Positions 1 to 64,000 of a stretch of 64,000 nucleotides of DNA are shown piece after piece. The notes below the pieces were generated by a model, which saw only the letters and a program-made list of their open reading frames with translations, was not told where the DNA came from and made no database searches. Source of the DNA: Candidatus Gastranaerophilales bacterium (GTDB taxonomy: Bacteria > Cyanobacteriota > Vampirovibrionia > Gastranaerophilales > Gastranaerophilaceae); NCBI GenBank assembly GCA_944325515.1, contig CALVAO010000002.1:149091-213090 (forward strand), in the 5' to 3' direction. The translations under genes were made by a program, and so were the position numbers. The number at the start of each line of letters is the position of its first letter. Position 1 is the first letter of the stretch.

Positions 1-1475
1 AGTTTATTTTTAACAATTTGGATAACATCAGAAGTAAAATCACGGTTTTTAGAAATTTTAGTTGTTGATTCTGCTGTTATCATTGTTTTAGGAGCTTCTA
101 AAACTACTTCTTTCGGTTCTTCTTTTGCAACTACCGGCATTATTTCCGGTTTTGCCGTTATAACTGCAATCTTAGGCTGCGGAATATCCACTACATACGC
201 TTCGCTGTCTTTTGTAAATTTATCCAGAGCTTTCAGCATCAAATTTTTTATATACAAAGATGTTTTTGAAAAAATAGTAGGTCTTTTTTTGAAACCATAT
301 TTAATAAGCCTGTTGGTATTTCTGCGGGAAACAGGCGTTTCAAAAAACGGATTGGAAATTTCCTCATTCAAAGCTTTTATTCTTTCCTGACCTCTGGTAA
401 TAGAAATAATATTGTCCGCATTGTCTTTAAATATATCAAGTTTTTTAGATGATACACCTTGCAAAACCTCTTTCATTTCTGCAATATTATTATATGCTGT
501 TTGCGGTGACTGTATAACTTTAGTTACATAACTTTTTACGTGTTTATCCTTGTCTGCCATCTGCATAATAGTATCAATATCCTTTAATACTGCAGCTTTT
601 TTTTCATCAGGCACGCTTAAAAAATTATTTCTGTTTTTCTTAAGCATCAATACTCTGAAATCCAAATTTTTAGGTGTCGTAGACTTATACATATCTGCTA
701 TATATACATCTCCGCCGGCTTCCAGAGCAGAGTCCATTCTGTTAAAATAATTGATAAGTTCTTCTGTAAACTTTTGACGCTCCGGAGTATAGTATTCCAA
801 AAACATTTTTTTATTTAAACCAGGCGTTTCTTTAAAAGGAAAACTTTCTTCTATATTATGTAGTTTTAAAGCTGAATCATATTTTTCGGGATTAAATGTC
901 CCTGCGTTAATCATTTCATCCAGCTTAGGAACAGCATTTTTATTATTTTTATTTAAATACAAATACGATTTAATCTTAGGATAATTCTTATAATAGTATT
1001 TGTAGTTTTCAGATTCCAGAAGCTGAGGCAATATTTCAGTATTAATAGGTTCATACCCCTGCAAGACATCCTTGTTTACAGTGTATGCAAAATCCAGCTT
1101 CTTTGAATTATTTTGTATCGATGAAAACACTCTGTTCATTTCTTCCAGTGAACCTTGAAATCTTGATATAATGGAATAATGTTTATGCGTTGATTTTTTT
1201 ATATTTTTATAAATACTGTTTACCAGAGTAGAAGGCTCCTTCTTTTCTGTACGATAGAAATTTCTCTCATTGTACAAATCAACCAGTCTATCAAGAAGGC
1301 ACATTTTGTTTTCGCCTGCATGTTTAGTTAATGCCACAATATCATTCAAGTCTTGATTTAATATTAGTGAAGCACTATGTCTGCTGCTTTGTAATTTTTG
1401 TGTAAATTTATGATTCTTATATATACCTATTCTGCCGTTAAACCGGACATTACTGCTATCAATTTTTGTATTCAT
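1..1475 (-). CDS. hypothetical protein, N-terminal ~491 codons; ORF continues beyond the left window edge
   Basis: My minus-strand translation from the ATG at 1475 (MNTKIDSSNVRFNGRIGIYKNHKFTQKL...) stays open to base 1. It is absent from the ORF track because no stop lies inside the window. No family recognised. Confidence 0.55.
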   Translation of the reverse strand, partial: MNTKIDSSNVRFNGRIGIYKNHKFTQKLQSSRHSASLILNQDLNDIVALTKHAGENKMCLLDRLVDLYNERNFYRTEKKEPSTLVNSIYKNIKKSTHKHYSIISRFQGSLEEMNRVFSSIQNNSKKLDFAYTVNKDVLQGYEPINTEILPQLLESENYKYYYKNYPKIKSYLYLNKNNKNAVPKLDEMINAGTFNPEKYDSALKLHNIEESFPFKETPGLNKKMFLEYYTPERQKFTEELINYFNRMDSALEAGGDVYIADMYKSTTPKNLDFRVLMLKKNRNNFLSVPDEKKAAVLKDIDTIMQMADKDKHVKSYVTKVIQSPQTAYNNIAEMKEVLQGVSSKKLDIFKDNADNIISITRGQERIKALNEEISNPFFETPVSRRNTNRLIKYGFKKRPTIFSKTSLYIKNLMLKALDKFTKDSEAYVVDIPQPKIAVITAKPEIMPVVAKEEPKEVVLEAPKTMITAESTTKISKNRDFTSDVIQIVKNK

Positions 1476-1563
1476 CGCTATTTATATCCCTTATGATTGT
1501 TTCAAATCTATTAAAACTCATAAAGATTTTTTTTGCTACAAATCTTAAATAAAATTTACAAAA

Positions 1564-3000
1564 CTAGATATTGTAAGCTATAAATCTACACAGCTCTATA
1601 AATCTTTCCGGAAAAATACCCATAATTAAAATTGCCGCCACCATTATTACCAGAACAAATTTTTGCGAAAAAACAGGTTTAAGCGCGCACATTTCAGTAT
1701 TTTTATCACACTCTTTAAACAACGGTATAAGAATTTTTAAGTAATAATATAAAGCTGCAACCGTAAGAATTAAAAGTGCAAGTAAAAACGGTACAAATAT
1801 CAAACCGGAATTAGCGATTGCACTGAATAAATATATTTTTGCAATAAATCCGGAGGTAATCGGAAAACCTGCAAGCGCAATCACTGCAAGGGCGTAAGCT
1901 CCTGTTAAACCGTGATTATTGTAAAATATGCCCTTAAAATCGTTTACGCTGAGCGGTTTTTTATCACCATATATATTCAAAAATGCAAACACTGCTATAT
2001 TCATGAAAACATAACACATCAAATAAAAAATAACAGTGGAAAGATTATATACAGAAACAAGTGATGCTGCAAGCAGCGCATACGAAGCATTTGCTGATGC
2101 AGAGCAGGCAAAAATAACCTTAACATTATTTTCTCTCACAGCATAAGTATTTGCCCAGAATGCCGTTAGCAAGCTCAATAAAGCGATAACAAAAGTTAAT
2201 TCAAAACCTGCGCCTAGCGGAAAAACCATAAGTCTGCACACAATTCCAAACAAAGCCAATTTCGGCACTGTAGATAAAAATGCAAGAATAGAAGATTCAC
2301 ATCCTTTATATACGTCAATAATCCAATTTGCAAAAGGAAAAACCGCAAGCTTTGAGATAAGTCCGAGAATTATAAGAATCGATGCAATAGAATACATTAC
2401 AGAAGGTTCTCGTGAACTAATAATCTCATAAATATCCGAAAGATTAACAGAACCGGTTATGCCGTACATATAAGATACCCCGAAGAGAAAAACCCCGGAT
2501 GATACCGCAGATGTAAGAAGATATTTAAAACTTGCCTCCTTGGAATGATAACCTTTTGCGGAAGCTATTAAAAAATAAGTCGAAAAACTTAAAAGCTCAA
2601 TAGAAACAAATAAAGTTACAAAATCATTTGCAGAAACAATATTCATTGCACCAAAAATCGCAGTAAGAAGTATCACATGAAAAGTATATGCTCTGCCCTT
2701 AATTGTTTTAACAAGATTTCTTGTAAGGAGAGCCGCAAAAAATCCGCAGACCAAAATTAAAAAATGAAATAAAGAAGTATAACAATCTGACATTAATGAA
2801 TTTTTAAAAGCAAAATACTGCGGTTCGGTCTGAACTGCCGATAATAGAATAATACTTAAAGAAATTCCTATAACCGAAACAAGCCTTGCATATCTGTAAT
2901 ATCTCGGAGAAATAAGCATTGAAAGTATCAGTTGTAGTATAATAAATCCTAAAATACACATTTGCGGTAATAAAATATTAAAAATATCATTAAGCATCAT
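1564..3000 (-). CDS. nuoN: NADH-quinone oxidoreductase subunit N (NDH-1 antiporter-like subunit)
   Basis: 478-aa polytopic membrane protein. It is the last gene of a colinear nuoA-B-C-D-H-I-J-K-L-M-N operon and has antiporter-like composition. Confidence 0.85.
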   Translation of the reverse strand: MMLNDIFNILLPQMCILGFIILQLILSMLISPRYYRYARLVSVIGISLSIILLSAVQTEPQYFAFKNSLMSDCYTSLFHFLILVCGFFAALLTRNLVKTIKGRAYTFHVILLTAIFGAMNIVSANDFVTLFVSIELLSFSTYFLIASAKGYHSKEASFKYLLTSAVSSGVFLFGVSYMYGITGSVNLSDIYEIISSREPSVMYSIASILIILGLISKLAVFPFANWIIDVYKGCESSILAFLSTVPKLALFGIVCRLMVFPLGAGFELTFVIALLSLLTAFWANTYAVRENNVKVIFACSASANASYALLAASLVSVYNLSTVIFYLMCYVFMNIAVFAFLNIYGDKKPLSVNDFKGIFYNNHGLTGAYALAVIALAGFPITSGFIAKIYLFSAIANSGLIFVPFLLALLILTVAALYYYLKILIPLFKECDKNTEMCALKPVFSQKFVLVIMVAAILIMGIFPERFIELCRFIAYNI

Positions 3001-3038
3001 TCATCTCCAAAATTTTCAAACAACCTTGTATTCACAAA

Positions 3039-4529
3039 TTATTTAAGAAGTCCCAGAATCGTATCGGGGAAAATTCCAAAAATAACCAGCCCTGCAAGTA
3101 CAGATGCAAGAACAAGAAATTCATGCACAGTTATATCATTAACTTTTTCATATGCTTCAGGCGTTTCGCCGAAAAATCCGTTATGCAAAAATTTGAGCAT
3201 ATAGCAGGAACTCAAGATTAAAACAGGTAATGCAAATACCGCGCACATTTTCAATAAATCGGATAAATCAGAACTCATAGCGCCTATAACAGTTAATATT
3301 TCACTGATAAATGGTGCAAATCCGGGGATTCCGATTGATGCAAGAACGATTAATACGGCAAAACCGAATAATCTAGGCATAACTGCTGCAATACCCTGTA
3401 ACGTATTAATATCGCGATTTTTACACCTCAAGTACACTATACCGGCAACCATAAATAATCCACACGTAACAAGAGCATGCGCTGCCATATGGAAAACAGA
3501 TGCACATAAACCTATTTTGTTAAAAGCACATAACCCCAATAATACAAGTCCCATATTAGAAATGCTTGAATATGCAACAATGCGTTTAATATCTGTTTGC
3601 GCATAAGCCACAAATGCTGTGAAAATAATATTAATAAGCGCAAACACAGCAAGAACCGGTGCTATAAAACTGAATGAATCGGGTAGTGTTTCATAATTAA
3701 ACCTAAAAATACCATACGCACCCGTTTTTAATAAAATACCTGCAAGAACCATACTAACAGGAGTCGGAGCATTTGTATGCGCATCCGGCAGCCAGCTGTG
3801 GAGCGGTATAATCGGCAGTTTTACACCAAAACCGATAAGAAGACATACTGCAATAAGATATTGAATAGATACCGGTATTGTTGTATCAACTATATCGGAA
3901 AAACTTGCCGACAGAATACCGTTAGAAACATAGTTATAATAATGCAGCAGTAAAATTCCCAAAAGCATGAACATGCTGCCTAAAAACGTAAATAATACAA
4001 ATTTTACTGCAGAATTCTGCGCTTTCTTACACTCTTCATCAGATGTTTCTTTCCAATTGTTTCCTATTAAGAAATACGCAGGAATAAGCTCCAATTCCCA
4101 GAAAAGGAAAAAGACAAACATGTCAGCGGATGTAAATATTCCCAGAATTGCAGACTGAAGAAGCAAAAACATGGAGTAATAGAATTTATGACTTTTCCTA
4201 ATATTAAATTTACTGGCTAAAGATGCAATCATAAAAACAAAAGATGCCAGAACCGACAGTATTAGGGATACAGAATCAAGTTTAAATATAAATTTCACTC
4301 CGAGCGACTGCACCCAATCAAGTCCGAAAAAATGAATTTCACTGACATACGGATTTGCACTGTCAAAACATGCAAGCATCAATATCGAATACAAAAAATG
4401 TAATACACACACACCTTTTGCAAAACGCCTTACAACAATTTCATTATTTGCAAATAATGGTGATATAAGCAAAATTGATGCAACAAGCGGCATAAATATT
4501 AAAAATGGTATTGATAAAAGTATATCCAT
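3039..4529 (-). CDS. nuoM: NADH-quinone oxidoreductase subunit M
   Basis: 496-aa antiporter-like membrane subunit between nuoL and nuoN. It has the conserved WLPDAH-type segment (HSWLPDAHTNAPTPVSMVLAG). Confidence 0.88.
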   Translation of the reverse strand: MDILLSIPFLIFMPLVASILLISPLFANNEIVVRRFAKGVCVLHFLYSILMLACFDSANPYVSEIHFFGLDWVQSLGVKFIFKLDSVSLILSVLASFVFMIASLASKFNIRKSHKFYYSMFLLLQSAILGIFTSADMFVFFLFWELELIPAYFLIGNNWKETSDEECKKAQNSAVKFVLFTFLGSMFMLLGILLLHYYNYVSNGILSASFSDIVDTTIPVSIQYLIAVCLLIGFGVKLPIIPLHSWLPDAHTNAPTPVSMVLAGILLKTGAYGIFRFNYETLPDSFSFIAPVLAVFALINIIFTAFVAYAQTDIKRIVAYSSISNMGLVLLGLCAFNKIGLCASVFHMAAHALVTCGLFMVAGIVYLRCKNRDINTLQGIAAVMPRLFGFAVLIVLASIGIPGFAPFISEILTVIGAMSSDLSDLLKMCAVFALPVLILSSCYMLKFLHNGFFGETPEAYEKVNDITVHEFLVLASVLAGLVIFGIFPDTILGLLK

Positions 4530-4538
4530 ATCTCTCCT

Positions 4539-6380
4539 TTAACTTAACTGACTTAAAACTATTGTATAAGCAATTATCACACAGCTTATTACTGTTGTTA
4601 CCAGAATAAATGCATAAGCATTATACGCCTGTACATTTCTCTTCTGGGCTTTAGAATCCCATTCTGAAAACTTTTCCATTGTTCTCGCCGTAAAAGTTAC
4701 GGCTCTGTTCATAATATATGTTTCCACAAGATTAACCAGAAAAACTCCTGTTTTTGCACAAAACTTTACCGGTTTGTAATTCCCTAAAATCCTAACATCT
4801 GCAAAATTACAAATACGTGCAGTCTTATCATAAATTCCTGTCAAGACATTATTATAAAATTTTTCCAGAAGCTTCGGAGTTTCACTAAACTTCGTAAGCC
4901 ATTTTTTTGTATATAAAAAGTAAACAGCTGCCCATCCCGCAAATGCTGACCAGAAAGGAATATCAAGTTCATAGCTTATTCTGCGTCTTATAAAGAAATA
5001 GAACATAATATTTAAAACAAATAATAAAGCTGCCGGCAAAAATCTGAAAAAATCAATTTTATTGCACAATCTGGCATCTTTTACCATTACAAGGGAAATT
5101 CTCATTATGTAAAAAGCCGTTAAGAATGATATCAAGCCAAATAATATAACGAATGCCGCATCATTTTTCAAAGCTCCAAACAAAAATTCCTTGGCTGCCA
5201 GTCCGGAAAAAATTAAGCCCGCAAGACTTAAACCGCCGAGTACAAAAGTTACAAAACCCATATAAGATTCACATCCGTCTTTATTAACACCCAGACATAA
5301 AAATAACATAGATTTAATAAAAGCATGTGCAATAAAAAGTATTAATGCAGCCTTGACATTCAAAATCCCGACTGCAAGAAACATCAAGCCGAGATTAGCA
5401 GAAGTCGAATAAGCAAGAACTTTTTTGGGATGTGTTTCAATAGAGGCGAGTAAGGAACAAATAATTGCCGTCACAATACCTAATGCTGCAATTAATCTCA
5501 TCAATCCTATTTCCATAGTAAAGAAAGGAAGCATTCTGATAATTAAATAAACCCCTGCAGCCACCAGTGTTGCGGAATGCAAAAGAGCGCTTACCGGCAA
5601 TTTTGCTTCCATTGCATCCTGCAGCCATGTATAAAACGGAAATTGAGCCGATTTAACCGCGGCACCAATAATAAATAACAAACAAATAACCATAAACTGC
5701 GGTGTAGAAGTATATGCATACAAAAGAGCAGAAACTGCATTTATATCCTCAAAAGCAAGCGACGCAAAAGAAAAATTACCTGCATAATTGTACATAAAAT
5801 ATGATGTTAAAATTATTGCACTTATTAAAGCAGTATCACCAAGCCTGTTTGTAATCAAAACCCGTCTGGAAGCTTCAGATTTTTCTTTCTTTTTATATTC
5901 AAAACCGATAAGCAGGTAAGAAACAACACCCGCAAGCTCCCAGAAAGCATACATCTGGAAAAGATTAGTACTGAAAAATAAACCTGCCATAGAAAAATTG
6001 AACAGATTTAACAGTGCATAAAAGCGATAATTTTTTTCCTCATTTTTCATGTAAGGAATTGAAAATATTTGTACAAGAAAACTTACCAGAAAAAGAACCA
6101 GTGCCAGTATAAGAGAAAATTTATCAATATGCAGACCTACCGGAATTGAAAAATTATTAATCTTAATAAACTGAAAACTCTGCTCTACTGTTTCTCTAAC
6201 CTTAATAAGACTCACCGAGCACAATAATATTCCCAAAAAAGATGACAGAAGAGTCAATGTATATATAATCCTTTTGTTAACATATACAGCAAAAAATCTC
6301 CCGCACATTATAATTAAAAAAATCCATAACGGCAGCAGTAGTATTAAATATATATTATCCAAAATTATATCTGCCATCAC
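4539..6380 (-). CDS. nuoL: NADH-quinone oxidoreductase subunit L
   Basis: 613-aa antiporter-like subunit with a long C-terminal extension typical of NuoL/NdhF. It sits after nuoK in the operon. Confidence 0.88.
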   Translation of the reverse strand: MMADIILDNIYLILLLPLWIFLIIMCGRFFAVYVNKRIIYTLTLLSSFLGILLCSVSLIKVRETVEQSFQFIKINNFSIPVGLHIDKFSLILALVLFLVSFLVQIFSIPYMKNEEKNYRFYALLNLFNFSMAGLFFSTNLFQMYAFWELAGVVSYLLIGFEYKKKEKSEASRRVLITNRLGDTALISAIILTSYFMYNYAGNFSFASLAFEDINAVSALLYAYTSTPQFMVICLLFIIGAAVKSAQFPFYTWLQDAMEAKLPVSALLHSATLVAAGVYLIIRMLPFFTMEIGLMRLIAALGIVTAIICSLLASIETHPKKVLAYSTSANLGLMFLAVGILNVKAALILFIAHAFIKSMLFLCLGVNKDGCESYMGFVTFVLGGLSLAGLIFSGLAAKEFLFGALKNDAAFVILFGLISFLTAFYIMRISLVMVKDARLCNKIDFFRFLPAALLFVLNIMFYFFIRRRISYELDIPFWSAFAGWAAVYFLYTKKWLTKFSETPKLLEKFYNNVLTGIYDKTARICNFADVRILGNYKPVKFCAKTGVFLVNLVETYIMNRAVTFTARTMEKFSEWDSKAQKRNVQAYNAYAFILVTTVISCVIIAYTIVLSQLS

Positions 6381-6385
6381 ATCTC

Positions 6386-6691
6386 CTATAAATCACCGTA
6401 ACTTTCAATATTATCACTTTGCTTTTTTTGATACATAAGATAAAAAATATAAATAGCTACTGCAAGTTCTACCGCACCTATTCCCGTATAAAATAACGCT
6501 AAAATATATCCGTCAAATGCAATATTATCGCAAAAAGAAGCAAAAGCCACAAAATTTATATTCACCCCGAGAAGCATAAACTCTATAGAAATTAAAACTT
6601 TGATAACATTCTTGACAAGAACCGAACCGATAAGCCCCGCCAGAAAAACAAATAGTCCTACAGATAAATAATGATATATGGTTATTTCCAC
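6386..6691 (-). CDS. nuoK: NADH-quinone oxidoreductase subunit K
   Basis: 101 aa with three predicted TM helices, in the canonical position between nuoJ and nuoL. Confidence 0.85.
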   Translation of the reverse strand: MEITIYHYLSVGLFVFLAGLIGSVLVKNVIKVLISIEFMLLGVNINFVAFASFCDNIAFDGYILALFYTGIGAVELAVAIYIFYLMYQKKQSDNIESYGDL

Positions 6692-6692
6692 T

Positions 6693-7214
6693 CTACGCCC
6701 CCTTTTTTCTAAACAGACTCAAACCTGCTATAACAATTGTCAATAGAACAGACACCAGTTCAAACGCCCATACATAGTTCACAAAAATCCCGCGTGCAAA
6801 AACAGATATATTATCAAATGAATTCACCTGCTCTAATTCTTTTATACAAAAAGTATCTGGAACCATTGCTACAGACATCATTACAAGGTATATAAAAGCA
6901 AGTACAAAAATTCCTGCACACATAAGAGTCAAATAAGGAATAGCAAATTTAGCGCTCTTTTTTTCCCCTCCTGCTTCTTCCTGCCGGAACATTATTGAAA
7001 CTCCTATTATAACCGGAACAGCCAGACCATATATGGCAGCCTGTATTATTGCATTGTATTCCGAACCGAGAACATAAAAGAATAAAGCTCCCAAAAAGAA
7101 TACGACCACGGAAGATAAAAGAGAATAAATAATATTCTTTGCCAGTAATGTCATCAACACAAACAATAATATTAAAAAAGAAGCCGAATAAAATATAACA
7201 GGATTATCAATCAT
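6693..7214 (-). CDS. nuoJ: NADH-quinone oxidoreductase subunit J
   Basis: 173-aa membrane protein between nuoI and nuoK in the operon. Confidence 0.8.
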   Translation of the reverse strand: MIDNPVIFYSASFLILLFVLMTLLAKNIIYSLLSSVVVFFLGALFFYVLGSEYNAIIQAAIYGLAVPVIIGVSIMFRQEEAGGEKKSAKFAIPYLTLMCAGIFVLAFIYLVMMSVAMVPDTFCIKELEQVNSFDNISVFARGIFVNYVWAFELVSVLLTIVIAGLSLFRKKGA

Positions 7215-7596
7215 TCTCCGCCCCTCCTTTATAAACCAAATTCAGCCCGTCCTTATCTTGAACGGCAAGCTCGTACTCATCCGTCATTTTAATAGCACCT
7301 TTCGGGCAATAAAATGCACAATTTCCGCAAAAGATACATTTTTTTAAATCAAATTTATAAAAAACAACCTTTCCATCTTCATTTTTTTCATATTCTATTG
7401 CACCGGCAGGACAAACCCGCTTGCAGATACCGCACCCGATACAGCCTTCAACCAAAGGTTTGCCGCGAAAAGCATCATTAAGCTTTCTTCTTTTTTCGGG
7501 ATACTCTAATGTAACAGCTCTTTTAAACAAATGTTTAAACACTGTCCACATACCTTCCCACAGGGCTTTGACAGAATTAAATACTTTTATGCACAT
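7207..7596 (-). CDS. nuoI: NADH-quinone oxidoreductase subunit I (2x[4Fe-4S] ferredoxin-type)
   Basis: Two CxxCxxCxxxCP motifs (CIGCGICKRVCP and CIFCGNCAFYCP). Position between nuoH and nuoJ. Confidence 0.9.
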   Translation of the reverse strand: MCIKVFNSVKALWEGMWTVFKHLFKRAVTLEYPEKRRKLNDAFRGKPLVEGCIGCGICKRVCPAGAIEYEKNEDGKVVFYKFDLKKCIFCGNCAFYCPKGAIKMTDEYELAVQDKDGLNLVYKGGAEND

Positions 7597-8666
7597 AATC
7601 CGCCCCCCGTAATAAATTTATATAAAACCATTATAAAAAGATTTAAGATAGAAAGAGGTAATAAAACAGCCCACGAAAATTTTAACAAATCAAACGCTGC
7701 AAGCCTTGGCAATACCGCTCTTATCCATATCATAACAAATATAATAATTCCGGCTTTAAACAGCAGCCAGAATGCCTGCTCAAAATAAATTAAAAAAGAA
7801 TTATTAAATAAATATCTGCCGAAAGGCGAGAGATATCCGCCGAAAAATAATATTGCCAAAAACATAGAATTTGCCAGCATCATAGCATATTCTGACAAAT
7901 AAAAAATTGCAAATCTCATACCTGAATACTCGGTATTATATCCGCAGATTAGTTCGCTTTCCGCCTCCGGCAAATCAAACGGACACCTGTTTAATTCCGC
8001 AAGAATACTGATAAACATAATTATAAATCCCAATATACACGGAAACACAAACCACCCTGCAATTCCCCATCTCGAAAACTGTGCAAGAGTAATACCGGTT
8101 AAATTCATAGATGAAGACAAAACCGCAATTGACAGAACCACAAAAGCTATAGGAAGTTCATAGCTTAAAACCTGTGAAATACTACGCATTGCTCCGAATA
8201 AAGAATATTTATTATTACTTGCCCAGCCTGCAAGAAAAATACTTATTACAGGAAAAGCCGCAAGTACAAGATATAAGATAACATTGGTACCTGTGTTTAT
8301 AAAAGTAAACTCGGCGCTGTAAGGAATTACTCCCAGAGCTGCAAACATCGGAACAAAAGCCAGAATAGGTGCAAGGTTGAATAAAAATCTGTCAGCTTTT
8401 TTAGGTGTAATATTTTCTTTACACAAAAGTTTAAAAGCATCGGCAAGCGTCTGTAAAATTCCCCAGATACCGACCCTGTTAGGTCCCTTTCTCTGCGTAA
8501 AAAATCCGAGCAGCTTCCTTTCTGCAAGCACAAGCACCAGTACAGCCACAATTAATGCTGCAGCAATTATGCAAAACGGAATAAAATAAAAAGTTATATC
8601 ACCAAAAAGCTTCGGAATATTATGTCTGCTCAAAAATTCAATATATAAAAAATAAAGATAATTCAT
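7587..8666 (-). CDS. nuoH: NADH-quinone oxidoreductase subunit H
   Basis: 359-aa polytopic protein with NuoH/ND1-like segments (RKGPNRVGIWGILQ, YSLFGAMRS, ELNRCPFDLPEAESEL). Confidence 0.9.
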   Translation of the reverse strand: MNYLYFLYIEFLSRHNIPKLFGDITFYFIPFCIIAAALIVAVLVLVLAERKLLGFFTQRKGPNRVGIWGILQTLADAFKLLCKENITPKKADRFLFNLAPILAFVPMFAALGVIPYSAEFTFINTGTNVILYLVLAAFPVISIFLAGWASNNKYSLFGAMRSISQVLSYELPIAFVVLSIAVLSSSMNLTGITLAQFSRWGIAGWFVFPCILGFIIMFISILAELNRCPFDLPEAESELICGYNTEYSGMRFAIFYLSEYAMMLANSMFLAILFFGGYLSPFGRYLFNNSFLIYFEQAFWLLFKAGIIIFVMIWIRAVLPRLAAFDLLKFSWAVLLPLSILNLFIMVLYKFITGGGLCA

Positions 8667-9758
8667 CTACTTATCCACCTCCGGCAGAATAATATCCAGA
8701 GAGCCTGCAATCGCAATGGCATCATTCAAATACTCTCCCTTTAAAATTCTTCTTAAAAGGTTTACCGAATAATATGACCCTGTCCTCCATTTCAGCCTGT
8801 ACGGCTTATCCTCCCCGTCAGAACGTACATAACAGGAAGCAAGTCCGCGCGGAGCTTCGATTTCCGCATAATAATCTCCTTCCGGAAGCTTTAGATTGAT
8901 GGGAGGAATAAGCCTCTGCTCAAGCGGATTTGATTTTTTTAAATAATCCAGAGCCTGTTTAATGATATTTATACTCTCTCTCATTTCCAAAATTCTTGCT
9001 TTATAGCGGCTCCATGCATCTTTGCCGTCAAGTATAATTGATTTAAAATCAAAACCTCTGTAAAGTTCATCAGTATGCCTGCAGTCATAATCGACTCCGC
9101 TTGCCCTTAAATTAACGCCCGTTATTGCGAAATTAACAGCCGTATCGGGTGAAAGTATTCCTTTGTTTTCCGTTCTTCTTATAAAAATCGGGTTATCAGT
9201 TATAATTTTTTCGTAGTCATCAATTTTTGAGGGCAGAACAGAAATAATTTCTTCTACGTCTTCAAGAAATTCAATATCTTTTCTTACACCGCCGAAAATA
9301 AAATAATTATACATCATTCTCTGACCGGTAATTTTTTCAAAATATCTTAAAATCATCTCTCTTTCGCGAAAAACGTAAAAATAAGGAGAAGTTGCACCCA
9401 AATCCATCAAAAAAGCTCCAACCCACAGAAGGTGTGACGCAATTCTGTTGAGTTCAAGCATCAGGACTCTAATAACTTTCACCTTATCGGGAATTTCTAT
9501 CCCGCATGCGCTTTCAACTATTCTGCACAAAAGTTCTGAATAAAAGAAACCTGCCAGATAATCAATTCTGTCAACCAGAGGCAAATATTGTATATAACTA
9601 AGCTTTTCCGCCATTTTTTCCATCCCGCGGTGAAGATAGCCTATATCCGGTTCGCACGAAAGAATTTTTTCTCCTTCAAGTTCCAGAAGAAGACGTAAAA
9701 CCCCGTGCGTTGATGGATGCTGGGGACCGAGATTTAGTTTAAGCCTCGTTGTTGTCAT
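8667..9758 (-). CDS. nuoD: NADH-quinone oxidoreductase subunit D (49-kDa subunit)
   Basis: N-terminal [16 protein letters not shown] motif and overall NuoD/NdhH pattern. It directly abuts nuoH (8666/8667), so no nuoEFG lies in between. Confidence 0.9.
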
Positions 9759-10173
9759 TCCACGCCAGCCTCGTATCGTCTTGAACGTAATCCTTTCTTA
9801 ACGGAAAACCTTTCCAGTCCTCCGGCATATAAAGCCGCTTTAAATCTTCATGACCTATAAAGTTTATGCCGAATAAATCATAAATTTCTCTTTCATCGGC
9901 TGTTGCGGATTCAAATATATCAACAATGCTTTCTGCCTCACCCTGCACGGTAATTGAGATATACAAATCCTCTTCGTCATCAACAGAATACATATGATAT
10001 ATAAGTTCCGTAGTGTTATCTTTATTATCTACCGCAATAATTTCTTTCAGCATATTATACGGATAATTCTTTATAACAAACTCTATAACATCATGCAGCC
10101 GTGACTTAACGATGATTTTATCTCCCGCAAGTTCACAATCATCAAATATTCTTACAAACTCATGCCAGTTCAT
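9739..10173 (-). CDS. nuoC: NADH-quinone oxidoreductase subunit C (30-kDa subunit)
   Basis: [27 protein letters not shown] motif typical of NuoC/NdhJ. It overlaps nuoD by 20 nt, which suggests translational coupling. Confidence 0.85.
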
Positions 10174-10711
10174 CGCTTCCCCCTTTTTCCCCTAATATTC
10201 CGTTCATTTCTATTAATTTCGGGGTGTGAAAATTAACAAAATCTTTTCTCTTCAAAACAGATTCTTTACGTATTTTATTCTGCAGTTTTCTAATCGCATC
10301 AATCAGCGCTTCCGGTCTTGGCGGACACATCGGAAGGAATATATCCACCGGAATTATTTTATCAATCCCGTTGACTACAGAATAAGATGTATCAGCAAAC
10401 ATTCCGCCTCCGCATGTACATGCGCCCATTGCAATTACATATTTAGGCTCTGCCATCTGCTGATAAAGCCGCAGCAAAGCCGGCGCCATTTTATGCGTAA
10501 TCGTTCCCGCACAAATCAACAAATCAGCCTGCCTTGGCGATCCTCTAAAAACTTCCGAGCCAAAACGGGCAATATCATTATCAGACGCTACAGTCTGCAT
10601 CATTTCTATACCGCAGCAAGATGTCGCGAATGTCAAAGGCCAGAGTGAATTTGCCCTGCTCCAATTTAAAATATAATCTATTGAAGTAAGTATTATATTC
10701 ATTATACCCAC
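10160..10711 (-). CDS. nuoB: NADH-quinone oxidoreductase subunit B (20-kDa, cluster N2)
   Basis: Cys ligand pattern CCGIEMM ... GACTCGGG ... CPPRPE. Confidence 0.9.
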
Positions 10712-11055
10712 CTCAGCATTTTTTTATTAATCGCAAAAATAAGACCAAATAAAAGCAAAGCAACAAAAATAAAAGCTTCAATTATTGCAAACAACCCCAG
10801 CCTGTTCACAAAAACCGCAAAAGGATAGAGGAATATTGTTTCTATATCAAAAATCAAAAATAATACTGCATAATTAAAGTATTTAACATCAAACCTTATT
10901 CTGGCATCACCTGTTGAAATAACGCCGCATTCATACGTTGTTTCTTTTACGCTGCATCTGTTTTTATACTGACAGATAAAACCTGCAACAACCATTGCAA
11001 TTGCAAATATTGCAGAAAGTATTATAAAAACAGCTAAGCAAACAAATTCTTTCAA
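10702..11055 (-). CDS. nuoA: NADH-quinone oxidoreductase subunit A
   Basis: 117-aa three-TM protein, first gene of the operon. It has a YECG motif and an FDIE segment. Confidence 0.85.
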
Positions 11056-11135
11056 TAATCTAATCCTCTGTTAATATTCTACTAAAAAATTACTTGATAT
11101 AATAGATATTATTATGTAATATTAAGATAAATTAT

Positions 11136-11792
11136 ATGCGCCAATTGATTAAAATTTTATCTGCATTTTTCATATTAGGGATTATACAGCAGGGCTGTTT
11201 TTCCGCACCGCTAAAGGGCGGGCTTGAGTATCAGATTCCGATTGAATACAAAAATTTAAATCAAGAAGAACTGGAAACAAGGGCAAAATTATATTACGGT
11301 CTTGCACTTAAAGCCGGCGGCGTACTTAACGAAGAAATGAGTGCGGCACTAAATTTATACAACATATTAAACCGTAAAAATCCCGATAACATAATTTATC
11401 CGATACGACTCGGAATTCTTTATGATGCAGCAGGTCTGGACAAATACGCAAGAGGCTGTTTCTCTCAAGCCCTCGGTATTGATAAAAACAGCGCAGAAGC
11501 CTGCTTTTATTACGGAGAATTCTATTACAGAAGGAATTTATTCAAAAAAGCTTTAAAAATGTATCAACGGGCTTATAAAAACGGATACTCCAGACATTAC
11601 GACACCCTTTACAGAATTGGTGATATTTATGAAAAATTCGGTGACACAGAAGCTTCTTTAAAATATTTAAAACAAGCATCAGAACTAAATCCAAACAGTG
11701 AACTTGATAAGAAAATTATGAACGTTGAAAACGCAAATAAAATTAATCAAGAATACTATTCTGATACAAGAATAAGATTAATAGAAAAATGA
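11136..11792 (+). CDS. TPR-repeat protein with N-terminal signal peptide
   Basis: Hydrophobic N-terminus (ILSAFFILGIIQQGCFS) followed by repeated A..Y/F..A..P 34-residue patterns. An extended -10 box (cttgatataat) lies about 40 nt upstream. Confidence 0.6.
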   Translation: MRQLIKILSAFFILGIIQQGCFSAPLKGGLEYQIPIEYKNLNQEELETRAKLYYGLALKAGGVLNEEMSAALNLYNILNRKNPDNIIYPIRLGILYDAAGLDKYARGCFSQALGIDKNSAEACFYYGEFYYRRNLFKKALKMYQRAYKNGYSRHYDTLYRIGDIYEKFGDTEASLKYLKQASELNPNSELDKKIMNVENANKINQEYYSDTRIRLIEK

Positions 11793-12250
11793 AAAAATTA
11801 ATTATAATATTAACAACTTTATTCCTGCTTTTCTGCAGCATTTTCGGAAACTGTCATGCGTCCGAAAATTCACCGAAAGGTGTTCGCATCATGAAAAGCA
11901 GAATAGCCGGAGAAAACAGCAAATTTGAACTTCCCAATTATTTACACCTATATATAATAAGCTGCCAAAACCAGATTAAAAGGCAATGGCGTCCTATGGA
12001 TCTTGATAACAATACATATGTTTCAATTTCTTACACAATCGGCAGAAACGGAAGGGTGCGCTCAAGCAGAATTTTTCATGCGTCCAAGTTCAGTGAATTC
12101 GATAAATCAGCATTATATGCAATAAGAGCAAGTTCGCCTTTTCCGCCTCTTCCGCCGCAGTATGACAAAACAGAGTTGGAACTTATTACCACATTCAGAT
12201 ACCAGATATTGAGAAAACGCCCGAGCAATAACACTATGGTATTCTATTAA
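11789..12250 (+). CDS. TonB C-terminal-domain-like secreted protein
   Basis: Signal peptide, then ISYTIGRNGRVRSSRIFHASKFSEFDKSALYAIRASSPFPPLP, which resembles the TonB_C fold signature. Start overlaps the upstream stop by 4 nt. Confidence 0.45.
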   Translation: MKKLIIILTTLFLLFCSIFGNCHASENSPKGVRIMKSRIAGENSKFELPNYLHLYIISCQNQIKRQWRPMDLDNNTYVSISYTIGRNGRVRSSRIFHASKFSEFDKSALYAIRASSPFPPLPPQYDKTELELITTFRYQILRKRPSNNTMVFY

Positions 12251-12658
12251 ATACGCATTTGTAGCCGACAAAATATTTTGTCAATACGATTTTTGCAAAA
12301 AATAAACATTAACTTTTGTTAATACGAATTTATTTTAATAATCACGGGAAGCATGGTCAATTGTAAAATTTTTTACAAAATTCTTTACTTGATAAAAAGA
12401 TTCGAAAATTATACGATATACACATACTTGAAAGGAGTGATGGCTACGGGACTCGGGGGGAGTCAAAAATACAAAAAAGATAGAAAAATTTCAGAACATT
12501 TAAAACACAAATCAATTTATTTTTTACAATCAGACATTTACCCGATAATAAATCTTTTAGAGGAGAGATTTGAGGAAAACAAGATTTTTTGGGGTAGGAG
12601 ATTATTGGGTTAAAAAGGTTTTCTTTTATAGAGGACCTTTTTTTATTATGTTATAATT

Positions 12659-13783
12659 TTGTTTATGAAAAACGGGGATGAAAAAGAAGTAAAAAAAGTA
12701 ATCGGTCTTATGTCTGGAACATCCTGCGATTCTATTGACGCAGCATTTTGTGAAGTCTTTCCGGACATGTCCGTAAAACTTATCCACGGTATAAATTATA
12801 CTTATCCGGAAGAAATAAGAAACAAATTATTTTCTGCTTTTTGCGGAAAAATATCAGTGCAGGAACTCTGCAAGCTTAATTTTGCGGTTGGCAAATGTTT
12901 TGCAAATGCCGCCAATCTTCTGATTGAAGAATTCGGCAGACCGGATTTTATATCAAGCCACGGACAGACAATTTACCACTTTCCGCAAGAAGAAAAGTTT
13001 GGGAATATCTCACTCAAAAGCACCTTACAGATAGGAGAAAGCTCTGTCATTTCGCATGAAACAGGCTGTCTGACTATTTCTAACTTCCGCGAAAGTGACA
13101 TTGCTGCCGGAGGACAAGGAGCGCCGCTCGTTTGTTTTGCCGACGAAAAATGGTTTAAAAATTCTCTTGTTCAAAATATTGGAGGAATTTCAAACGTTAC
13201 GGTTATTTCTGATGAATGTGATACTTTTGGTTTTGATACCGGCTGCGGCAATATTATGATTGATTACTGCGTCCAAAAGTTTTACGGCAAAAAGTTTGAT
13301 AAAGACGGGGAAATTGCAGCATCCGGAAATATTTGTGAAAGCCTGCTTGACTGCCTTTTGCAGGATGAATATTATTATCTTTCCCCTCCCAAAACTACAG
13401 GACGTGAATATTTTTCAGAACAATATATTCAAAATATTTTAAAAATTGCTCCATTAGAACCGCAGGATATTATTGCAACATTAACCGCATTAACCGCCAG
13501 AACAATCGCGCAGGCGTATGAAAGATTTATACCTTTTCGGTATGATACAGTCATTGTCGGAGGGGGCGGTGCGTATAATAAAACTATGATGAAATTTTTG
13601 AAAAATTATCTTCCTAAACATGTCATGCTTAAGACACATGAAGATTACGGAATCTCAAATAATTTCAAAGAGGCAATGGCGTTTGCACTTTTAGGCTACT
13701 GCACATATTATCAAATTCCTAACAACCTTCCGTCCTGTACCGGCGCAAAAAAACGCACTGTCATGGGCAAAATCACATATTAA
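12659..13783 (+). CDS. anmK: anhydro-N-acetylmuramic acid kinase
   Basis: N-terminal GLMSGTSCDSIDAA motif and an ASKHA-type fold pattern. The ATG at 12665 is the likelier start (the track start at 12659 is TTG). Confidence 0.8.
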   Translation: MFMKNGDEKEVKKVIGLMSGTSCDSIDAAFCEVFPDMSVKLIHGINYTYPEEIRNKLFSAFCGKISVQELCKLNFAVGKCFANAANLLIEEFGRPDFISSHGQTIYHFPQEEKFGNISLKSTLQIGESSVISHETGCLTISNFRESDIAAGGQGAPLVCFADEKWFKNSLVQNIGGISNVTVISDECDTFGFDTGCGNIMIDYCVQKFYGKKFDKDGEIAASGNICESLLDCLLQDEYYYLSPPKTTGREYFSEQYIQNILKIAPLEPQDIIATLTALTARTIAQAYERFIPFRYDTVIVGGGGAYNKTMMKFLKNYLPKHVMLKTHEDYGISNNFKEAMAFALLGYCTYYQIPNNLPSCTGAKKRTVMGKITY

Positions 13784-14559
13784 TTTTCTATAAGTATATT
13801 CATAAATTCTATATCATCATAATCAATATATGCTGTCTGCATTAAGTTTCTGCCGGTTTTAATTGTAATTTCATTAACTTGATTTTTTCTCAAAAGATTT
13901 TTAGGAATTCTTATCCTCTGCCCGTCGCCATTCAACTGAATTTCTGAAATTTTATTTCCGTTAAAATAAACTTCCGGCGGCGAAGCAAAAGCATTAGGGA
14001 TTCTATTTTGCCCCATAGAACGAGCCATAGCAGTATCAATACCGATAATTGAACCGATTATCATATAAACCGGTTTTGTTATATCTATATTTTTTAATGT
14101 AAATCTTTTTGTATAAAATGGACCTATTGCCTGCATCGAAAATTCTCCCGCATTTGCAGACAGCTCTGAAAAACTGTTATCGCCAAGGTGATACATATTT
14201 GTATCCAGTGCTTGACCGGAGGCGTTTGATTTTTCTATACCAACTACAATAGGTGCATTCATTGTTTTTTCATCTATCGTCATAGTAAAAGGCTTATAAT
14301 TTTCTTTTTTTACCGACATAATGCTCGGACCATTTATTTGCGTATCAAGTTCAAAAAAGCCATTGTTATCTGTTCTGGTTCTGTAATTTTGCTTTGGCAG
14401 AGTGACATCCGCGCCGCCGATACCCAATCCTGTCTGCTTATCTATAATACGGCTTGAGTTGCCTGCACCCTGCTCCGAGACTTTGCCTTGAATTGTTTCT
14501 GCCTGCAAAGGCAAAAATGTCAGAGTCATTAAAATAATAAAACTAAAAATTTTTTTCAT
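13780..14559 (-). CDS. secreted protein with carboxypeptidase-regulatory-like (CarboxypepD_reg) domain
   Basis: The internal ATG at 14559 gives a signal peptide (MKKIFSFIILMTLTFLPLQA). It is followed by GKV..GLGIGGADVTL..RTRTDNNGFFEL, typical of the CarboxypepD_reg beta-sandwich. Confidence 0.55.
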   Translation of the reverse strand: MKKIFSFIILMTLTFLPLQAETIQGKVSEQGAGNSSRIIDKQTGLGIGGADVTLPKQNYRTRTDNNGFFELDTQINGPSIMSVKKENYKPFTMTIDEKTMNAPIVVGIEKSNASGQALDTNMYHLGDNSFSELSANAGEFSMQAIGPFYTKRFTLKNIDITKPVYMIIGSIIGIDTAMARSMGQNRIPNAFASPPEVYFNGNKISEIQLNGDGQRIRIPKNLLRKNQVNEITIKTGRNLMQTAYIDYDDIEFMNILIEN

Positions 14560-14706
14560 AAAAATATTATTTACTCTCATAAAAATATACATACTAGTCT
14601 TATGTATATTCTTTAAGGTTAATTTTTTAAAAGTAAAGAGCAAAATTAATATAAATTATGCCGCCCTGTATATTAATCTGTCTATACACAGCCGTCCTAA
14701 ATTTTC

Positions 14707-15774
14707 TTACAGCTTAACCTCTAATTCGCAGCACATCTGGCATGCTCCAAAAGTTCCGCCGGATGCCTTTAAATTCTTGCGGAAACAACAGTAATTCGGT
14801 GCATTAAATAATTCTTTTAAACTCTTATCCTTAATATTACCTATTTTCTGAGAAAGACAGGGATAAACAAAACCTTCCGGATTTATCATCATATTATTGT
14901 AAGGATAAGTGCAGGGCTTATATATTTCAGAGGTCAAAGTATCCGCAGGAATTTGAAAAAACTTTTCTATTGCTTCAACAGGATTTTTGGAATATTCAAA
15001 CTTAGGGGAAAATCTTAGTTTTGTTTTTCCATTCATACTAATAATTTGTTTATAAACCTCTTTAAAATGCTGCATATCAAAATACAATTCTATAGGGTAG
15101 TTTTGATTAAATTCCGGAATAAAATTTTCTTGAAGTATTGAGTTCTGCTTCCAGTGATTATTCCTTAAAAATGAAACAGACAAAAATTCAAACCCCATAC
15201 TTTCACAGAGTTGATAAAGTTTTGGCAAATCATCAAGATTATTTTCAAGAACTATTGTCTTAATATCAACCATTTGTTTTTTCTTTTTCGCTTTCAAATT
15301 CTCAAGATTGAAAATAATTTTATCAAAAATTCCGTCTTTGCCTCTGTTTCTATCGTGATTTGCCCCATATCCGTCCAGCGAAACAGATAAAAGAAGAAGC
15401 TTATATTTTATAAAAGCATTGATAATTTCATCCGTAATTAAAATCCCGTTTGAAACAACGTGGACTTTATTCATAATCTTTTTTGAAGTATATGCCAGAA
15501 TATCAATAAAATCTTTTCTCACAAGCGGCTCACCGCCGACAAGCGTTGCAATAGAATAAAAAGGAAGTTGATCTATAACGGATTTCCATTCCTCTGTTGT
15601 TAATTCATTCTTTTTTCTTTCCACGCCAACATAACAATAAGGGCAGTTCAGATTACACCGATATGTCAGTTCAAGAAAATACCTGAACGGTATTTTTGCC
15701 CTTCCGTATTTATCATTATAAGAAAGTGATGTATAAAAATTCCTCGCGAAATCAAAAAGAGTCGAATAATTCAT
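14707..15774 (-). CDS. radical SAM enzyme with C-terminal SPASM-like Cys-rich domain
   Basis: CNLNCPYCY (CxxxCxxC) near the N-terminus. The C-terminal region is Cys-rich (CTYP...YPC...CCFRKN...GACQMCC). Confidence 0.75.
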   Translation of the reverse strand: MNYSTLFDFARNFYTSLSYNDKYGRAKIPFRYFLELTYRCNLNCPYCYVGVERKKNELTTEEWKSVIDQLPFYSIATLVGGEPLVRKDFIDILAYTSKKIMNKVHVVSNGILITDEIINAFIKYKLLLLSVSLDGYGANHDRNRGKDGIFDKIIFNLENLKAKKKKQMVDIKTIVLENNLDDLPKLYQLCESMGFEFLSVSFLRNNHWKQNSILQENFIPEFNQNYPIELYFDMQHFKEVYKQIISMNGKTKLRFSPKFEYSKNPVEAIEKFFQIPADTLTSEIYKPCTYPYNNMMINPEGFVYPCLSQKIGNIKDKSLKELFNAPNYCCFRKNLKASGGTFGACQMCCELEVKL

Positions 15775-15797
15775 AATAAAGTTATAACATAAAGAAA

Positions 15798-15817
15798 CCT
15801 CTCTTAAAAAAGAGAGG
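15798..15817 (-). terminator. intrinsic terminator downstream of deoC
   Basis: Hairpin cctctctt-aaaa-aagagagg, followed on the minus strand by a T-rich run. Confidence 0.5.
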
Positions 15818-15908
15818 AAAGTTTGAGCGATGAGGATTCTTTATTATATTAAAAGCAAATCCTCATTATTTCATTAAACTTTAGCGGGGGGTAAATATAA
15901 TTATGTTT

Positions 15909-16568
15909 TTATACACATGTAACAATATTTACTCCGGAACTTGTTCCAAGCCTTGAAGCACCTGCATCTATCATTTTTTCAGCAGTTTTTCTGTCCCTTA
16001 TACCGCCGGAAGCTTTAACCTTTAGACCTGCATCTTTTACTGTTTCATACATCAGTTTAACATCTTCGGCTTTTGCACCGACTCCGTTTTTAACAAAACC
16101 GGTAGAAGTTTTTACAAAATCCGCCCCGCCTTTTATACATAATTCACAGGCAGTTTTGATTTCTTCTTTAGTTAACAAATCCGTTTCCAGTATAACTTTT
16201 AAATTACGCCCCTGGCATGCCGTTTTTATTTTAGAAATCTCATCTGTAATATATTCATACTCACCGTCTTTCAGCTTCCCGTCATTAATAACCATATCTA
16301 TTTCATCCGCACCATTTTTTACGGCATCCACAGTTTCAAGAATTTTTACTTCCGTAGTATTCTGACCGAGAGGGAAACCGATGACAGTAACCACTTTAAC
16401 ATTACTTCCGCCGTTTTCGTTTAAATATTGTCTTGCAAATTTTACATTACAGGGATTAACGCAAACTCCAAAAAACTTATTTTCAATTGCTTCATCAAGA
16501 AGTTTTTTTATTTCTTCTCTTGAGGCATCCTGTTTCAATAATGTATGTTCAATATATTTATTCATCAA
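15909..16568 (-). CDS. deoC: deoxyribose-phosphate aldolase
   Basis: 219 aa with the DeoC pattern IEHTLLK, VCV.P, a DMVIN segment and the active-site region FVKTSTGF. Confidence 0.88.
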   Translation of the reverse strand: MMNKYIEHTLLKQDASREEIKKLLDEAIENKFFGVCVNPCNVKFARQYLNENGGSNVKVVTVIGFPLGQNTTEVKILETVDAVKNGADEIDMVINDGKLKDGEYEYITDEISKIKTACQGRNLKVILETDLLTKEEIKTACELCIKGGADFVKTSTGFVKNGVGAKAEDVKLMYETVKDAGLKVKASGGIRDRKTAEKMIDAGASRLGTSSGVNIVTCV

Positions 16569-17408
16569 CTACCTCCCCCAAAAAAATAATGCTGTACCAA
16601 TTCCTACGATTAAGCAATAATAGCCGAATATTCCTAAAGAAAATTTTGAAACAAATTTCAAAAAATATTTAATACATACATACCCGACAATTCCGGAAAC
16701 AATTGTACCTGCAATAATTGCCGTCCAATTATAAGTTATTATTTCGTGAAAATCAATTTTCACTAACGGATAAACCATTGAAGCGCCGAGTATTATCGGG
16801 ATACTCAATAAGAATGAATATCTTGCTGCAACAGTTCTGTCCATACCGTTCAAAAGTCCAGCTGAAATAGTTAAACCGGAGCGGGAAAATCCCGGAAGAG
16901 CCGCCAGCCCCTGTGCAATTGCTATTATAACAGCACTTTTTATTGATATATCCTTTTTTTCACCCATTCTTTTCGACATATATTCGCTGAACAAAAGCAA
17001 AACGCCAGTACCAATAAGCAGCATACCTACAATTGACGGCTGAAACACAAGCCCTCCTGCTACTTCATTCAATGGATAAGCGATTAATACAGTTATTACC
17101 GTACCGAGAATTATATAAACTCCAAGTTTAAAATCTCTTGAAGAATAATCTTTATTTTTTAATCCGAAATAGAGAGCTTTGATAATCTCAAGAATTTCTT
17201 TTCTGAAATAAATTAAAACTGCAATCAATGTGCCGAGATGCAGCATAATATCAAGAAAAATCTCTTGATTAGACTCTTGCACAATTTCAATACCTTTAAA
17301 CACTTTATAAAAATTTGAAGTAAAAACCAGATGAGCAGAACTTGAAATTGGCAAGAATTCGCTCAACCCCTGTACTATACCCATTAATATTGATTGTATT
17401 AAATCCAA
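16569..17408 (-). CDS. uppP: undecaprenyl-diphosphate phosphatase
   Basis: BacA/UppP motifs GLSEFLPISSSAHL and PGFSRSG in a polytopic 279-aa protein. Confidence 0.88.
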   Translation of the reverse strand: MDLIQSILMGIVQGLSEFLPISSSAHLVFTSNFYKVFKGIEIVQESNQEIFLDIMLHLGTLIAVLIYFRKEILEIIKALYFGLKNKDYSSRDFKLGVYIILGTVITVLIAYPLNEVAGGLVFQPSIVGMLLIGTGVLLLFSEYMSKRMGEKKDISIKSAVIIAIAQGLAALPGFSRSGLTISAGLLNGMDRTVAARYSFLLSIPIILGASMVYPLVKIDFHEIITYNWTAIIAGTIVSGIVGYVCIKYFLKFVSKFSLGIFGYYCLIVGIGTALFFWGR

Positions 17409-17480
17409 ATTTCCCCCTCTTCTTCAGCTAGATGCTATTTAAATCATCTGTATTTATAATTTGTTTGTTATATTTTTCTG

Positions 17481-17843
17481 CTAATCTTCTTCAAAATAAC
17501 TGGCACAGGATGAAGCGGTTTCCCAGACAGAAATCTTTGATACAAGAACAATTTTTTCCTTCAGCTTCTCATAGATAAATTTTGCAATAATTTCGCTTGA
17601 CGGGCTTTCACCCTCAAAATACGGAAGTTCATTCAAATCTTTATGGTCAAGCAAATCCAGAACAGCTTTCATTTCACGCTTAAGAACCTTATAATCTACA
17701 AGAATATTGCTCTTATCCAGACTTTCACCTTTAACAAAAGCTTCTACCAGCCAATTATGACCGTGCTGGTTTTCACACTCCCCCTCATAATTAAGCAGGT
17801 GATGTGCTGCCGAAAAATACATTTGTGCTTTTAATTCAAACAT
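17481..17843 (-). CDS. queD: 6-carboxy-5,6,7,8-tetrahydropterin synthase
   Basis: PTPS/QueD pattern FSAAHHL ... CENQHGHNW. The start at 17843 (MFELKA) is preferred because a gggag RBS precedes it; the track ORF begins at 17870. Confidence 0.8.
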   Translation of the reverse strand: MFELKAQMYFSAAHHLLNYEGECENQHGHNWLVEAFVKGESLDKSNILVDYKVLKREMKAVLDLLDHKDLNELPYFEGESPSSEIIAKFIYEKLKEKIVLVSKISVWETASSCASYFEED

Positions 17844-17946
17844 TTTTTCTCCCTTACTGTCAGAATACATTCTGTCTTACTGATAAACAGCAATGCTATT
17901 ATCGCATATTTACGGCAGGCATAAATAAGTTCCCGAAAGTTCTCAC

Positions 17947-18810
17947 TTATCCGCAAACCTCTGCCAGACGACTCATGATTTTTTCTGTAATAACTTTGAT
18001 ATAGTCCTTATCAACCATACCATTAATTATGCAGTCAGATATTTCATAAGTCGGTCTTATATACTGCTGTGCCGTTTCGTTTACGTTCTTAAACTGCAAA
18101 TCTGCAGCTTCGCCGGTTTTGCCGCGCGATACCGCACGTTTATACCAGCGTTCTTTAATAACATCAATCGGAGTAAAAACATAAACTTTTACATCCATTA
18201 TATCCCGCACTTCTTTGTTTAATACATACAAACCTTCCGTAAGTATAACCTTTGCGGGCTTTTTCACTTCTCCATCAGGATCCGATACGCAGGTTACAAA
18301 ATCATACTTCGGAGAAACAACTGTTTTTCCCTGTTTCAGACCAAGCAAGTGTTCACGCATCAACTGCAAATCTATGACATCCGGAGTATCAAAACTAAAA
18401 CCGGTTTTGAATAATGCATCATAGCTTCCGGCTTCAATAAGTTCTTTTGAAGTATCTTTATAATAATCATCTTGACGTATTACAGTATAAATACCTTCTT
18501 TTTTATCTCTTACTACTGCTTCAATCGTATTATCAACAAACACCGTTTTACCGGAAGCACTTTCGCCTGTTATACCTATGAGAAACGTTTTTTTCTTCTC
18601 TTGAACCACTTTTCGCGCTATATTCATTATAAAATCATCTGCAACTTTTAAGAACAAAGGCTGCTCTTCTTTTTTATCTTCCTCAAGAATCTCTTTAAGA
18701 GTATCCACGATATTAGAAATAAGTTCCATATCCAAACGGCTTGAATAAAAATTATAATTTGTAAGTTCAAAAGTTTCAACCATAAAATCCGTCCTTTTAT
18801 GCCGCAGCAC
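17947..18810 (-). CDS. uridine kinase / phosphoribulokinase-family P-loop kinase
   Basis: P-loop IGITGESASGKT after an ~80-aa N-terminal extension. The rest has a PRK/Udk-like layout. Confidence 0.6.
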   Translation of the reverse strand: MLRHKRTDFMVETFELTNYNFYSSRLDMELISNIVDTLKEILEEDKKEEQPLFLKVADDFIMNIARKVVQEKKKTFLIGITGESASGKTVFVDNTIEAVVRDKKEGIYTVIRQDDYYKDTSKELIEAGSYDALFKTGFSFDTPDVIDLQLMREHLLGLKQGKTVVSPKYDFVTCVSDPDGEVKKPAKVILTEGLYVLNKEVRDIMDVKVYVFTPIDVIKERWYKRAVSRGKTGEAADLQFKNVNETAQQYIRPTYEISDCIINGMVDKDYIKVITEKIMSRLAEVCG

Positions 18811-19076
18811 CCGCTTAAACCGGTATTATCTCTTATGGATATTACACTGGGCATGCCGGATGCAATGCTTTATTATAATATTATATGGTAAATACTAAAA
18901 AAATGCTCGTTTTTTAAAAAGTATTGTAAAAAAAATTTACTTTTGCCGGCAGAATGACCTCACCGGTAGATCTCATAAATATATGTATTAATAATTGTAT
19001 TTTAGACGGTTAAAATCTGCATACCGATTGACATACACACTTTTTTGTGTTATCCTTTATTCAAAAGGAGAATTAT

Positions 19077-19385
19077 ATGAGAATTAACAGTGTGGGTATT
19101 AATTATTCTGCTCAGAATAATCTTAAAGTTAAGCATGCAAAAAAACAACAGCTTGCAAACATTACTCAAGAGCCGTCTTTAGGCAGTGAACAACCAAATT
19201 TCAAAGGAAATGCAGGAAAAATCATCGGAGGTCTGCTGGGTTTAGCTGCAATAGCAGTTATTTGTCCGGCAGCAGTTGCAATCGGACTTGGCGGTATTGG
19301 AGCAGGAACAGGCGCACTCATTGGTGCAGCAGTTGATGAAAAGCTGGAAGAAGAAGAAAACGACAAAAAAAATCCGAAACCTTAA
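19077..19385 (+). CDS. small Gly/Ala-rich (glycine-zipper-like) membrane protein
   Basis: aaggag RBS 7 nt before the ATG at 19077. TM segment GGLLGLAAIAVICPAAVAIGLGGIGAGTGALIGAA with an acidic C-terminal tail. A TTGACA-17-TATCCT promoter-like pair lies upstream. Confidence 0.6.
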   Translation: MRINSVGINYSAQNNLKVKHAKKQQLANITQEPSLGSEQPNFKGNAGKIIGGLLGLAAIAVICPAAVAIGLGGIGAGTGALIGAAVDEKLEEEENDKKNPKP

Positions 19386-19512
19386 TAAAATTAATAAACA
19401 CAAGACCTTTTTAGTGTAAAGTTAAAACCTGCAGACGATACAAAGTCTGTTTTTAGTTGTGCTAAAATATATAAATATTACAATTAATTTTAAATTTAGT
19501 TAGAAGGTAATT

Positions 19513-20337
19513 ATGAAAAAGATTTTATTATTATTCATGGCAGTTTTTTTGACTGCAGGTTTTGTATCCGCTTCAGAAAACGAAAAATTTTCGCAGGATT
19601 ATCTCAAAAATCATAAACATTTTGCAATTATGAATCCTTTTGTGGAAAGCATTGCCGAACACAGTATCAAACGTTCTCTGAAAAAGGATACAGGTGCTGA
19701 CTTTAAAGTCAAATTTGAAGGGTACACTCTTGCAAGCATGAAAAAGGGAATATTTAAACACCTTGAAATCACCGGAGAAGATGTTTCTGTAGAAGGAATC
19801 GTTCTTCCTTATGTTAATCTAAAAACCTTAACTGATTATAATTATATTGACTACACCAAAGATCCGGTTGAATATAAATCCGATATGACATACGCGTATG
19901 AAATATACTTATCGGAAGAAAGCATGAATACAGCCTTAAAGCATGCTGACTATGAAAAAGTTTTAAATACAATTAATAATATTGCATACCCTATGTTTCA
20001 AGTTAAAGGGGTAAGCACAAAAATCCGTAACAATAGAATTTATATTCTTACCGAATACAATTTTCCTATAGCGCCGGCTTCGCGCAACAGAGTTTTTGTA
20101 GCATCTTCTGATTTCAAGGTGGAAAAAGAAAAGATAAATGCTGTAAATGTAAAAGTTGACAGTGTATACGGGAGCCTGTCGCTTTCTAAAGTCGCCAATC
20201 TTTTAAACCTTCTAAATCCGCTTGAATTTACTCTTGATTTGCTTGAAACTAAAAAATGTGATGCAATTGTTGAGAATGTAAATATTGTTGACAATAAAGT
20301 AAAAATTAATGGTAAAATATATGTAAAAGGAGATTAA
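19513..20337 (+). CDS. secreted hypothetical protein (possibly DUF2993/LmeA-like)
   Basis: Clear signal peptide MKKILLLFMAVFLTAGFVSA. The family assignment is only a weak pattern resemblance. Confidence 0.5.
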   Translation: MKKILLLFMAVFLTAGFVSASENEKFSQDYLKNHKHFAIMNPFVESIAEHSIKRSLKKDTGADFKVKFEGYTLASMKKGIFKHLEITGEDVSVEGIVLPYVNLKTLTDYNYIDYTKDPVEYKSDMTYAYEIYLSEESMNTALKHADYEKVLNTINNIAYPMFQVKGVSTKIRNNRIYILTEYNFPIAPASRNRVFVASSDFKVEKEKINAVNVKVDSVYGSLSLSKVANLLNLLNPLEFTLDLLETKKCDAIVENVNIVDNKVKINGKIYVKGD

Positions 20338-20340
20338 ACC

Positions 20341-20943
20341 ATGAATTTTTCTCAAAAGCTGGGTTTGTTCATTCTTATTGTAATATCAGTTGCATATGTT
20401 TATTTTTCATTTTTCAAAGCGGAAGGTTTTCATTTTAATCCGGTAAAAAATACTCTGCCGGAAGAACTTGAAACATTACCGGAAGAACTTGAGAATCAAA
20501 ATACGGACATGCCGGAAAAAGAACATGTTTATAAAACCGTAAAAGTTTATGTTTCTGATTCAAACGGAAAACTGCGTCCGGTAAACAGACAATGTGATAC
20601 AGCATTAGAAAAATCCTGCTTTGAATATGCAATCAAAGAGCTTATCACAGCTCCTACAAAATGGGAAAAATCTAAAGGTTTTACTTCCGAAATTCCGCCC
20701 GCAACAAAAATACTTTCAATCAGAGAAGGCTCTCAAAGTATTATGGTAGACTTATCCTCTGCATTTGAAGGCGGCGGAGGTACAGAAAGTACTTATACCC
20801 GCGTACGCCAGCTTATCAAAACCGCAAAAGCAAATACAAACCTTCCGGTTTATCTTTACATAAACGGCAGACAGGCTGATGTAATCGGCGGAGAAGGTAT
20901 AATGATTAAACAGCCTCTTAGCGAAAGGTCGTTAGATGACTAA
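20341..20943 (+). CDS. GerMN-domain protein
   Basis: N-terminal TM helix and a duplicated LPEELE motif. Then VKVYVSD...LRPV...A.KELI..P...GFTSEIP..TKILS......I.VDLS, typical of GerMN. Confidence 0.65.
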   Translation: MNFSQKLGLFILIVISVAYVYFSFFKAEGFHFNPVKNTLPEELETLPEELENQNTDMPEKEHVYKTVKVYVSDSNGKLRPVNRQCDTALEKSCFEYAIKELITAPTKWEKSKGFTSEIPPATKILSIREGSQSIMVDLSSAFEGGGGTESTYTRVRQLIKTAKANTNLPVYLYINGRQADVIGGEGIMIKQPLSERSLDD

Positions 20944-21211
20944 AGAAAAAGATTTGGATTATTATTTAAATCTTAATTGGACACTTATTGAAGGTACGGA
21001 TTTGGATTTCAACGGCAATCCCTATCATTATATTGAAATCAAAGAAATTCCGAGCTTTACATTTTGTGCCAAAACCCGTGAAAAAGCACTGGAAAATTAT
21101 AAAAAACAACTGCGCCTTTCTTTAATGCTTATGCTGGAGGACGGCGACCATATTGTAGAACCGGGCGAAGAAACTGAAGAGGATATAGATTGGGAAAGTA
21201 TATGTCCATAG
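20936..21211 (+). CDS. HicB-like (UPF0150) small protein, no HicA partner seen
   Basis: The YYLNL....IE......Y...I.E.P......T.E.AL.N......L.LEDG..I.EP pattern matches HicB-family antitoxin-fold proteins. Confidence 0.45.
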   Translation: MTKEKDLDYYLNLNWTLIEGTDLDFNGNPYHYIEIKEIPSFTFCAKTREKALENYKKQLRLSLMLMLEDGDHIVEPGEETEEDIDWESICP

Positions 21212-21750
21212 AGAAACAAGCAAAAAAATTATCTGAAATTTATATAACTCCAATGTCCAGAGATGATATTGAAGGTGTTGTCGAAATAGAAAAAGATGCA
21301 TACGGCAGGCATCACTGGGCAAAATCATCTTTTTACGACGAAATGTCCAATAATCTGGCAAAATATTATACTGCCAAAACTGCTGATGGAGAACTTGTCG
21401 GTTATGCCGGCACATGGCATATTATAGATGAAGGACATATTACTACAATCGCAGTCAAAAAAGACTATTTAAGAAACCACGTGGGCGAATCAATAATTCA
21501 AAAAATCATAGAAGACTGCTATAAAGACGGGGTGAAATATTTAACCCTTGAAGTAAGAACATCTAACACACCGGCAATAAAACTCTATGAAAAATACGGA
21601 TTCCAGTCCCTGGGAACGAGAAAGGGATATTATCAAGATAATAACGAGGACGCTCTCATTATGTGGACTGAAAATATTTTCTATGATAAATTTAAACAAA
21701 TATACCAGAAAAATCTTGAAAAACTAAAAACATTAATCAAAATAAAATGA
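21190..21750 (+). CDS. rimI: ribosomal-protein-alanine N-acetyltransferase
   Basis: GNAT fold with the RimI-like N-terminal segment (M..DDI..V.EIE...Y...W) and an R..GVG-equivalent region. The start is ambiguous (21190 or 21202). Confidence 0.7.
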   Translation: MGKYMSIEKQAKKLSEIYITPMSRDDIEGVVEIEKDAYGRHHWAKSSFYDEMSNNLAKYYTAKTADGELVGYAGTWHIIDEGHITTIAVKKDYLRNHVGESIIQKIIEDCYKDGVKYLTLEVRTSNTPAIKLYEKYGFQSLGTRKGYYQDNNEDALIMWTENIFYDKFKQIYQKNLEKLKTLIKIK

Positions 21751-22424
21751 GTAAAAGAGTTGCAAAACAAATAAACAGTTTTAAATACAAAGGTGAGCCG
21801 ATAAAAATTACACTCGGGACTCTTATTTTGACAGCTCTTTGCATTTTATTGATTATAATGGCAACATTTACACAGGTAACAATAAAACATCCGTATCTCC
21901 CGCTTGATACATTTACTTTTCTCTCTCAAGATGTTACAGAATATGAAATACTGCATCATTTTATAAAGAGTTATAAATATATTCCGCAAATTCCTGTAGT
22001 ATTCTTCATCGTAGCACTTATGGGGCGTAAATTCGGAATACTCACAATACTTGGCTATATTGCTCTAGGTTTGTTTTTCCCTGTCTTTGCACTCGGAGGC
22101 GGCATCAGATATCTTTTTGAATATGGTTTTGGCTATATTCTGGCATTTGTACCTGCAATATTTTTTGCAGGCACACTGCTTAAAGGAAAAACCGATTTTC
22201 TAAGAATATGCCTTATTTCAATCATTGGCACCGCAACAATACATGTTCTCGGAATTCTCTATATGCTGTTTATTGCGACATTAAGGCACGCCCCGATGGA
22301 TTTAGTAACAAGCTGGATATTCTCCCAGAGCGGAATACAAGTTTTGTACGATATTTTCTTTACGATTCTTGGAATATATCTCGGACGGCAGACCAGAAAA
22401 TTATTATGGATAGTTATGTGCTAG
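21747..22424 (+). CDS. bioY: biotin transporter S-component
   Basis: Polytopic 225-aa protein. The segment MGRKFGILTILGYIALGLFFPVFALGGGIRYLF..GFGYILAFVPA matches the BioY signature region. Confidence 0.65.
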   Translation: MSKRVAKQINSFKYKGEPIKITLGTLILTALCILLIIMATFTQVTIKHPYLPLDTFTFLSQDVTEYEILHHFIKSYKYIPQIPVVFFIVALMGRKFGILTILGYIALGLFFPVFALGGGIRYLFEYGFGYILAFVPAIFFAGTLLKGKTDFLRICLISIIGTATIHVLGILYMLFIATLRHAPMDLVTSWIFSQSGIQVLYDIFFTILGIYLGRQTRKLLWIVMC

Positions 22425-22453
22425 ACAGGTACTCTAAAATACCGCAAAACCGG

Positions 22454-22482
22454 TTGAAAAATTAAAATTAATGTCTTATACT
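22454..22482 (+). promoter_or_regulatory. sigma70-type promoter for ssrA
   Basis: TTGAAA (22454..22459), 17-nt spacer, TATACT (22477..22482). It lies about 85 nt upstream of the mature tmRNA 5' end. Confidence 0.45.
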
Positions 22483-22567
22483 GTATTTACGCACCTTGAA
22501 AGCAGACAAGAAATTACCGGCACAGTAAAAGTTTAGTTAAGCTTTTATAGCTTTACCTATACGATAT

Positions 22568-22956
22568 GGGGATGTACCGGTTTTGACGTTGTGATTGGTA
22601 GATCCGGATTGCGAGTACGGGCGCTGTTCCCGTTTATCAACGAGCAAAATAAATTAAATGACAACAAAGTTGTTTCATTAGATGCTTTCAGAGCTCAAAA
22701 GCTTGCTGCTTAATAGCGGCGCATCCCTCTAACTTGACCAGCTTGCCGTTAAGTTAGATGAAAACATGCAAGATGCAGTGCACAGATAATGGTGTGTGCA
22801 TCAAGACTTACCATTGAAGGTTAGGTTTCCGCAAAAAACCTCTGGGCTAAATTAGGTTCCGTAACTTTCCTTGTTAACCCGAGATAATAAGTTACTACAC
22901 TCGTAGATGTCAGTTTTTATCCGCAATGGACGCGGGTTCGACTCCCGCCATCTCCA
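22568..22956 (+). ncRNA. ssrA: tmRNA (transfer-messenger RNA)
   Basis: 5' GGGGATG pairs with 3' CATCTCC, including the G3:U70 Ala identity pair. T-arm GGGTTCGACTCCC and discriminator A are present; CCA is not encoded. The internal tag frame ends ...DAFRAQKLAA followed by TAA TAG. Confidence 0.9.
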
Positions 22957-23221
22957 GTTTATGACTTTTTCTTAAATTTAATAAAGCAGAAAACGCGGAA
23001 TACGGTGTTATTATTAGGTTTTCACCGTCGAATAAAAGTTCGATTGTTAATAATTTCATCAGTTCCGCTTTTTCTTTGGGTGTCTGGCGCAAATACAATG
23101 AATGCGCGTCTTTTGACAGTTCGATAACAAGATTTGCGTCATCAATTAAATTTCGATTTGATGTTGCAGTTTTTTCAAACTTAAAACAAAGAAAGTAGAT
23201 AATGTCAACAAATTTTGAATT
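22957..23221 (-). pseudogene. start-less ORF remnant abutting the tmRNA 3' end
   Basis: The minus-strand frame is open from 23221 into ssrA (..NLIDDANLVIELSKDAHSLYLRQTPKEKAELMKLLTIELLFDGENLIITPYSAFSALLNLRK..). It has no ATG or GTG; only a TTG at 23098. Confidence 0.3.
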
Positions 23222-23306
23222 TTATCTCCGCAGTATGTAAAGATGTGCCAATCAAGATTTTGATAGATATATTGCATTGTTTTCTACTATGTTTGCAAGA
23301 TAATAA

Positions 23307-23341
23307 ATAGAGCAGTAAATTGTACTGCTCTATCTTATTTT
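23307..23341 (+). terminator. orphan intrinsic terminator-like hairpin
   Basis: atagagcagta-aattg-tactgctctat (11-bp stem) followed by cttattttt. No intact gene ends just upstream of it. Confidence 0.4.
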
Positions 23342-23419
23342 TAAATTAATTCTGGAATATTTGAGGTTTTACAGCGATTATGCTAAGCTTAAAAAGGGAA
23401 CTATTCTGAAAAACTTTAA

Positions 23420-25375
23420 ATGCTTGATAGAATTAATTTTGGGGAGCTTAAATTACAGATGGCAAAAAATCCGGAAATCTCAATAATTATACCGGTATAT
23501 AATGTGGAAAAATATTTGCAGAAATGTATTGAAAGCATTTTGAAACAGACATTCCAGGATTTTGAAATTATATGCATTGACGATGGCTCAACGGATAAAT
23601 CTCTTGAAATTTTGGAGCAATATACACAGACGGATAAACGATTTGTTGTAATTCACCAAAAACATCAAGGCGCAGGAGATACAAGAAACAGAGGGATTCA
23701 AGAAGCTAAAGGTAAATACATACAGTTTCTTGATGCTGATGATTATTTTGACCCGTTGATGCTTGAAGAATTATATAATCACGCTGAGAAATTCAACGCA
23801 GATTTAGTTGTGTGTTCTGCAAGAAAAGTTGATGAAAACGGAAAGATTATTGAAAGCGGCAACCCTTTGTGGCCGATAAATTTGGATAAAGTTCCCCTTG
23901 AAAAACCCTTTTCAAGAAAAGATTTTCCAAACGATATTTTCAGCCTGTTTTGTGTAGTTCCGTGGAATAAACTTTATCTTAAAAGATTAATAACGGAAAA
24001 TAATATAAAGTTTCAAAATATATCATCAAGCAACGATGTTGCTTTCGGACATATTGTTCAAGCATGCGCAGAAAGAATAATTGTTTTTAATCAAGAATTA
24101 ATAAATTACAGATATAACAGAGCCGGAAGTATTCAGAAATCACGGGCAGGTGAAACAATCAACATAATTAAAGCCGGCTTGTGTCTGGAACAATATTTGA
24201 TTCATCATAATCTATATGATGAACTCGGGCAGAGCTGTAAAGAAATTCTTAAAAATCATATTAGAGCCGGAATTTCTTTATGTAATAATGAAGAATATAC
24301 GAAGTTTGTAGGAGAGGTTAAGAAAATGTTTCCAGAAGATTGGCAAAAGTATTCTTCCGAATTAAAAAAAGATATAACTCCGGAATTTTTAAACAAGTTT
24401 ATCGGTGAAAAGAAAGTTGTATTATGGGGCGCGAGTTTATTTCTCCGCAGCCTGCTAAAAGATGAAAAAGAAAGAAATCCCAATATTCTTGGAATTATTG
24501 ACCGAAATACCGCACTACAGGGAACAAGCCTTGGAAATTATGAGATTTATGCACCGGAAGCGCTGGAAGAATTAAAACCGGATGCTGTAATTTCGACTAT
24601 TTATAATGATAATGAGGCTGCATATTACAGTTTACAAGAGTATTTATCACAGAACTTTCCGAATATAGTTTTGCTGGACAATATTTTTATAAATCCGGCA
24701 ATTCCACGGAACTATTGCCCGTATTGTGATAATACCGCTGTTTTTAATGCAATGGGCTCCAGAGAACACGCACGCTGCCCGATTTGTAACAGTGTAGAAA
24801 GACATAGATTTTTGTATTTTGTTTACCAGATAATGATTACAAAATCTAAAATAAAACAAAAAGTTTTACATACCGCACCGGAAAAATCAATAAACAAATA
24901 TTTTAAAGACAGAACGGATATTGATTATAATTGCATAGACTTAAATCCTCGCTACAAATATGCTCCGGAATGTCAAAAAATGGATATTTTAAATCTGCAA
25001 TATCCGGATAATGTTTTTGATTATATAATAAGCAATCATGTTCTTGAGCATATTGAAGATGAAAAGCGTTTCTTTTCAGAATTGCTGAGAGTTTTGAAAC
25101 CAACCGGAAAAATTATTCTTTCCGTACCTTATTTTATAGATACAGAGGTTACTTTTGAGGATAGTTCTATAACGACACCGGAAAAGAGAAAAAAGTTTTA
25201 CGGACAAAGTGACCACGTAAGAAAATACGGTCGTGATATCTTTGCAAGACTTGCGAAATATGGCAAAGTTACACGTATTGACAGAGATTTTATGCCCAAA
25301 CATCTGGTTGATGAAATGGCATTGAGTTATTGTTCAAATGTATCTGATGCAGTAATTATTATGGAAAAGGAATAA
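23420..25375 (+). CDS. multidomain glycosyltransferase family 2 / Rossmann-like linker / Zn-ribbon class I SAM methyltransferase
   Basis: GT2 signature ISIIIPVYNVEKYL...ICIDDGSTD...FLDADDY. Middle module VVLWGASLF..GIIDRN. Zn ribbon CPYCDN...CPICNSVERHR followed by a Methyltransf_11-like segment (FDYIISNHVLEHIEDE..LRVLKPTGKIIL). Confidence 0.75.
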   Translation: MLDRINFGELKLQMAKNPEISIIIPVYNVEKYLQKCIESILKQTFQDFEIICIDDGSTDKSLEILEQYTQTDKRFVVIHQKHQGAGDTRNRGIQEAKGKYIQFLDADDYFDPLMLEELYNHAEKFNADLVVCSARKVDENGKIIESGNPLWPINLDKVPLEKPFSRKDFPNDIFSLFCVVPWNKLYLKRLITENNIKFQNISSSNDVAFGHIVQACAERIIVFNQELINYRYNRAGSIQKSRAGETINIIKAGLCLEQYLIHHNLYDELGQSCKEILKNHIRAGISLCNNEEYTKFVGEVKKMFPEDWQKYSSELKKDITPEFLNKFIGEKKVVLWGASLFLRSLLKDEKERNPNILGIIDRNTALQGTSLGNYEIYAPEALEELKPDAVISTIYNDNEAAYYSLQEYLSQNFPNIVLLDNIFINPAIPRNYCPYCDNTAVFNAMGSREHARCPICNSVERHRFLYFVYQIMITKSKIKQKVLHTAPEKSINKYFKDRTDIDYNCIDLNPRYKYAPECQKMDILNLQYPDNVFDYIISNHVLEHIEDEKRFFSELLRVLKPTGKIILSVPYFIDTEVTFEDSSITTPEKRKKFYGQSDHVRKYGRDIFARLAKYGKVTRIDRDFMPKHLVDEMALSYCSNVSDAVIIMEKE

Positions 25376-25376
25376 G

Positions 25377-26432
25377 ATGAAATTAAATGCTAAAATTCTT
25401 GATTTATTAGAAAGAACTAAAGGCAGAGAAGTTATTTTCTGGGGTGCAAGCCGCTTTCTGGAAGAATTTATAAATAAAAATGATTTGCATAAATATAACA
25501 TTATAGGAATTATAGATAAAAATAGAGCGCGGCAGGGAGAAACACTCGGCAGCTATAAGATTAAAGCACCGGAGATTCTTGATGAACATACTTCTGCATA
25601 TATTATATTTTCTATACTAAATAACAATGCTTATATTTACACACCTTTAAAAGATTTTTTAAGATATAAATATCCGCAGGTTGAACTTGCAGAAAACATT
25701 TTTGAAAACAATAATGAGCAAGAAGATGTTATAAAACTGTTAAGACAATATAAAGCAGCGGCAACTAATCAATATACAGAGTTATTAAATGCACAAATAT
25801 TTAATAATCTTGTTGCGGATTCGACGTGGATTGAAAAGAATGATTTTATTCCGCTAAAAAGTGCTGCAACGTATTCTTTTTTGCTGATATTATTCCTAAT
25901 TCTGGATAAAATCCGACCTATGAACATTTTAGAATTTGGCATGGGGCAAACAAGTAAACTTACCGGAGCTTATGCCGCAAACCTAAATAAAAACTCCAGA
26001 CTTCAAATAGTTGAACAAAATAAAGAGTGGATGGAAGTTTTTACTTCACAAATACCGGCAGCCGGCAATATCAGCATTCATCATAAAAATGTAATAGAGA
26101 TAATAATAAACTATTCTTTTAATCATAAATATGAAGATTTAAGCGATATTACAGGCAGAACAAAATATGATTTAATTATAATAGATGGACCTGTTGCAGG
26201 GAAAGATATGTATCCCAGAACCAGTATCCTTGATTTAATACCGGATAATCTGGCAGAGGATTTTATCATTATTCTTGATGATGCAGAACGTTTTGGAGAA
26301 ACAAATACAGCACAGTTAATATTGAATAGACTTGAAGAGAATAATATAAAATATATAAGCTGGAAAAGAATTGCATCAAAAACCCAGCAATTAATAACAT
26401 CACCTAAATACAAGTTCTTAAAGTTTTATTAA
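25377..26432 (+). CDS. two-domain protein: Rossmann-like module (paralogous to residues ~335-430 of the upstream gene) plus putative class I methyltransferase fold
   Basis: N-terminal VIFWGASRFLEEF..IIGIIDKNRARQGETLGSYKIKAPEIL aligns with the upstream protein. The C-terminal part has ILEFGMGQTS and DLIIIDGP, which look like SAM-MTase motifs I and post-II. Confidence 0.5.
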   Translation: MKLNAKILDLLERTKGREVIFWGASRFLEEFINKNDLHKYNIIGIIDKNRARQGETLGSYKIKAPEILDEHTSAYIIFSILNNNAYIYTPLKDFLRYKYPQVELAENIFENNNEQEDVIKLLRQYKAAATNQYTELLNAQIFNNLVADSTWIEKNDFIPLKSAATYSFLLILFLILDKIRPMNILEFGMGQTSKLTGAYAANLNKNSRLQIVEQNKEWMEVFTSQIPAAGNISIHHKNVIEIIINYSFNHKYEDLSDITGRTKYDLIIIDGPVAGKDMYPRTSILDLIPDNLAEDFIIILDDAERFGETNTAQLILNRLEENNIKYISWKRIASKTQQLITSPKYKFLKFY

Positions 26433-26464
26433 CTCTAAAACTTGCATCTTGAACAGTCAGTAGT

Positions 26465-26646
26465 GTGCAATTCATTGCACCATTATTGGATTTAAAAATT
26501 GCCCGCGGATATTTGTTTATAAAAAATATTGGTGCAAAAATTTGCACCCTACCCATGTATCGGTTTTATTCATATTCTAATTGATTAGTATTATATACTT
26601 ATCATCAAAATTGCGACAATTTATAGGTGGCGCACACTTGCGCACC
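26465..26646. repeat. three short GTGCR-loop-YGCAC hairpins in the 5' flank of the helicase-nuclease gene
   Basis: gtgcaattcattgcac (26465..26480), ggtgcaaaaatttgcacc (26531..26548) and ggtggcgcacacttgcgcacc (26626..26646). Confidence 0.5.
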
Positions 26647-26830
26647 GATACAACTGTCATGTTGAATAGTCAGAAGGGGGTTAAGTTCCAATAAACTTTT
26701 TTTATCCAACAGTTGTGTCTATATTATATATTAGGATGGATTGGACAGTTTCATCCAACACGTCTTAATATATATCATAAAACATTTATTACTTTTGTCA
26801 TTTTGCATGGTATTCATTATTTTCAAAATA

Positions 26831-26839
26831 TGGTATAAT
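26831..26839 (+). promoter_or_regulatory. extended -10 promoter element (TGGTATAAT)
   Basis: tggtataat lies about 40 nt upstream of the RBS-preceded ATG at 26881. Confidence 0.45.
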
Positions 26840-26880
26840 TGCTCTAAAGCATTGTATTTAGTTACATGTCCCGAGGAGAA

Positions 26881-29800
26881 AAAATGTTACAAGAAGCGAC
26901 AAGAGCAATAAATTCGGCATTCAACAATAGTTTTATAAAAAAACTGAGTCAGTATCTTCACGATTGTGTAAGAGAAGAGGTTAAAAGTTCGACCTTCAGA
27001 AACCTTAAGGCTGATAAAGATAATAAATGGATATTTTTACAGGAAAATGACAGCTTGTTTACACAGGGGCTGGAATATATCCGCCTTGAAGGTTCTGACC
27101 CGAAGTTAACAGAGCTTATGATACAGTCTGAAACCAGTCAGAAGGATAAGTACTTAATATACGGTTATATCTTTATTACAGGAAAATCCAAATCGGGCAA
27201 GAAAAACGAGTTCTTAACTCCGCTTCTTTACGCTCCCTGCAGGCTTGAAAGAAACGGGGTGAATATAAACTGCATGCTCACCGATGAGTTTCTTTCTCTG
27301 AATACAGGTGCTCTAACGGCTCTAATGAAAAAGAGTGATGATGAAGATGAAACAGAACAGCTTCTTGAAGGGCTTCTGGATGTTGTTCCTTCTGTTCCTA
27401 TTAATCAGGAGAAGCTTGATATATTTTTAACAACACTGAAATCAATTATTCCGGATATTGACGTGTCACTCAATCCCGCAATGAAAATTGAAGAGGATAA
27501 TATCTCAAAAGATTTTTATTCGGAAAAAATTAACGCAGAAAATATTGACGAAATTATTGAGGAAGAAGAAAACGCTAAGAAAACGCAGATTAAGCTTGAT
27601 AAAATAAGCCTTACAAACCAGTGCGCAATAATTTTAACCAAGCGCCCCGCAGTTACGGCAGGCGTTCTGCACGAGCTTACGCAAATCGCTGAAAAGCCGA
27701 GCGGATTGTACAGAGAAACCGTATTAAACTTGATAAACGAAGAATACACACAGTCAAAGCCGACTGACAGCCAGCAAAAAACACTTGCGGACTTTTTCCC
27801 CGTAACTCCTCTGTCGCTTTCGGACGCCCAGTTAAACGTCATTAAGCATGTAGAAAACGCCCGCCTTGTATCGGTTTTCGGTCCTCCAGGAACCGGTAAA
27901 TCACAGACAATTGTTAACCTCGTTGCTCATCTTATTGCAAACGGGAAAACTGTTCTTGTCGCATCCCGCATGGATAAAGCAGTTGATGTTGTTGCAGAAA
28001 GGCTCAATTCTTTAGGGGCGCCGTTTTTAGCCCTAAGGGCAGGAAGGCTGAATTATCAAAAAGAATTGAGTATGCAGCTTCAAGATCTGCTTGCTGGCAA
28101 AGTCGATTTGGATGAAGGAGCTGAAAATTCTATTCTTTGCGATGTTTCGGATATGGAAAACCTTTTGAAGGCGATTAATGATTTAGAGAAAAAATCCGAA
28201 AAAATAATCAAACTTGAAGGCGAATGGACAGGCGTAAAAGGGCAGATTGACTTAGAAAAGCCGATGCATTCCAACCCGAAATTTATTAAAAATATTCTGA
28301 AAGAAGATGAGATTACAACCGTTGAGAATTCAATCAAGGCTTTATCAGAAAACCTTGAAAAATCCGGCTTCTGGACAGGAATAAAAAACATGTCCGCAAT
28401 CGGGAATTTGAAAAAGATTTTGAAGATTAATAATTTTGATGTGAACAATGAAAACCTTGCGCTTCTCCAGAACGAACTTGAGTTTGCAAAACTGGTTTGC
28501 AAAGCCCGCATGATTGAAACAGAAATTCAAACAACCGGAAATATTCATATTTTATCCGAACAAATCAGAAATATGAAACAGAAGCAGAAACGTCTTGCGA
28601 TTGATATTCTAAAAACAAAGCGCAGACAGGCTCTAAAAGGCTTAATGCAAGACCCTGTAAAACGCCAGCGGCTCTTTGTGCATTCAAAATCACTGGTTGA
28701 GAGGAAGAAAAACCTCCAGAATAGGCTTCTTGAAACCGAGGATTTTAAACCGCTTCTTGAGGCGTTTCCCTGCTGGTGCGTTACAACTTACGCCGTATCC
28801 GGCTCTTTGCCGATGAAACCGGGGTTATTTGATGTCGTAATCATCGATGAAGCTTCTCAATGCGATATTGCAAGCTCTTTCCCGATATTATTCAGAGCTA
28901 AAAAAGCTGTCGTAGTGGGTGATGATAAGCAATTACCGCATCTTTCTTTCTTAGAAAAAGCCAAAGAACAATCGTTTATGTCACAATACGGAATTAATGA
29001 CAGGTATCAGTTAATGTGGCGTTTCAGAACAAACTCAATGTTTGATTTAGCGAATTATTATTCAATGCACCCCGTTCTTTTAGATGAACACTTTAGAAGT
29101 CTGCCTCCGATAATTAATTTCTCAAATAAAGAATTTTACGGCGGAAGAATTAAGGTTATGAGAAGGAACGATAATACGAAAAAAGTTCTTGAAACCGTAG
29201 TTGTACCGGATGGCAAAGTCGATTTTGACGCAACAAGAAATTTACCGGAGATTGAAGCTTTAGTAAAAAGATTATACGAAATCGTCGTTGAAGATGAAAG
29301 AAAAAATCCGGAGAATCCCGTGAGTATCGGTATAATTTCGCCGTTCAGAGCGCAGGTTGAGCAGTTAAAAATCTCTGTTGCGAAGGTGCTGTCTGAACAC
29401 ATGATGGAAAAACACCAGATAGAAATCGGTACAGCGCATACTTTCCAGGGGGATGAAAGAGATATAATCCTTACTTCCTGGGCTTATGCAAACAACAGTT
29501 TTCCGCAGAGCCTTATATTCCTGCAAAAGCCGAATTTGTTTAATGTCGCAATCACAAGAGCGCGTTATCAAGTGATTAATTTTATCTCCAAAAATCCGAG
29601 AGAACTTCCGGAAGGGCTTTTGAGAAGCTATTTAGGTTATGTAGAAGAATATGAAAACAGGTATGCTTTAGTTAATTCAGACGATTTTGACGAAAATATT
29701 TATAAAAACGCATTTGAAAAAGAGGTTGCAGCTGCCTTTAGAGAAATCGGGCATAAAGTAACCTGCGGTGTCGAAATTGCAGGCTTGAGCGTTGATTTGC

Positions 29801-29991
29801 TTGTAGATAACAAGTTTGTAATCGAAATTGACGGGGTCGAAGATAAAACTCCATCAAAAGTTTCAAACATGAAAAAACAGGCAATAATTGAGCGTTCGGG
29901 CTTAAAGGTCGCAAGGATTTCAAAACGCGAATGGCAGTATTCACCAAAAGCATGTATTGATAGGGTAGTTAATTGTTTTGGTGACCTGTGA
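26881..29991 (+). CDS. DUF4011-like N-terminus / Upf1-Dna2-like SF1 helicase (AAA_11/AAA_12) / C-terminal Vsr-DUF559-like PD-(D/E)xK nuclease; Hhe-like single-gene defence candidate
   Basis: gaggag RBS before the ATG at 26881 (track ORF starts at 26866). Walker A GPPGTGKSQT, Walker B VIIDEASQ, VVVGDDKQLP, LDEHFRS, GTAHTFQGDERDII and NVAITRAR. C-terminal FEKEV..A....G..V...V.IAGLSVDLLV....VIEIDG......KKQAIIERSGLKVARISKREW. Confidence 0.75.
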   Translation, partial: KMLQEATRAINSAFNNSFIKKLSQYLHDCVREEVKSSTFRNLKADKDNKWIFLQENDSLFTQGLEYIRLEGSDPKLTELMIQSETSQKDKYLIYGYIFITGKSKSGKKNEFLTPLLYAPCRLERNGVNINCMLTDEFLSLNTGALTALMKKSDDEDETEQLLEGLLDVVPSVPINQEKLDIFLTTLKSIIPDIDVSLNPAMKIEEDNISKDFYSEKINAENIDEIIEEEENAKKTQIKLDKISLTNQCAIILTKRPAVTAGVLHELTQIAEKPSGLYRETVLNLINEEYTQSKPTDSQQKTLADFFPVTPLSLSDAQLNVIKHVENARLVSVFGPPGTGKSQTIVNLVAHLIANGKTVLVASRMDKAVDVVAERLNSLGAPFLALRAGRLNYQKELSMQLQDLLAGKVDLDEGAENSILCDVSDMENLLKAINDLEKKSEKIIKLEGEWTGVKGQIDLEKPMHSNPKFIKNILKEDEITTVENSIKALSENLEKSGFWTGIKNMSAIGNLKKILKINNFDVNNENLALLQNELEFAKLVCKARMIETEIQTTGNIHILSEQIRNMKQKQKRLAIDILKTKRRQALKGLMQDPVKRQRLFVHSKSLVERKKNLQNRLLETEDFKPLLEAFPCWCVTTYAVSGSLPMKPGLFDVVIIDEASQCDIASSFPILFRAKKAVVVGDDKQLPHLSFLEKAKEQSFMSQYGINDRYQLMWRFRTNSMFDLANYYSMHPVLLDEHFRSLPPIINFSNKEFYGGRIKVMRRNDNTKKVLETVVVPDGKVDFDATRNLPEIEALVKRLYEIVVEDERKNPENPVSIGIISPFRAQVEQLKISVAKVLSEHMMEKHQIEIGTAHTFQGDERDIILTSWAYANNSFPQSLIFLQKPNLFNVAITRARYQVINFISKNPRELPEGLLRSYLGYVEEYENRYALVNSDDFDENIYKNAFEKEVAAAFREIGHKVTCGVEIAGLSVDLLVDNKFVIEIDGVEDKTPSKVSNMKKQAIIERSGLKVARISKREWQYSPKACIDRVVNCFGDL

Positions 29992-30040
29992 ATAGTGACT
30001 AAGTAGTGAATAAGCTAATAAGTAAACAAAGGGCACACAG

Positions 30041-30068
30041 AATCCGCTCCCTAAATGGGGAGCGGATT
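30041..30068. repeat. GC-rich hairpin 50 nt after the helicase-nuclease stop
   Basis: aatccgctccc-taaatg-gggagcggatt. The 3' arm plus 3 nt (gggagcggatttgc, 30058..30071) is identical to 55057..55070. Confidence 0.7.
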
Positions 30069-30081
30069 TGCTTCACACTCA

Positions 30082-30117
30082 CAATAGTATGGTAGACTTT
30101 AGTCTACCATACTATTG
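30082..30117. repeat. perfect 36-bp palindrome (17-bp arms, 2-nt centre)
   Basis: caatagtatggtagact tt agtctaccatactattg, read directly from the sequence. Confidence 0.8.
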
Positions 30118-30256
30118 CTAGTATCCGAATAAACACGGCAAAGCTCCTCGCACCTTGTGCACTACTGTCCAAGATAATTTTGTATAAAAATTTGAAAAAA
30201 GAGTGAATATATGTATCGTGCCCAAAGGGAATATAGAAAAGACAATAAACAAAAAT

Positions 30257-30415
30257 GTCATCCTGAAAGATTAGAAAAACAAACGTAAGTGTAGTTTTTC
30301 AATCTGTTCAGAATCTTACCGAAATTCAAATATAATAGCTAATTGGTAAGATTCTGAACAGTGCGAAAAATTAACCGTTTTAAATAAATAAATTTTTCTG
30401 CACTTTCAGAATGAC
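30257..30415. repeat. nested inverted repeats upstream of lepA
   Basis: Inner perfect 17-bp arms ctgttcagaatcttacc (30304..30320) and ggtaagattctgaacag (30345..30361). Outer 12/13 arms gtcatcctgaaag (30257..30269) and ctttcagaatgac (30403..30415). Confidence 0.7.
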
Positions 30416-30601
30416 AGAATTTTTAAATTTTTTCGGGACATTTATGCGCACTGCGGAAGAGAATAGAATTTCAATACGAAAACGTAAGTTGAGTATCAGA
30501 AATTACTGGTGAGGGGGTAGCCACTTAGAAGAATATAAGGGGATAAAGTTTTCATATTTACATCTTTCTAGAATTTACTTTTCATGTATAATGAAATTAT
30601 T

Positions 30602-32404
30602 ATGAAACATAGAGATAATGTACGAAATTTTTGTATAATAGCACATATAGACCACGGCAAATCAACTCTTGCAGACAGACTTCTTGAGGCAACCGGAACT
30701 ATTGCTGAAAGAGATATGCAGAATCAGCTTCTCGACACAATGGATATTGAACGGGAACGCGGGATTACAATTAAATTGAATGCTGCAAGAATGAACTACA
30801 CCGCACAAAACGGCGAAAAATATATTTTTAACCTAATTGATACCCCCGGACACGTTGATTTCTCTTATGAGGTCTCGCGTTCACTTGCCGCCTGCGAGGG
30901 TGCACTGTTAATTGTTGATGCAACACAGGGCGTTGAAGCGCAGACTCTGGCAAATGTTTATATGGCAATAGAGCAAAATCTTGAGATTATTCCTGTTATA
31001 AACAAAATTGATCTTCCTTCTGCGGATGTAGAAAGAGTAAAAGCAGAGATTGAAGAAATACTTGGTATAGATACTTCAATGGCAATTCCGGTGAGTGCAA
31101 AAACCGGTATTGGTATTGATAAAGTTTTAGAGGCTATCGTAGAATTTGTACCGCCTCCGGCTGATACATCAGACAAACCATTGAGAGCGCTTGTTTTTGA
31201 CAGTGCATATGATCCGTATTTGGGTACTCTGTGCTTTTTCAAAATTATGGATGGAAAAATGAAGCTCGGCGACAAAGTTAAATTTATGGCGTCCGGCAAA
31301 GAGTATGAGATTGTTGAACTCGGATATCTTACACCTCACAGAGTACAGGTTAATGAATTGGTTTGCGGCGATGTTGGATATTTTGCAGGCTCAATAAAAG
31401 AGATAACAAGATTTGTCGGAGATACAGTAACGCACGTTGAGAATCCTGCAAGTGAACCGCTTCCAGGATATAAAGAAGCTCTGCCTATGGTATTTTCCGG
31501 CATGTATCCGGTTGATAACGAGGATTATCACGAACTGAAAGAAGCTCTTGAAAAACTTAAGCTTTCAGATAGTTCGATTACATTTGAGCCGGAAACTTCG
31601 AGTGCTCTGGGATTCGGATTCAGATGCGGATTTCTCGGTATGCTTCATATGGAAATTGCACAGGAAAGACTTGAGCGTGAATACGACTTGTCAATCGTAA
31701 CAACAGCGCCTTCTGTAGTTTACCGCGTACATAAAACAAACGGTGAAGTAGTAGAAATTGATAATCCTGCAAATCTTCCGGCAGCCCAATACAGAGATTA
31801 TATTGAAGAGCCTTATGTAAAAGTTTCAATTATTACTCCGAATGATTATGTTGGCACTTTGATGGACTTATGCCAGACAAAACGCGGTATTTTTATCAAT
31901 ATGAATTATCTGGATAAAGTAAGAGTAGATTTAATCTATCATTTACCACTAAGTGAAGTTATTACTGATTTTTATGACCAGCTAAAATCCCGCTCCAAGG
32001 GGTATGCAAGCCTTGATTACGAATTTGAGGATTACAAACGCTCCAAACTTATCAAGCTTGATATAATGCTTGCAGGCGAAGTTGTGGATGCGCTTTCGGT
32101 TATTTGTCATGAAGATAATGCTTATTACATAGGACAAAAACTGACTGAAAAATTAAAAACAATTATTCCGCGCCAGATGTTTGAAGTTCCTATACAGGCT
32201 GCAATTGGCGGAAGAGTTATTGCAAGAACCAATATTAAAGCTCTGAGAAAGAGTGTACTTGATAAATGCTACGGCGGTGATATTACACGTAAACGCAAAC
32301 TTCTTGAGAAACAAAAGAAAGGTAAAAAGCGCATGAAAGCGGTTGGAAGAGTAGAAGTTCCGCAAGAAGCATTTATGGCAGTATTAAGTCTGGATGAAGA
32401 ATAG
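30602..32404 (+). CDS. lepA: translation elongation factor 4
   Basis: N-terminal [30 protein letters not shown] and NKIDL GTPase motifs, plus a LepA-specific C-terminal region. The ATG at 30602 is preferred over the track start at 30584. Confidence 0.92.
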
Positions 32405-32444
32405 ATTGTTTTAATTATTCATAATATCCTCGCTTCTAAACTAA

Positions 32445-32473
32445 AATAGTATTAACAATAAGTTAATACTATT
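32445..32473. terminator. bidirectional terminator-like hairpin between convergent lepA and rseP
   Basis: aatagtattaac-aataa-gttaatactatt (12-bp stem), flanked by A-rich and T-rich runs. Confidence 0.45.
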
Positions 32474-32509
32474 AGTGAAATTTTATTGCTTTAACTTTAT
32501 ATGCCGGAA

Positions 32510-33871
32510 TTATTTTCCAACAAGAAGCGTTATATCATTAAACACTACAAATATCATTAGTAAAATCAGCAGTGAGAAAAATATGGATGATATCATTTCA
32601 ATAATTTTTTCATCAAGCGGTTTACCCATAATTTTCTCGATAAACATAAACATCAAATGACCGCCGTCCAGAGCCGGTATCGGTAAAATATTTAAAATTG
32701 CAAGGTTCATTGATATAAGCGCTGCCAGCAAAATACCGGAAGATTTTCCGCTCTTTTCAATCATATCTCCGCCGATTTTTGTAATAGCCACAACCCCGTG
32801 CATATCCTTAAGCGGAATATTACCCGTAAACAGCTGCCCTAGTGAATACATCATCATATATGTATTATCCCAGAGATATGTACAGCTTTCTTTAACTATA
32901 GACGGTACTGTATCAGTTTTAATCATAGTTTGTTTTGCCGCGAGTCCTATACCTATAATTCCATCTTTATTGGGATAAATAGGATTTAGGATTAAAATCT
33001 TTCCATCACGTTCTACTTGAAGATTTATAGGATGGCAGCCGTCAGAAAGAGCTTTTGCCACATCATACATCGAATATTTACCGTCAGAAGTATAGACAGT
33101 TTTGCCCTCAAGCTTTTCTTTTAGAGTATTTAAGGAAGCGTCTATCTTAATACCTTCTTTTTTATAATACTTGGCACCTTTCAATGCATATTTATCCATT
33201 GTAATTACATCTGACGTCAATTCCGCCGGAAGTCTTATTGCAATACCGCTTGGTATAATCTCATCTTTTGAAAGTCCGGGGTTTAAGTCTTTCAGTTTTA
33301 AAAAATTCTCGTCAATAGTTTTTGCACTTACAATCCCGTTTTCCTTAGCACTGTTTTTAATAATCGTAACCAGAGAGTATGCATTATTAATATCACATCC
33401 GTTTGCTTTCAAGATTCTATCCCCTTTTTGCAATCCGGATTTCCATATTGCAGCATCTTTTGGTGCATTGATTTCTCCCGCATAAATCTCATAATTTCCG
33501 GAAGGAAGCTGACCGGACACAACAGCAACAAGCATTACAAGCGCTATTGCACAGACAACATTAGCAATCACACCGGCAGAAACAACCACCGCTCTTTGCC
33601 ATATAGGTTTATTTGCAAACCGTTCCGGAGAGTCTTTCGGTAAATCACAGTCTTTTTCATCATCCGGAAAAGACACATAACCGCCGAGCAGCAACGCGTG
33701 AACCAGAACCTCAACATCGCCGACTTTTGTTTTATATAATGTAGGACCTACAGGAAGCCCGAAGCCAAACTTATCAACCTTTATCCCGAAAGCTCTTGCA
33801 GCAAGAAAATGCCCCGCTTCATGAACAAGAATAAGTAAGCTCAATAATAAAATCATTATGATAATTGACAT
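32510..33871 (-). CDS. rseP: RIP zinc metalloprotease (site-2 protease, M50 family)
   Basis: HEAGHFLAAR (HExxH) in the first TM helix, a central PDZ-like region and C-terminal NILPIPALDGGH. Confidence 0.88.
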   Translation of the reverse strand: MSIIIMILLLSLLILVHEAGHFLAARAFGIKVDKFGFGLPVGPTLYKTKVGDVEVLVHALLLGGYVSFPDDEKDCDLPKDSPERFANKPIWQRAVVVSAGVIANVVCAIALVMLVAVVSGQLPSGNYEIYAGEINAPKDAAIWKSGLQKGDRILKANGCDINNAYSLVTIIKNSAKENGIVSAKTIDENFLKLKDLNPGLSKDEIIPSGIAIRLPAELTSDVITMDKYALKGAKYYKKEGIKIDASLNTLKEKLEGKTVYTSDGKYSMYDVAKALSDGCHPINLQVERDGKILILNPIYPNKDGIIGIGLAAKQTMIKTDTVPSIVKESCTYLWDNTYMMMYSLGQLFTGNIPLKDMHGVVAITKIGGDMIEKSGKSSGILLAALISMNLAILNILPIPALDGGHLMFMFIEKIMGKPLDEKIIEMISSIFFSLLILLMIFVVFNDITLLVGK

Positions 33872-33961
33872 AAAATCTCCCCTATTTTTTCTAATTTTAT
33901 CATAAAAAATAATATTTAAGCTTATATTTTGTATATAATTTGTTTAAATAATATTAACAGC

Positions 33962-34798
33962 CTAAATAAGAAGTAATTCTGCAAGCTTTCCGAATTCATC
34001 AATAGAGAGTTTTTCTCCGCGTATGTCCGGAGCAAGGTTTAAATGTATAAGTGCATCTTCAATTTTAGCCCTGTCAAAACCGGCATTTACCAGACAATTT
34101 TTGAGAGTTTTTCTCCTTTGAGAAAATGCTGCTTTAATTACCCGCCTAAAAAATTTGTAATCCTTAAGCTTTAATAAAGGCTCTTGTCTGACTTTCATTG
34201 ACACAAGTGCGGAATTAACTTTTGGAGCCGGATAAAAAGATTTGCGTCCGACAAGTCTTATAATTTCACAATCAGCCCAGAACTGGGATAAAATAGTCAA
34301 AAGACCATACTGCTTAGCAGGACTTTTCGGTGTAGCAACAATTCTCCTTGCCACTTCCTCCTGCACCATTAAAATTATATCGGCAATCATGCTCCTGTTC
34401 TTATTTGTCAAATCATCTATCTCGCCCAGAAGATGCGCAATAATTGGAGAAGTTATGTAATAAGGGATATTAGCCACAACCTTAACTTTTTTATCAGCTA
34501 AAGACGATATTTCCGTCTTAAGAATATCATTATGTATGATTTCCAAATTATCGCATTCAAGCTTTTGCAGTTCTTTTATTGCCTCTTCATCAAGTTCTAC
34601 TGCAATAACTTTACCGGCATATTTTACAAGCTGTTCCGTAACGAAACCGACTCCCGGTCCGATTTCCAGCACAACATCATCTTTGGTTATACCTGCAAAA
34701 TCAACAATATCAGCTATAACATCCGGATTTATCAAAAAATTTTGTCCGAGTCTTTTTTTTGTTCTGAAAAATTTTGCGCGTTGTAAATAATCCACCAT
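33962..34798 (-). CDS. rsmA: 16S rRNA (adenine1518/1519-N6)-dimethyltransferase
   Basis: KKRLGQNFL motif, SAM-binding VLEIGPGVGFVT and NIPYYITSPI. The ATG at 34798 (MVDYLQ) is preferred; the track ORF starts at 34825. Confidence 0.88.
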   Translation of the reverse strand: MVDYLQRAKFFRTKKRLGQNFLINPDVIADIVDFAGITKDDVVLEIGPGVGFVTEQLVKYAGKVIAVELDEEAIKELQKLECDNLEIIHNDILKTEISSLADKKVKVVANIPYYITSPIIAHLLGEIDDLTNKNRSMIADIILMVQEEVARRIVATPKSPAKQYGLLTILSQFWADCEIIRLVGRKSFYPAPKVNSALVSMKVRQEPLLKLKDYKFFRRVIKAAFSQRRKTLKNCLVNAGFDRAKIEDALIHLNLAPDIRGEKLSIDEFGKLAELLLI

Positions 34799-34900
34799 GG
34801 TATTTATAATAATACAAATAGGCAAATGTTAAAACCTTAATTCTCATTTATATTTGTAATGTAATTATCATTTAATATATAATGGGGAAAGGAGAAAGTC

Positions 34901-36163
34901 GTGAACTATTGTGAAACAAAAACGGAAGAGCGTTTAGAATACAGCCAGCTTCTTGATGAATTTATTTTAGGATGCAAAACTTCCAGAAAAATTGGTATGG
35001 AATATGAAAGAATTCCGCTTGTTAAAGCTACCCGACAGGTTGCGCCGTACGGCGGAGAATACGGTGTATGCGAGCTTTTAAGAGAGGCTGCAAAAGTTGA
35101 TAACTGGGATTATATTCTTGATGACATTAATATAATCGGCTTAAAAAAACTGCACGACACTATTACTCTGGAACCCGGCTGCCAGATAGAATTGAGTCTG
35201 GAACCGCAAGAATTTATAAAGGATTTAAAGAAGCGCGTTGAAGAGATTGATGCTGTTTTAAATCCAATTATGGACAAATTCGGACTACAACTTATTAATA
35301 AAGGTGTTTCTCCTACTACCACATATAAAAATATCAAACTCCTTCCCAAGCGCAGATATGCGTTAATGGCAAATTATTTGTGGGGAATTTTGTCTGATGT
35401 AATGATGCGTGAAACTGCGGGAATTCAGATAGGTATTGATTTTGCTTCTGAGGAAGATGCAATGCGCAAATTCAGAATTGCAAATCTTATAATGCCGTTT
35501 GCAACAGCCATGTATGCAAATTCAAAATACCGCGGCGGCGTAGATACCGGATACAAATCTTTCAGAGCACTTGCATGGCTTAATACCGATAATGAAAGAT
35601 GCGGATTTGCAACAAAATTTCAAGACGGCATGTGTTTTAAAGATTATGTTAACATTCTTTTAAACACACCGATGATATTTATTAACAGACAGGGACATAC
35701 TGTTAACCTTAATGGACGACTTACATTCAAACAATTTATGGAAAAAGGATACGAGGGGTTTAAGGCAGATATTGAAGACTGGAATTTGCATGCAAATCTG
35801 TATTTTCCGGAAGTCAGATTGAGAAATTTTATAGAAATCCGAAATCACGACTGCGTAGGAAACGGTTTGGAATATTCGATTCCCGCATTTTATAAAGGCA
35901 TTATGTACACAGGTTCTGCAATGGATGAAGTCGAACATCTGCTTTGCAAATATTCGTTCAATGAAATTAATGAGCTTCGCTATAATGCTGCACGTTATGC
36001 GCTTTCGGCAAAAATAAGAAAAACTCCTATTTTAAGTATTTGCAAAGAACTTGCAGAAATTTCATATTATTCTCTTAAAACAAGATGCGAAGATGAAGAA
36101 GGATTCCTGCAGCCGCTTCTTGAGATGCTTAAAAAAGGAAAATGTCCTGCGGATTTTAGTTAA
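34901..36163 (+). CDS. gshA: glutamate-cysteine ligase, plant/cyanobacterial (GCS2) type
   Basis: IGMEYERIPL, TLEPGCQIELS, RRYALMANYL and MMRETAGIQIGIDF segments typical of group-3 GCL. GTG start. Confidence 0.8.
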   Translation: MNYCETKTEERLEYSQLLDEFILGCKTSRKIGMEYERIPLVKATRQVAPYGGEYGVCELLREAAKVDNWDYILDDINIIGLKKLHDTITLEPGCQIELSLEPQEFIKDLKKRVEEIDAVLNPIMDKFGLQLINKGVSPTTTYKNIKLLPKRRYALMANYLWGILSDVMMRETAGIQIGIDFASEEDAMRKFRIANLIMPFATAMYANSKYRGGVDTGYKSFRALAWLNTDNERCGFATKFQDGMCFKDYVNILLNTPMIFINRQGHTVNLNGRLTFKQFMEKGYEGFKADIEDWNLHANLYFPEVRLRNFIEIRNHDCVGNGLEYSIPAFYKGIMYTGSAMDEVEHLLCKYSFNEINELRYNAARYALSAKIRKTPILSICKELAEISYYSLKTRCEDEEGFLQPLLEMLKKGKCPADFS

Positions 36164-36271
36164 GAAAATAATAGCATTTCCATAGAAATCTGTAGTTTTA
36201 TTTTTCATCTGCATTTTAAACAATTAATTTTTGATAATTTAAAAGTTATGTTATAATTTGTTTATTAAGTT

Positions 36272-36379
36272 TTCTAGGGTTCCGCGGGCATAGTACCGGT
36301 CTGGACCGAGAGAAAACCCGTAGCAAATACGGACACGGAAGGATAAAAGCCTGGGAGATACTATTCTCCCGGGCTTTTT
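36272..36379 (+). promoter_or_regulatory. guanidine-I (ykkC) riboswitch with terminator expression platform
   Basis: ctagggttccg ... ggtctggaccgagag ... acggacacggaaggataaaagcctgggaga matches the ykkC core. It is followed by the hairpin gcctgggaga/tctcccgggc plus ttttt. An extended -10 (tgttataat) lies upstream and an SMR guanidinium exporter gene downstream. Confidence 0.85.
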
Positions 36380-36404
36380 ATATGATAAAGAAAGGATTAA
36401 AAAT

Positions 36405-36722
36405 ATGGAATGGATACATTTATTAATTGCAGGAATTTTTGAAATAAGCTGGGCAATAGGGCTGAAATTTTCTCACGGTTTTTCCCAGCTAATACCTTCA
36501 GTGATAACAGTTGTTTGCATGATACTAAGTTTTTATTTTCTTGCTCTTGCCCTAAAACACCTCCCTCTCGGTACTGCTTATGCTATCTGGACAGGAATCG
36601 GTACAATGGGAACTGTCATTTTGGGAATAATTCTTTTTAAAGAACCTCTTACTGCAATGAGGCTCGCATGTATCGGATTAATCTTATGCGGTATTACCGG
36701 ACTTAAATTATTATCAGCTTAA
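36405..36722 (+). CDS. sugE: SMR-family guanidinium exporter (Gdx/SugE)
   Basis: 105-aa four-TM SMR protein (MEWIHLLIAGIFEISWAIGLK) with the conserved Glu in TM1. It sits immediately behind a guanidine-I riboswitch. Confidence 0.88.
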   Translation: MEWIHLLIAGIFEISWAIGLKFSHGFSQLIPSVITVVCMILSFYFLALALKHLPLGTAYAIWTGIGTMGTVILGIILFKEPLTAMRLACIGLILCGITGLKLLSA

Positions 36723-37612
36723 TGTTTCTTTTCCGGCTGAAGATTTGCCAGAATAACAGCAATAATCATTACAATGCACCCGAGGATTTCCTTCGGAATC
36801 ATTGTTTCGCCAAGAATAAGTGTCCCGCCTATTACTGCAAAAACTGATTCAAGACATAAAATCAATGATGCAATTGCAGGCGGTGTATATTTTTGTCCAT
36901 ATATCTGTAAAGTATATGCAATACCGCAGGTAAGCACGCCCGCATAAAAAATTGATACACGGCAGGATATAATAGATGCAATTGTCGGATTTTCAAATAA
37001 AAACATCAAAAATGATGACAGTATTCCTAGAACAAAAAACTGCACACAGCAAACTTTTGCAGCATTAACCTTTTCCGCATAAAAATCAACCACCAGCATA
37101 TGTATGCCGTAAAATAATGCACCGCACAATAGGAACAAGTCATAAATATTAAAATTCCCGCCTGTTTTATAACACAAAAGATACAACCCTATAATTGCCA
37201 GAATAACACTTATAACAATACTTTTGTTTAGGCGTTCACCCTGCAGAACCGCAATCAATGGCACAAAAACAATGTACAAAGCCGAGATGAATCCCGCTTT
37301 ACCTGCAGAAACATACTGCATACAATACTGTTGAATACTCATTGCTATAAAAAGCGCAAGTCCGCATCCTATACCGGCTCTTGCAAGGTTGATATGCTGG
37401 TATCTTTTCATCCTTCTCGTTCTCTTATCCGGCTTGGAAAGTTTAACCCACGCAATTACCGGCAGTAAACTAAAACCGCCTAAAATACTTCTTACGGTAT
37501 TAAATGTAAAAGGTCCAACATGCTCCATCCCTTCCCTTTGAGCAACAAAAGAAAGTCCCCATATCATAGCTGTCAAGATTAATGCAATATTCGCTGATAT
37601 TTTATTTTTCAT
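36719..37612 (-). CDS. EamA/DMT-family transporter
   Basis: 297 aa with about 10 TM helices and a duplicated EamA-like layout. Confidence 0.7.
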   Translation of the reverse strand: MKNKISANIALILTAMIWGLSFVAQREGMEHVGPFTFNTVRSILGGFSLLPVIAWVKLSKPDKRTRRMKRYQHINLARAGIGCGLALFIAMSIQQYCMQYVSAGKAGFISALYIVFVPLIAVLQGERLNKSIVISVILAIIGLYLLCYKTGGNFNIYDLFLLCGALFYGIHMLVVDFYAEKVNAAKVCCVQFFVLGILSSFLMFLFENPTIASIISCRVSIFYAGVLTCGIAYTLQIYGQKYTPPAIASLILCLESVFAVIGGTLILGETMIPKEILGCIVMIIAVILANLQPEKKH

Positions 37613-37642
37613 AATAGTATTATATTATAAAAATTTTTCAGC

Positions 37643-37984
37643 TTAATATTGTTTTGTAATCCATAACAAATGATAACCGAATTGTGTTTTTACAGGGTCG
37701 GAAACTTCTCCCGGTGTACCATTAAAAGCAGCATCTTCAAACGGCTTTACCATCTGCCCTCTTTGAAAGCATCCGAGATCACCGCCATTTTTACCGGAAG
37801 GACATTTTGAATATAAGCCTGCATAGTATTTAAAATCATCAAAATTTTTAATCTGGCTTCTGAGCTTTATAGCTTCCATTTCTGTCGGAACAAGGATATG
37901 ATTTGCACAGACAGTGCTAAAGTCTTCTGATGCAAATACAGCGCTTCCCGCAAGAATTAATGCTGTTACAAATATTTTTTTCAT
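37643..37984 (-). CDS. secreted parvulin-type peptidyl-prolyl cis-trans isomerase
   Basis: Signal peptide, then HILV...A..L...I..F.D....YS.C.SG..GGDLG.F..GQMV..FE.AAF......S.PV.T.FGYH. Confidence 0.8.
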
Positions 37985-38025
37985 TTTATCCCTCCTTATT
38001 TACCCTCTTCATTTACCCCGCTCAT

Positions 38026-38838
38026 TTACCCCTCCTTATTTTTCAAGGCAATTTTAGCACGGTTCCATAATTCGTTAAATTCATCATATGTATATTCTTC
38101 AAATGGTTTTGTTTTTATTTCTTCCATTTTTTTAAAACGTTTTGTAAATTTCTTGTTTGCTCTCAAAAGTGCCTGTTCAGCATCAATTTTATACCATCTG
38201 GCAAGATTAACCGTTGCAAAAAGAATATCCCCCATCTCATCTTCCATTTCTTCCGGTTTGTTATTCTTAACAGCTTCTTCAAACTCTTTGTATTCAGATT
38301 TAATGCATTCTTTCAAGCTGTCAGCGGAATCCCATTCAAATCCGACCTTGACAACCTTTTTGCTGATTTTTTGAGCGGACATCAATGCGGATTGAGATTT
38401 GGAAATCCCATCCAGAACAGATTTTCTATATGTTTTTTCTTCTTTTTTAAGTTTATCCCAGTTATCCAGAATTTCTTGAGTTGAGCTTGCTTTTTGGTTT
38501 CCGAAAACATGAGGATGTCTGTGAATAAGCTTCTTGCTCAATTCTTCCGCTACATCTTCAATATCAAATTCATTATTATCTTTCGCAATTTGAGCATGCA
38601 AAACAACCTGCAGGAGTACATCTCCAAGTTCTTCTCTCAAATTGGGAATATTATTGTCATCTATTGCGTCCACAGCTTCATATGCTTCTTCAAGCATATT
38701 AGGACGCAGTGATTTGTGAGTTTGTTCTCTGTCCCACTCGCAGCCATTTTCACTTCTTAAGATTGCAATTATATCAACCAATTTTTCCAGGTTAGGATAT
38801 TTCATAAAATGATTATACAATAAAAACACGTTGTCCAC
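38026..38838 (-). CDS. mazG: nucleoside triphosphate pyrophosphohydrolase
   Basis: LRSENGCEWDREQTHKSL..N.LEEAYE..DAI and a second EEMGD-containing half, giving a tandem MazG-domain layout. Confidence 0.85.
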   Translation of the reverse strand: MDNVFLLYNHFMKYPNLEKLVDIIAILRSENGCEWDREQTHKSLRPNMLEEAYEAVDAIDDNNIPNLREELGDVLLQVVLHAQIAKDNNEFDIEDVAEELSKKLIHRHPHVFGNQKASSTQEILDNWDKLKKEEKTYRKSVLDGISKSQSALMSAQKISKKVVKVGFEWDSADSLKECIKSEYKEFEEAVKNNKPEEMEDEMGDILFATVNLARWYKIDAEQALLRANKKFTKRFKKMEEIKTKPFEEYTYDEFNELWNRAKIALKNKEG

Positions 38839-39153
38839 TTTTTAGGGTACAATTCAATTTTATAATATCAGTATATAAAAAAACCTCACCCGAATTTCAA
38901 AGTTTCGCCTAAGCTCAACTTGAAATCCTGCCCTCGCCCCTTTTAGAAGCGGATTAAGTTTCAATAAACAAAATTTTTCCGGACAATTATGTACAATATA
39001 AATGAATAAAATTATTTTAAATTATTAAAAATGGTTTTACTTTTGTGTCAATTCTTTATTTTTATGTTAGGCTTTATGTATAAAGGTTTTATTTTTATTT
39101 CTGTATCGGAAAAAATGCGAAACATATCATAGCATATAGAAAGGTTCATTCAG

Positions 39154-39633
39154 ATGACAAATATTCAACCAGTAAGAAAACTGCCGGATGTCTTAATATA
39201 TCATCCGCCAAAAACAAATTCTTTCCGTATGTTTAGTACCAGAGATGGCAAGACACTTGGAATAATGAATGTTTTTCATATTACAGATGACGAATTATTT
39301 ATAAATCCGCTTATAATATGCCGTCAAAGACGCCAGGGGTATGGCACCAAATTCTTAAATTTTGCAAAACACCTAAGTGAAAAACTCGGCTGTGGAGGAA
39401 GGCTCGGTGTAAAAGCCACAACTCTGGAATTAGATCCGCATAATCCGCCTCATATTTTTTACCGCAAATTTGGATTTACATCAAAAGACAAAAAAATGAT
39501 TGGCATAATTGATAAACATATACGTAAAGGCAAACAGCTGGATTACAGAAGAACAGCCCCGCTTATGATGTACTATCCAGATGACAATGTCAAGCAATCT
39601 TTCTGGCAAAAAATAAAGAATAGGTTTTTTTAA
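39154..39633 (+). CDS. GNAT-like acetyltransferase-fold hypothetical protein
   Basis: RQRRQGYGTKFLNFA (Q/RxxGxG/A acetyl-CoA motif) and a C-terminal FYRKFGF segment. Confidence 0.45.
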   Translation: MTNIQPVRKLPDVLIYHPPKTNSFRMFSTRDGKTLGIMNVFHITDDELFINPLIICRQRRQGYGTKFLNFAKHLSEKLGCGGRLGVKATTLELDPHNPPHIFYRKFGFTSKDKKMIGIIDKHIRKGKQLDYRRTAPLMMYYPDDNVKQSFWQKIKNRFF

Positions 39634-39666
39634 CACAAATTATCAATTTTATGTTAATCTTTTAGT

Positions 39667-40533
39667 ATGAAGAAGTTGAGTTTTTTAATTTTAGCTTTAA
39701 TGCTTGTGCAGAATCTTGGTTTTGCGGAGCCAATGGTATTCAGTGATGACGGTAAATTTGGTTTAAAAGATGAGAAAGGCGTTGTTATTGTTAATGCCGA
39801 ATATAAAAAACTTATACGACTTGGTGAAACCGGCTGGCTTATTCAAGACGGTACAAAATTCGGTATAATGAATGATACCGGTCGAATTCTTGTCGAGCCG
39901 AAATATAATTCTGCTGAAAGGGTGCTCGGTAAATTTGCGAAACTGGGAAAAGGAGACAAATACGGACTTTTTGATGAAAAAGGGTTTGAAGTTCTGCCGG
40001 TTCAGTTTTCTTCTATAGACTTGTTGTTCGGCGGAATGTTTTTAACATGCAAAAATTATAAATACGGCGTTACAGATTCTAACGGGCAGCCTATACTGGA
40101 TAATGTTTTTGATGATATATACATGCCTAAACCAAACAAGATGATAATTGTATATAACGGACAAGAATTTGAGATAGAAAGCGCGGGGCAAGAATTAATA
40201 TTGCCTGTGGATATCCAGTCATTGCAGGGTGATTCTAATTTTACAATAACGGAATTAATTTCAAAACCCGGGGTTACAACAGGCTATTACAGCGTGACTG
40301 CTACAAACTATTTCTTGAAAATATTCTCATCTATTTCTCCTGCGTATGAAGAAACTATTGATGAGCTGATGTTTTCAAAAGGCGCGGATGCCGCTTCTGT
40401 TATTATGAAATTTAGCTGGCTTCCAAGATTTCCGTTTGTTTATGCAAAGAAATATTACCAGAATTTAGTTGCACCAAATAACGGACCGTTAAGCGGTGTT
40501 AAATCTAATTTGAAAAAAGAACTTATGGATTAG
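39667..40533 (+). CDS. WG-repeat (KWG-like) secreted protein
   Basis: Signal peptide followed by at least four repeats of the form G(K/Y)(F/Y)G(L/I/V).D..G..(I/L/V).(P/N)..(Y/F). Confidence 0.7.
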   Translation: MKKLSFLILALMLVQNLGFAEPMVFSDDGKFGLKDEKGVVIVNAEYKKLIRLGETGWLIQDGTKFGIMNDTGRILVEPKYNSAERVLGKFAKLGKGDKYGLFDEKGFEVLPVQFSSIDLLFGGMFLTCKNYKYGVTDSNGQPILDNVFDDIYMPKPNKMIIVYNGQEFEIESAGQELILPVDIQSLQGDSNFTITELISKPGVTTGYYSVTATNYFLKIFSSISPAYEETIDELMFSKGADAASVIMKFSWLPRFPFVYAKKYYQNLVAPNNGPLSGVKSNLKKELMD

Positions 40534-40619
40534 ACATAAAAATCATAAGAATAATCTTTTAGAATATCCTTTATTATATTATATTATTTTCTTTCCCGCT
40601 TACTCCGGCGATTCGTTTG

Positions 40620-41048
40620 TTATTGCATTCCGTCATCCTGTAAACACCCCTCCAGCCTGCTTATAAGATATTCAACATCACTGATAAAATCCGGAATAAC
40701 TGCAATTATTGAATCTGTGTATTTCTCATTATATTCATACGAAGTAAAATTTCTTTTTTCTCTGTAGTCTGTCCAGTTTTCAAAATTTTTAATTAAATCA
40801 AGCCCGTACATTTCTCTGAAAATATTATTTATAGTTAAATCTTTTTCACTTTTATCATACTCTTTTTTCAGAAATTTATTCATTATTTTTTTTGAGGTTT
40901 CATAAGTATATTCAAACCTCTTTATACATGAGTCTTTGATATAATCCTTCATTTTCTTACTGGGTTCTGCAGAATAATCATCATAACACTCTTTAAGAGT
41001 TTTTAAGCTGTTTTTCAATATATCAAGATTTAATTCGGATTTTTTCAC
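40620..41048 (-). CDS. HEPN-domain protein, HI0074 / nucleotidyltransferase-substrate-binding family
   Basis: IKRFEYTYETSKK ... NWTDYREKRNFTSYEY follows the family pattern (IqRFEytfE ... W..m...RN.tsHtY). Tyr replaces the His of the Rx4-6H motif. Confidence 0.65.
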   Translation of the reverse strand: MKKSELNLDILKNSLKTLKECYDDYSAEPSKKMKDYIKDSCIKRFEYTYETSKKIMNKFLKKEYDKSEKDLTINNIFREMYGLDLIKNFENWTDYREKRNFTSYEYNEKYTDSIIAVIPDFISDVEYLISRLEGCLQDDGMQ

Positions 41049-41057
41049 TGCAAACCT

Positions 41058-41900
41058 CTACAGTTTTTGTCTCAAAATTGAATTAGACCCCTGGCAGGTT
41101 ATAAAAAGCATATTGCCTTCAACATGCAAGCCGTACGGTTTATCGATTTTGGAAACCAGAACAGATGCAACACCCTGCGGCGTAATTTTTACAACATTGT
41201 TGGTATTATAGTTGGAAACATATATATTTCCTGCGTAATCGCTTGCAAGACTAATCGGACCGCTTATCAAAGTACTTTTCAGAAATACGATTCTTTTGCC
41301 TTCCGGTGTGATTTTTAAAATTGTATTATCTGAAAAAGTTGCTACGTAAATATTGCCTTGAGCATCGGTTGTAATTCCGGTAGGACTTAATATATTTTCA
41401 TAAATACCGGATTTATCCGCAATTTTAGAGGGCGCATTAGTTTTTTGAGGCGGAAGCGTAGTAGAAATTTTTACTGATTCCGCAAGTTCCTGCCCGCGTT
41501 GATAATAGCTGCTTGAAGGCGGAATAAGACTCAAATATTCTGTTGTCTTAGTATAGTCCTCGAGTTTGGAACTCATCAAGGCAAGTTTATATATGACTTC
41601 ATAATCATTAGGGTTTCTCAAATACACCTGTTTATATATTGATAAAGCTTCTGCATATTGTTTAAGATATTCAAGAATTGTTGCCAGATTGTAGTATGCA
41701 TCAATATAATCCGGATAAGTTCTTATTGCAGAGCGAAAAGATTCTATTGCACGTTCATACATTCCCAGTTTGTAAAAATCAATGCCTTGATTGTAATCAA
41801 GTTTTGCATCCACAGGAATTTCTGCTGCATATACCGACATTGAAAATAATAAAAGAATTGTTGCAAAAATCTTTTTTAGCATGCTGATATTATACCACAC
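41058..41900 (-). CDS. secreted TPR plus NHL-like beta-propeller repeat protein
   Basis: Signal peptide (the likely start MLKKIF is at 41882), N-terminal TPR-like repeats, and C-terminal repeats such as GNIYV(A/S)...NN.(I/V)(L/V)KITP(E/Q)G. Confidence 0.55.
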   Translation of the reverse strand: MWYNISMLKKIFATILLLFSMSVYAAEIPVDAKLDYNQGIDFYKLGMYERAIESFRSAIRTYPDYIDAYYNLATILEYLKQYAEALSIYKQVYLRNPNDYEVIYKLALMSSKLEDYTKTTEYLSLIPPSSSYYQRGQELAESVKISTTLPPQKTNAPSKIADKSGIYENILSPTGITTDAQGNIYVATFSDNTILKITPEGKRIVFLKSTLISGPISLASDYAGNIYVSNYNTNNVVKITPQGVASVLVSKIDKPYGLHVEGNMLFITCQGSNSILRQKL

Positions 41901-41927
41901 TTTTAGATTTTACGATAGAATATAAAT

Positions 41928-42776
41928 ATGAAACCAAAAGTAATAGCAGTAGTGGGACCTACCGCAAGCGGAAAAACAAAACTGGCTATTGACCTTGCTA
42001 AAAAGTACAATGGCGAGGTTATTTCAGCTGATTCAAGGCTGGTTTACAGGGGATTTGATATTGCCTGTGCAAAGCCGGATATGCAAGAACGAGAAGGTAT
42101 TCCGCATTATCTAATAGATATGGTGGAGCCGGAATTTGATTATTCTGCAGGAAATTTTTATGATGATGCGAAAAATGCTATAAATCTAATCCTTGAAAAA
42201 GGTAAGATACCGATTATTGCAGGCGGCACCGGATTATATTTCAGAGTTCTGCTCGAACATTATAATTTGCCGCGTGTTGAAGCAGATTATAAATTGCGGG
42301 AAGAGCTGGATTTAAGAGAAAGAGAAGATTTGCTTGCAGAATTAAAATCGCTTGATTCAGAAGCTTTTGAGAGGCTTAAGGATGCAAATAAAAGGCGTAT
42401 TGTAAGAGCTCTTGAGGTTATAAAAATTTTAAAAACCCCTCTATCTCAAATGAATATCCAAAAAGAGCCGGAATATGATGTAGAATGGATGATGCCGGAC
42501 ATCAAATCCCGTGCGGATTTGTATGACAGAATTAACCGCCGTGTCGATAGTATGGTTGAACGGGGCTTAATAGAAGAAACAAAATCACTTTTAGAAAAAC
42601 ATGGCAGAATTAAAAATATAGTTGATACCATCGGCTATAGAGAGATTATATCTTATCTTGACGGATATTATACTCTCGAAGATGCTCTGAGCAAGTTAAA
42701 ACAGCATTCAAGGAATTATGCCAAACGTCAGCTTACATGGTTTAGAAAAAATCCGAATTTAAAAATTACGTGCTAA
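41928..42776 (+). CDS. miaA: tRNA dimethylallyltransferase
   Basis: P-loop VVGPTASGKT, DSRLVYRG.DI, IPHYLID and IIAGGTGLYF motifs. Confidence 0.9.
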   Translation: MKPKVIAVVGPTASGKTKLAIDLAKKYNGEVISADSRLVYRGFDIACAKPDMQEREGIPHYLIDMVEPEFDYSAGNFYDDAKNAINLILEKGKIPIIAGGTGLYFRVLLEHYNLPRVEADYKLREELDLREREDLLAELKSLDSEAFERLKDANKRRIVRALEVIKILKTPLSQMNIQKEPEYDVEWMMPDIKSRADLYDRINRRVDSMVERGLIEETKSLLEKHGRIKNIVDTIGYREIISYLDGYYTLEDALSKLKQHSRNYAKRQLTWFRKNPNLKITC

Positions 42777-42834
42777 TCCTAATGTGTAAATTCCATTTTG
42801 CCGGCTGACCTTGTTTTTTCAGAATAATTAAAAA

Positions 42835-44004
42835 TTGCTATTTATAATTATATCTGATAATATAAAAACAGGGAAAAAATCGTTGTTTATATCAGCTGTT
42901 CAAAGTTTCAATACATTGCAAAACCGGAGATACAATAATTACTCCGTACTTAGAAATCCCTGCAAACATCCTGTATTCTGCTCCATTATACAGACAGCAG
43001 AAGGAGCTGTACGAAAAGGACATTCAACATCTGCCGGCAAACCTCTTAAGTCATTAAAAAATATTACCTGTCCTTACACCGGTATTAAAATGATTCAGAG
43101 CTCTAAGATAGGTGCTTTTGAACTGCGGCTGGCAAAATGTAAAACACCCGTTGATTATGTAAAACTTCTGGGAGGGTATGCAGATTTTTTACAGCCTGTG
43201 GAAAAAAAGATGTACAAAATTTTTTCAGAATATGCTGCTAAAAACCCCGAGGGGAGTCTGCAAAAATGCTTAATAGGCATGTATAATGCAAGCTTGACAA
43301 AGCTTAAACTTGAAGAATTTAAGGTGCTGGATAAAGTCGACCGTATGTCTAATTCCCTTACTCCGGAAACTGCATTGGAATTGAGAAAAAAGACTACCAG
43401 ATGCAGAGAGGTTATTATTGCAAATGACTCGGAAGACACTTTTAAGAGAAAAACATTTTTAAACTCTCTTGATGAAATCAATTATAAACCGGAAGAAAAG
43501 AAATTATTTGAAAGAATCCGTGATCAAGCATTATATCTGCCGACATCCGCAAGCAGTCCAAACGCTTTTGTCGTAAAGTATGTCAACCGTCCGCAGCATG
43601 AAATCGTACGCCGTATTTTCCTTGCATCAACAACAACTATTGAACATGTTACTCCGGCTTCAAAATACGGACAAAATGATATAGGAAATTTTATGCTAAC
43701 CTCGGCAAACGGAAACAGATACAGAGAAAATATGCCACTTACAAAATATATTGACCGCTTCCCTTTTATACCCGCTTTTTGTCAGAAATATATTAATGAA
43801 ATAATTCAAGCTATCCATAAAGGCGCTCTCAAGGGAAACGAATCTTATCCATACAAAATTAAAAAGAAGCTTGCGGATGAATCCGAAGGACGAATCAGTT
43901 TAAATCTTTCAAAATATAAGTATTCTGAGCAAAAGGCTGAAGAAATTGAAAACGCTCCACGCCGAAAAAAGAAAAAAAAGTTAAAAACCGTTCAATATTT
44001 CTAA
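42835..44004 (+). CDS. hypothetical protein with C-terminal HNH-like motif
   Basis: TIEHVTPASKYGQNDIGNFMLTSANGNRYRENMP resembles an HNH core (H..P.S..G.....N..L....N). The start is uncertain: TTG at 42835, alternative TTG at 42883, first ATG much later. Confidence 0.4.
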   Translation: MLFIIISDNIKTGKKSLFISAVQSFNTLQNRRYNNYSVLRNPCKHPVFCSIIQTAEGAVRKGHSTSAGKPLKSLKNITCPYTGIKMIQSSKIGAFELRLAKCKTPVDYVKLLGGYADFLQPVEKKMYKIFSEYAAKNPEGSLQKCLIGMYNASLTKLKLEEFKVLDKVDRMSNSLTPETALELRKKTTRCREVIIANDSEDTFKRKTFLNSLDEINYKPEEKKLFERIRDQALYLPTSASSPNAFVVKYVNRPQHEIVRRIFLASTTTIEHVTPASKYGQNDIGNFMLTSANGNRYRENMPLTKYIDRFPFIPAFCQKYINEIIQAIHKGALKGNESYPYKIKKKLADESEGRISLNLSKYKYSEQKAEEIENAPRRKKKKKLKTVQYF

Positions 44005-44856
44005 TACTGCATCAAGCTTGCCGGAATCAACATCATGACCGCCGATAGGGAATAAAACATATTTTTTTAATATTCCCTTCTGCTCCGCATTTTTTGCAAG
44101 TGCTTCCGACCCTTGATATGTTGTTATTGAGTCATTTTTTGATTGTATTATGTATGTCGGGCTTTCAATATTTTTAATTTTTCGCAGAGAATTAAAATTT
44201 AAACTGTACAGCCATTTCAACGGCTTGCATTTATCAGTAATTTGTTTGACTTTCTCAGGAACACCAATGCCGATTCTTTTATTCAGCATGAATTTTTTGC
44301 CTATATAAAGTAAATTAGTTAAAGGCGAGATAAGAATTAAAGATTTTATATCTTTATGCCTGCTTGCAAAATCCGCTGCAAGAGCACCACCCATACTGTG
44401 CCCTATAACGGTTATGTTCTCGGGTTTAATTCCTCTTGTTTCTGTAAGATATTTATAAGCTTTATCAACATCTTTTTTTAACCCGTCCTCTGTCAGTTTT
44501 GATTTTTTATTTGAACCGTAGCTTCTGTATTCTACAGCGCATATTCCTGTATTTAAATCCAGAATTGATTTATATAATTTCTGGTAATTACTGACGTTTT
44601 TACCCATACCATGAAGAAAAAATATATAATTTTCAGAATTTAAAGGATTGATATCTAATAGAGAACTTTTTCCCGTTTTAACAGTTTTTGTATTTACTGC
44701 AAGTTCATCCGCAAAAGTTTCAAGATTAGTACGTGAAACTTTTGCCATTCTTTTAAAAAATCTGCTTGTATAAACTGCAATGGGGTTAACAGCATTCAAC
44801 TCTGCCGCCCCGCCCCTGTAAGTATGTTGATTATTACTAATACCAGATATTTTCAT
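43981..44856 (-). CDS. alpha/beta-hydrolase-fold protein
   Basis: Nucleophile elbow GHSMGG, upstream HG-like FFLHGMG, and late D and H residues (GGHD). Confidence 0.7.
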
Positions 44857-44966
44857 ATGCTATTCTATTCCGTGCAAAATTAATTATCTCACAAAAATTT
44901 TTTTTGAACACTTGAATTATTTGTTTATTATTATATAAAATTTTATTAGAACCGGAAGGATTAGCT

Positions 44967-47471
44967 ATGCAGAAAAATAAAGAATCAAAACCGGATAAAA
45001 TAATTATCCGGGGTGCAAAAGTCCATAACTTAAAAAATATAGATGTTGATATTCCGTTAAATAAAATCGTAGGTATTGCCGGAGTTTCCGGTTCCGGAAA
45101 ATCATCTCTGGCTCTAGGCGTGCTGTATGCAGAGGGTTCAAGACGCTATCTGGAAGCCTTATCTACATATACAAGGCGAAGAATGACGCAGGCTGCAAAA
45201 GCACAGGTTGATGAAATTCTCTACGTTCCGGCAGCACTTGCGCTTCATCAACGTCCGGGGGTGCCGGGGATTCGCAGCACATTCGGAACCGGTACAGAAT
45301 TATTAAACAGTTTAAGGCTTATGTTTTCGCGTTTAGCTAACCACCGGTGCCCTAACGGGCATTATTTGGAACCTTCACTGCTGGTTGCTGCCGGAAAAGA
45401 ACTCGTATGTCCGGAGTGCGGTGCACATTTCTATGCCCCCGGGGCAGAAGAACTCGCGTTTAACAGCCAAGGAGCATGTGAACGCTGCGGCGGAGTCGGA
45501 ACAGTAAGAACGGTAGACGAAACAACGCTTGTTCCGGATGAATCATTAACAATAGATGAGGGTGCTGTAGCTCCTTGGAATTCTCTTATGTGGTCTTTAA
45601 TGACTGATGTTTGCCGTGAAATGGGTGTCCGGACAAATGTTCCGTTCAAAGAACTTACAAAAGAAGAAAGAGAAATTGTTTTTCATGGTCCTGCAGAGAA
45701 AAAACATATTTTCTATAAAGCAAAAAATTCAAATCAAGCCGGAGAAATTGATTTTACCTATTATAATGCCGTCTACACAGTCGAAAATGCTCTTAAAAAA
45801 GTTAAAGACGAATCCGGCATGAAACGCGTTGAAAAATTTTTAAAAGAAGAAATTTGTCCTGTCTGCAAAGGTACACGGCTTTCAGAAGCTGCACGCGCGC
45901 CAAAACTGCAAGGAATGTCGCTTGATAAAGTATGTAAGCTGAGTCTGAAAGAATTAATAGAATGGGTTGAAAATGTTCCGCTTTCTCTTCATGCAGAAAT
46001 GCGTCCGATGGCAGAATCAATCTGCGAATCGTTTCAAACTGCTGCCAGACGACTGATGGATTTGGGGCTGGGGTATCTTTCGCTTGACAGAGCCGCTTCC
46101 ACACTTTCTACCGGAGAAAGACAGAGAATGCAGCTTGCGCGTTCCGTGAGAAACAGGACAACAGGAGTTTTGTATGTTCTGGATGAACCTTCAATAGGTT
46201 TACATCCGGCTAATATCAAGGGGCTTAATGACGTAATGCATGACCTTGTTGCAGACGGAAATTCAGTTATACTTGTAGACCATGATACACAGATTTTATC
46301 GGAATCAGACTGGATTATTGAACTCGGTCCGGATTCCGGAAGCGACGGCGGAGAAATTATCACACAGGGCACCGTTGAAGATACCGGCAAAAATTCCGCA
46401 TCAAAAATAGCCCCTTTCTTAATAGGTGAGTATAAAGTTCGTATCCGTCCGCAGTTAAAGAAATCAAACCTGTTTGATAATGGCGAAATCCATCTTTCTA
46501 CCTCAAAAATTCATACAGTTAAACCTCTTGATGTTCATATACCTATTGGAAGATTAACAGTCATTACCGGAGTTTCCGGTTCGGGAAAAACTACATTAAT
46601 TTTGGAAAGCTTAATTCCTGCTCTGGAAAATTTGATTGAGGGTGAAAGCATGCCGGAGCATGTAAAAAATATAACTGCAGAAGGGATTAAACGTGTAAAA
46701 CTAATTGATGCAACACCAATAGGTATCAATGTACGCTCAACCGTGGCAACATATGCAAATGTACACGATGAACTCAGAAAGGTTTTTGCAAAAACTTTGG
46801 ATGCAAAGCAGGCTGGATATAAAGCAGGAGATTTTTCATATAATACAGGCTCGCTCCGTTGTCCGACATGTGACGGAACCGGCAGTATAAGTCTTGATGT
46901 TCAGTTCTTGCCGGATGTTGAAATTTCTTGTCCGGATTGCAGGGGTTCACGTTATTCTAAAAAAGCAGAAAGTATTAAATATGTATCTAAAAATAAAGAA
47001 ACATATTCTCTTCCACAAATAATGGCAATGGATATCAGCCGTGCACTTGATGCATGTAAAGATTTAACAGCAGTAAGACAAAGGCTTCAAGTCTTAAAAG
47101 ATTTAGGACTCGGGTACCTTACCCTTGGTGAAGCAACACCGAGCCTTTCCGGCGGTGAAGCACAGCGGCTGAAACTTGCTTCTGAAATGGGAAGAAAGCA
47201 GGAAGATACAGTTTTTGTATTTGATGAACCAACTATAGGACTTCACCCTCTTGATGTAAGACAGCTTATAGAAGTTTTTCAGAAATTGATTGAAAAAGGA
47301 GCTACTGTTGTGGTTATAGAACATGATCGTGAAGTTATATCTAACGCCGATTATATCATTGATATGGGACCAGGTGGAGGCACCGACGGCGGAGAAATTG
47401 TTGCTGCCGGAACTATTGAAGACATTATTGCTTCCGGAAGTATTACCGGAAAATACTTAAAACAAATATAG
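44967..47471 (+). CDS. UvrA-like ABC ATPase, class II paralogue lacking the UvrB-binding domain
   Basis: Two ABC modules ([20 protein letters not shown]; [16 protein letters not shown]) and Zn modules. Only about 18 residues separate CPNGH from CPECG, where canonical UvrA carries a ~130-aa UvrB-binding domain. Total 834 aa. Confidence 0.75.
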
Positions 47472-47496
47472 ACGATATTTCTAGCTGTTTTTCTAT

Positions 47497-48672
47497 CTAT
47501 AAAACTTTTACAACTTCTCTTATATCATCACTTGTAATGTTATTAAGAGCAAGTTCTTTATGAGAATTATTAAGGACGCCTTTCTCTTTTAGCAGTGTCA
47601 AAACTTTCAAGATTAAAGTCTGATTAGTACTGTCAAGAAGCGTTTCTAATTCCTCTATCTCATCAACATAATCAATTGCAAATGAAACAAAATCACTTTC
47701 TTCATACAATTCATCATAAAATAAACTCTTCAGTTTATTCCGGTTTACGCCGGACAAAAGATTGTTTATTGCAAAAACCTCTTCTTTGGTATTTTTATCA
47801 CAATCAAACAAATATTCTTCATTTGCCGTAAGTTCCGCAAATTTATCTTTTGCCAGCCTCAAGAGAACCGCAGAAGAACTGGTTAAGTTTTCCAGATACA
47901 GCTGTTCAAACACATTATACAGATTGTAATCAATCGATGCATTAAGAGGAATAATTTCCGGCATTGCACTAACAATATAGCATAATACAAGAATTGCCGT
48001 ATCCGGTGCTGTTTTTAAAAGTTCTTCTATAGAAACCAGATACGGGATTTCAGATGCAATGTTTTCCGACAGTGTAGACTTTTTCATAACATCAACAATT
48101 TTTTCGAGAGCATCTTTGGCTTGATATGTAACGAGAAATTTAACAGCATTATACTGCTCAAACTCGTCTTGAGAATTAAGTTTTTCAAACGCCTCTTGTT
48201 TAGAAATTTCGTCATTCATTTTTGACAAAACTTCAATAGAATTTACACTGAGCGGTTCAAAATCAGACACTGCAGTTTGTCTTATCAGCGGAAGCAGCTC
48301 TTCAAGATAATTCTCCGGAACAAAAGAAAAATACTTTACAACATAAGCCTTTTGCCCGTCTGTTCCGTTTAGGAATATTTCCTTCATCGCCGGCAAAAGT
48401 TCTACTCCGCCAAATTCGTACAATACCTCCGCAATCATAGTATCATACGAAGGTGAGTAATAATTCAAAAAATTCATAAGGTTTAAATAATTGTCTTTGT
48501 TGCAGGCTCTCTGAATTCTTCTGGCAACATTATTTTTAACAAAATCAAACAAAAAACTATCCTGTTTAACCAGTTTTTCAAACAAGCCTGTATCAGCATT
48601 ATCTACAAGGGCTCTTGCAACATTTTCGTACTCAGCAGGATCTTTGCCTGTGAGTTTTTTAATCAAATCCAT
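47497..48672 (-). CDS. hypothetical alpha-helical (HEAT/ARM-like) protein
   Basis: 391 aa, helical-repeat-like composition, no motif recognised. Confidence 0.4.
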   Translation of the reverse strand: MDLIKKLTGKDPAEYENVARALVDNADTGLFEKLVKQDSFLFDFVKNNVARRIQRACNKDNYLNLMNFLNYYSPSYDTMIAEVLYEFGGVELLPAMKEIFLNGTDGQKAYVVKYFSFVPENYLEELLPLIRQTAVSDFEPLSVNSIEVLSKMNDEISKQEAFEKLNSQDEFEQYNAVKFLVTYQAKDALEKIVDVMKKSTLSENIASEIPYLVSIEELLKTAPDTAILVLCYIVSAMPEIIPLNASIDYNLYNVFEQLYLENLTSSSAVLLRLAKDKFAELTANEEYLFDCDKNTKEEVFAINNLLSGVNRNKLKSLFYDELYEESDFVSFAIDYVDEIEELETLLDSTNQTLILKVLTLLKEKGVLNNSHKELALNNITSDDIREVVKVL

Positions 48673-48769
48673 AGCTCTTTAATCCTTTTAATCAAAAATA
48701 ACGTCTATTTACAGCTGATTAACAGAAACTTGTTCTCTGTTTCTCCCTCTATTTCCCCGTTGTTAAGCT

Positions 48770-49342
48770 CTAATCCAGATAAAATACCGTTACAACTTTA
48801 TGGTTTTCTTCTGCATATTCAACTGCAGTATGAAGAGTTTTACTGGTATGAGAAAGGAAGCAGATGAGCTGGTTACAGTCATCAATAATTTCTCTGTTGC
48901 AAACTCTTGATGCATCAGCAAGTGTCATCATTGCTCTGTCAGCGTGTTCCACAATATTCGGGACACCGATTAGCTGATCTTGAACATCAGAAGGCTGTTG
49001 ACCTATTGTCTGGGGTAAAATAACTTTTAATTTGTCCGGATTAGACTTCATTGCGCCTCTTATTGCAGCGGCATTCGTACCGCAGGAACCGCCGGAGGTA
49101 ATAATAGTATTACCCTGTCTAACAAGGGCAGTTGTTAGAGTTTCTATCATCTGCTGATGGGTGATAGCCAGATTTCTTGAACCGATAATTGCAATTCTTT
49201 TTGCCGGCTGTTTTATAGTTGCTAATTCCATAGCAAGCTCATCAACAGTATCCGGCGAAGATTCCGCCACATCCATATCTCCTATCGGAACCATAATGGA
49301 GGGTTGTTTTTCTTCGTCAATAGAATTCAAAATATCGTTCAT
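48770..49342 (-). CDS. stand-alone DprA/Smf-like (SLOG-type) Rossmann-fold protein
   Basis: IAIIGSRNL.....M.E.L...L...GNTIITSGGSCGTNAAAIRGA.....KLKVILP ... NREIID.CNQLICF follows the DprA Rossmann-core pattern. No SAM or wHTH extensions are present. Confidence 0.45.
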   Translation of the reverse strand: MNDILNSIDEEKQPSIMVPIGDMDVAESSPDTVDELAMELATIKQPAKRIAIIGSRNLAITHQQMIETLTTALVRQGNTIITSGGSCGTNAAAIRGAMKSNPDKLKVILPQTIGQQPSDVQDQLIGVPNIVEHADRAMMTLADASRVCNREIIDDCNQLICFLSHTSKTLHTAVEYAEENHKVVTVFYLD

Positions 49343-49433
49343 CGTACCACCTTTAAAAAATAATTGTCATTCATACATATTTTGTGTATGCTGATATATA
49401 ATATCACAAAACTGGTAATTTGGGAATAGGGGA

Positions 49434-51899
49434 ATGGAAAATATTTTAGAAAACCTTAATAAAGAGCAGCTTGAGGCGGCTAAAACTACAACAGGTGCTT
49501 TATTGATTCTTGCGGGTGCAGGAAGCGGAAAGACAAAAGTTCTTACTTCCAGAATTGCATACATGATTCAGAACGGTGCAATAGCAGGAAAAATTCTAGC
49601 AGTTACTTTTACAAACAAGGCTGCTAAAGAAATGAAAGAAAGACTTTCTTCCATTCTCGGCGAAAATATTGTTAAATATATGTGGGTAGGGACTTTTCAC
49701 AGTATTTGCGGAAGAATTTTAAGACAGGATATTGAGAATTATTCTTTTCAGTCCGGTAAAAAACTTGACAAGAATTTTTCAATATATGATGAAACTGATT
49801 CTATGGCAGTAATTAAGCAGGCAGTAAAAAAACTCAATCTGGATGACAAAATTTATCAGCCCAAATTAATAAAAGCCGTAATTTCAAATGCCAAGAATAA
49901 AATGCAGGATGCATATACTTTTGCGACTTTTGCAAGAGATTTTAAGTCACAAAAAATTGCCAGTGTTTTTGAATTGTACGAAAATACACTCAATAATAAC
50001 AATGCTATCGATTTTGACGATATGCTGATGTTATGTGTCAAACTTCTTGAGCAAAATCCGGAGGTTAGAGCGAAGTATTATAATAAATTCCAGCATATTC
50101 TGGTTGATGAATATCAAGATACAAACCAGGCACAGTATCAGCTGGTAAAAGCTTTGTACACAAATCTACAGCCTAATATTCCGCCGGAACGTTCGCTTTG
50201 TGTTGTAGGAGATGTTGACCAATCTATTTACAGCTGGAGAGGTGCTGATTTCAGAATAATTATGAACTTCCAGAACGATTTCCCAAATGTTAAACTGGTT
50301 AAACTGGAACAAAACTATCGTTCTACTGCAAATATCCTTAATGCTGCAAATGCGATAATCGAAAATAATGAAGAGAGGGTTGATAAAGTCCTCTATTCGC
50401 AAAAAGGCGATGGTGAGAAGATTACGCTTTATGAGGCACAGGATGAAGCTGATGAAGCAAATTTTATTGTAAGAGCAATAAGAGATACTTCGGACAATTA
50501 TAATCAATTTGCCGTTTTATACAGAACAAATGCACAATCAAGAGCACTGGAAGAAGCTTTGATTGCTGCAGGCATTCCATACAGGATTTATGGCGGTCTT
50601 AAGTTCTACGACAGAAAAGAAATTAAAGATGCAATAGCCTATTTAAAATTGATTTATAATCAAGACGACTCACAATCTTTGAGAAGGATTATTAATGTTC
50701 CAAAACGTGCAATTGGTGAAACAACCTTAAAGCATTTGCAGGATTACGCGGACGCAAATGATATGAGCTTATTTAGCGCAATAATGGATGTTGATAATAT
50801 TTCAACAATTAAATCCGGTACCGCAACAAAATTAAAAGATTTTGCAACGCTTATTTTAAAATTAAAGGAAGCTGAAAGCCGGTATTCCCTGCCGGAATTT
50901 TTAAGTCTTGTTTTAGAAAAGAGCGGATATTTACATGAGTTACAAGCCTCCGGTACGGATGAAGATGTAACCAGAATCGAAAACCTGCAGGAATTAGTGA
51001 ATGTTGCCAACGAGTTTGAGCCGGAAGAACTTGATAATACTCTTGGAGAATTTCTGGCACAGGTTTCTCTGGTATCTGATATAGACGGTATGGATGAGAT
51101 TGCCAATAATGTAACCCTTATGACGCTTCATGCTTCAAAAGGGCTCGAGTTTCCAATTGTATTCCTTGCCGGATGCGATGAGGGGATTTTTCCATCTGCA
51201 AGATGCTCTAACAGCTTGTCAGAGCTGGAAGAAGAACGCCGCTTAATGTATGTCGGAGTTACAAGAGCGGAAAATAAACTCTATCTTACAACAGCCAAAC
51301 GTCGTCAGATGTGGGGTGAATACAAATATTACAGTCCAAGCCGTTTTCTGGCAGAAATTCCTGCTCAATTGCTTGACGAAGAAGCTTCCGAAGAATCATT
51401 TGAAAGCAGGAGTACGTTTACAAGCGCGGTTAAGAAAGTAAAAGATACTTCTTCCAAAGCATCATTTACAAATGACGGCTATGTAAAACCTTCAACAGGT
51501 TTTGGCTCTAATTTTGTTGCACCTTCCGCAAGAAAGACCACGAATGTTATACAAAGAACTCCAGCAAAAGTAATTATTAAGAAAAACCCTATAAATAAGC
51601 AAAAAGAAGATGAAAAAATTAAAGCGTTTTTTGAGAATAATGTAATTAAGCGCAAAATGGAAGAAGAAAAGCGCAAAAATGAAGAACTGGTAAAACAGCA
51701 GGCAAAAGCTGAAGAGGTTAAAAATACCACTACGCAGTATTTCTTCAATGTTGGTGAACGCGTTTTTCATGAAAAGCTTGGAATCGGGCATATTGCAGAT
51801 GTAATACAAATCGGAGACAGTACAATGTATACAATTGATTTTGGGAAACTCGGCAAAAAAGCTATGGATGCAGCATATGCCCATCTGAAAAAGTTTTGA
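49434..51899 (+). CDS. pcrA: ATP-dependent DNA helicase PcrA/UvrD
   Basis: LNKEQLEA, AGAGSGKTKVLT, VTFTNKAAKEM, ILVDEYQDTN, VGDVDQSIYSWRGA, LEQNYRS, LMTLHASKGLEFP and YVGVTRAE motifs. Confidence 0.92.
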   Translation: MENILENLNKEQLEAAKTTTGALLILAGAGSGKTKVLTSRIAYMIQNGAIAGKILAVTFTNKAAKEMKERLSSILGENIVKYMWVGTFHSICGRILRQDIENYSFQSGKKLDKNFSIYDETDSMAVIKQAVKKLNLDDKIYQPKLIKAVISNAKNKMQDAYTFATFARDFKSQKIASVFELYENTLNNNNAIDFDDMLMLCVKLLEQNPEVRAKYYNKFQHILVDEYQDTNQAQYQLVKALYTNLQPNIPPERSLCVVGDVDQSIYSWRGADFRIIMNFQNDFPNVKLVKLEQNYRSTANILNAANAIIENNEERVDKVLYSQKGDGEKITLYEAQDEADEANFIVRAIRDTSDNYNQFAVLYRTNAQSRALEEALIAAGIPYRIYGGLKFYDRKEIKDAIAYLKLIYNQDDSQSLRRIINVPKRAIGETTLKHLQDYADANDMSLFSAIMDVDNISTIKSGTATKLKDFATLILKLKEAESRYSLPEFLSLVLEKSGYLHELQASGTDEDVTRIENLQELVNVANEFEPEELDNTLGEFLAQVSLVSDIDGMDEIANNVTLMTLHASKGLEFPIVFLAGCDEGIFPSARCSNSLSELEEERRLMYVGVTRAENKLYLTTAKRRQMWGEYKYYSPSRFLAEIPAQLLDEEASEESFESRSTFTSAVKKVKDTSSKASFTNDGYVKPSTGFGSNFVAPSARKTTNVIQRTPAKVIIKKNPINKQKEDEKIKAFFENNVIKRKMEEEKRKNEELVKQQAKAEEVKNTTTQYFFNVGERVFHEKLGIGHIADVIQIGDSTMYTIDFGKLGKKAMDAAYAHLKKF

Positions 51900-51918
51900 T
51901 ATCAAAAAATCTTTACTT

Positions 51919-51945
51919 AAAAAGAGCCTCTAAAGGCTCTTTTTA
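51919..51945. terminator. bidirectional intrinsic terminator between convergent pcrA and tRNA-Lys
   Basis: agagcc-tctaaa-ggctct, flanked by aaaa on the left and ttttt on the right. Confidence 0.7.
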
Positions 51946-51949
51946 AAAA

Positions 51950-52025
51950 TGGTGGGTGTGGTGGGACTCGAACCCACGACCAATTGATTAAGAGTCAACT
52001 GCGCTACCAACTGCGCCACGCACCC
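51950..52025 (-). tRNA. tRNA-Lys (anticodon CUU), CCA encoded
   Basis: The reverse complement folds as a 76-nt cloverleaf: GGGTGCG TG GCGC AGTTGGTA GCGC A GTTGA CTCTTAA TCAAT TGGTC GTGGG TTCGAGT CCCAC CACACCC A CCA. There is one C:A mismatch in the acceptor stem. Confidence 0.88.
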
Positions 52026-52300
52026 ATGAAGTATTCTTTTGTCAATTTTTTGTTTCGCAGTTGTTAGCGGGAACACTACCGTGTTCGCTTCCTCTCAAAA
52101 AAATCCTCAACGGTTCGGATTTTTTTTCGGCAGAGTCAACTGCGCCACGCACCCATGAAGTATTCTTTTGTCAATTTTTTGTTTCGCAGTTGTTAGCGGG
52201 AACACTACCGTGTTCGCTTCCTCTCAAAAAAATCCTCAACGGTTCGGATTTTTTTCGGCAGAGTCAACTGCGCCACGCACCCATATAGTATTCTTTTGTC
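52026..52300. repeat. tandem ~129-bp repeat (2 full units plus a partial one) upstream of tRNA-Lys, each unit carrying a rearranged 25-nt copy of the tRNA 5' part
   Basis: The junction sequence cacgcacccat(g/a)(a/t)agtattcttttgtcaa recurs with 'at' at 52026, 52155 and 52283 (periods 129 and 128). The tRNA fragments agagtcaactgcgccacgcacccat lie at 52132..52156 and 52260..52284. Confidence 0.85.
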
Positions 52301-52615
52301 AAACCCCAGCCGGTGATTATCTTACTCCAGCTGCGTCAAAATTATTGTAACACAAATTTTTTTTATAGCAAAATTTTTTTGTTGATTTTTTAAAATATTA
52401 TCATAACCGCAAATATCCCCCCCCCAAAAAAAATTTATCTATAGTATTAAATGAAATAGAACAAGAAAGTTTTTTACAACTAATGTTAATTTTGTAAATG
52501 ACCTTGAACAATTATCACTGGGAAAAGGACACAACTGTAAATGGACTTTATCTTTATCAACAAATAAAAAAATGAAGTTCTATAGCAAAAAATTTTTTTA
52601 TGTGATTTTATATTA

Positions 52616-52972
52616 ATGACTATGAATATTTCAAAAATACAAACAGGACTTAATTTTCATAATACTCAAAACAACAGCGGAAAATCAAAAAAGCGTGAAT
52701 TTATAGATATCATTGCAGATAATGTGAAAAATCCGCGCGATGTGCAGGATTGTGTTGCAGTTCCGCGTGGAATTTTTAAGGCATATATTTACTTGATGGC
52801 TGGAAGCGGATTATTGTCAATTGCTAACTTTCTTCCTGCAAATTGGAAAGGTGTAAAAACTTCTTTAAATGTTTTAGGTGCAGCACTCGGAATTGTAAGT
52901 GCGGTCTACTTTGCCAAACCTTTTGCTGTAAAAGGTTTATCTCCAACCGTAGAAAAAGAAAAAAATGAGTAA
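52616..52972 (+). CDS. small two-TM hypothetical membrane protein
   Basis: 118 aa with two hydrophobic segments (YIYLMAGSGLLSIANFL, LNVLGAALGIVSAVYFA). The alternative start at 52622 gives MNISKIQ. Confidence 0.5.
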   Translation: MTMNISKIQTGLNFHNTQNNSGKSKKREFIDIIADNVKNPRDVQDCVAVPRGIFKAYIYLMAGSGLLSIANFLPANWKGVKTSLNVLGAALGIVSAVYFAKPFAVKGLSPTVEKEKNE

Positions 52973-53009
52973 AGTTGTAAGGTGATAAAAAGATAAAAAA
53001 AAACTGGAT

Positions 53010-53792
53010 TTATTTCCAGCTTTTAATAACTTTTTTGATACGCATAAAAGCTTCTTTAAAGGTGTAATCCGGCAGAGGTTTTTCTTCTATATGTACGGGA
53101 AGTTTATCCATAACATCTTCTATTCTTTGCGCAATACAGATACGCTTAAAATTAAAATTATTCTCAAACCAGTTTGTAAAACGAGTTATAAAATTGTTTC
53201 TTTTAATCGCGCACCTGCTGTCTAAAAGAAAACTTTTCCCTTTATAAATGCCTACCTGATCGGTTCTGTGACTGCCAAAATCAAGTGATGAAGTAAAACC
53301 AGCTTTCTTCATTTTTCTTTTTACAGCCAGTACATTTTTTAAACCTACATTTTCTGTATCTGCTTTCTTTTGAATATATCCATAAAATCCTTTGTATTGT
53401 TCAACTTTACCTATAAGAGGAATATCAAATTTCGGGTTATATTTTCTGTATTCAAAAGGATTCTCTTCAGAAATCTTTAGCACCCTTTCATTACCTATAT
53501 CAAAAACTGTAGTCAAACCGCCTGTACCAACAATTCCGTAAATTTTTTCGTCAAGAAATTTTTTACTTCCTTCTACAAATCTCAAAGCTTTATTGATACG
53601 TGTTATCCAGCCCAAATCTCTTTTACATTGTTTCAAATCTTCTAATATTCCATTGGGTTTATTGATAGTATATTTATAAAAATAATCTTCCCCATCCATA
53701 TTGATACGGTATTCGACTCCGTTAGGATAATATTTTTTTTCTTTATTCTGCAATGCTTTAAAATTTATCGTTTTATTTACAGAAGGAATCAT
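53010..53792 (-). CDS. hypothetical protein (weak protein-kinase-like pattern)
   Basis: GIVGTGGLTTVFDIGNERVLKI resembles a Gly-rich loop followed by VxK. No firm family assignment. Confidence 0.35.
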   Translation of the reverse strand: MIPSVNKTINFKALQNKEKKYYPNGVEYRINMDGEDYFYKYTINKPNGILEDLKQCKRDLGWITRINKALRFVEGSKKFLDEKIYGIVGTGGLTTVFDIGNERVLKISEENPFEYRKYNPKFDIPLIGKVEQYKGFYGYIQKKADTENVGLKNVLAVKRKMKKAGFTSSLDFGSHRTDQVGIYKGKSFLLDSRCAIKRNNFITRFTNWFENNFNFKRICIAQRIEDVMDKLPVHIEEKPLPDYTFKEAFMRIKKVIKSWK

Positions 53793-53845
53793 ACTAAGAT
53801 TTAAAAACCGTAAAAAAATAATTTGCTATTTATGCATAATAAAAA

Positions 53846-53867
53846 ACCTCTCCGGAATTGGAGAGGT
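53846..53867. terminator. bidirectional terminator-like hairpin after the wHTH gene
   Basis: acctctcc-ggaatt-ggagaggt, flanked by aaaaa on the left and ttttc on the right. Confidence 0.6.
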
Positions 53868-53893
53868 TTTCTTTCAAACTTGTTTTCAGTTAC

Positions 53894-54121
53894 TTATCTT
53901 AATTTTACAGTTACTGATTTAGCTTTTTGAGTGTATTCAAGTTTGTCTTCTCTTGATAACCAACCTAAGCCCATTTCAGCAAAGTTTTCATTTAAAGAAA
54001 GGTCTTTTTTCATTTTGTTGATAGAAACTTCACCTTTGTTTGAAAGGTAGTTGTAAATCTGACCTGCAGATTCGATGATTTGTTCTTGAATACCTTTTTT
54101 TTCTTCTTTAACTCTTGCCAT
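53894..54121 (-). CDS. small winged-helix protein (DUF2582-like)
   Basis: 75 aa. I..YL...GEVS...M.KDL.L.......GLGWL.REDKL matches the winged-helix DUF2582 pattern. Confidence 0.5.
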   Translation of the reverse strand: MARVKEEKKGIQEQIIESAGQIYNYLSNKGEVSINKMKKDLSLNENFAEMGLGWLSREDKLEYTQKAKSVTVKLR

Positions 54122-54238
54122 TTTAATCTCCTTCTTAAATAGTGTATCTGTAATTGCTTACCAGATTATTGTAGTAAAAATTTTCTGATTTGGCAAGAGG
54201 TTTGAACCCTGTTTATGATAAAATAGTCTATAAGGAGT

Positions 54239-57200
54239 ATGTTATTAAATTTTATTAAAGTCGATTTTCGAACTAAAGTATTAGTTGAAAAATATCTGGA
54301 GCTTATTTCTGATGGGGTAAAACCATCAGAAATACTGGTTCTTGTCCAAAATTCAACTTTAAAAAAACAATTTGTCAATAAAATCTTAGAAAATATAAAG
54401 ATTAATGCAATAGAAAAGTTAAATGTTCATTCATTTTTTTCAATTGTATATAATACACTTGTTGATAATTGGTGTTTTATAGAAAATTCTATTCCAGGGG
54501 ATAAACGTTTCATTCTCCCGAACCTTGTCGGGCTGGAGGTTTCGCAGTTTTTGTTAAAAGATATACTAAAACAAGTTCCGGTAAAAGGTTATAATTCAAA
54601 AAAATCTTTGCTGCATCAGATTTTCAGAAGGTATGCTTTAATTGTACAAAATCATCTGACAAATGAGGATGTAAAAGAGCGGTCTAAGATTTTAAAAGAA
54701 TCGTTTGCAGATGATGCGGAAATCGTTATAAAAAGACTTTTGGGAGTGACTTTAAAATCCAGAAGTTTAGATTACTTGAGACAGACTTTGATATTTAATT
54801 ATGTTTATAAAAATACGGATTATTTCAAGAATATTAAATATCTGCTTGTTGATGATGCGGATGAGATGACTCCGGTTTGTTTTGATTTTATTACGTATTT
54901 AAGACCGCAATTAAAAGATTGGGTAATATGTTTTGACTCGCTCGGTTCATCAAGATGCGGATATTTGAGTGCGGATACTTCGATTGAGTATAAGTTAAAA
55001 AAACTTTTTAATGAAGAAGTAATTTCACAACAAGCGCAAAATTACCCTCCCCTTGTGGGAGCGGATTTGCGGACGGACTGGGGTAAATATGAAAGTCCGG
55101 ATAGCGAGCGAATGGAGCCGGCTAAGCCGTATAGGCTTGAAGGCGACACTCCGGGAGCGTGGAGCAAATCCAAGACAGGGTCGAAATCTTTGATTTCGGG
55201 GAGGGGTCTGAATGAATACGGAGTAAGTGCGCCTAACAAACAAGAAAATTGTTGGGAATATGGAATAAGTTCTCAAATTAAAGATTTGACCCCTCCCCCT
55301 AACCCCCTCCCACAAGGGGCGGGGGGATGCGCAAGAATGATTAAGGCTAAACATTTTTATACGCAAGAAGCACTTAATTATTCAAAAGAATTAAGACAAA
55401 ATCAAACTCCGGCAGAAGAAATTTTGTGGTATTACCTTAGAAAAAAACAATTAGGCGGATTAAAGTTCAGAAGACAGGAAGCATTCGGGAATTATATACT
55501 TGATTTTGTGTGCTACGAGAAAAAACTAGTTATTGAACTTGATGGCGGCGGACATCTTGAGACTGAACAAACAGAACATGATAAATCAAGAGATAAGTTT
55601 ATCATGAATAACGGATTTAGGGTTTTAAGAGTTTTTAATAATGATGTTTTTAATAATATTGAAGGAGTAATTGAAGAAATATTACGACTGATTGAACAAT
55701 CTCCTCTCTTGCAACAAGCGCAGAATTACCCTCCCCTTGTGGGAGGGTCGAAATCTTTGATTTCGGGGAGGGGTCTGAATGAATGCGGAGTGAGTACGCC
55801 CAACAAGAAAGAATATTGTTGGGAATTGGGAACAAGTTCTCAAACTAACGATTTGACCCCTCCCCCTAGCCCCCTCCCACAAGGGGCGGGGGAATGCGCA
55901 AGATTTGAAGCAGATACACAAAGAGATGGGGGATGCGCGCAAGAATTTTTATTTTTCAAGCAGGGGGAAATTATATTCTCAAACATTCTTGAAAACAAAA
56001 AAGAAAGATTGGAAAATTTTACATTAACTTCACTCTCCAAACGCGCTGAAATTCTGGATTACACGGTTGAAAAGATACAAAACTTATTCAAAAAAGATGT
56101 TCTTCCGAAAGACATTGCAATCATCACACCGCTTCAAGATGACATGCTGCATTTTGCATTAAAAGAAAACCTGAAATGTAATCTTCTGTTCCTCTCCGGA
56201 AGTGAAAAACTCGTTGATAATCCGCTTGTTAAATCGAGTTTGAATATTCTGAAACTCATGCTCAATCTTGAAATTACGGAGATGGATTTAAGAGTAATTC
56301 TTGCGGACTTTGCAGGAATCCCGCTAAAATATTGTAATAAAATTTTAGAATACTATAAATTAAATAAAACTCTTCCCGCAGAATCCGAATTCTACAGCGA
56401 AAAGTACAAAAAATTCCATGACGCGTTTGAAAACGTAAGAAATAAAAACGAAAAACTTTCAAAAAAAGTTTTTGACATGTTCTACAGCGGAATAGATTTT
56501 GTCGAAGAGAATAAAATTAATAAATTTAATTTCTTTATAAAACAATTAAAAGATTTTGAAAATGTTTTAGGCTGGGAAAAAGTTATTGAAAGAGCAGAAG
56601 ATATAATTGTTCAGATTGAAAATTCTATTATTGCGGAAAACCCGAGTACAACTTTAGAAATCAGCGATAGTGATTTGGTCGTGGCAACTCCGCAGAAAAT
56701 TATTGATAACAAAATTTCTACCCGCTATCAGTTCTGGCTTGACGTATCACACAGCGACTGGGTAAAAACAGATACAGGACCTTTATATAATGCATGGGTC
56801 ATGCAGGCGGATTGGACAAAGGATGAATACACGGTCGAAGATGATATATTTTTATCCAAACAAAAAACTGCCAGAATCTTAAGGAAGCTTCTTCTCTTAG
56901 CCGGTGAACATATCTGGGCATGCTCAAGTTTATTTGATCCATCCGGAGTCGAGAATTTAGGCGGAATAGAAGAGTATTTAGCCGGCGGGGGAGATGAACC
57001 GGTTGAAGAAAAGAAGTCATTTAGAATAATTCCCCGTGATGACCAGAAACCCGTATTAGATTACCGGAAAGGCTCGATGGCGATTTCTGCCGTACCTGGT
57101 GCAGGGAAAACCACAATACTGCTTGCTCTTATAATAAAGCTTATGGACAGAGGCGTAAATCCCGAGAATATCTATGTTCTTACCTATATGGATTCTGCAG

Positions 57201-58969
57201 CAAGGAATTTCAGAGAAAGAATTAAAAACATGTGCCCGAATACTAACAGGCTTCCTAATATAAGTACAATTCACGGACTTGCTCTAAAAATAATAAAAGA
57301 AAACTCCAATTTCGAAAGATTAAATCTCTCCTCCGATTTTGATATTTGCGATGACACGCAGAGAATGCGGATTATAAAAGCGGTTGGAGGAAAATCTACA
57401 AAGACCGAGGTTGAAGAGTTTGACAGAGCCATATCTGTTTTAAAACTGCAGGAAGGAAATATTGATACAAAATCAAGCGACAAAAAGACAGAAAAATTTA
57501 AGACATTCTATAAAGAATATCAAGCTGAACTTAGAGAAGCAAATTTGATTGATTATGATGATATTTTAATCATGTCGGTTAAGCTGCTTGAGAATAATCC
57601 CGATATTCTTAAATATTACCAAAATCAATGCGAATATATTATAGAAGATGAAGCTCAGGATTCATCAGGCGTACAGCAAAGATTAATCGGTCTTTTGAGC
57701 GGAAAACATAAAAACTTAATCCGCTGCGGAGATATTAATCAAGCAATTACGACAACTTTTTCAAACGCTGATGTGGAAGGGTTTAGAGCTTTTATTCATA
57801 ATGCCGATAAAACCGTAGAGATGAACCATTCCCAGAGATGCACGCAGGAGGTTATGGATTTAGCGAACAAGCTTGTTGATTTCGGAGATAAAAATCTTCC
57901 AAAAGCTTTCTTTAAAAGTTATATGCACGGAGTAAGCGGAAAGAATCCGGAAAGTAAGAATGCAATTTATTCCCGTGTTTTTGAGAATGTCTTTGCGGAA
58001 AGAAATTTTGTATTAAAAGAAATAAAAAATATTCTTACAAAAAATAAAGATGCAACTATCGGAATACTTTTAAGGAATAATTATCAAGTTAACAGCTGGG
58101 CAGAATTTATCAACAACGCCGGATTAAAAAGTATTACAAGAAATGATTCTTTAAGCCAGAAAGGTGTTTTTAATACGATTTTTTCTATTCTTAAATTTAT
58201 TCAAAATCCGTATGATAATGAAGTTTTAATATCAACTTATGAAACTCTTTCTGATTTAGGTTTTTATAAACAGCGCTTGCAGCTCGAAATAAGAGCATCC
58301 GAAATTCCGTTTATTCAAAAAGACGGAGATGATATTGAATCACAAGATTTATCGCAATTTTTGTGGGATATGCAGTACTGGCTTAATTCTTCTACGCTTC
58401 CTTTAGAAGAACTTGTTATAAAAATAGGATTATTTTATTATACCAGCGACATTGAAAAATCAAATGTTTATTTAATCGCAACACTTGTACAACGGCTGAA
58501 TGCGCAGGGGAAATTTGATCTCACGCTCCAGCGTCTGGAAGAATTATCTAAAAAGCCGACTTTGAGCGGATTTAAATTTTTCTCGGATGAAGAAGATAAA
58601 GACGCCATGCGCGGTAAAGTACAGATAATGACACTCCACAAATCCAAAGGCGATGAGTTTGAATATGTATTTTTGCCGGAGATGGCAGAAAAAAATCTTT
58701 CAATAGATGTTGATAAGTCAAAATTAAAACCTTCTTCAATATTTATGGAAGAAGTAAAATCATTTAATCCAAATTATAAACGCAAATCAGAGCTCGAACT
58801 CAAGCAATTTAACTCGGAGGAGAGCTTGAGACTCTTATATGTTGCAATTACACGTGCACAAAAGAAATTATATATAACGACTTCCGCAAAAGCAAAAGGC
58901 TGGAGTAACAAAGAAACAACTCAAGAGCCAAGCATAATTTTTAATAATATATTACGGCAGGATATTTAA
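54239..58969 (+). CDS. two-module UvrD/Rep-family helicase (degenerate N-terminal module plus active C-terminal module) carrying a 918-bp in-frame repeat/DUF559 insertion
   Basis: Module 1 has ILVLVQNSTLKKQF and LLVDDADEMTP but no Walker A. Module 2 has AVPGAGKTT, YIIEDEAQD, IRCGDINQAI, NHSQRC, IMTLHKSKGDEFEYVFLP and LLYVAITRAQKKLYIT. It is a single open frame of 1576 codons. Confidence 0.75.
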   Translation: MLLNFIKVDFRTKVLVEKYLELISDGVKPSEILVLVQNSTLKKQFVNKILENIKINAIEKLNVHSFFSIVYNTLVDNWCFIENSIPGDKRFILPNLVGLEVSQFLLKDILKQVPVKGYNSKKSLLHQIFRRYALIVQNHLTNEDVKERSKILKESFADDAEIVIKRLLGVTLKSRSLDYLRQTLIFNYVYKNTDYFKNIKYLLVDDADEMTPVCFDFITYLRPQLKDWVICFDSLGSSRCGYLSADTSIEYKLKKLFNEEVISQQAQNYPPLVGADLRTDWGKYESPDSERMEPAKPYRLEGDTPGAWSKSKTGSKSLISGRGLNEYGVSAPNKQENCWEYGISSQIKDLTPPPNPLPQGAGGCARMIKAKHFYTQEALNYSKELRQNQTPAEEILWYYLRKKQLGGLKFRRQEAFGNYILDFVCYEKKLVIELDGGGHLETEQTEHDKSRDKFIMNNGFRVLRVFNNDVFNNIEGVIEEILRLIEQSPLLQQAQNYPPLVGGSKSLISGRGLNECGVSTPNKKEYCWELGTSSQTNDLTPPPSPLPQGAGECARFEADTQRDGGCAQEFLFFKQGEIIFSNILENKKERLENFTLTSLSKRAEILDYTVEKIQNLFKKDVLPKDIAIITPLQDDMLHFALKENLKCNLLFLSGSEKLVDNPLVKSSLNILKLMLNLEITEMDLRVILADFAGIPLKYCNKILEYYKLNKTLPAESEFYSEKYKKFHDAFENVRNKNEKLSKKVFDMFYSGIDFVEENKINKFNFFIKQLKDFENVLGWEKVIERAEDIIVQIENSIIAENPSTTLEISDSDLVVATPQKIIDNKISTRYQFWLDVSHSDWVKTDTGPLYNAWVMQADWTKDEYTVEDDIFLSKQKTARILRKLLLLAGEHIWACSSLFDPSGVENLGGIEEYLAGGGDEPVEEKKSFRIIPRDDQKPVLDYRKGSMAISAVPGAGKTTILLALIIKLMDRGVNPENIYVLTYMDSAARNFRERIKNMCPNTNRLPNISTIHGLALKIIKENSNFERLNLSSDFDICDDTQRMRIIKAVGGKSTKTEVEEFDRAISVLKLQEGNIDTKSSDKKTEKFKTFYKEYQAELREANLIDYDDILIMSVKLLENNPDILKYYQNQCEYIIEDEAQDSSGVQQRLIGLLSGKHKNLIRCGDINQAITTTFSNADVEGFRAFIHNADKTVEMNHSQRCTQEVMDLANKLVDFGDKNLPKAFFKSYMHGVSGKNPESKNAIYSRVFENVFAERNFVLKEIKNILTKNKDATIGILLRNNYQVNSWAEFINNAGLKSITRNDSLSQKGVFNTIFSILKFIQNPYDNEVLISTYETLSDLGFYKQRLQLEIRASEIPFIQKDGDDIESQDLSQFLWDMQYWLNSSTLPLEELVIKIGLFYYTSDIEKSNVYLIATLVQRLNAQGKFDLTLQRLEELSKKPTLSGFKFFSDEEDKDAMRGKVQIMTLHKSKGDEFEYVFLPEMAEKNLSIDVDKSKLKPSSIFMEEVKSFNPNYKRKSELELKQFNSEESLRLLYVAITRAQKKLYITTSAKAKGWSNKETTQEPSIIFNNILRQDI
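55028..55336 (+). repeat. palindromic repeat unit L (192 bp plus 117-bp nested insert)
   Basis: Aligns with unit R end to end (caacaagcgca ... atgcgcaaga) apart from the nested block. Translated as QQAQNYPPLVG...DLTPPPNPLPQGAGGCAR. Confidence 0.8.
55062..55178 (+). repeat. nested 117-bp mini-element with 8-bp terminal inverted repeats
   Basis: Present in L and absent from R. Its ends are ggagcGGATTTGC ... ggagcaaatcc. Boundaries are ambiguous by 1-2 nt. Confidence 0.65.
55337..55711 (+). other. DUF559 (PF04480-type, Vsr-like) endonuclease module with its own ATG but no stop, in frame with the host helicase
   Basis: ELRQNQTPAEEILWYYLRKKQLGGLKFRRQEAFGNYILDFVCYEKKLVIELDGGGH...D..RD.F....GFRVLRVFNNDV matches the DUF559 consensus closely. 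Confidence 0.8.
55712..55903 (+). repeat. palindromic repeat unit R (192 bp)
   Basis: About 15 substitutions relative to unit L, concentrated in the centre. The ends ccccttgtgggaggg and ccctcccacaagggg are reverse complements. Confidence 0.8.
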
Positions 58970-59017
58970 TAAAATTTTCGTTTCAATCAAGAGAAATATC
59001 TACTAAAGAACGGTCTG

Positions 59018-61003
59018 TTAGTTTACCATTTCTCTTAATTTTTTTAACTGGTCACGGATTTCTGCTGCACGCTCAAAGTCAAGAATTTTAGCGGCTTTAT
59101 GCATATCTTTTTCAAGTTTTGTAATCAGTTTCGGTAAATCTTTCTTTTCAATGCCGAGGTCTACCATTTCTTCGGCAACAATATCTTCAAAATCCCTGTA
59201 ACTTGCAACAAGAGAAAGAAGGTTATTTTCAATCGGTTTTTTAATTGTTTGAGGAATAATTCCGTATTTTTTGTTGTGTGCAAGCTGAATTTCCCGACGC
59301 CTGTTAGTTTCATCAATTGCGCGCTGCATGGAATCAGTAATCTTGTCCGCGTACATGATAACTTCACCGCATGCATTACGAGCAGCACGCCCGATTGTCT
59401 GGATTAAACTTGTATCTGAACGCAAAAATCCTTCTTTATCCGCATCCATAATTGCAACGAGAGAAACCTCCGGTATATCCAACCCTTCTCTCAACAGATT
59501 AACTCCGATTAAAACATCAAATTCACCCAATCTTAAATCCCGCAAAATTTCCACACGCTCGATTGACTTAATACCGCTGTGCAGATATCTTACGCGAATG
59601 CCTTCCTGCAGGAAGAAATCACATAAATCTTCCGCCATCCGCTTGGTAAGAGTTGTAATTAAAACGCGTTCTTCTTTTTTAGCTCTCTTTTCAATTTCCG
59701 CTTTTAAATCCGGAATTTGAGTTTCTATAGGGCGAACGCTAATTTTGGGATCTACAAGACCTGTCGGGCGGATTATCTGTTCAACAAGCTGTTGTGAAGT
59801 TTGTTTTTCAAAATCGCCGGGTGTTGCAGAAATATAAATTTTCTGTCCCACTTTTGCAAAAAATTCCTCACTCTTCAGCGGTCTGTTGTCTTTTGCACAC
59901 GGAAGCCTGAACCCGAATTCTACAAGTGTGTTTTTTCTTGAAGCATCACCATGGTACATGCCGTTTAGCTGCGGAAGTGTAACATGAGATTCGTCAATTA
60001 CGGTTAAAAAATCACCTCTAAAATAGTCCAGAAGTGTTGCAGGGGCTGAGCCTACCGGACGTCTTTCAATTATTCTTGAATAATTCTCTATGCCGGAACA
60101 GTATCCCATCTCTTTAATCATTTCAATATCATACTTAACTCTCTGCTGAAGTCTTTGTGATTCAAGAATTTTGTTCTGACTTTCCAGTTCCGCAACACGA
60201 TTTTTGAGTTCGGTTCTTATCATTTGTATAGTTTCATCTTCGTTTTCATCATAAGCTATATAATGAACTGCGGGATATATCATAACACTTTCCGGAGCTT
60301 CTAGAATTTCTCCTGTCAAGTTATCAATTCTTACAATTTTTTCAATTTCATCACCAAAGAAATAAATTCTTGTAATAATTTTTTCATAAGCAGGCATAAT
60401 TTCCAGAATATCGCCGCGCGCCCTAAATGTAGAGCGTTCTAAAACTAAATCATTTCTCGTATATTGAGTCATAACAAGATGTTTAATTAAATCGGCTCTA
60501 TCCAGAGTATCACCAACAGCTATTTTAATTGTTCCTTTAAAATAGCTTTCCGGTAATCCTAAACCATATATGCAGCTTACGGAAGCCACTATTATTACGT
60601 CATTCCTTTCATACAAACTTCTTGTTGTATTGTGTCTTAAGCGGTCAATTTCTTCATTAATACTTGCAGATTTTTCAATATAAGTATCGGTTCTCGGAAT
60701 ATAAGCTTCCGGCTGATAATAATCATAATAAGATATAAAATATTCTACTGCATTATTCGGGAACAGTTCTTTAAATTCATTATAGAGCTGAGCGGCAAGA
60801 GTCTTATTATGCGCAATAATCAATGTGGGTTTTTGTATCTGCTCAATAACATTTGCGATAGTAAATGTTTTTCCGGAGCCTGTAATCCCGAGAAGCGTTT
60901 GGGAATCGTCGCCAGCTTTGAGTCCTTCTACCAGTTCTTGTATGGCTTTCGGCTGGTCGCCTGCAGGTTTGTATTTAGAAACAATTTCAAATTTTTTGTT
61001 CAT
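59018..61003 (-). CDS. uvrB: excinuclease ABC subunit B
   Basis: YKPAGDQP, GITGSGKTFT, DESH, beta-hairpin region and C-terminal UVR domain (FERAAEIRDQL). Confidence 0.93.
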   Translation of the reverse strand: MNKKFEIVSKYKPAGDQPKAIQELVEGLKAGDDSQTLLGITGSGKTFTIANVIEQIQKPTLIIAHNKTLAAQLYNEFKELFPNNAVEYFISYYDYYQPEAYIPRTDTYIEKSASINEEIDRLRHNTTRSLYERNDVIIVASVSCIYGLGLPESYFKGTIKIAVGDTLDRADLIKHLVMTQYTRNDLVLERSTFRARGDILEIMPAYEKIITRIYFFGDEIEKIVRIDNLTGEILEAPESVMIYPAVHYIAYDENEDETIQMIRTELKNRVAELESQNKILESQRLQQRVKYDIEMIKEMGYCSGIENYSRIIERRPVGSAPATLLDYFRGDFLTVIDESHVTLPQLNGMYHGDASRKNTLVEFGFRLPCAKDNRPLKSEEFFAKVGQKIYISATPGDFEKQTSQQLVEQIIRPTGLVDPKISVRPIETQIPDLKAEIEKRAKKEERVLITTLTKRMAEDLCDFFLQEGIRVRYLHSGIKSIERVEILRDLRLGEFDVLIGVNLLREGLDIPEVSLVAIMDADKEGFLRSDTSLIQTIGRAARNACGEVIMYADKITDSMQRAIDETNRRREIQLAHNKKYGIIPQTIKKPIENNLLSLVASYRDFEDIVAEEMVDLGIEKKDLPKLITKLEKDMHKAAKILDFERAAEIRDQLKKLREMVN

Positions 61004-61170
61004 ATTTTTATTATATACCGCTTAGAAAAATATATGTAAATTCCATTCATTGTCAGCAGAATTTTATTATTGCGCCTGCCTCCTGTTTTGTAAAATTTTG
61101 TAAAAAAAGAACAAATTTTTTTATTCCCTGCTTTTAAATAAACATCAACTGCCATAATATAAGGATTACT

Positions 61171-62055
61171 ATGATAAAACCTGTTGGAATAAATATCCCT
61201 GTTTTCAAGGCTGACACACGCTCTATTGATCCAAAAACAGGTGAATATACAGACCCGTTGATGAAATGGCCTCTAAGGGGCATGGCTTTTACTAATGAAG
61301 TAGGTGAGTCACTGCGTCCGCTAATTGGAAACTATGCAACTTTAACCTGGATACCTGTACTTATGTACATCGGCGCAGATATATATGATAAGTACAAGAA
61401 TGACCAGGCTGAATATAGCCCGAACTCCAGAAGATGCTTAAAACAAGCAATCTTTCAAGGTTTAGCAAGTTTTATCCTGCCGCTTGCCGCAATAAAAGCC
61501 GGACAAAATGCCTTTTCAAATTTTGGTAAAATTACAGAGGATAAAATCACACTAAATATAAAAAAACACGTTTCAAAAACTGCCGAAGGTTTTATTGCGG
61601 ACGGAAAAATGCATGCACTGGGCGGAAAAGATAAAGAATGTAAAGAAGAATTTTTGAACAGAGTACATAACATATTGGATTTTAAAAATCGTAAAAAAAT
61701 AAAACCACATTATAAAAATGAAACCAAAGCATATATTGATAAATACGCCGAGAAAACAATAAAAGATTTAATAGAAATGCGAAAAAAAATATTAAGTCCC
61801 GATACACAATTTAAAAAAGATAAGTGGTATAAAGAGTATACCAGAGCGCTAAAACGCGGACAAACAGAAAATGTAGCCGTAAAAACAGCCTTAAGTAAAT
61901 TTCAGAAACAAAAAATGATGAATGGAAATCTAATAAAAACTTTAGGTGGATTTACAGCCTTTGGACTTTTAATACAGCCGATTGACTATTTTGTTGAACA
62001 TATACTAATGGATAAATATGTTGGTCCCAGAATCGACTCAATATATAAAAAATAA
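61171..62055 (+). CDS. hypothetical membrane-associated protein
   Basis: 294 aa with two to three hydrophobic segments and a Lys-rich centre. No family recognised. Confidence 0.45.
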   Translation: MIKPVGINIPVFKADTRSIDPKTGEYTDPLMKWPLRGMAFTNEVGESLRPLIGNYATLTWIPVLMYIGADIYDKYKNDQAEYSPNSRRCLKQAIFQGLASFILPLAAIKAGQNAFSNFGKITEDKITLNIKKHVSKTAEGFIADGKMHALGGKDKECKEEFLNRVHNILDFKNRKKIKPHYKNETKAYIDKYAEKTIKDLIEMRKKILSPDTQFKKDKWYKEYTRALKRGQTENVAVKTALSKFQKQKMMNGNLIKTLGGFTAFGLLIQPIDYFVEHILMDKYVGPRIDSIYKK

Positions 62056-62120
62056 ATAATCCTAAGGAGTTACTTCCAAAGAAGATTAAGAAGCATGAAT
62101 AAAAGTGTTACAATATAATT

Positions 62121-62274
62121 GTAAGTCGAAGGCAGCTAGTGAATTGTCGGATTTCGACGTTATAAATGATTAGGCATTGTGTGTGTGTTCGGCTTACAAC
62201 TTTAAAACCACTATCTTTTCTTCATAATAATTAGCCTTGCTCCTTTTGTCTCTCTTCCGAAAGGAGCCTTTTGC
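62121..62274 (+). ncRNA. candidate ~150-nt structured small RNA (unclassified)
   Basis: TTAAGA (62086..62091), 17-nt spacer, extended -10 TGtTACAAT (62106..62114). A 12-bp helix ttgtaagtcgaa/ttcggcttacaa has a G:U pair only on the plus strand. A terminal hairpin gctccttt/aaaggagc is followed by cttttg. Confidence 0.25.
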
Positions 62275-62285
62275 TATATATACGG

Positions 62286-63077
62286 CTAAAACCAATTGCA
62301 CAAATTTTCTCTGCACAAATCATTCTCTAAATCTTGCAGAATATTTGTTCTTGTCATTTCGTACGTAACAGGAGTGATCGAAATTTTATTGTTTCTTACA
62401 GCCGCAATATCTGTTGAAGCGTCTTCCGGCTCATTTATTAATTCTCCCGCCATCCAGTAATAGACTTTTCCTCTCGGATCAATTCTTTTTTCGTATGCAT
62501 CAGTAAACATTCTGCTTCCGAGTTCTGTTGCGGCAACCCCTCCGATATCTTCTTTTTCAAGTCCGGGGATATTAATATTCAGAATTGTCTTAGCAGGAAA
62601 TTTTTTAATATCAATTTTGTTTAATAAATCCGCAACAAATTCTGCAGAAACTTTAAAAGCTTCGTATTCCGTACTCATACTGGCAAGTGAAGTTGCAATA
62701 CTTGGATATCCCATCATAGCGCCTTCCATAGCACAGCTTACGGTTCCGGAATAGAGAATATCCGCTCCGAGATTCGGTCCGTGGTTTATGCCGGAAATAA
62801 CTAAATCCGGCAGCTCTTCTTTTGCAAGAATTGCATTAATTGCAAGTTTGACGCAGTCGCCCGGTGTTCCAGTTGTCATCCAGCATCGTTTGGCGCCGTA
62901 TTTTGCATCAACTTCTTCCACTCTTAGAGGAGTCTGAAGGGTCAAAGAATGTCCGGCAGCGCTTCTTTCTCTGTCCGGCGCCACTACATAAACTTCATGG
63001 CATGGAGAAAGTGCTTCTATAAGCGCGCGTATTCCGTTTGCTAAAATCCCGTCATCATTCGATACAAGTATTTTCAT
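62286..63077 (-). CDS. surE: 5'/3'-nucleotidase SurE
   Basis: MKILVSNDDGI N-terminus, a GINHGPN segment and SGTV..A.E. Confidence 0.9.
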   Translation of the reverse strand: MKILVSNDDGILANGIRALIEALSPCHEVYVVAPDRERSAAGHSLTLQTPLRVEEVDAKYGAKRCWMTTGTPGDCVKLAINAILAKEELPDLVISGINHGPNLGADILYSGTVSCAMEGAMMGYPSIATSLASMSTEYEAFKVSAEFVADLLNKIDIKKFPAKTILNINIPGLEKEDIGGVAATELGSRMFTDAYEKRIDPRGKVYYWMAGELINEPEDASTDIAAVRNNKISITPVTYEMTRTNILQDLENDLCRENLCNWF

Positions 63078-63410
63078 CTAAAACTCCTCTTTTGTTTAAG
63101 TTACCCGTTTATTATAGTATAATTATAAAAATTTTACAAAAATTTACAATTGTTTTCGGTACTATTTTTCAGAAAATAAGTTTTAAGAATATAAACCGTA
63201 GTATAAAACAGTTTCATAATTGCAAATTTTTAAGATAAGTTTCCTAAACCTAAAAAAAAATTCAAGAATTCTTCTTTACATTTCCTTTACAATTGCATAA
63301 AACATGGCAATTTTTATTTTGACCGGCTTTTAAATATATATCTAAGCTGATATAATCGAAAGGTAAATGGATATATAAACCCGTATTCATTTATTTTTCA
63401 CAAGAAGTAT

Positions 63411-64000
63411 ATGTGTATGATAAACAAAATTGGTGTAGACAGTACTAGCAGAATAAATAGCAATCCCCGTTTAAATAAAGACGGAAAAGATTCAAACCCG
63501 AACTTTAAAGGACTCGGGGCAGTTGCTATTGCCGGAATTCAAGCCTGCGAAAGAATGCCGATGGTAAACGTAACTGTTATTGATATGTTATCAGCAATCC
63601 TTCCGCGAACTATAGTTGAATCAATGACAAACTGGTTTGCAGGATTTGAGGCATTCAGAAGAGAATCTTCCGGTCTTGTTGTAAACTGTTTGATACCAAG
63701 CCTTGTAACATTAGGAATTGCCAAATGCATTAACCCTGCTTTTATGCCGAAGGGCGTTAACATGTCCAGATGCTGGGCTGACAGCTCGCTGGTTGATAAA
63801 GCTGCAGAATATTATAAAAAAGCTACTTCTGAGGATAAAGTTATGGAATCTATGAAAAATATCCTCGGAAATATTGAGGGATATGAGGGTAAAAAACATG
63901 TTGTTTTCTCTAAATCAGAAGCTTTAGGAGAAGAAGCAATAAATTCTTATGCAAAAAAACTTGCAGAACTTACCCGCTCAAACGAAAGCGACAGAGCAAT
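63411..64000 (+). CDS. hypothetical protein, N-terminal part; ORF continues beyond the right window edge
   Basis: My translation from the ATG at 63411 (or 63417: MINKIGVDSTSRINSNPRLNKDGKDSNPNFKGLGAVAIAG...) is open to base 64000. An extended -10 ctgatataat lies about 60 nt upstream. Confidence 0.55.
   Translation, partial: MCMINKIGVDSTSRINSNPRLNKDGKDSNPNFKGLGAVAIAGIQACERMPMVNVTVIDMLSAILPRTIVESMTNWFAGFEAFRRESSGLVVNCLIPSLVTLGIAKCINPAFMPKGVNMSRCWADSSLVDKAAEYYKKATSEDKVMESMKNILGNIEGYEGKKHVVFSKSEALGEEAINSYAKKLAELTRSNESDRA

What the first reader, a model, noticed from the sequence alone, without database searches (positions are those of the whole stretch)
55028..55945. In-frame composite insertion in a helicase gene: a DUF559 endonuclease module bracketed by two 192-bp palindromic (MITE-like) units
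ORF 54239..58969 is AT-rich helicase sequence except for about 918 bp of conspicuously GC-rich DNA. The structure, read directly, has four parts. Unit L is 55028..55336. A complete DUF559 (Vsr-like fold) module starts at its own ATG at 55337. Unit R is 55712..55903. A 42-bp tail repeats the last ~18 nt of the units (gggggatgcgc[gc]aagaat at 55927..55945). Once a 117-bp nested block is removed from L, L and R align end to end with about 15 substitutions in 192 nt, mostly central. Each unit is itself a long imperfect palindrome: 5' ccccttgtgggaggg...ggggaggggtc is the reverse complement of 3' gacccctcccc...ccctcccacaagggg, which gives terminal inverted repeats. All module lengths are multiples of three (192, 117, 375, 192, 42) and none has a stop in the host frame. 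The helicase frame is therefore preserved, and both units translate to the same peptide (QQAQNYPPLVG..SKSLISGRGLNE.GVS.PNK.E.CWE.G.SSQ..DLTPPP.PLPQGAG.CAR). In-frame, translated palindromic insertions are known for Rickettsia palindromic elements. Here the repeats are physically coupled to an endonuclease gene, which suggests an autonomous DUF559 element plus non-autonomous derivatives. No mobility mechanism is established for DUF559 genes. An alternative reading is that the DUF559 ATG has no stop of its own, so a DUF559-helicase fusion could be made. That would mimic the helicase plus Vsr-like nuclease architecture at 26881..29991.
Basis: partly seen in the sequence, partly recalled or inferred. 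Interest (0 to 1): 0.85.

Follow-up and report, generated by a model that had tools for sequence, protein, structure and literature searches.

The report
Nuclease-plus-palindrome cassette translated inside a helicase
A gut bacterium's helicase gene carries a removable, in-frame insert made of a small nuclease gene (DUF559) flanked by GC-rich palindromic repeats of the old "BoxC/triplex-motif" type, and the same nuclease-plus-repeat pairing turns up across bacteria, pointing to a possible partner enzyme for repeats unexplained since the 1990s.

Summary
ORF 54239..58969 (Gastranaerophilales, UvrD-family) carries a 918-bp stop-free in-frame insert: unit L (with a nested 117-bp block), a DUF559 module (Pfam E 1e-37), unit R and a 42-bp tail.

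It is an insertion. 39 of 120 orthologue clusters have an empty site. Four helicase clades are polymorphic for DUF559, units only or remnants.

The "MITE-like units" are inverted pairs of a known repeat class, BoxC/PIT/triplex motif (Holder 2015), reported as always intergenic in E. coli K-12, with no function assigned.

What looks new is the coupling to DUF559. In 80 unrelated metagenomic DUF559 loci such hairpins are 18-fold enriched within 200 bp of the gene (81% of loci versus 6% of control ORFs). E. coli ycjD has one too. DUF559-plus-arm modules also sit in frame in many other proteins.

DUF559 is under purifying selection (dN/dS 0.05-0.1). The arms are neutral as protein but conserved as DNA, with 41-48-nt exact matches across species and reading frames.

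Best reading: a selfish or recombinogenic nuclease-plus-repeat cassette tolerated as a disordered-linker/folded-domain insert. How it moves is inferred, not shown. Main rival: a domesticated nuclease domain.

The parts
54239..58969 (+). Host gene, 1576 aa. The N-terminal half is a degenerate SF1-helicase-like region. The C-terminal half is a UvrD/PcrA-type helicase (aa 936-1549).
   Evidence: ORF; Pfam; PDB and NCBIfam matches of the insert-free orthologue P0112. dN/dS is 0-0.12 on both sides of the insert between insert-bearing alleles, so it is not a pseudogene.
55028..55336 (+). Unit L: an inverted pair of BoxC/PIT/triplex-motif arms around a core of about 60 nt, interrupted by the nested block. 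It is translated as aa 264-366.
   Evidence: AF2 pLDDT is about 22 over aa 261-385, i.e. predicted disordered.
55045..55063 (+). 5' arm hairpin of unit L (CCCTCCCC TTGT GGGAGCG). The arm continues after the nested block at 55177-55206 (side hairpin plus G-tract).
   Evidence: Hairpin scan; register with unit R from repeat family D1.
55062..55178 (+). Nested 117-bp block with its own terminal inverted repeat (GGATTTGC..GCAAATCC). It is a separate dispersed repeat.
   Evidence: It lies in unit R instead in the sister allele L003 (97% identical). Copies occur at L038 (two), L118 and L042 (Muribaculaceae).
55290..55324 (-). 3' arm of unit L. Read on the minus strand it is a complete triplex motif: CCCC TTGT GGGAGGGGG TTA GGGGGAGGGG.
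   Evidence: Pattern match. Exact matches of 41-44 nt in L004, L070 and L076.
55337..55711 (+). DUF559 (Vsr-fold PD-(D/E)XK) nuclease module, aa 367-491, in frame with the host and without its own stop.
   Evidence: PF04480 E 1.4e-37. PDB 3hrl E 6.5e-23. All 14 invariant family residues of alignment A2 are present, including D56, E67, D69 and H73. dN/dS is 0.05-0.10. AF2 gives a folded alpha/beta domain with pLDDT 67-84.
55712..55903 (+). Unit R: an uninterrupted inverted pair of triplex-motif arms. The 5' arm is 55729-55773 and includes an 18-nt side hairpin. The 3' arm is 55857-55891.
   Evidence: The 5' arm gives a sub-threshold whalefall-1 (RF01762) match of 27.2 bits. Exact matches of 46-48 nt occur at intergenic loci of other Gastranaerophilales genomes.
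55904..55945 (+). Tail: a spacer plus a partial repeat (55917-55938) of the last 22 nt of the 3' arm. The final CAAGAA may be host sequence.
   Evidence: Repeat family D2. The HydF-borne cassette L205 shows the same terminal duplications at both ends. Comparison with the empty site of L002.

Best explanation
What it is. The insert is a composite cassette. It consists of a DUF559 (Vsr-fold) nuclease gene embedded among inverted pairs of BoxC/PIT/triplex-motif GC-rich repeats. It sits in frame at a permissive junction between two helicase-like lobes of a UvrD-family protein.

Shown:
1. It is an insertion that is present, partly present or absent among close relatives.
2. Alleles interconvert by recombination and gene conversion between the repeated arms. 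For example, the single-unit allele L001 is exactly the product of a unit L x unit R crossover in an L003-like allele.
3. The host gene stays under purifying selection.
4. The nuclease is conserved as a protein.
5. The arms are conserved as DNA, not as protein. They are predicted to be disordered linkers.
6. The same nuclease-plus-arm layout (hairpin plus G-tract upstream, C-tract plus hairpin downstream) is the rule for this DUF559 subfamily across phyla, and it recurs in frame inside many unrelated genes.

Inferred:
- The whole insert is translated with the helicase. That is how the nuclease is expressed where it has no start or stop of its own.
- Only stop-free insertions whose length is a multiple of three survive in such genes.

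Proposed mechanism (not shown):
- The DUF559 nuclease nicks or cuts at, or next to, its own arm structures (hairpin, cruciform or triplex, often with a central mismatch).
- Recombinational repair then copies, homogenises, duplicates or deletes arm-bounded segments.
- This keeps cassette and arms in circulation, by analogy with RAYT-REPIN and with homing endonucleases.
For: - Insertion and polymorphism: 39 of 120 orthologue clusters have a 1-aa site. Others carry 8-421 aa built from the same arm peptides, with or without DUF559. Four helicase clades each contain both DUF559-bearing and DUF559-free alleles.
- Recombinant alleles and a nested block that sits in the other unit of the sister allele.
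- Rates between the window and L003: helicase DNA 96-97% identical, DUF559 99%, units 82-91%.
- Selection: DUF559 dN/dS 0.05-0.10; units 0.82, with substitutions spread 3/6/6 over codon positions; host 0-0.12.
- DNA-level conservation of the arms: exact matches of 41-48 nt to other species whose genes have dS above 1. One is a helicase-borne copy read in a different frame (PLPQGAG versus PSHKGRG). Exact matches of 30-32 nt occur in proteobacterial MAGs.
- The arms remain 52% GC in a 30% GC gene, while DUF559 is 31% GC.
- Generality from the repeat side: the arm 19-mer occurs in more than 119 stretches across many phyla. All 6 DUF559 genes in those loci lie within 77 bp of it.
- Generality from the gene side, in 80 metagenomic DUF559 loci: 3.54 versus 0.20 hairpins per kb; 50 of 62 loci versus 2 of 32 control ORFs; a conserved layout with covarying stems.
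- E. coli ycjD has a triplex motif downstream.
- In-frame embedding elsewhere: 28 of 147 representative proteins, with the host Pfam domains split. Hosts include HsdS, HsdR, type ISP and IIG enzymes, PriA, HydF, IspE, TsaB, PrmC and an M14 peptidase. HrpA-like and M14 hosts appear in the independent metagenome sample.
- AF2: units pLDDT about 22, DUF559 67-84.
- Literature: triplex-motif loci are hypervariable and have no assigned function or partner gene. DUF559 proteins are enriched among predicted inversion targets. A DUF559 protein causes DNA damage in Caulobacter.
Against: - No cleavage, nicking or mobility was tested.
- DUF559 divergence tracks host divergence, so there is no sign of recent horizontal movement of the nuclease at this site.
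- Most arm copies (113 of 119 loci) have no DUF559 within 8 kb.
- 38% of complete E. coli genomes lack ycjD at its locus. The few such genomes listed still gave 2-5 matches to the 788-bp query. What those matches are was not examined.
- No secure target-site duplication was found.
- In the window the nuclease lies between two arm pairs rather than inside one, so the local arrangement is a derived mosaic.
- DUF559 relatives are rare in phages (3 of 50,697 records) and uncommon on plasmids (59 of 72,556), so the route between genomes is unknown.
- Only 64 kb of this genome could be read, and it holds no other copy.
- The AF2 model is of low overall confidence (mean pLDDT 52.6).
Confidence: 0.55

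Rival explanations
1. Domesticated domain. The DUF559 module has been co-opted as the nuclease of a helicase-nuclease, as in AddAB or in Hhe/ProA-type defence helicases. The repeats now serve only as flexible linkers.
For: - Strong purifying selection on the module over a divergence as deep as the host's.
- No own start or stop in several lineages.
- The host protein has no recognisable nuclease domain of its own.
- Helicase plus DUF559-like REase fusions are common; one is in this window at 26866..29991.
- Many embedded copies sit in DNA-handling hosts: HsdS, HsdR, type ISP and IIG enzymes, PriA, HrpA.
Against: - Most orthologues lack it.
- Alleles 96-98% identical in the helicase core differ in presence or absence.
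- The same module with the same arms is embedded in IspE, TsaB, HydF, PrmC, an M14 peptidase and a TIM-barrel enzyme, where a nuclease has no obvious role.
- The arms are conserved at the DNA level across reading frames, which a mere linker does not need.
Confidence: 0.22
2. No enzymatic link. The triplex-motif repeats are intrinsically unstable, recombinogenic DNA (or expression signals of the DUF559 gene). They accumulate at, or travel with, DUF559 genes without being their substrate. The helicase site is simply a tolerated hot spot.
For: - Triplex-motif loci are hypervariable in E. coli irrespective of neighbouring genes, and polymerase blockage has been shown in vitro.
- Hairpins lie mostly upstream of the DUF559 start, at 10-50 nt (46 upstream versus 22 downstream of 62 loci). 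That could reflect a regulatory role.
- Arms greatly outnumber DUF559 genes.
Against: - The association is very strong and specific: 81% versus 6% of ORFs in the same loci.
- It holds across phyla with covarying stems and a bipartite layout on both sides of the gene.
- Earlier work found no promoter or terminator activity for these repeats.
Confidence: 0.18
3. Spliced element: the insert is removed as an intron or an intein, so the helicase is made without it.
For: Vsr-fold homing endonucleases do live in group I introns and inteins (the EDxHD family). The arms could bring the flanks together.
Against: - No intron family matched in Rfam, even at E up to 10.
- No intein (Hint) domain is found in Pfam.
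- The frame is kept open through GC-rich units that have stops in four of six frames. Every variant recovered here as a full-length protein is in frame, although out-of-frame alleles would not have been retrieved. Keeping a frame open is unnecessary for a spliced element.
Confidence: 0.03
4. Artefact or pseudogene: a chimeric assembly or a dead gene.
For: The source is probably a metagenome-assembled genome. GC-rich repeats can mislead assemblers.
Against: - The same 306-aa insert is present in four other protein clusters from separate NCBI and ENA contigs (P0001-P0004), plus many variants.
- The ORF is intact.
- dN/dS is 0-0.12 on both flanks.
Confidence: 0.02

Closest known systems
BoxC / PIT elements / G/C-rich intrastrand triplex motif 'TMECO' (Holder et al. 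2015, PMC4666352)
   Same: The three-block pattern is the same: C-stem, loop, G-stem, short loop, G-stem. The TTA/CTA second loop, the occurrence as inverted pairs, the dispersed copies in many phyla and the hypervariable loci also match.
   Different: - In E. coli K-12 these repeats were reported as always intergenic, and no consistent function of flanking genes or link to mobile elements was found.
- Here they lie inside a coding sequence, in frame.
- The 5' arms carry an 18-nt side hairpin in the second loop.
- They flank a nuclease gene.
Rickettsia palindromic elements (RPE): translated palindromic inserts in genes (from my own knowledge, Ogata et al. 2000)
   Same: Palindromic repeats inserted in frame into functional genes. 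They are stop-free and tolerated as extra peptide segments.
   Different: The sequence family and the hosts are unrelated. RPEs have no associated enzyme gene, whereas here a nuclease ORF travels with the repeats.
REP/REPIN with RAYT (from my own knowledge, Nunvar 2010; Bertels and Rainey 2011)
   Same: One enzyme gene is flanked by inverted hairpin repeats that are also dispersed, in excess, as doublets through the genome. Repeat type matches within a locus (weak).
   Different: The enzyme is a Vsr-fold PD-(D/E)XK nuclease, not an HUH Y1 transposase. The repeats are purine/pyrimidine mirror (triplex-type) hairpins. Coding-sequence residence is common.
EDxHD (Vsr-fold) homing endonucleases, I-Bth0305I (PMC3239194)
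   Same: Vsr-like catalytic fold, presence/absence polymorphism at a fixed site in DNA-metabolism genes, and a selfish logic.
   Different: There are no NUMOD or HTH DNA-binding modules and no intron or intein. Host function is preserved by translating the insert rather than by splicing it out.
E. coli YcjD and Caulobacter VsrA (DUF559 proteins)
   Same: The same Pfam family. NCBIfam PRK09767 (a DUF559 equivalog model) matches at E 1.7e-23, below its cut-off. YcjD lies next to a triplex motif in a strain-variable locus. VsrA causes DNA damage in vivo.
   Different: Those are free-standing genes. No link to repeats has been reported for them.
whalefall-1 RNA motif (Rfam RF01762)
   Same: The same two-hairpin-plus-G-tract design as the 5' arm. 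Sub-threshold matches in the window (27.2 bits) and next to a metagenomic DUF559 (33.5 bits; gathering score 37).
   Different: It is described as a candidate non-coding RNA known only from whale-fall metagenomes. Membership is not met at the curated threshold.

Membership tests
BoxC/PIT/triplex-motif repeats | Pattern: C-rich stem, N3-6, G-rich stem, short loop, second G-rich stem. | tested here: met
   Three matches in the window and 0 expected. Two arms have a 3-nt second loop (TTA, CTA). The 5' arm has an 18-nt hairpin there, which is a variant.
BoxC/PIT/triplex-motif repeats | Many dispersed copies, often as inverted pairs. | tested here: met
   More than 119 stretches in many phyla, several genomes with multiple contigs, and doublets 60-130 nt apart. 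Other Gastranaerophilales loci also carry them. Within this genome only 64 kb could be checked, and it has no other copy.
BoxC/PIT/triplex-motif repeats | Intergenic location (as reported for E. coli K-12). | tested here: not met
   All four arms lie inside ORF 54239..58969, in frame.
BoxC/PIT/triplex-motif repeats | Forms an intrastrand triplex. | not testable with these tools
   Only hairpin folding was computed.
MITE | Terminal inverted repeats. | tested here: met
MITE | Target-site duplication. | tested here: inconclusive
   CAAGAA lies on both sides in L001 and L003 and once in the empty site of L002. The flanks are too diverged to be sure.
MITE | Derived from an IS element with a transposase. 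| tested here: not met
   The only ORF associated with the units is DUF559. Pfam finds no transposase domain in the insert.
Homing endonuclease gene (EDxHD/Vsr-like) | Vsr-fold catalytic domain with conserved acidic and histidine residues. | tested here: met
   PF04480, PDB 3hrl, invariant D56, E67, D69 and H73.
Homing endonuclease gene (EDxHD/Vsr-like) | Extra sequence-specific DNA-binding modules (NUMOD/HTH). | tested here: not met
   The module is 125 aa and holds only DUF559.
Homing endonuclease gene (EDxHD/Vsr-like) | Housed in a self-splicing intron or an intein. | tested here: not met
   Rfam and Pfam.
Homing endonuclease gene (EDxHD/Vsr-like) | Cleaves the empty allele and is copied into it. 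| not testable with these tools
   Presence/absence polymorphism exists, but DUF559 divergence tracks the host's.
REP/REPIN-RAYT | The enzyme is a RAYT (Y1 HUH transposase). | tested here: not met
   The enzyme is DUF559.
REP/REPIN-RAYT | The enzyme gene is flanked by the same hairpin repeats that are dispersed as doublets. | tested here: met
   This is an analogy, not membership.
Intein | Hint splicing domain with conserved junction residues. | tested here: not met
   No such Pfam hit. The flanks are translated repeats.
whalefall-1 RNA (RF01762) | Score at or above the Rfam gathering threshold (37 bits). | tested here: not met
   27.2 and 33.5 bits.

The most novel reading that the evidence does not exclude
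DUF559/YcjD-type Vsr-fold nucleases are the missing partner enzymes of BoxC/PIT/triplex-motif repeats. Together they would form a widespread, unrecognised class of selfish cassette, functionally parallel to RAYT-REPIN but with a different enzyme and a different DNA structure. Under this reading the cassette spreads or persists through nuclease-triggered recombination at its own arms. It can also colonise essential coding sequences by being translated as 'disordered linker - folded nuclease - disordered linker'.
Probability: 0.35. Interest if true: 0.85.

Novelty: new variant of a known kind. Interest (0 to 1): 0.72.

Why it matters
BoxC/PIT/triplex-motif repeats have been known since the early 1990s. 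They number thousands of copies across bacteria and mark hypervariable loci. No function or partner gene has been assigned to them. DUF559 is a very large family: 26,078 representative proteins at E below 1e-3. Its role is essentially unknown.

A tight, cross-phylum physical coupling between the two gives each a concrete, testable hypothesis: does YcjD cut BoxC? E. coli K-12 carries both.

The cassette also preserves host genes in an unusual way. The insert is read through as protein rather than spliced out. It recurs in restriction-modification subunits, helicases and housekeeping enzymes. That matters for three things: genome annotation (spurious 'fusion' proteins and odd low-complexity extensions such as PLPQGEG), protein-domain evolution, and the interpretation of strain variation in gut Melainabacteria.

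Tried and rejected
- Exact look-up of the window protein found no record, so the source contig and the rest of the genome could not be read.
- A protein search with the unit-R peptide found nothing: 1 candidate and no hit. The word index does not handle this low-complexity peptide. In-frame units in other proteins could therefore be seen only through the DUF559 hits.
- A search with DUF559 plus flanks returned only 50-65% identical free-standing homologues and, oddly, not the helicase orthologues.
- Rfam showed no intron, ribozyme or riboswitch. Only sub-threshold whalefall-1 matches appeared.
- Ungapped flanking inverted-repeat scoring was too strict: 23 of 60 loci scored above shuffles. It was replaced by a hairpin-density test.
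- I tried to use E. coli to define a clean empty site for ycjD. In the ycjD-less genome examined (O157:H7) the neighbouring site holds a TetR regulator and an RND efflux adaptor gene, matching the published finding that ycjD and the eefRABCD operon are mutually exclusive at this site. No precise junction could be drawn.
- A target-site duplication could not be established.
- Literature searches for the arm sequence, arm peptides, DUF559, ycjD and triplex/BoxC terms found no paper linking DUF559 to these repeats. The library covers only open-access papers and bioRxiv.
- Rejected: that 26866..29991 is a recent paralogue of the module.
- Rejected: that the hairpin at 53847-53866 is an arm. It is an ordinary terminator-like stem followed by a T-run.
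Full report
**1. The observation**

The ORF 54239..58969 (+) is open for 1576 aa. Pfam places a UvrD-type helicase only in aa 936-1549 and a complete DUF559 at aa 379-485 (E 8e-36). The 125-aa module alone scores E 1.4e-37.

The insert 55028..55945 has four parts: unit L (309 bp), DUF559 (375 bp), unit R (192 bp) and a tail (42 bp). L and R align end to end once a 117-bp block (55062..55178) is removed. They differ at 15 positions. Each unit is a strong imperfect palindrome, with DNA fold z of -8.1 and -5.5. The tail repeats the last 22 nt of the units.

The arm core CCCTCCCACAAGGGG occurs four times in the 64-kb window, all at this locus, with none expected by chance.

The units are 52% GC in a gene of about 30% GC. 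The DUF559 module itself is 31% GC.

The units are stop-free only in the host frame and its palindromic mirror frame. They have 2-10 stops in the other four frames. Only 0.5% and 2.2% of composition-matched shuffles are stop-free.

**2. It is an insertion, and the site is polymorphic**

The closest relatives are Gastranaerophilales (Melainabacteria) proteins. Anchoring on the conserved flanks gave these states among 120 orthologue clusters:
- 39 have one residue at the site (protein length 1267-1275 aa).
- Others carry 8-421 aa built from the same arm-encoded peptides (PLVGES.., TPPPSPLPQGAGE, PSHKGRG, SPHPNPLLKGEG), with or without DUF559.

On a tree of the insert-free helicase, four clades each contain both DUF559-bearing and DUF559-free alleles. 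The window's own clade is 96-98% identical in that core.

At the DNA level:
- The single-unit allele L001 equals the 5' part of unit L plus the 3' part of unit R of the L003 allele. That is the product of a direct-repeat crossover that removes DUF559.
- The nested block sits in unit R in L003 and in unit L in the window.
- The window's unit L is a patchwork of L-type and R-type segments, which indicates gene conversion.

Between the window and L003 the helicase DNA is 96-97% identical, DUF559 99%, and the units only 82-91%.

The host gene is alive. dN/dS is 0-0.12 on both sides of the insert between insert-bearing alleles.

**3. What is conserved, and at which level**

DUF559 copies carried by this helicase in different clades (window, L003, L004, L026) give dN/dS of 0.05-0.10, with saturated synonymous sites. 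All 14 invariant residues of the DUF559 alignment are present. The nearest solved structure is 3hrl (E 6.5e-23).

In several clades the module has no ATG (..LKARHFY..) and never a stop of its own. It can therefore be made only as part of the helicase polypeptide.

The units behave the opposite way. dN/dS is 0.82 and substitutions are spread 3/6/6 over codon positions. Yet stretches of 41-48 nt are identical to arms in other species whose genes have dS above 1. One of these is a helicase-borne copy read in another frame (PLPQGAG in the window, PSHKGRG in L004). Others lie at intergenic sites. Exact matches of 30-32 nt occur in proteobacterial MAGs. The arms are therefore maintained as DNA (or RNA) structure, or are kept homogeneous by exchange. 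They are not maintained as protein.

An AlphaFold model of aa 1-930 is of low overall confidence (mean pLDDT 52.6). It shows pLDDT of about 22 for both units and 67-84 for a folded alpha/beta DUF559 domain.

The insertion falls between the Walker-B-like segment (LLVDDADE) and an AAA_12-like segment of the degenerate N-terminal helicase-like half.

**4. What the units are**

Each arm has three blocks: a C-rich stem, a 4-nt loop, a G-rich stem, a second loop and a second G-rich tract. This is the published pattern of BoxC / PIT / 'TMECO' intrastrand triplex motifs (5'-CCCTCNCCC N3-6 GGGNGAGGG N3 GGGNGAGGG). It includes the TTA second loop of 'type A' and the occurrence as closely spaced inverted pairs.

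The 5' arms carry an extra 18-nt hairpin in the second loop. This gives sub-threshold matches to Rfam whalefall-1 (27.2 and 33.5 bits, against a gathering score of 37).

Holder et al. (PMC4666352) report the following:
- 3,610 copies of TMECO in 262 proteobacterial genomes, and large numbers of G/C-rich triplex motifs in cyanobacteria.
- Hypervariable flanks.
- An exclusively intergenic location in E. coli K-12.
- No link to mobile elements and no consistent function of flanking genes.

The words 'endonuclease' and 'ycjD' do not occur in their text.

No transposase is associated with it. A target-site duplication (candidate CAAGAA) could not be secured.

**5. The coupling to DUF559 is general**

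They came from Alphaproteobacteria, Nitrospirota, Bacteroidota, Omnitrophota, Planctomycetota, Gastranaerophilales and others. Six of the 119 loci contain a DUF559 gene, and in all six it lies within 77 bp of the arm.

*From the gene side.* I collected 80 DUF559 loci from metagenomes using a protein pattern alone.
- Pyrimidine-run/purine-run hairpins occur at 3.54 per kb within 200 bp of the domain, against 0.20 per kb elsewhere.
- 50 of 62 loci with both flanks have at least one, against 2 of 32 control ORFs in the same loci.
- The layout is constant: hairpin plus G-tract (..GTTAGGGTGAGGGG) 10-50 nt upstream, and C-tract plus hairpin downstream. The stems covary: CCTCTCC/GGAGAGG, CCTCCCC/GGGGAGG, CTTCCCCC/GGGGGAAG, TCCCCC/GGGGGA.
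- Hairpins further away in the same locus tend to be of the same type: 23 of 37, against 4.7 expected. One locus dominates this result.

Free-standing DUF559 ORFs from many phyla carry N- and C-terminal extensions reading PLPQGEG, SPLVGE, PSHQGRG or PPIKGG. These are translated arms.

E. coli K-12 ycjD has a type-A triplex motif about 160 nt downstream, a partial one over its stop codon, and a duplicated 3' gene end. The ycjD locus is itself strain-variable. It is present in 3,375 of 5,426 complete genomes. In the other phylogroups the eefRABCD operon occupies the site instead.

**6. In-frame residence in other genes**

An exhaustive profile-free search found 26,078 representative proteins at E below 1e-3. 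Among the 147 best representatives:
- 28 have DUF559 embedded with more than 100 aa on both sides.
- 36 more have more than 100 aa on one side.

Arm peptides flank the domain, and the host's Pfam domains are split. The hosts are HsdS (many clusters), HsdR, type ISP and IIG restriction-modification enzymes, PriA, HydF, IspE, TsaB, PrmC, an M14 peptidase, a TIM-barrel enzyme, and an EPSP synthase-Nudix junction.

In the unselected metagenome sample the fraction is lower, about 4 of 80. It includes an HrpA-like helicase and the M14 peptidase. Clustering by full length inflates the first figure.

The HydF case (L205) shows the canonical order, 5' arm - DUF559 - 3' arm. It lies inside an outer arm pair, with duplications of about 22 nt at both ends that resemble the window's tail.

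In the window the nuclease lies between two complete arm pairs. This is a derived mosaic of the same parts.

**7. Mechanism**

Shown:
- The insert is gained or lost, and reshuffled, by recombination between arms.
- The nuclease is kept functional.
- The arms are kept as DNA.
- The host gene stays functional.

Inferred: read-through translation is what expresses the nuclease and what filters insertions to stop-free multiples of three.

Proposed: the nuclease acts on its own arm structures, and repair spreads or homogenises them (RAYT-REPIN-like or homing-like).

In favour of a role in DNA breakage:
- A DUF559 protein causes SOS-inducing damage in Caulobacter.
- Vsr-fold enzymes include true homing endonucleases.
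- DUF559 proteins are enriched among predicted inversion targets (odds ratio 14).

Against recent mobility here:
- DUF559 divergence parallels that of the helicase.
- Most arms have no nuclease nearby.
- Relatives are rare in phages and plasmids.

The main rival is domestication as the nuclease of a helicase-nuclease. It is favoured by long-term purifying selection without an own start or stop. It is disfavoured by presence/absence among near-identical alleles and by the same module in metabolic enzymes.

**8. Novelty and verdict**

The parts are known: BoxC/PIT/triplex motifs, DUF559, and translated palindromic inserts as in Rickettsia. In the searchable literature I found no report of two things. 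The first is the tight cross-phylum coupling of DUF559 to these repeats. The second is their joint residence, in frame, inside diverse coding genes.

I rate it a new variant of a known kind (a nuclease-associated palindromic repeat element), with interest 0.72. The finding makes a long-standing question directly testable in E. coli K-12: what are BoxC/PIT repeats, and what does DUF559 do?

Noticed in passing
window 55062-55178; L038 5373-5467 and 5858-5955; L118 7268-7350; L042 106-188: The 117-bp nested block is its own dispersed palindromic repeat (ends GGATTTGC..GCAAATCC; conserved core GTCCGGATAGCGA ... CGTGGAGCAAATCCAAGACAG). It occurs next to arms at intergenic sites in other Gastranaerophilales genomes. 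A 72% identical copy occurs in a Muribaculaceae (Bacteroidota) MAG. It has no Rfam match.
   Followed up: partly
window 26866-29991 (+): A 1041-aa SF1 helicase (AAA_11/AAA_12) with a C-terminal REase_MTES_1575 nuclease. Its best NCBIfam matches are the anti-phage proteins ProA and Hhe, below their cut-offs. It is probably a defence gene and is only distantly related to the DUF559 module.
   Followed up: partly
P0243, P0244, P0252, P0253, P0257, P0270, P0271, P0274, P0277, P0278, P0285, P0287, P0290 and others: Type I restriction-modification specificity subunits (HsdS) are a recurrent host. DUF559 plus repeat peptides are inserted in frame in the central conserved region between the two target-recognition domains, in many distinct clusters. 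Whether this alters specificity or subunit assembly is unknown.
   Followed up: no
L206 (E. coli K-12 NC_000913.3 1351040-1351830); L207: The last ~40 nt of the ycjD coding sequence are repeated about 100 nt downstream, between a partial and a complete triplex motif. That looks like a scar of arm-mediated rearrangement. ycjD and the eefRABCD efflux operon are mutually exclusive occupants of the fabI-sapF site (PMC12817139).
   Followed up: partly
window 55726-55775; L125 998-1050: The Rfam family whalefall-1 (candidate sRNA, known only from whale-fall metagenomes) has the same architecture as the 5' arm, and it matches next to a metagenomic DUF559. The 'RNA motif' may be a member of this DNA repeat class.
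   Followed up: partly
L004 150-420; L001 400-640; L118 7200-7600; L038 5250-6050: Intergenic mosaics of several different GC-rich hairpin modules in AT-rich Gastranaerophilales genomes. They include arms, the nested block and other CCCTC..GAGGG hairpins, and are reminiscent of enterobacterial BIMEs.
   Followed up: no
window 52061-52350 (+): Two overlapping ORFs translate to a repeated peptide (..LAGTLPCSLPLKKILNGSDFF.. twice). This indicates a direct DNA repeat of roughly 130-140 bp just upstream of the locus. It was not examined.
   Followed up: no
window 53847-53866: A perfect hairpin, CCTCTCC GGAATT GGAGAGG, flanked by an A-run and a T-run between two minus-strand ORFs. It is an ordinary bidirectional terminator-like site, not a triplex-motif arm.
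   Followed up: yes
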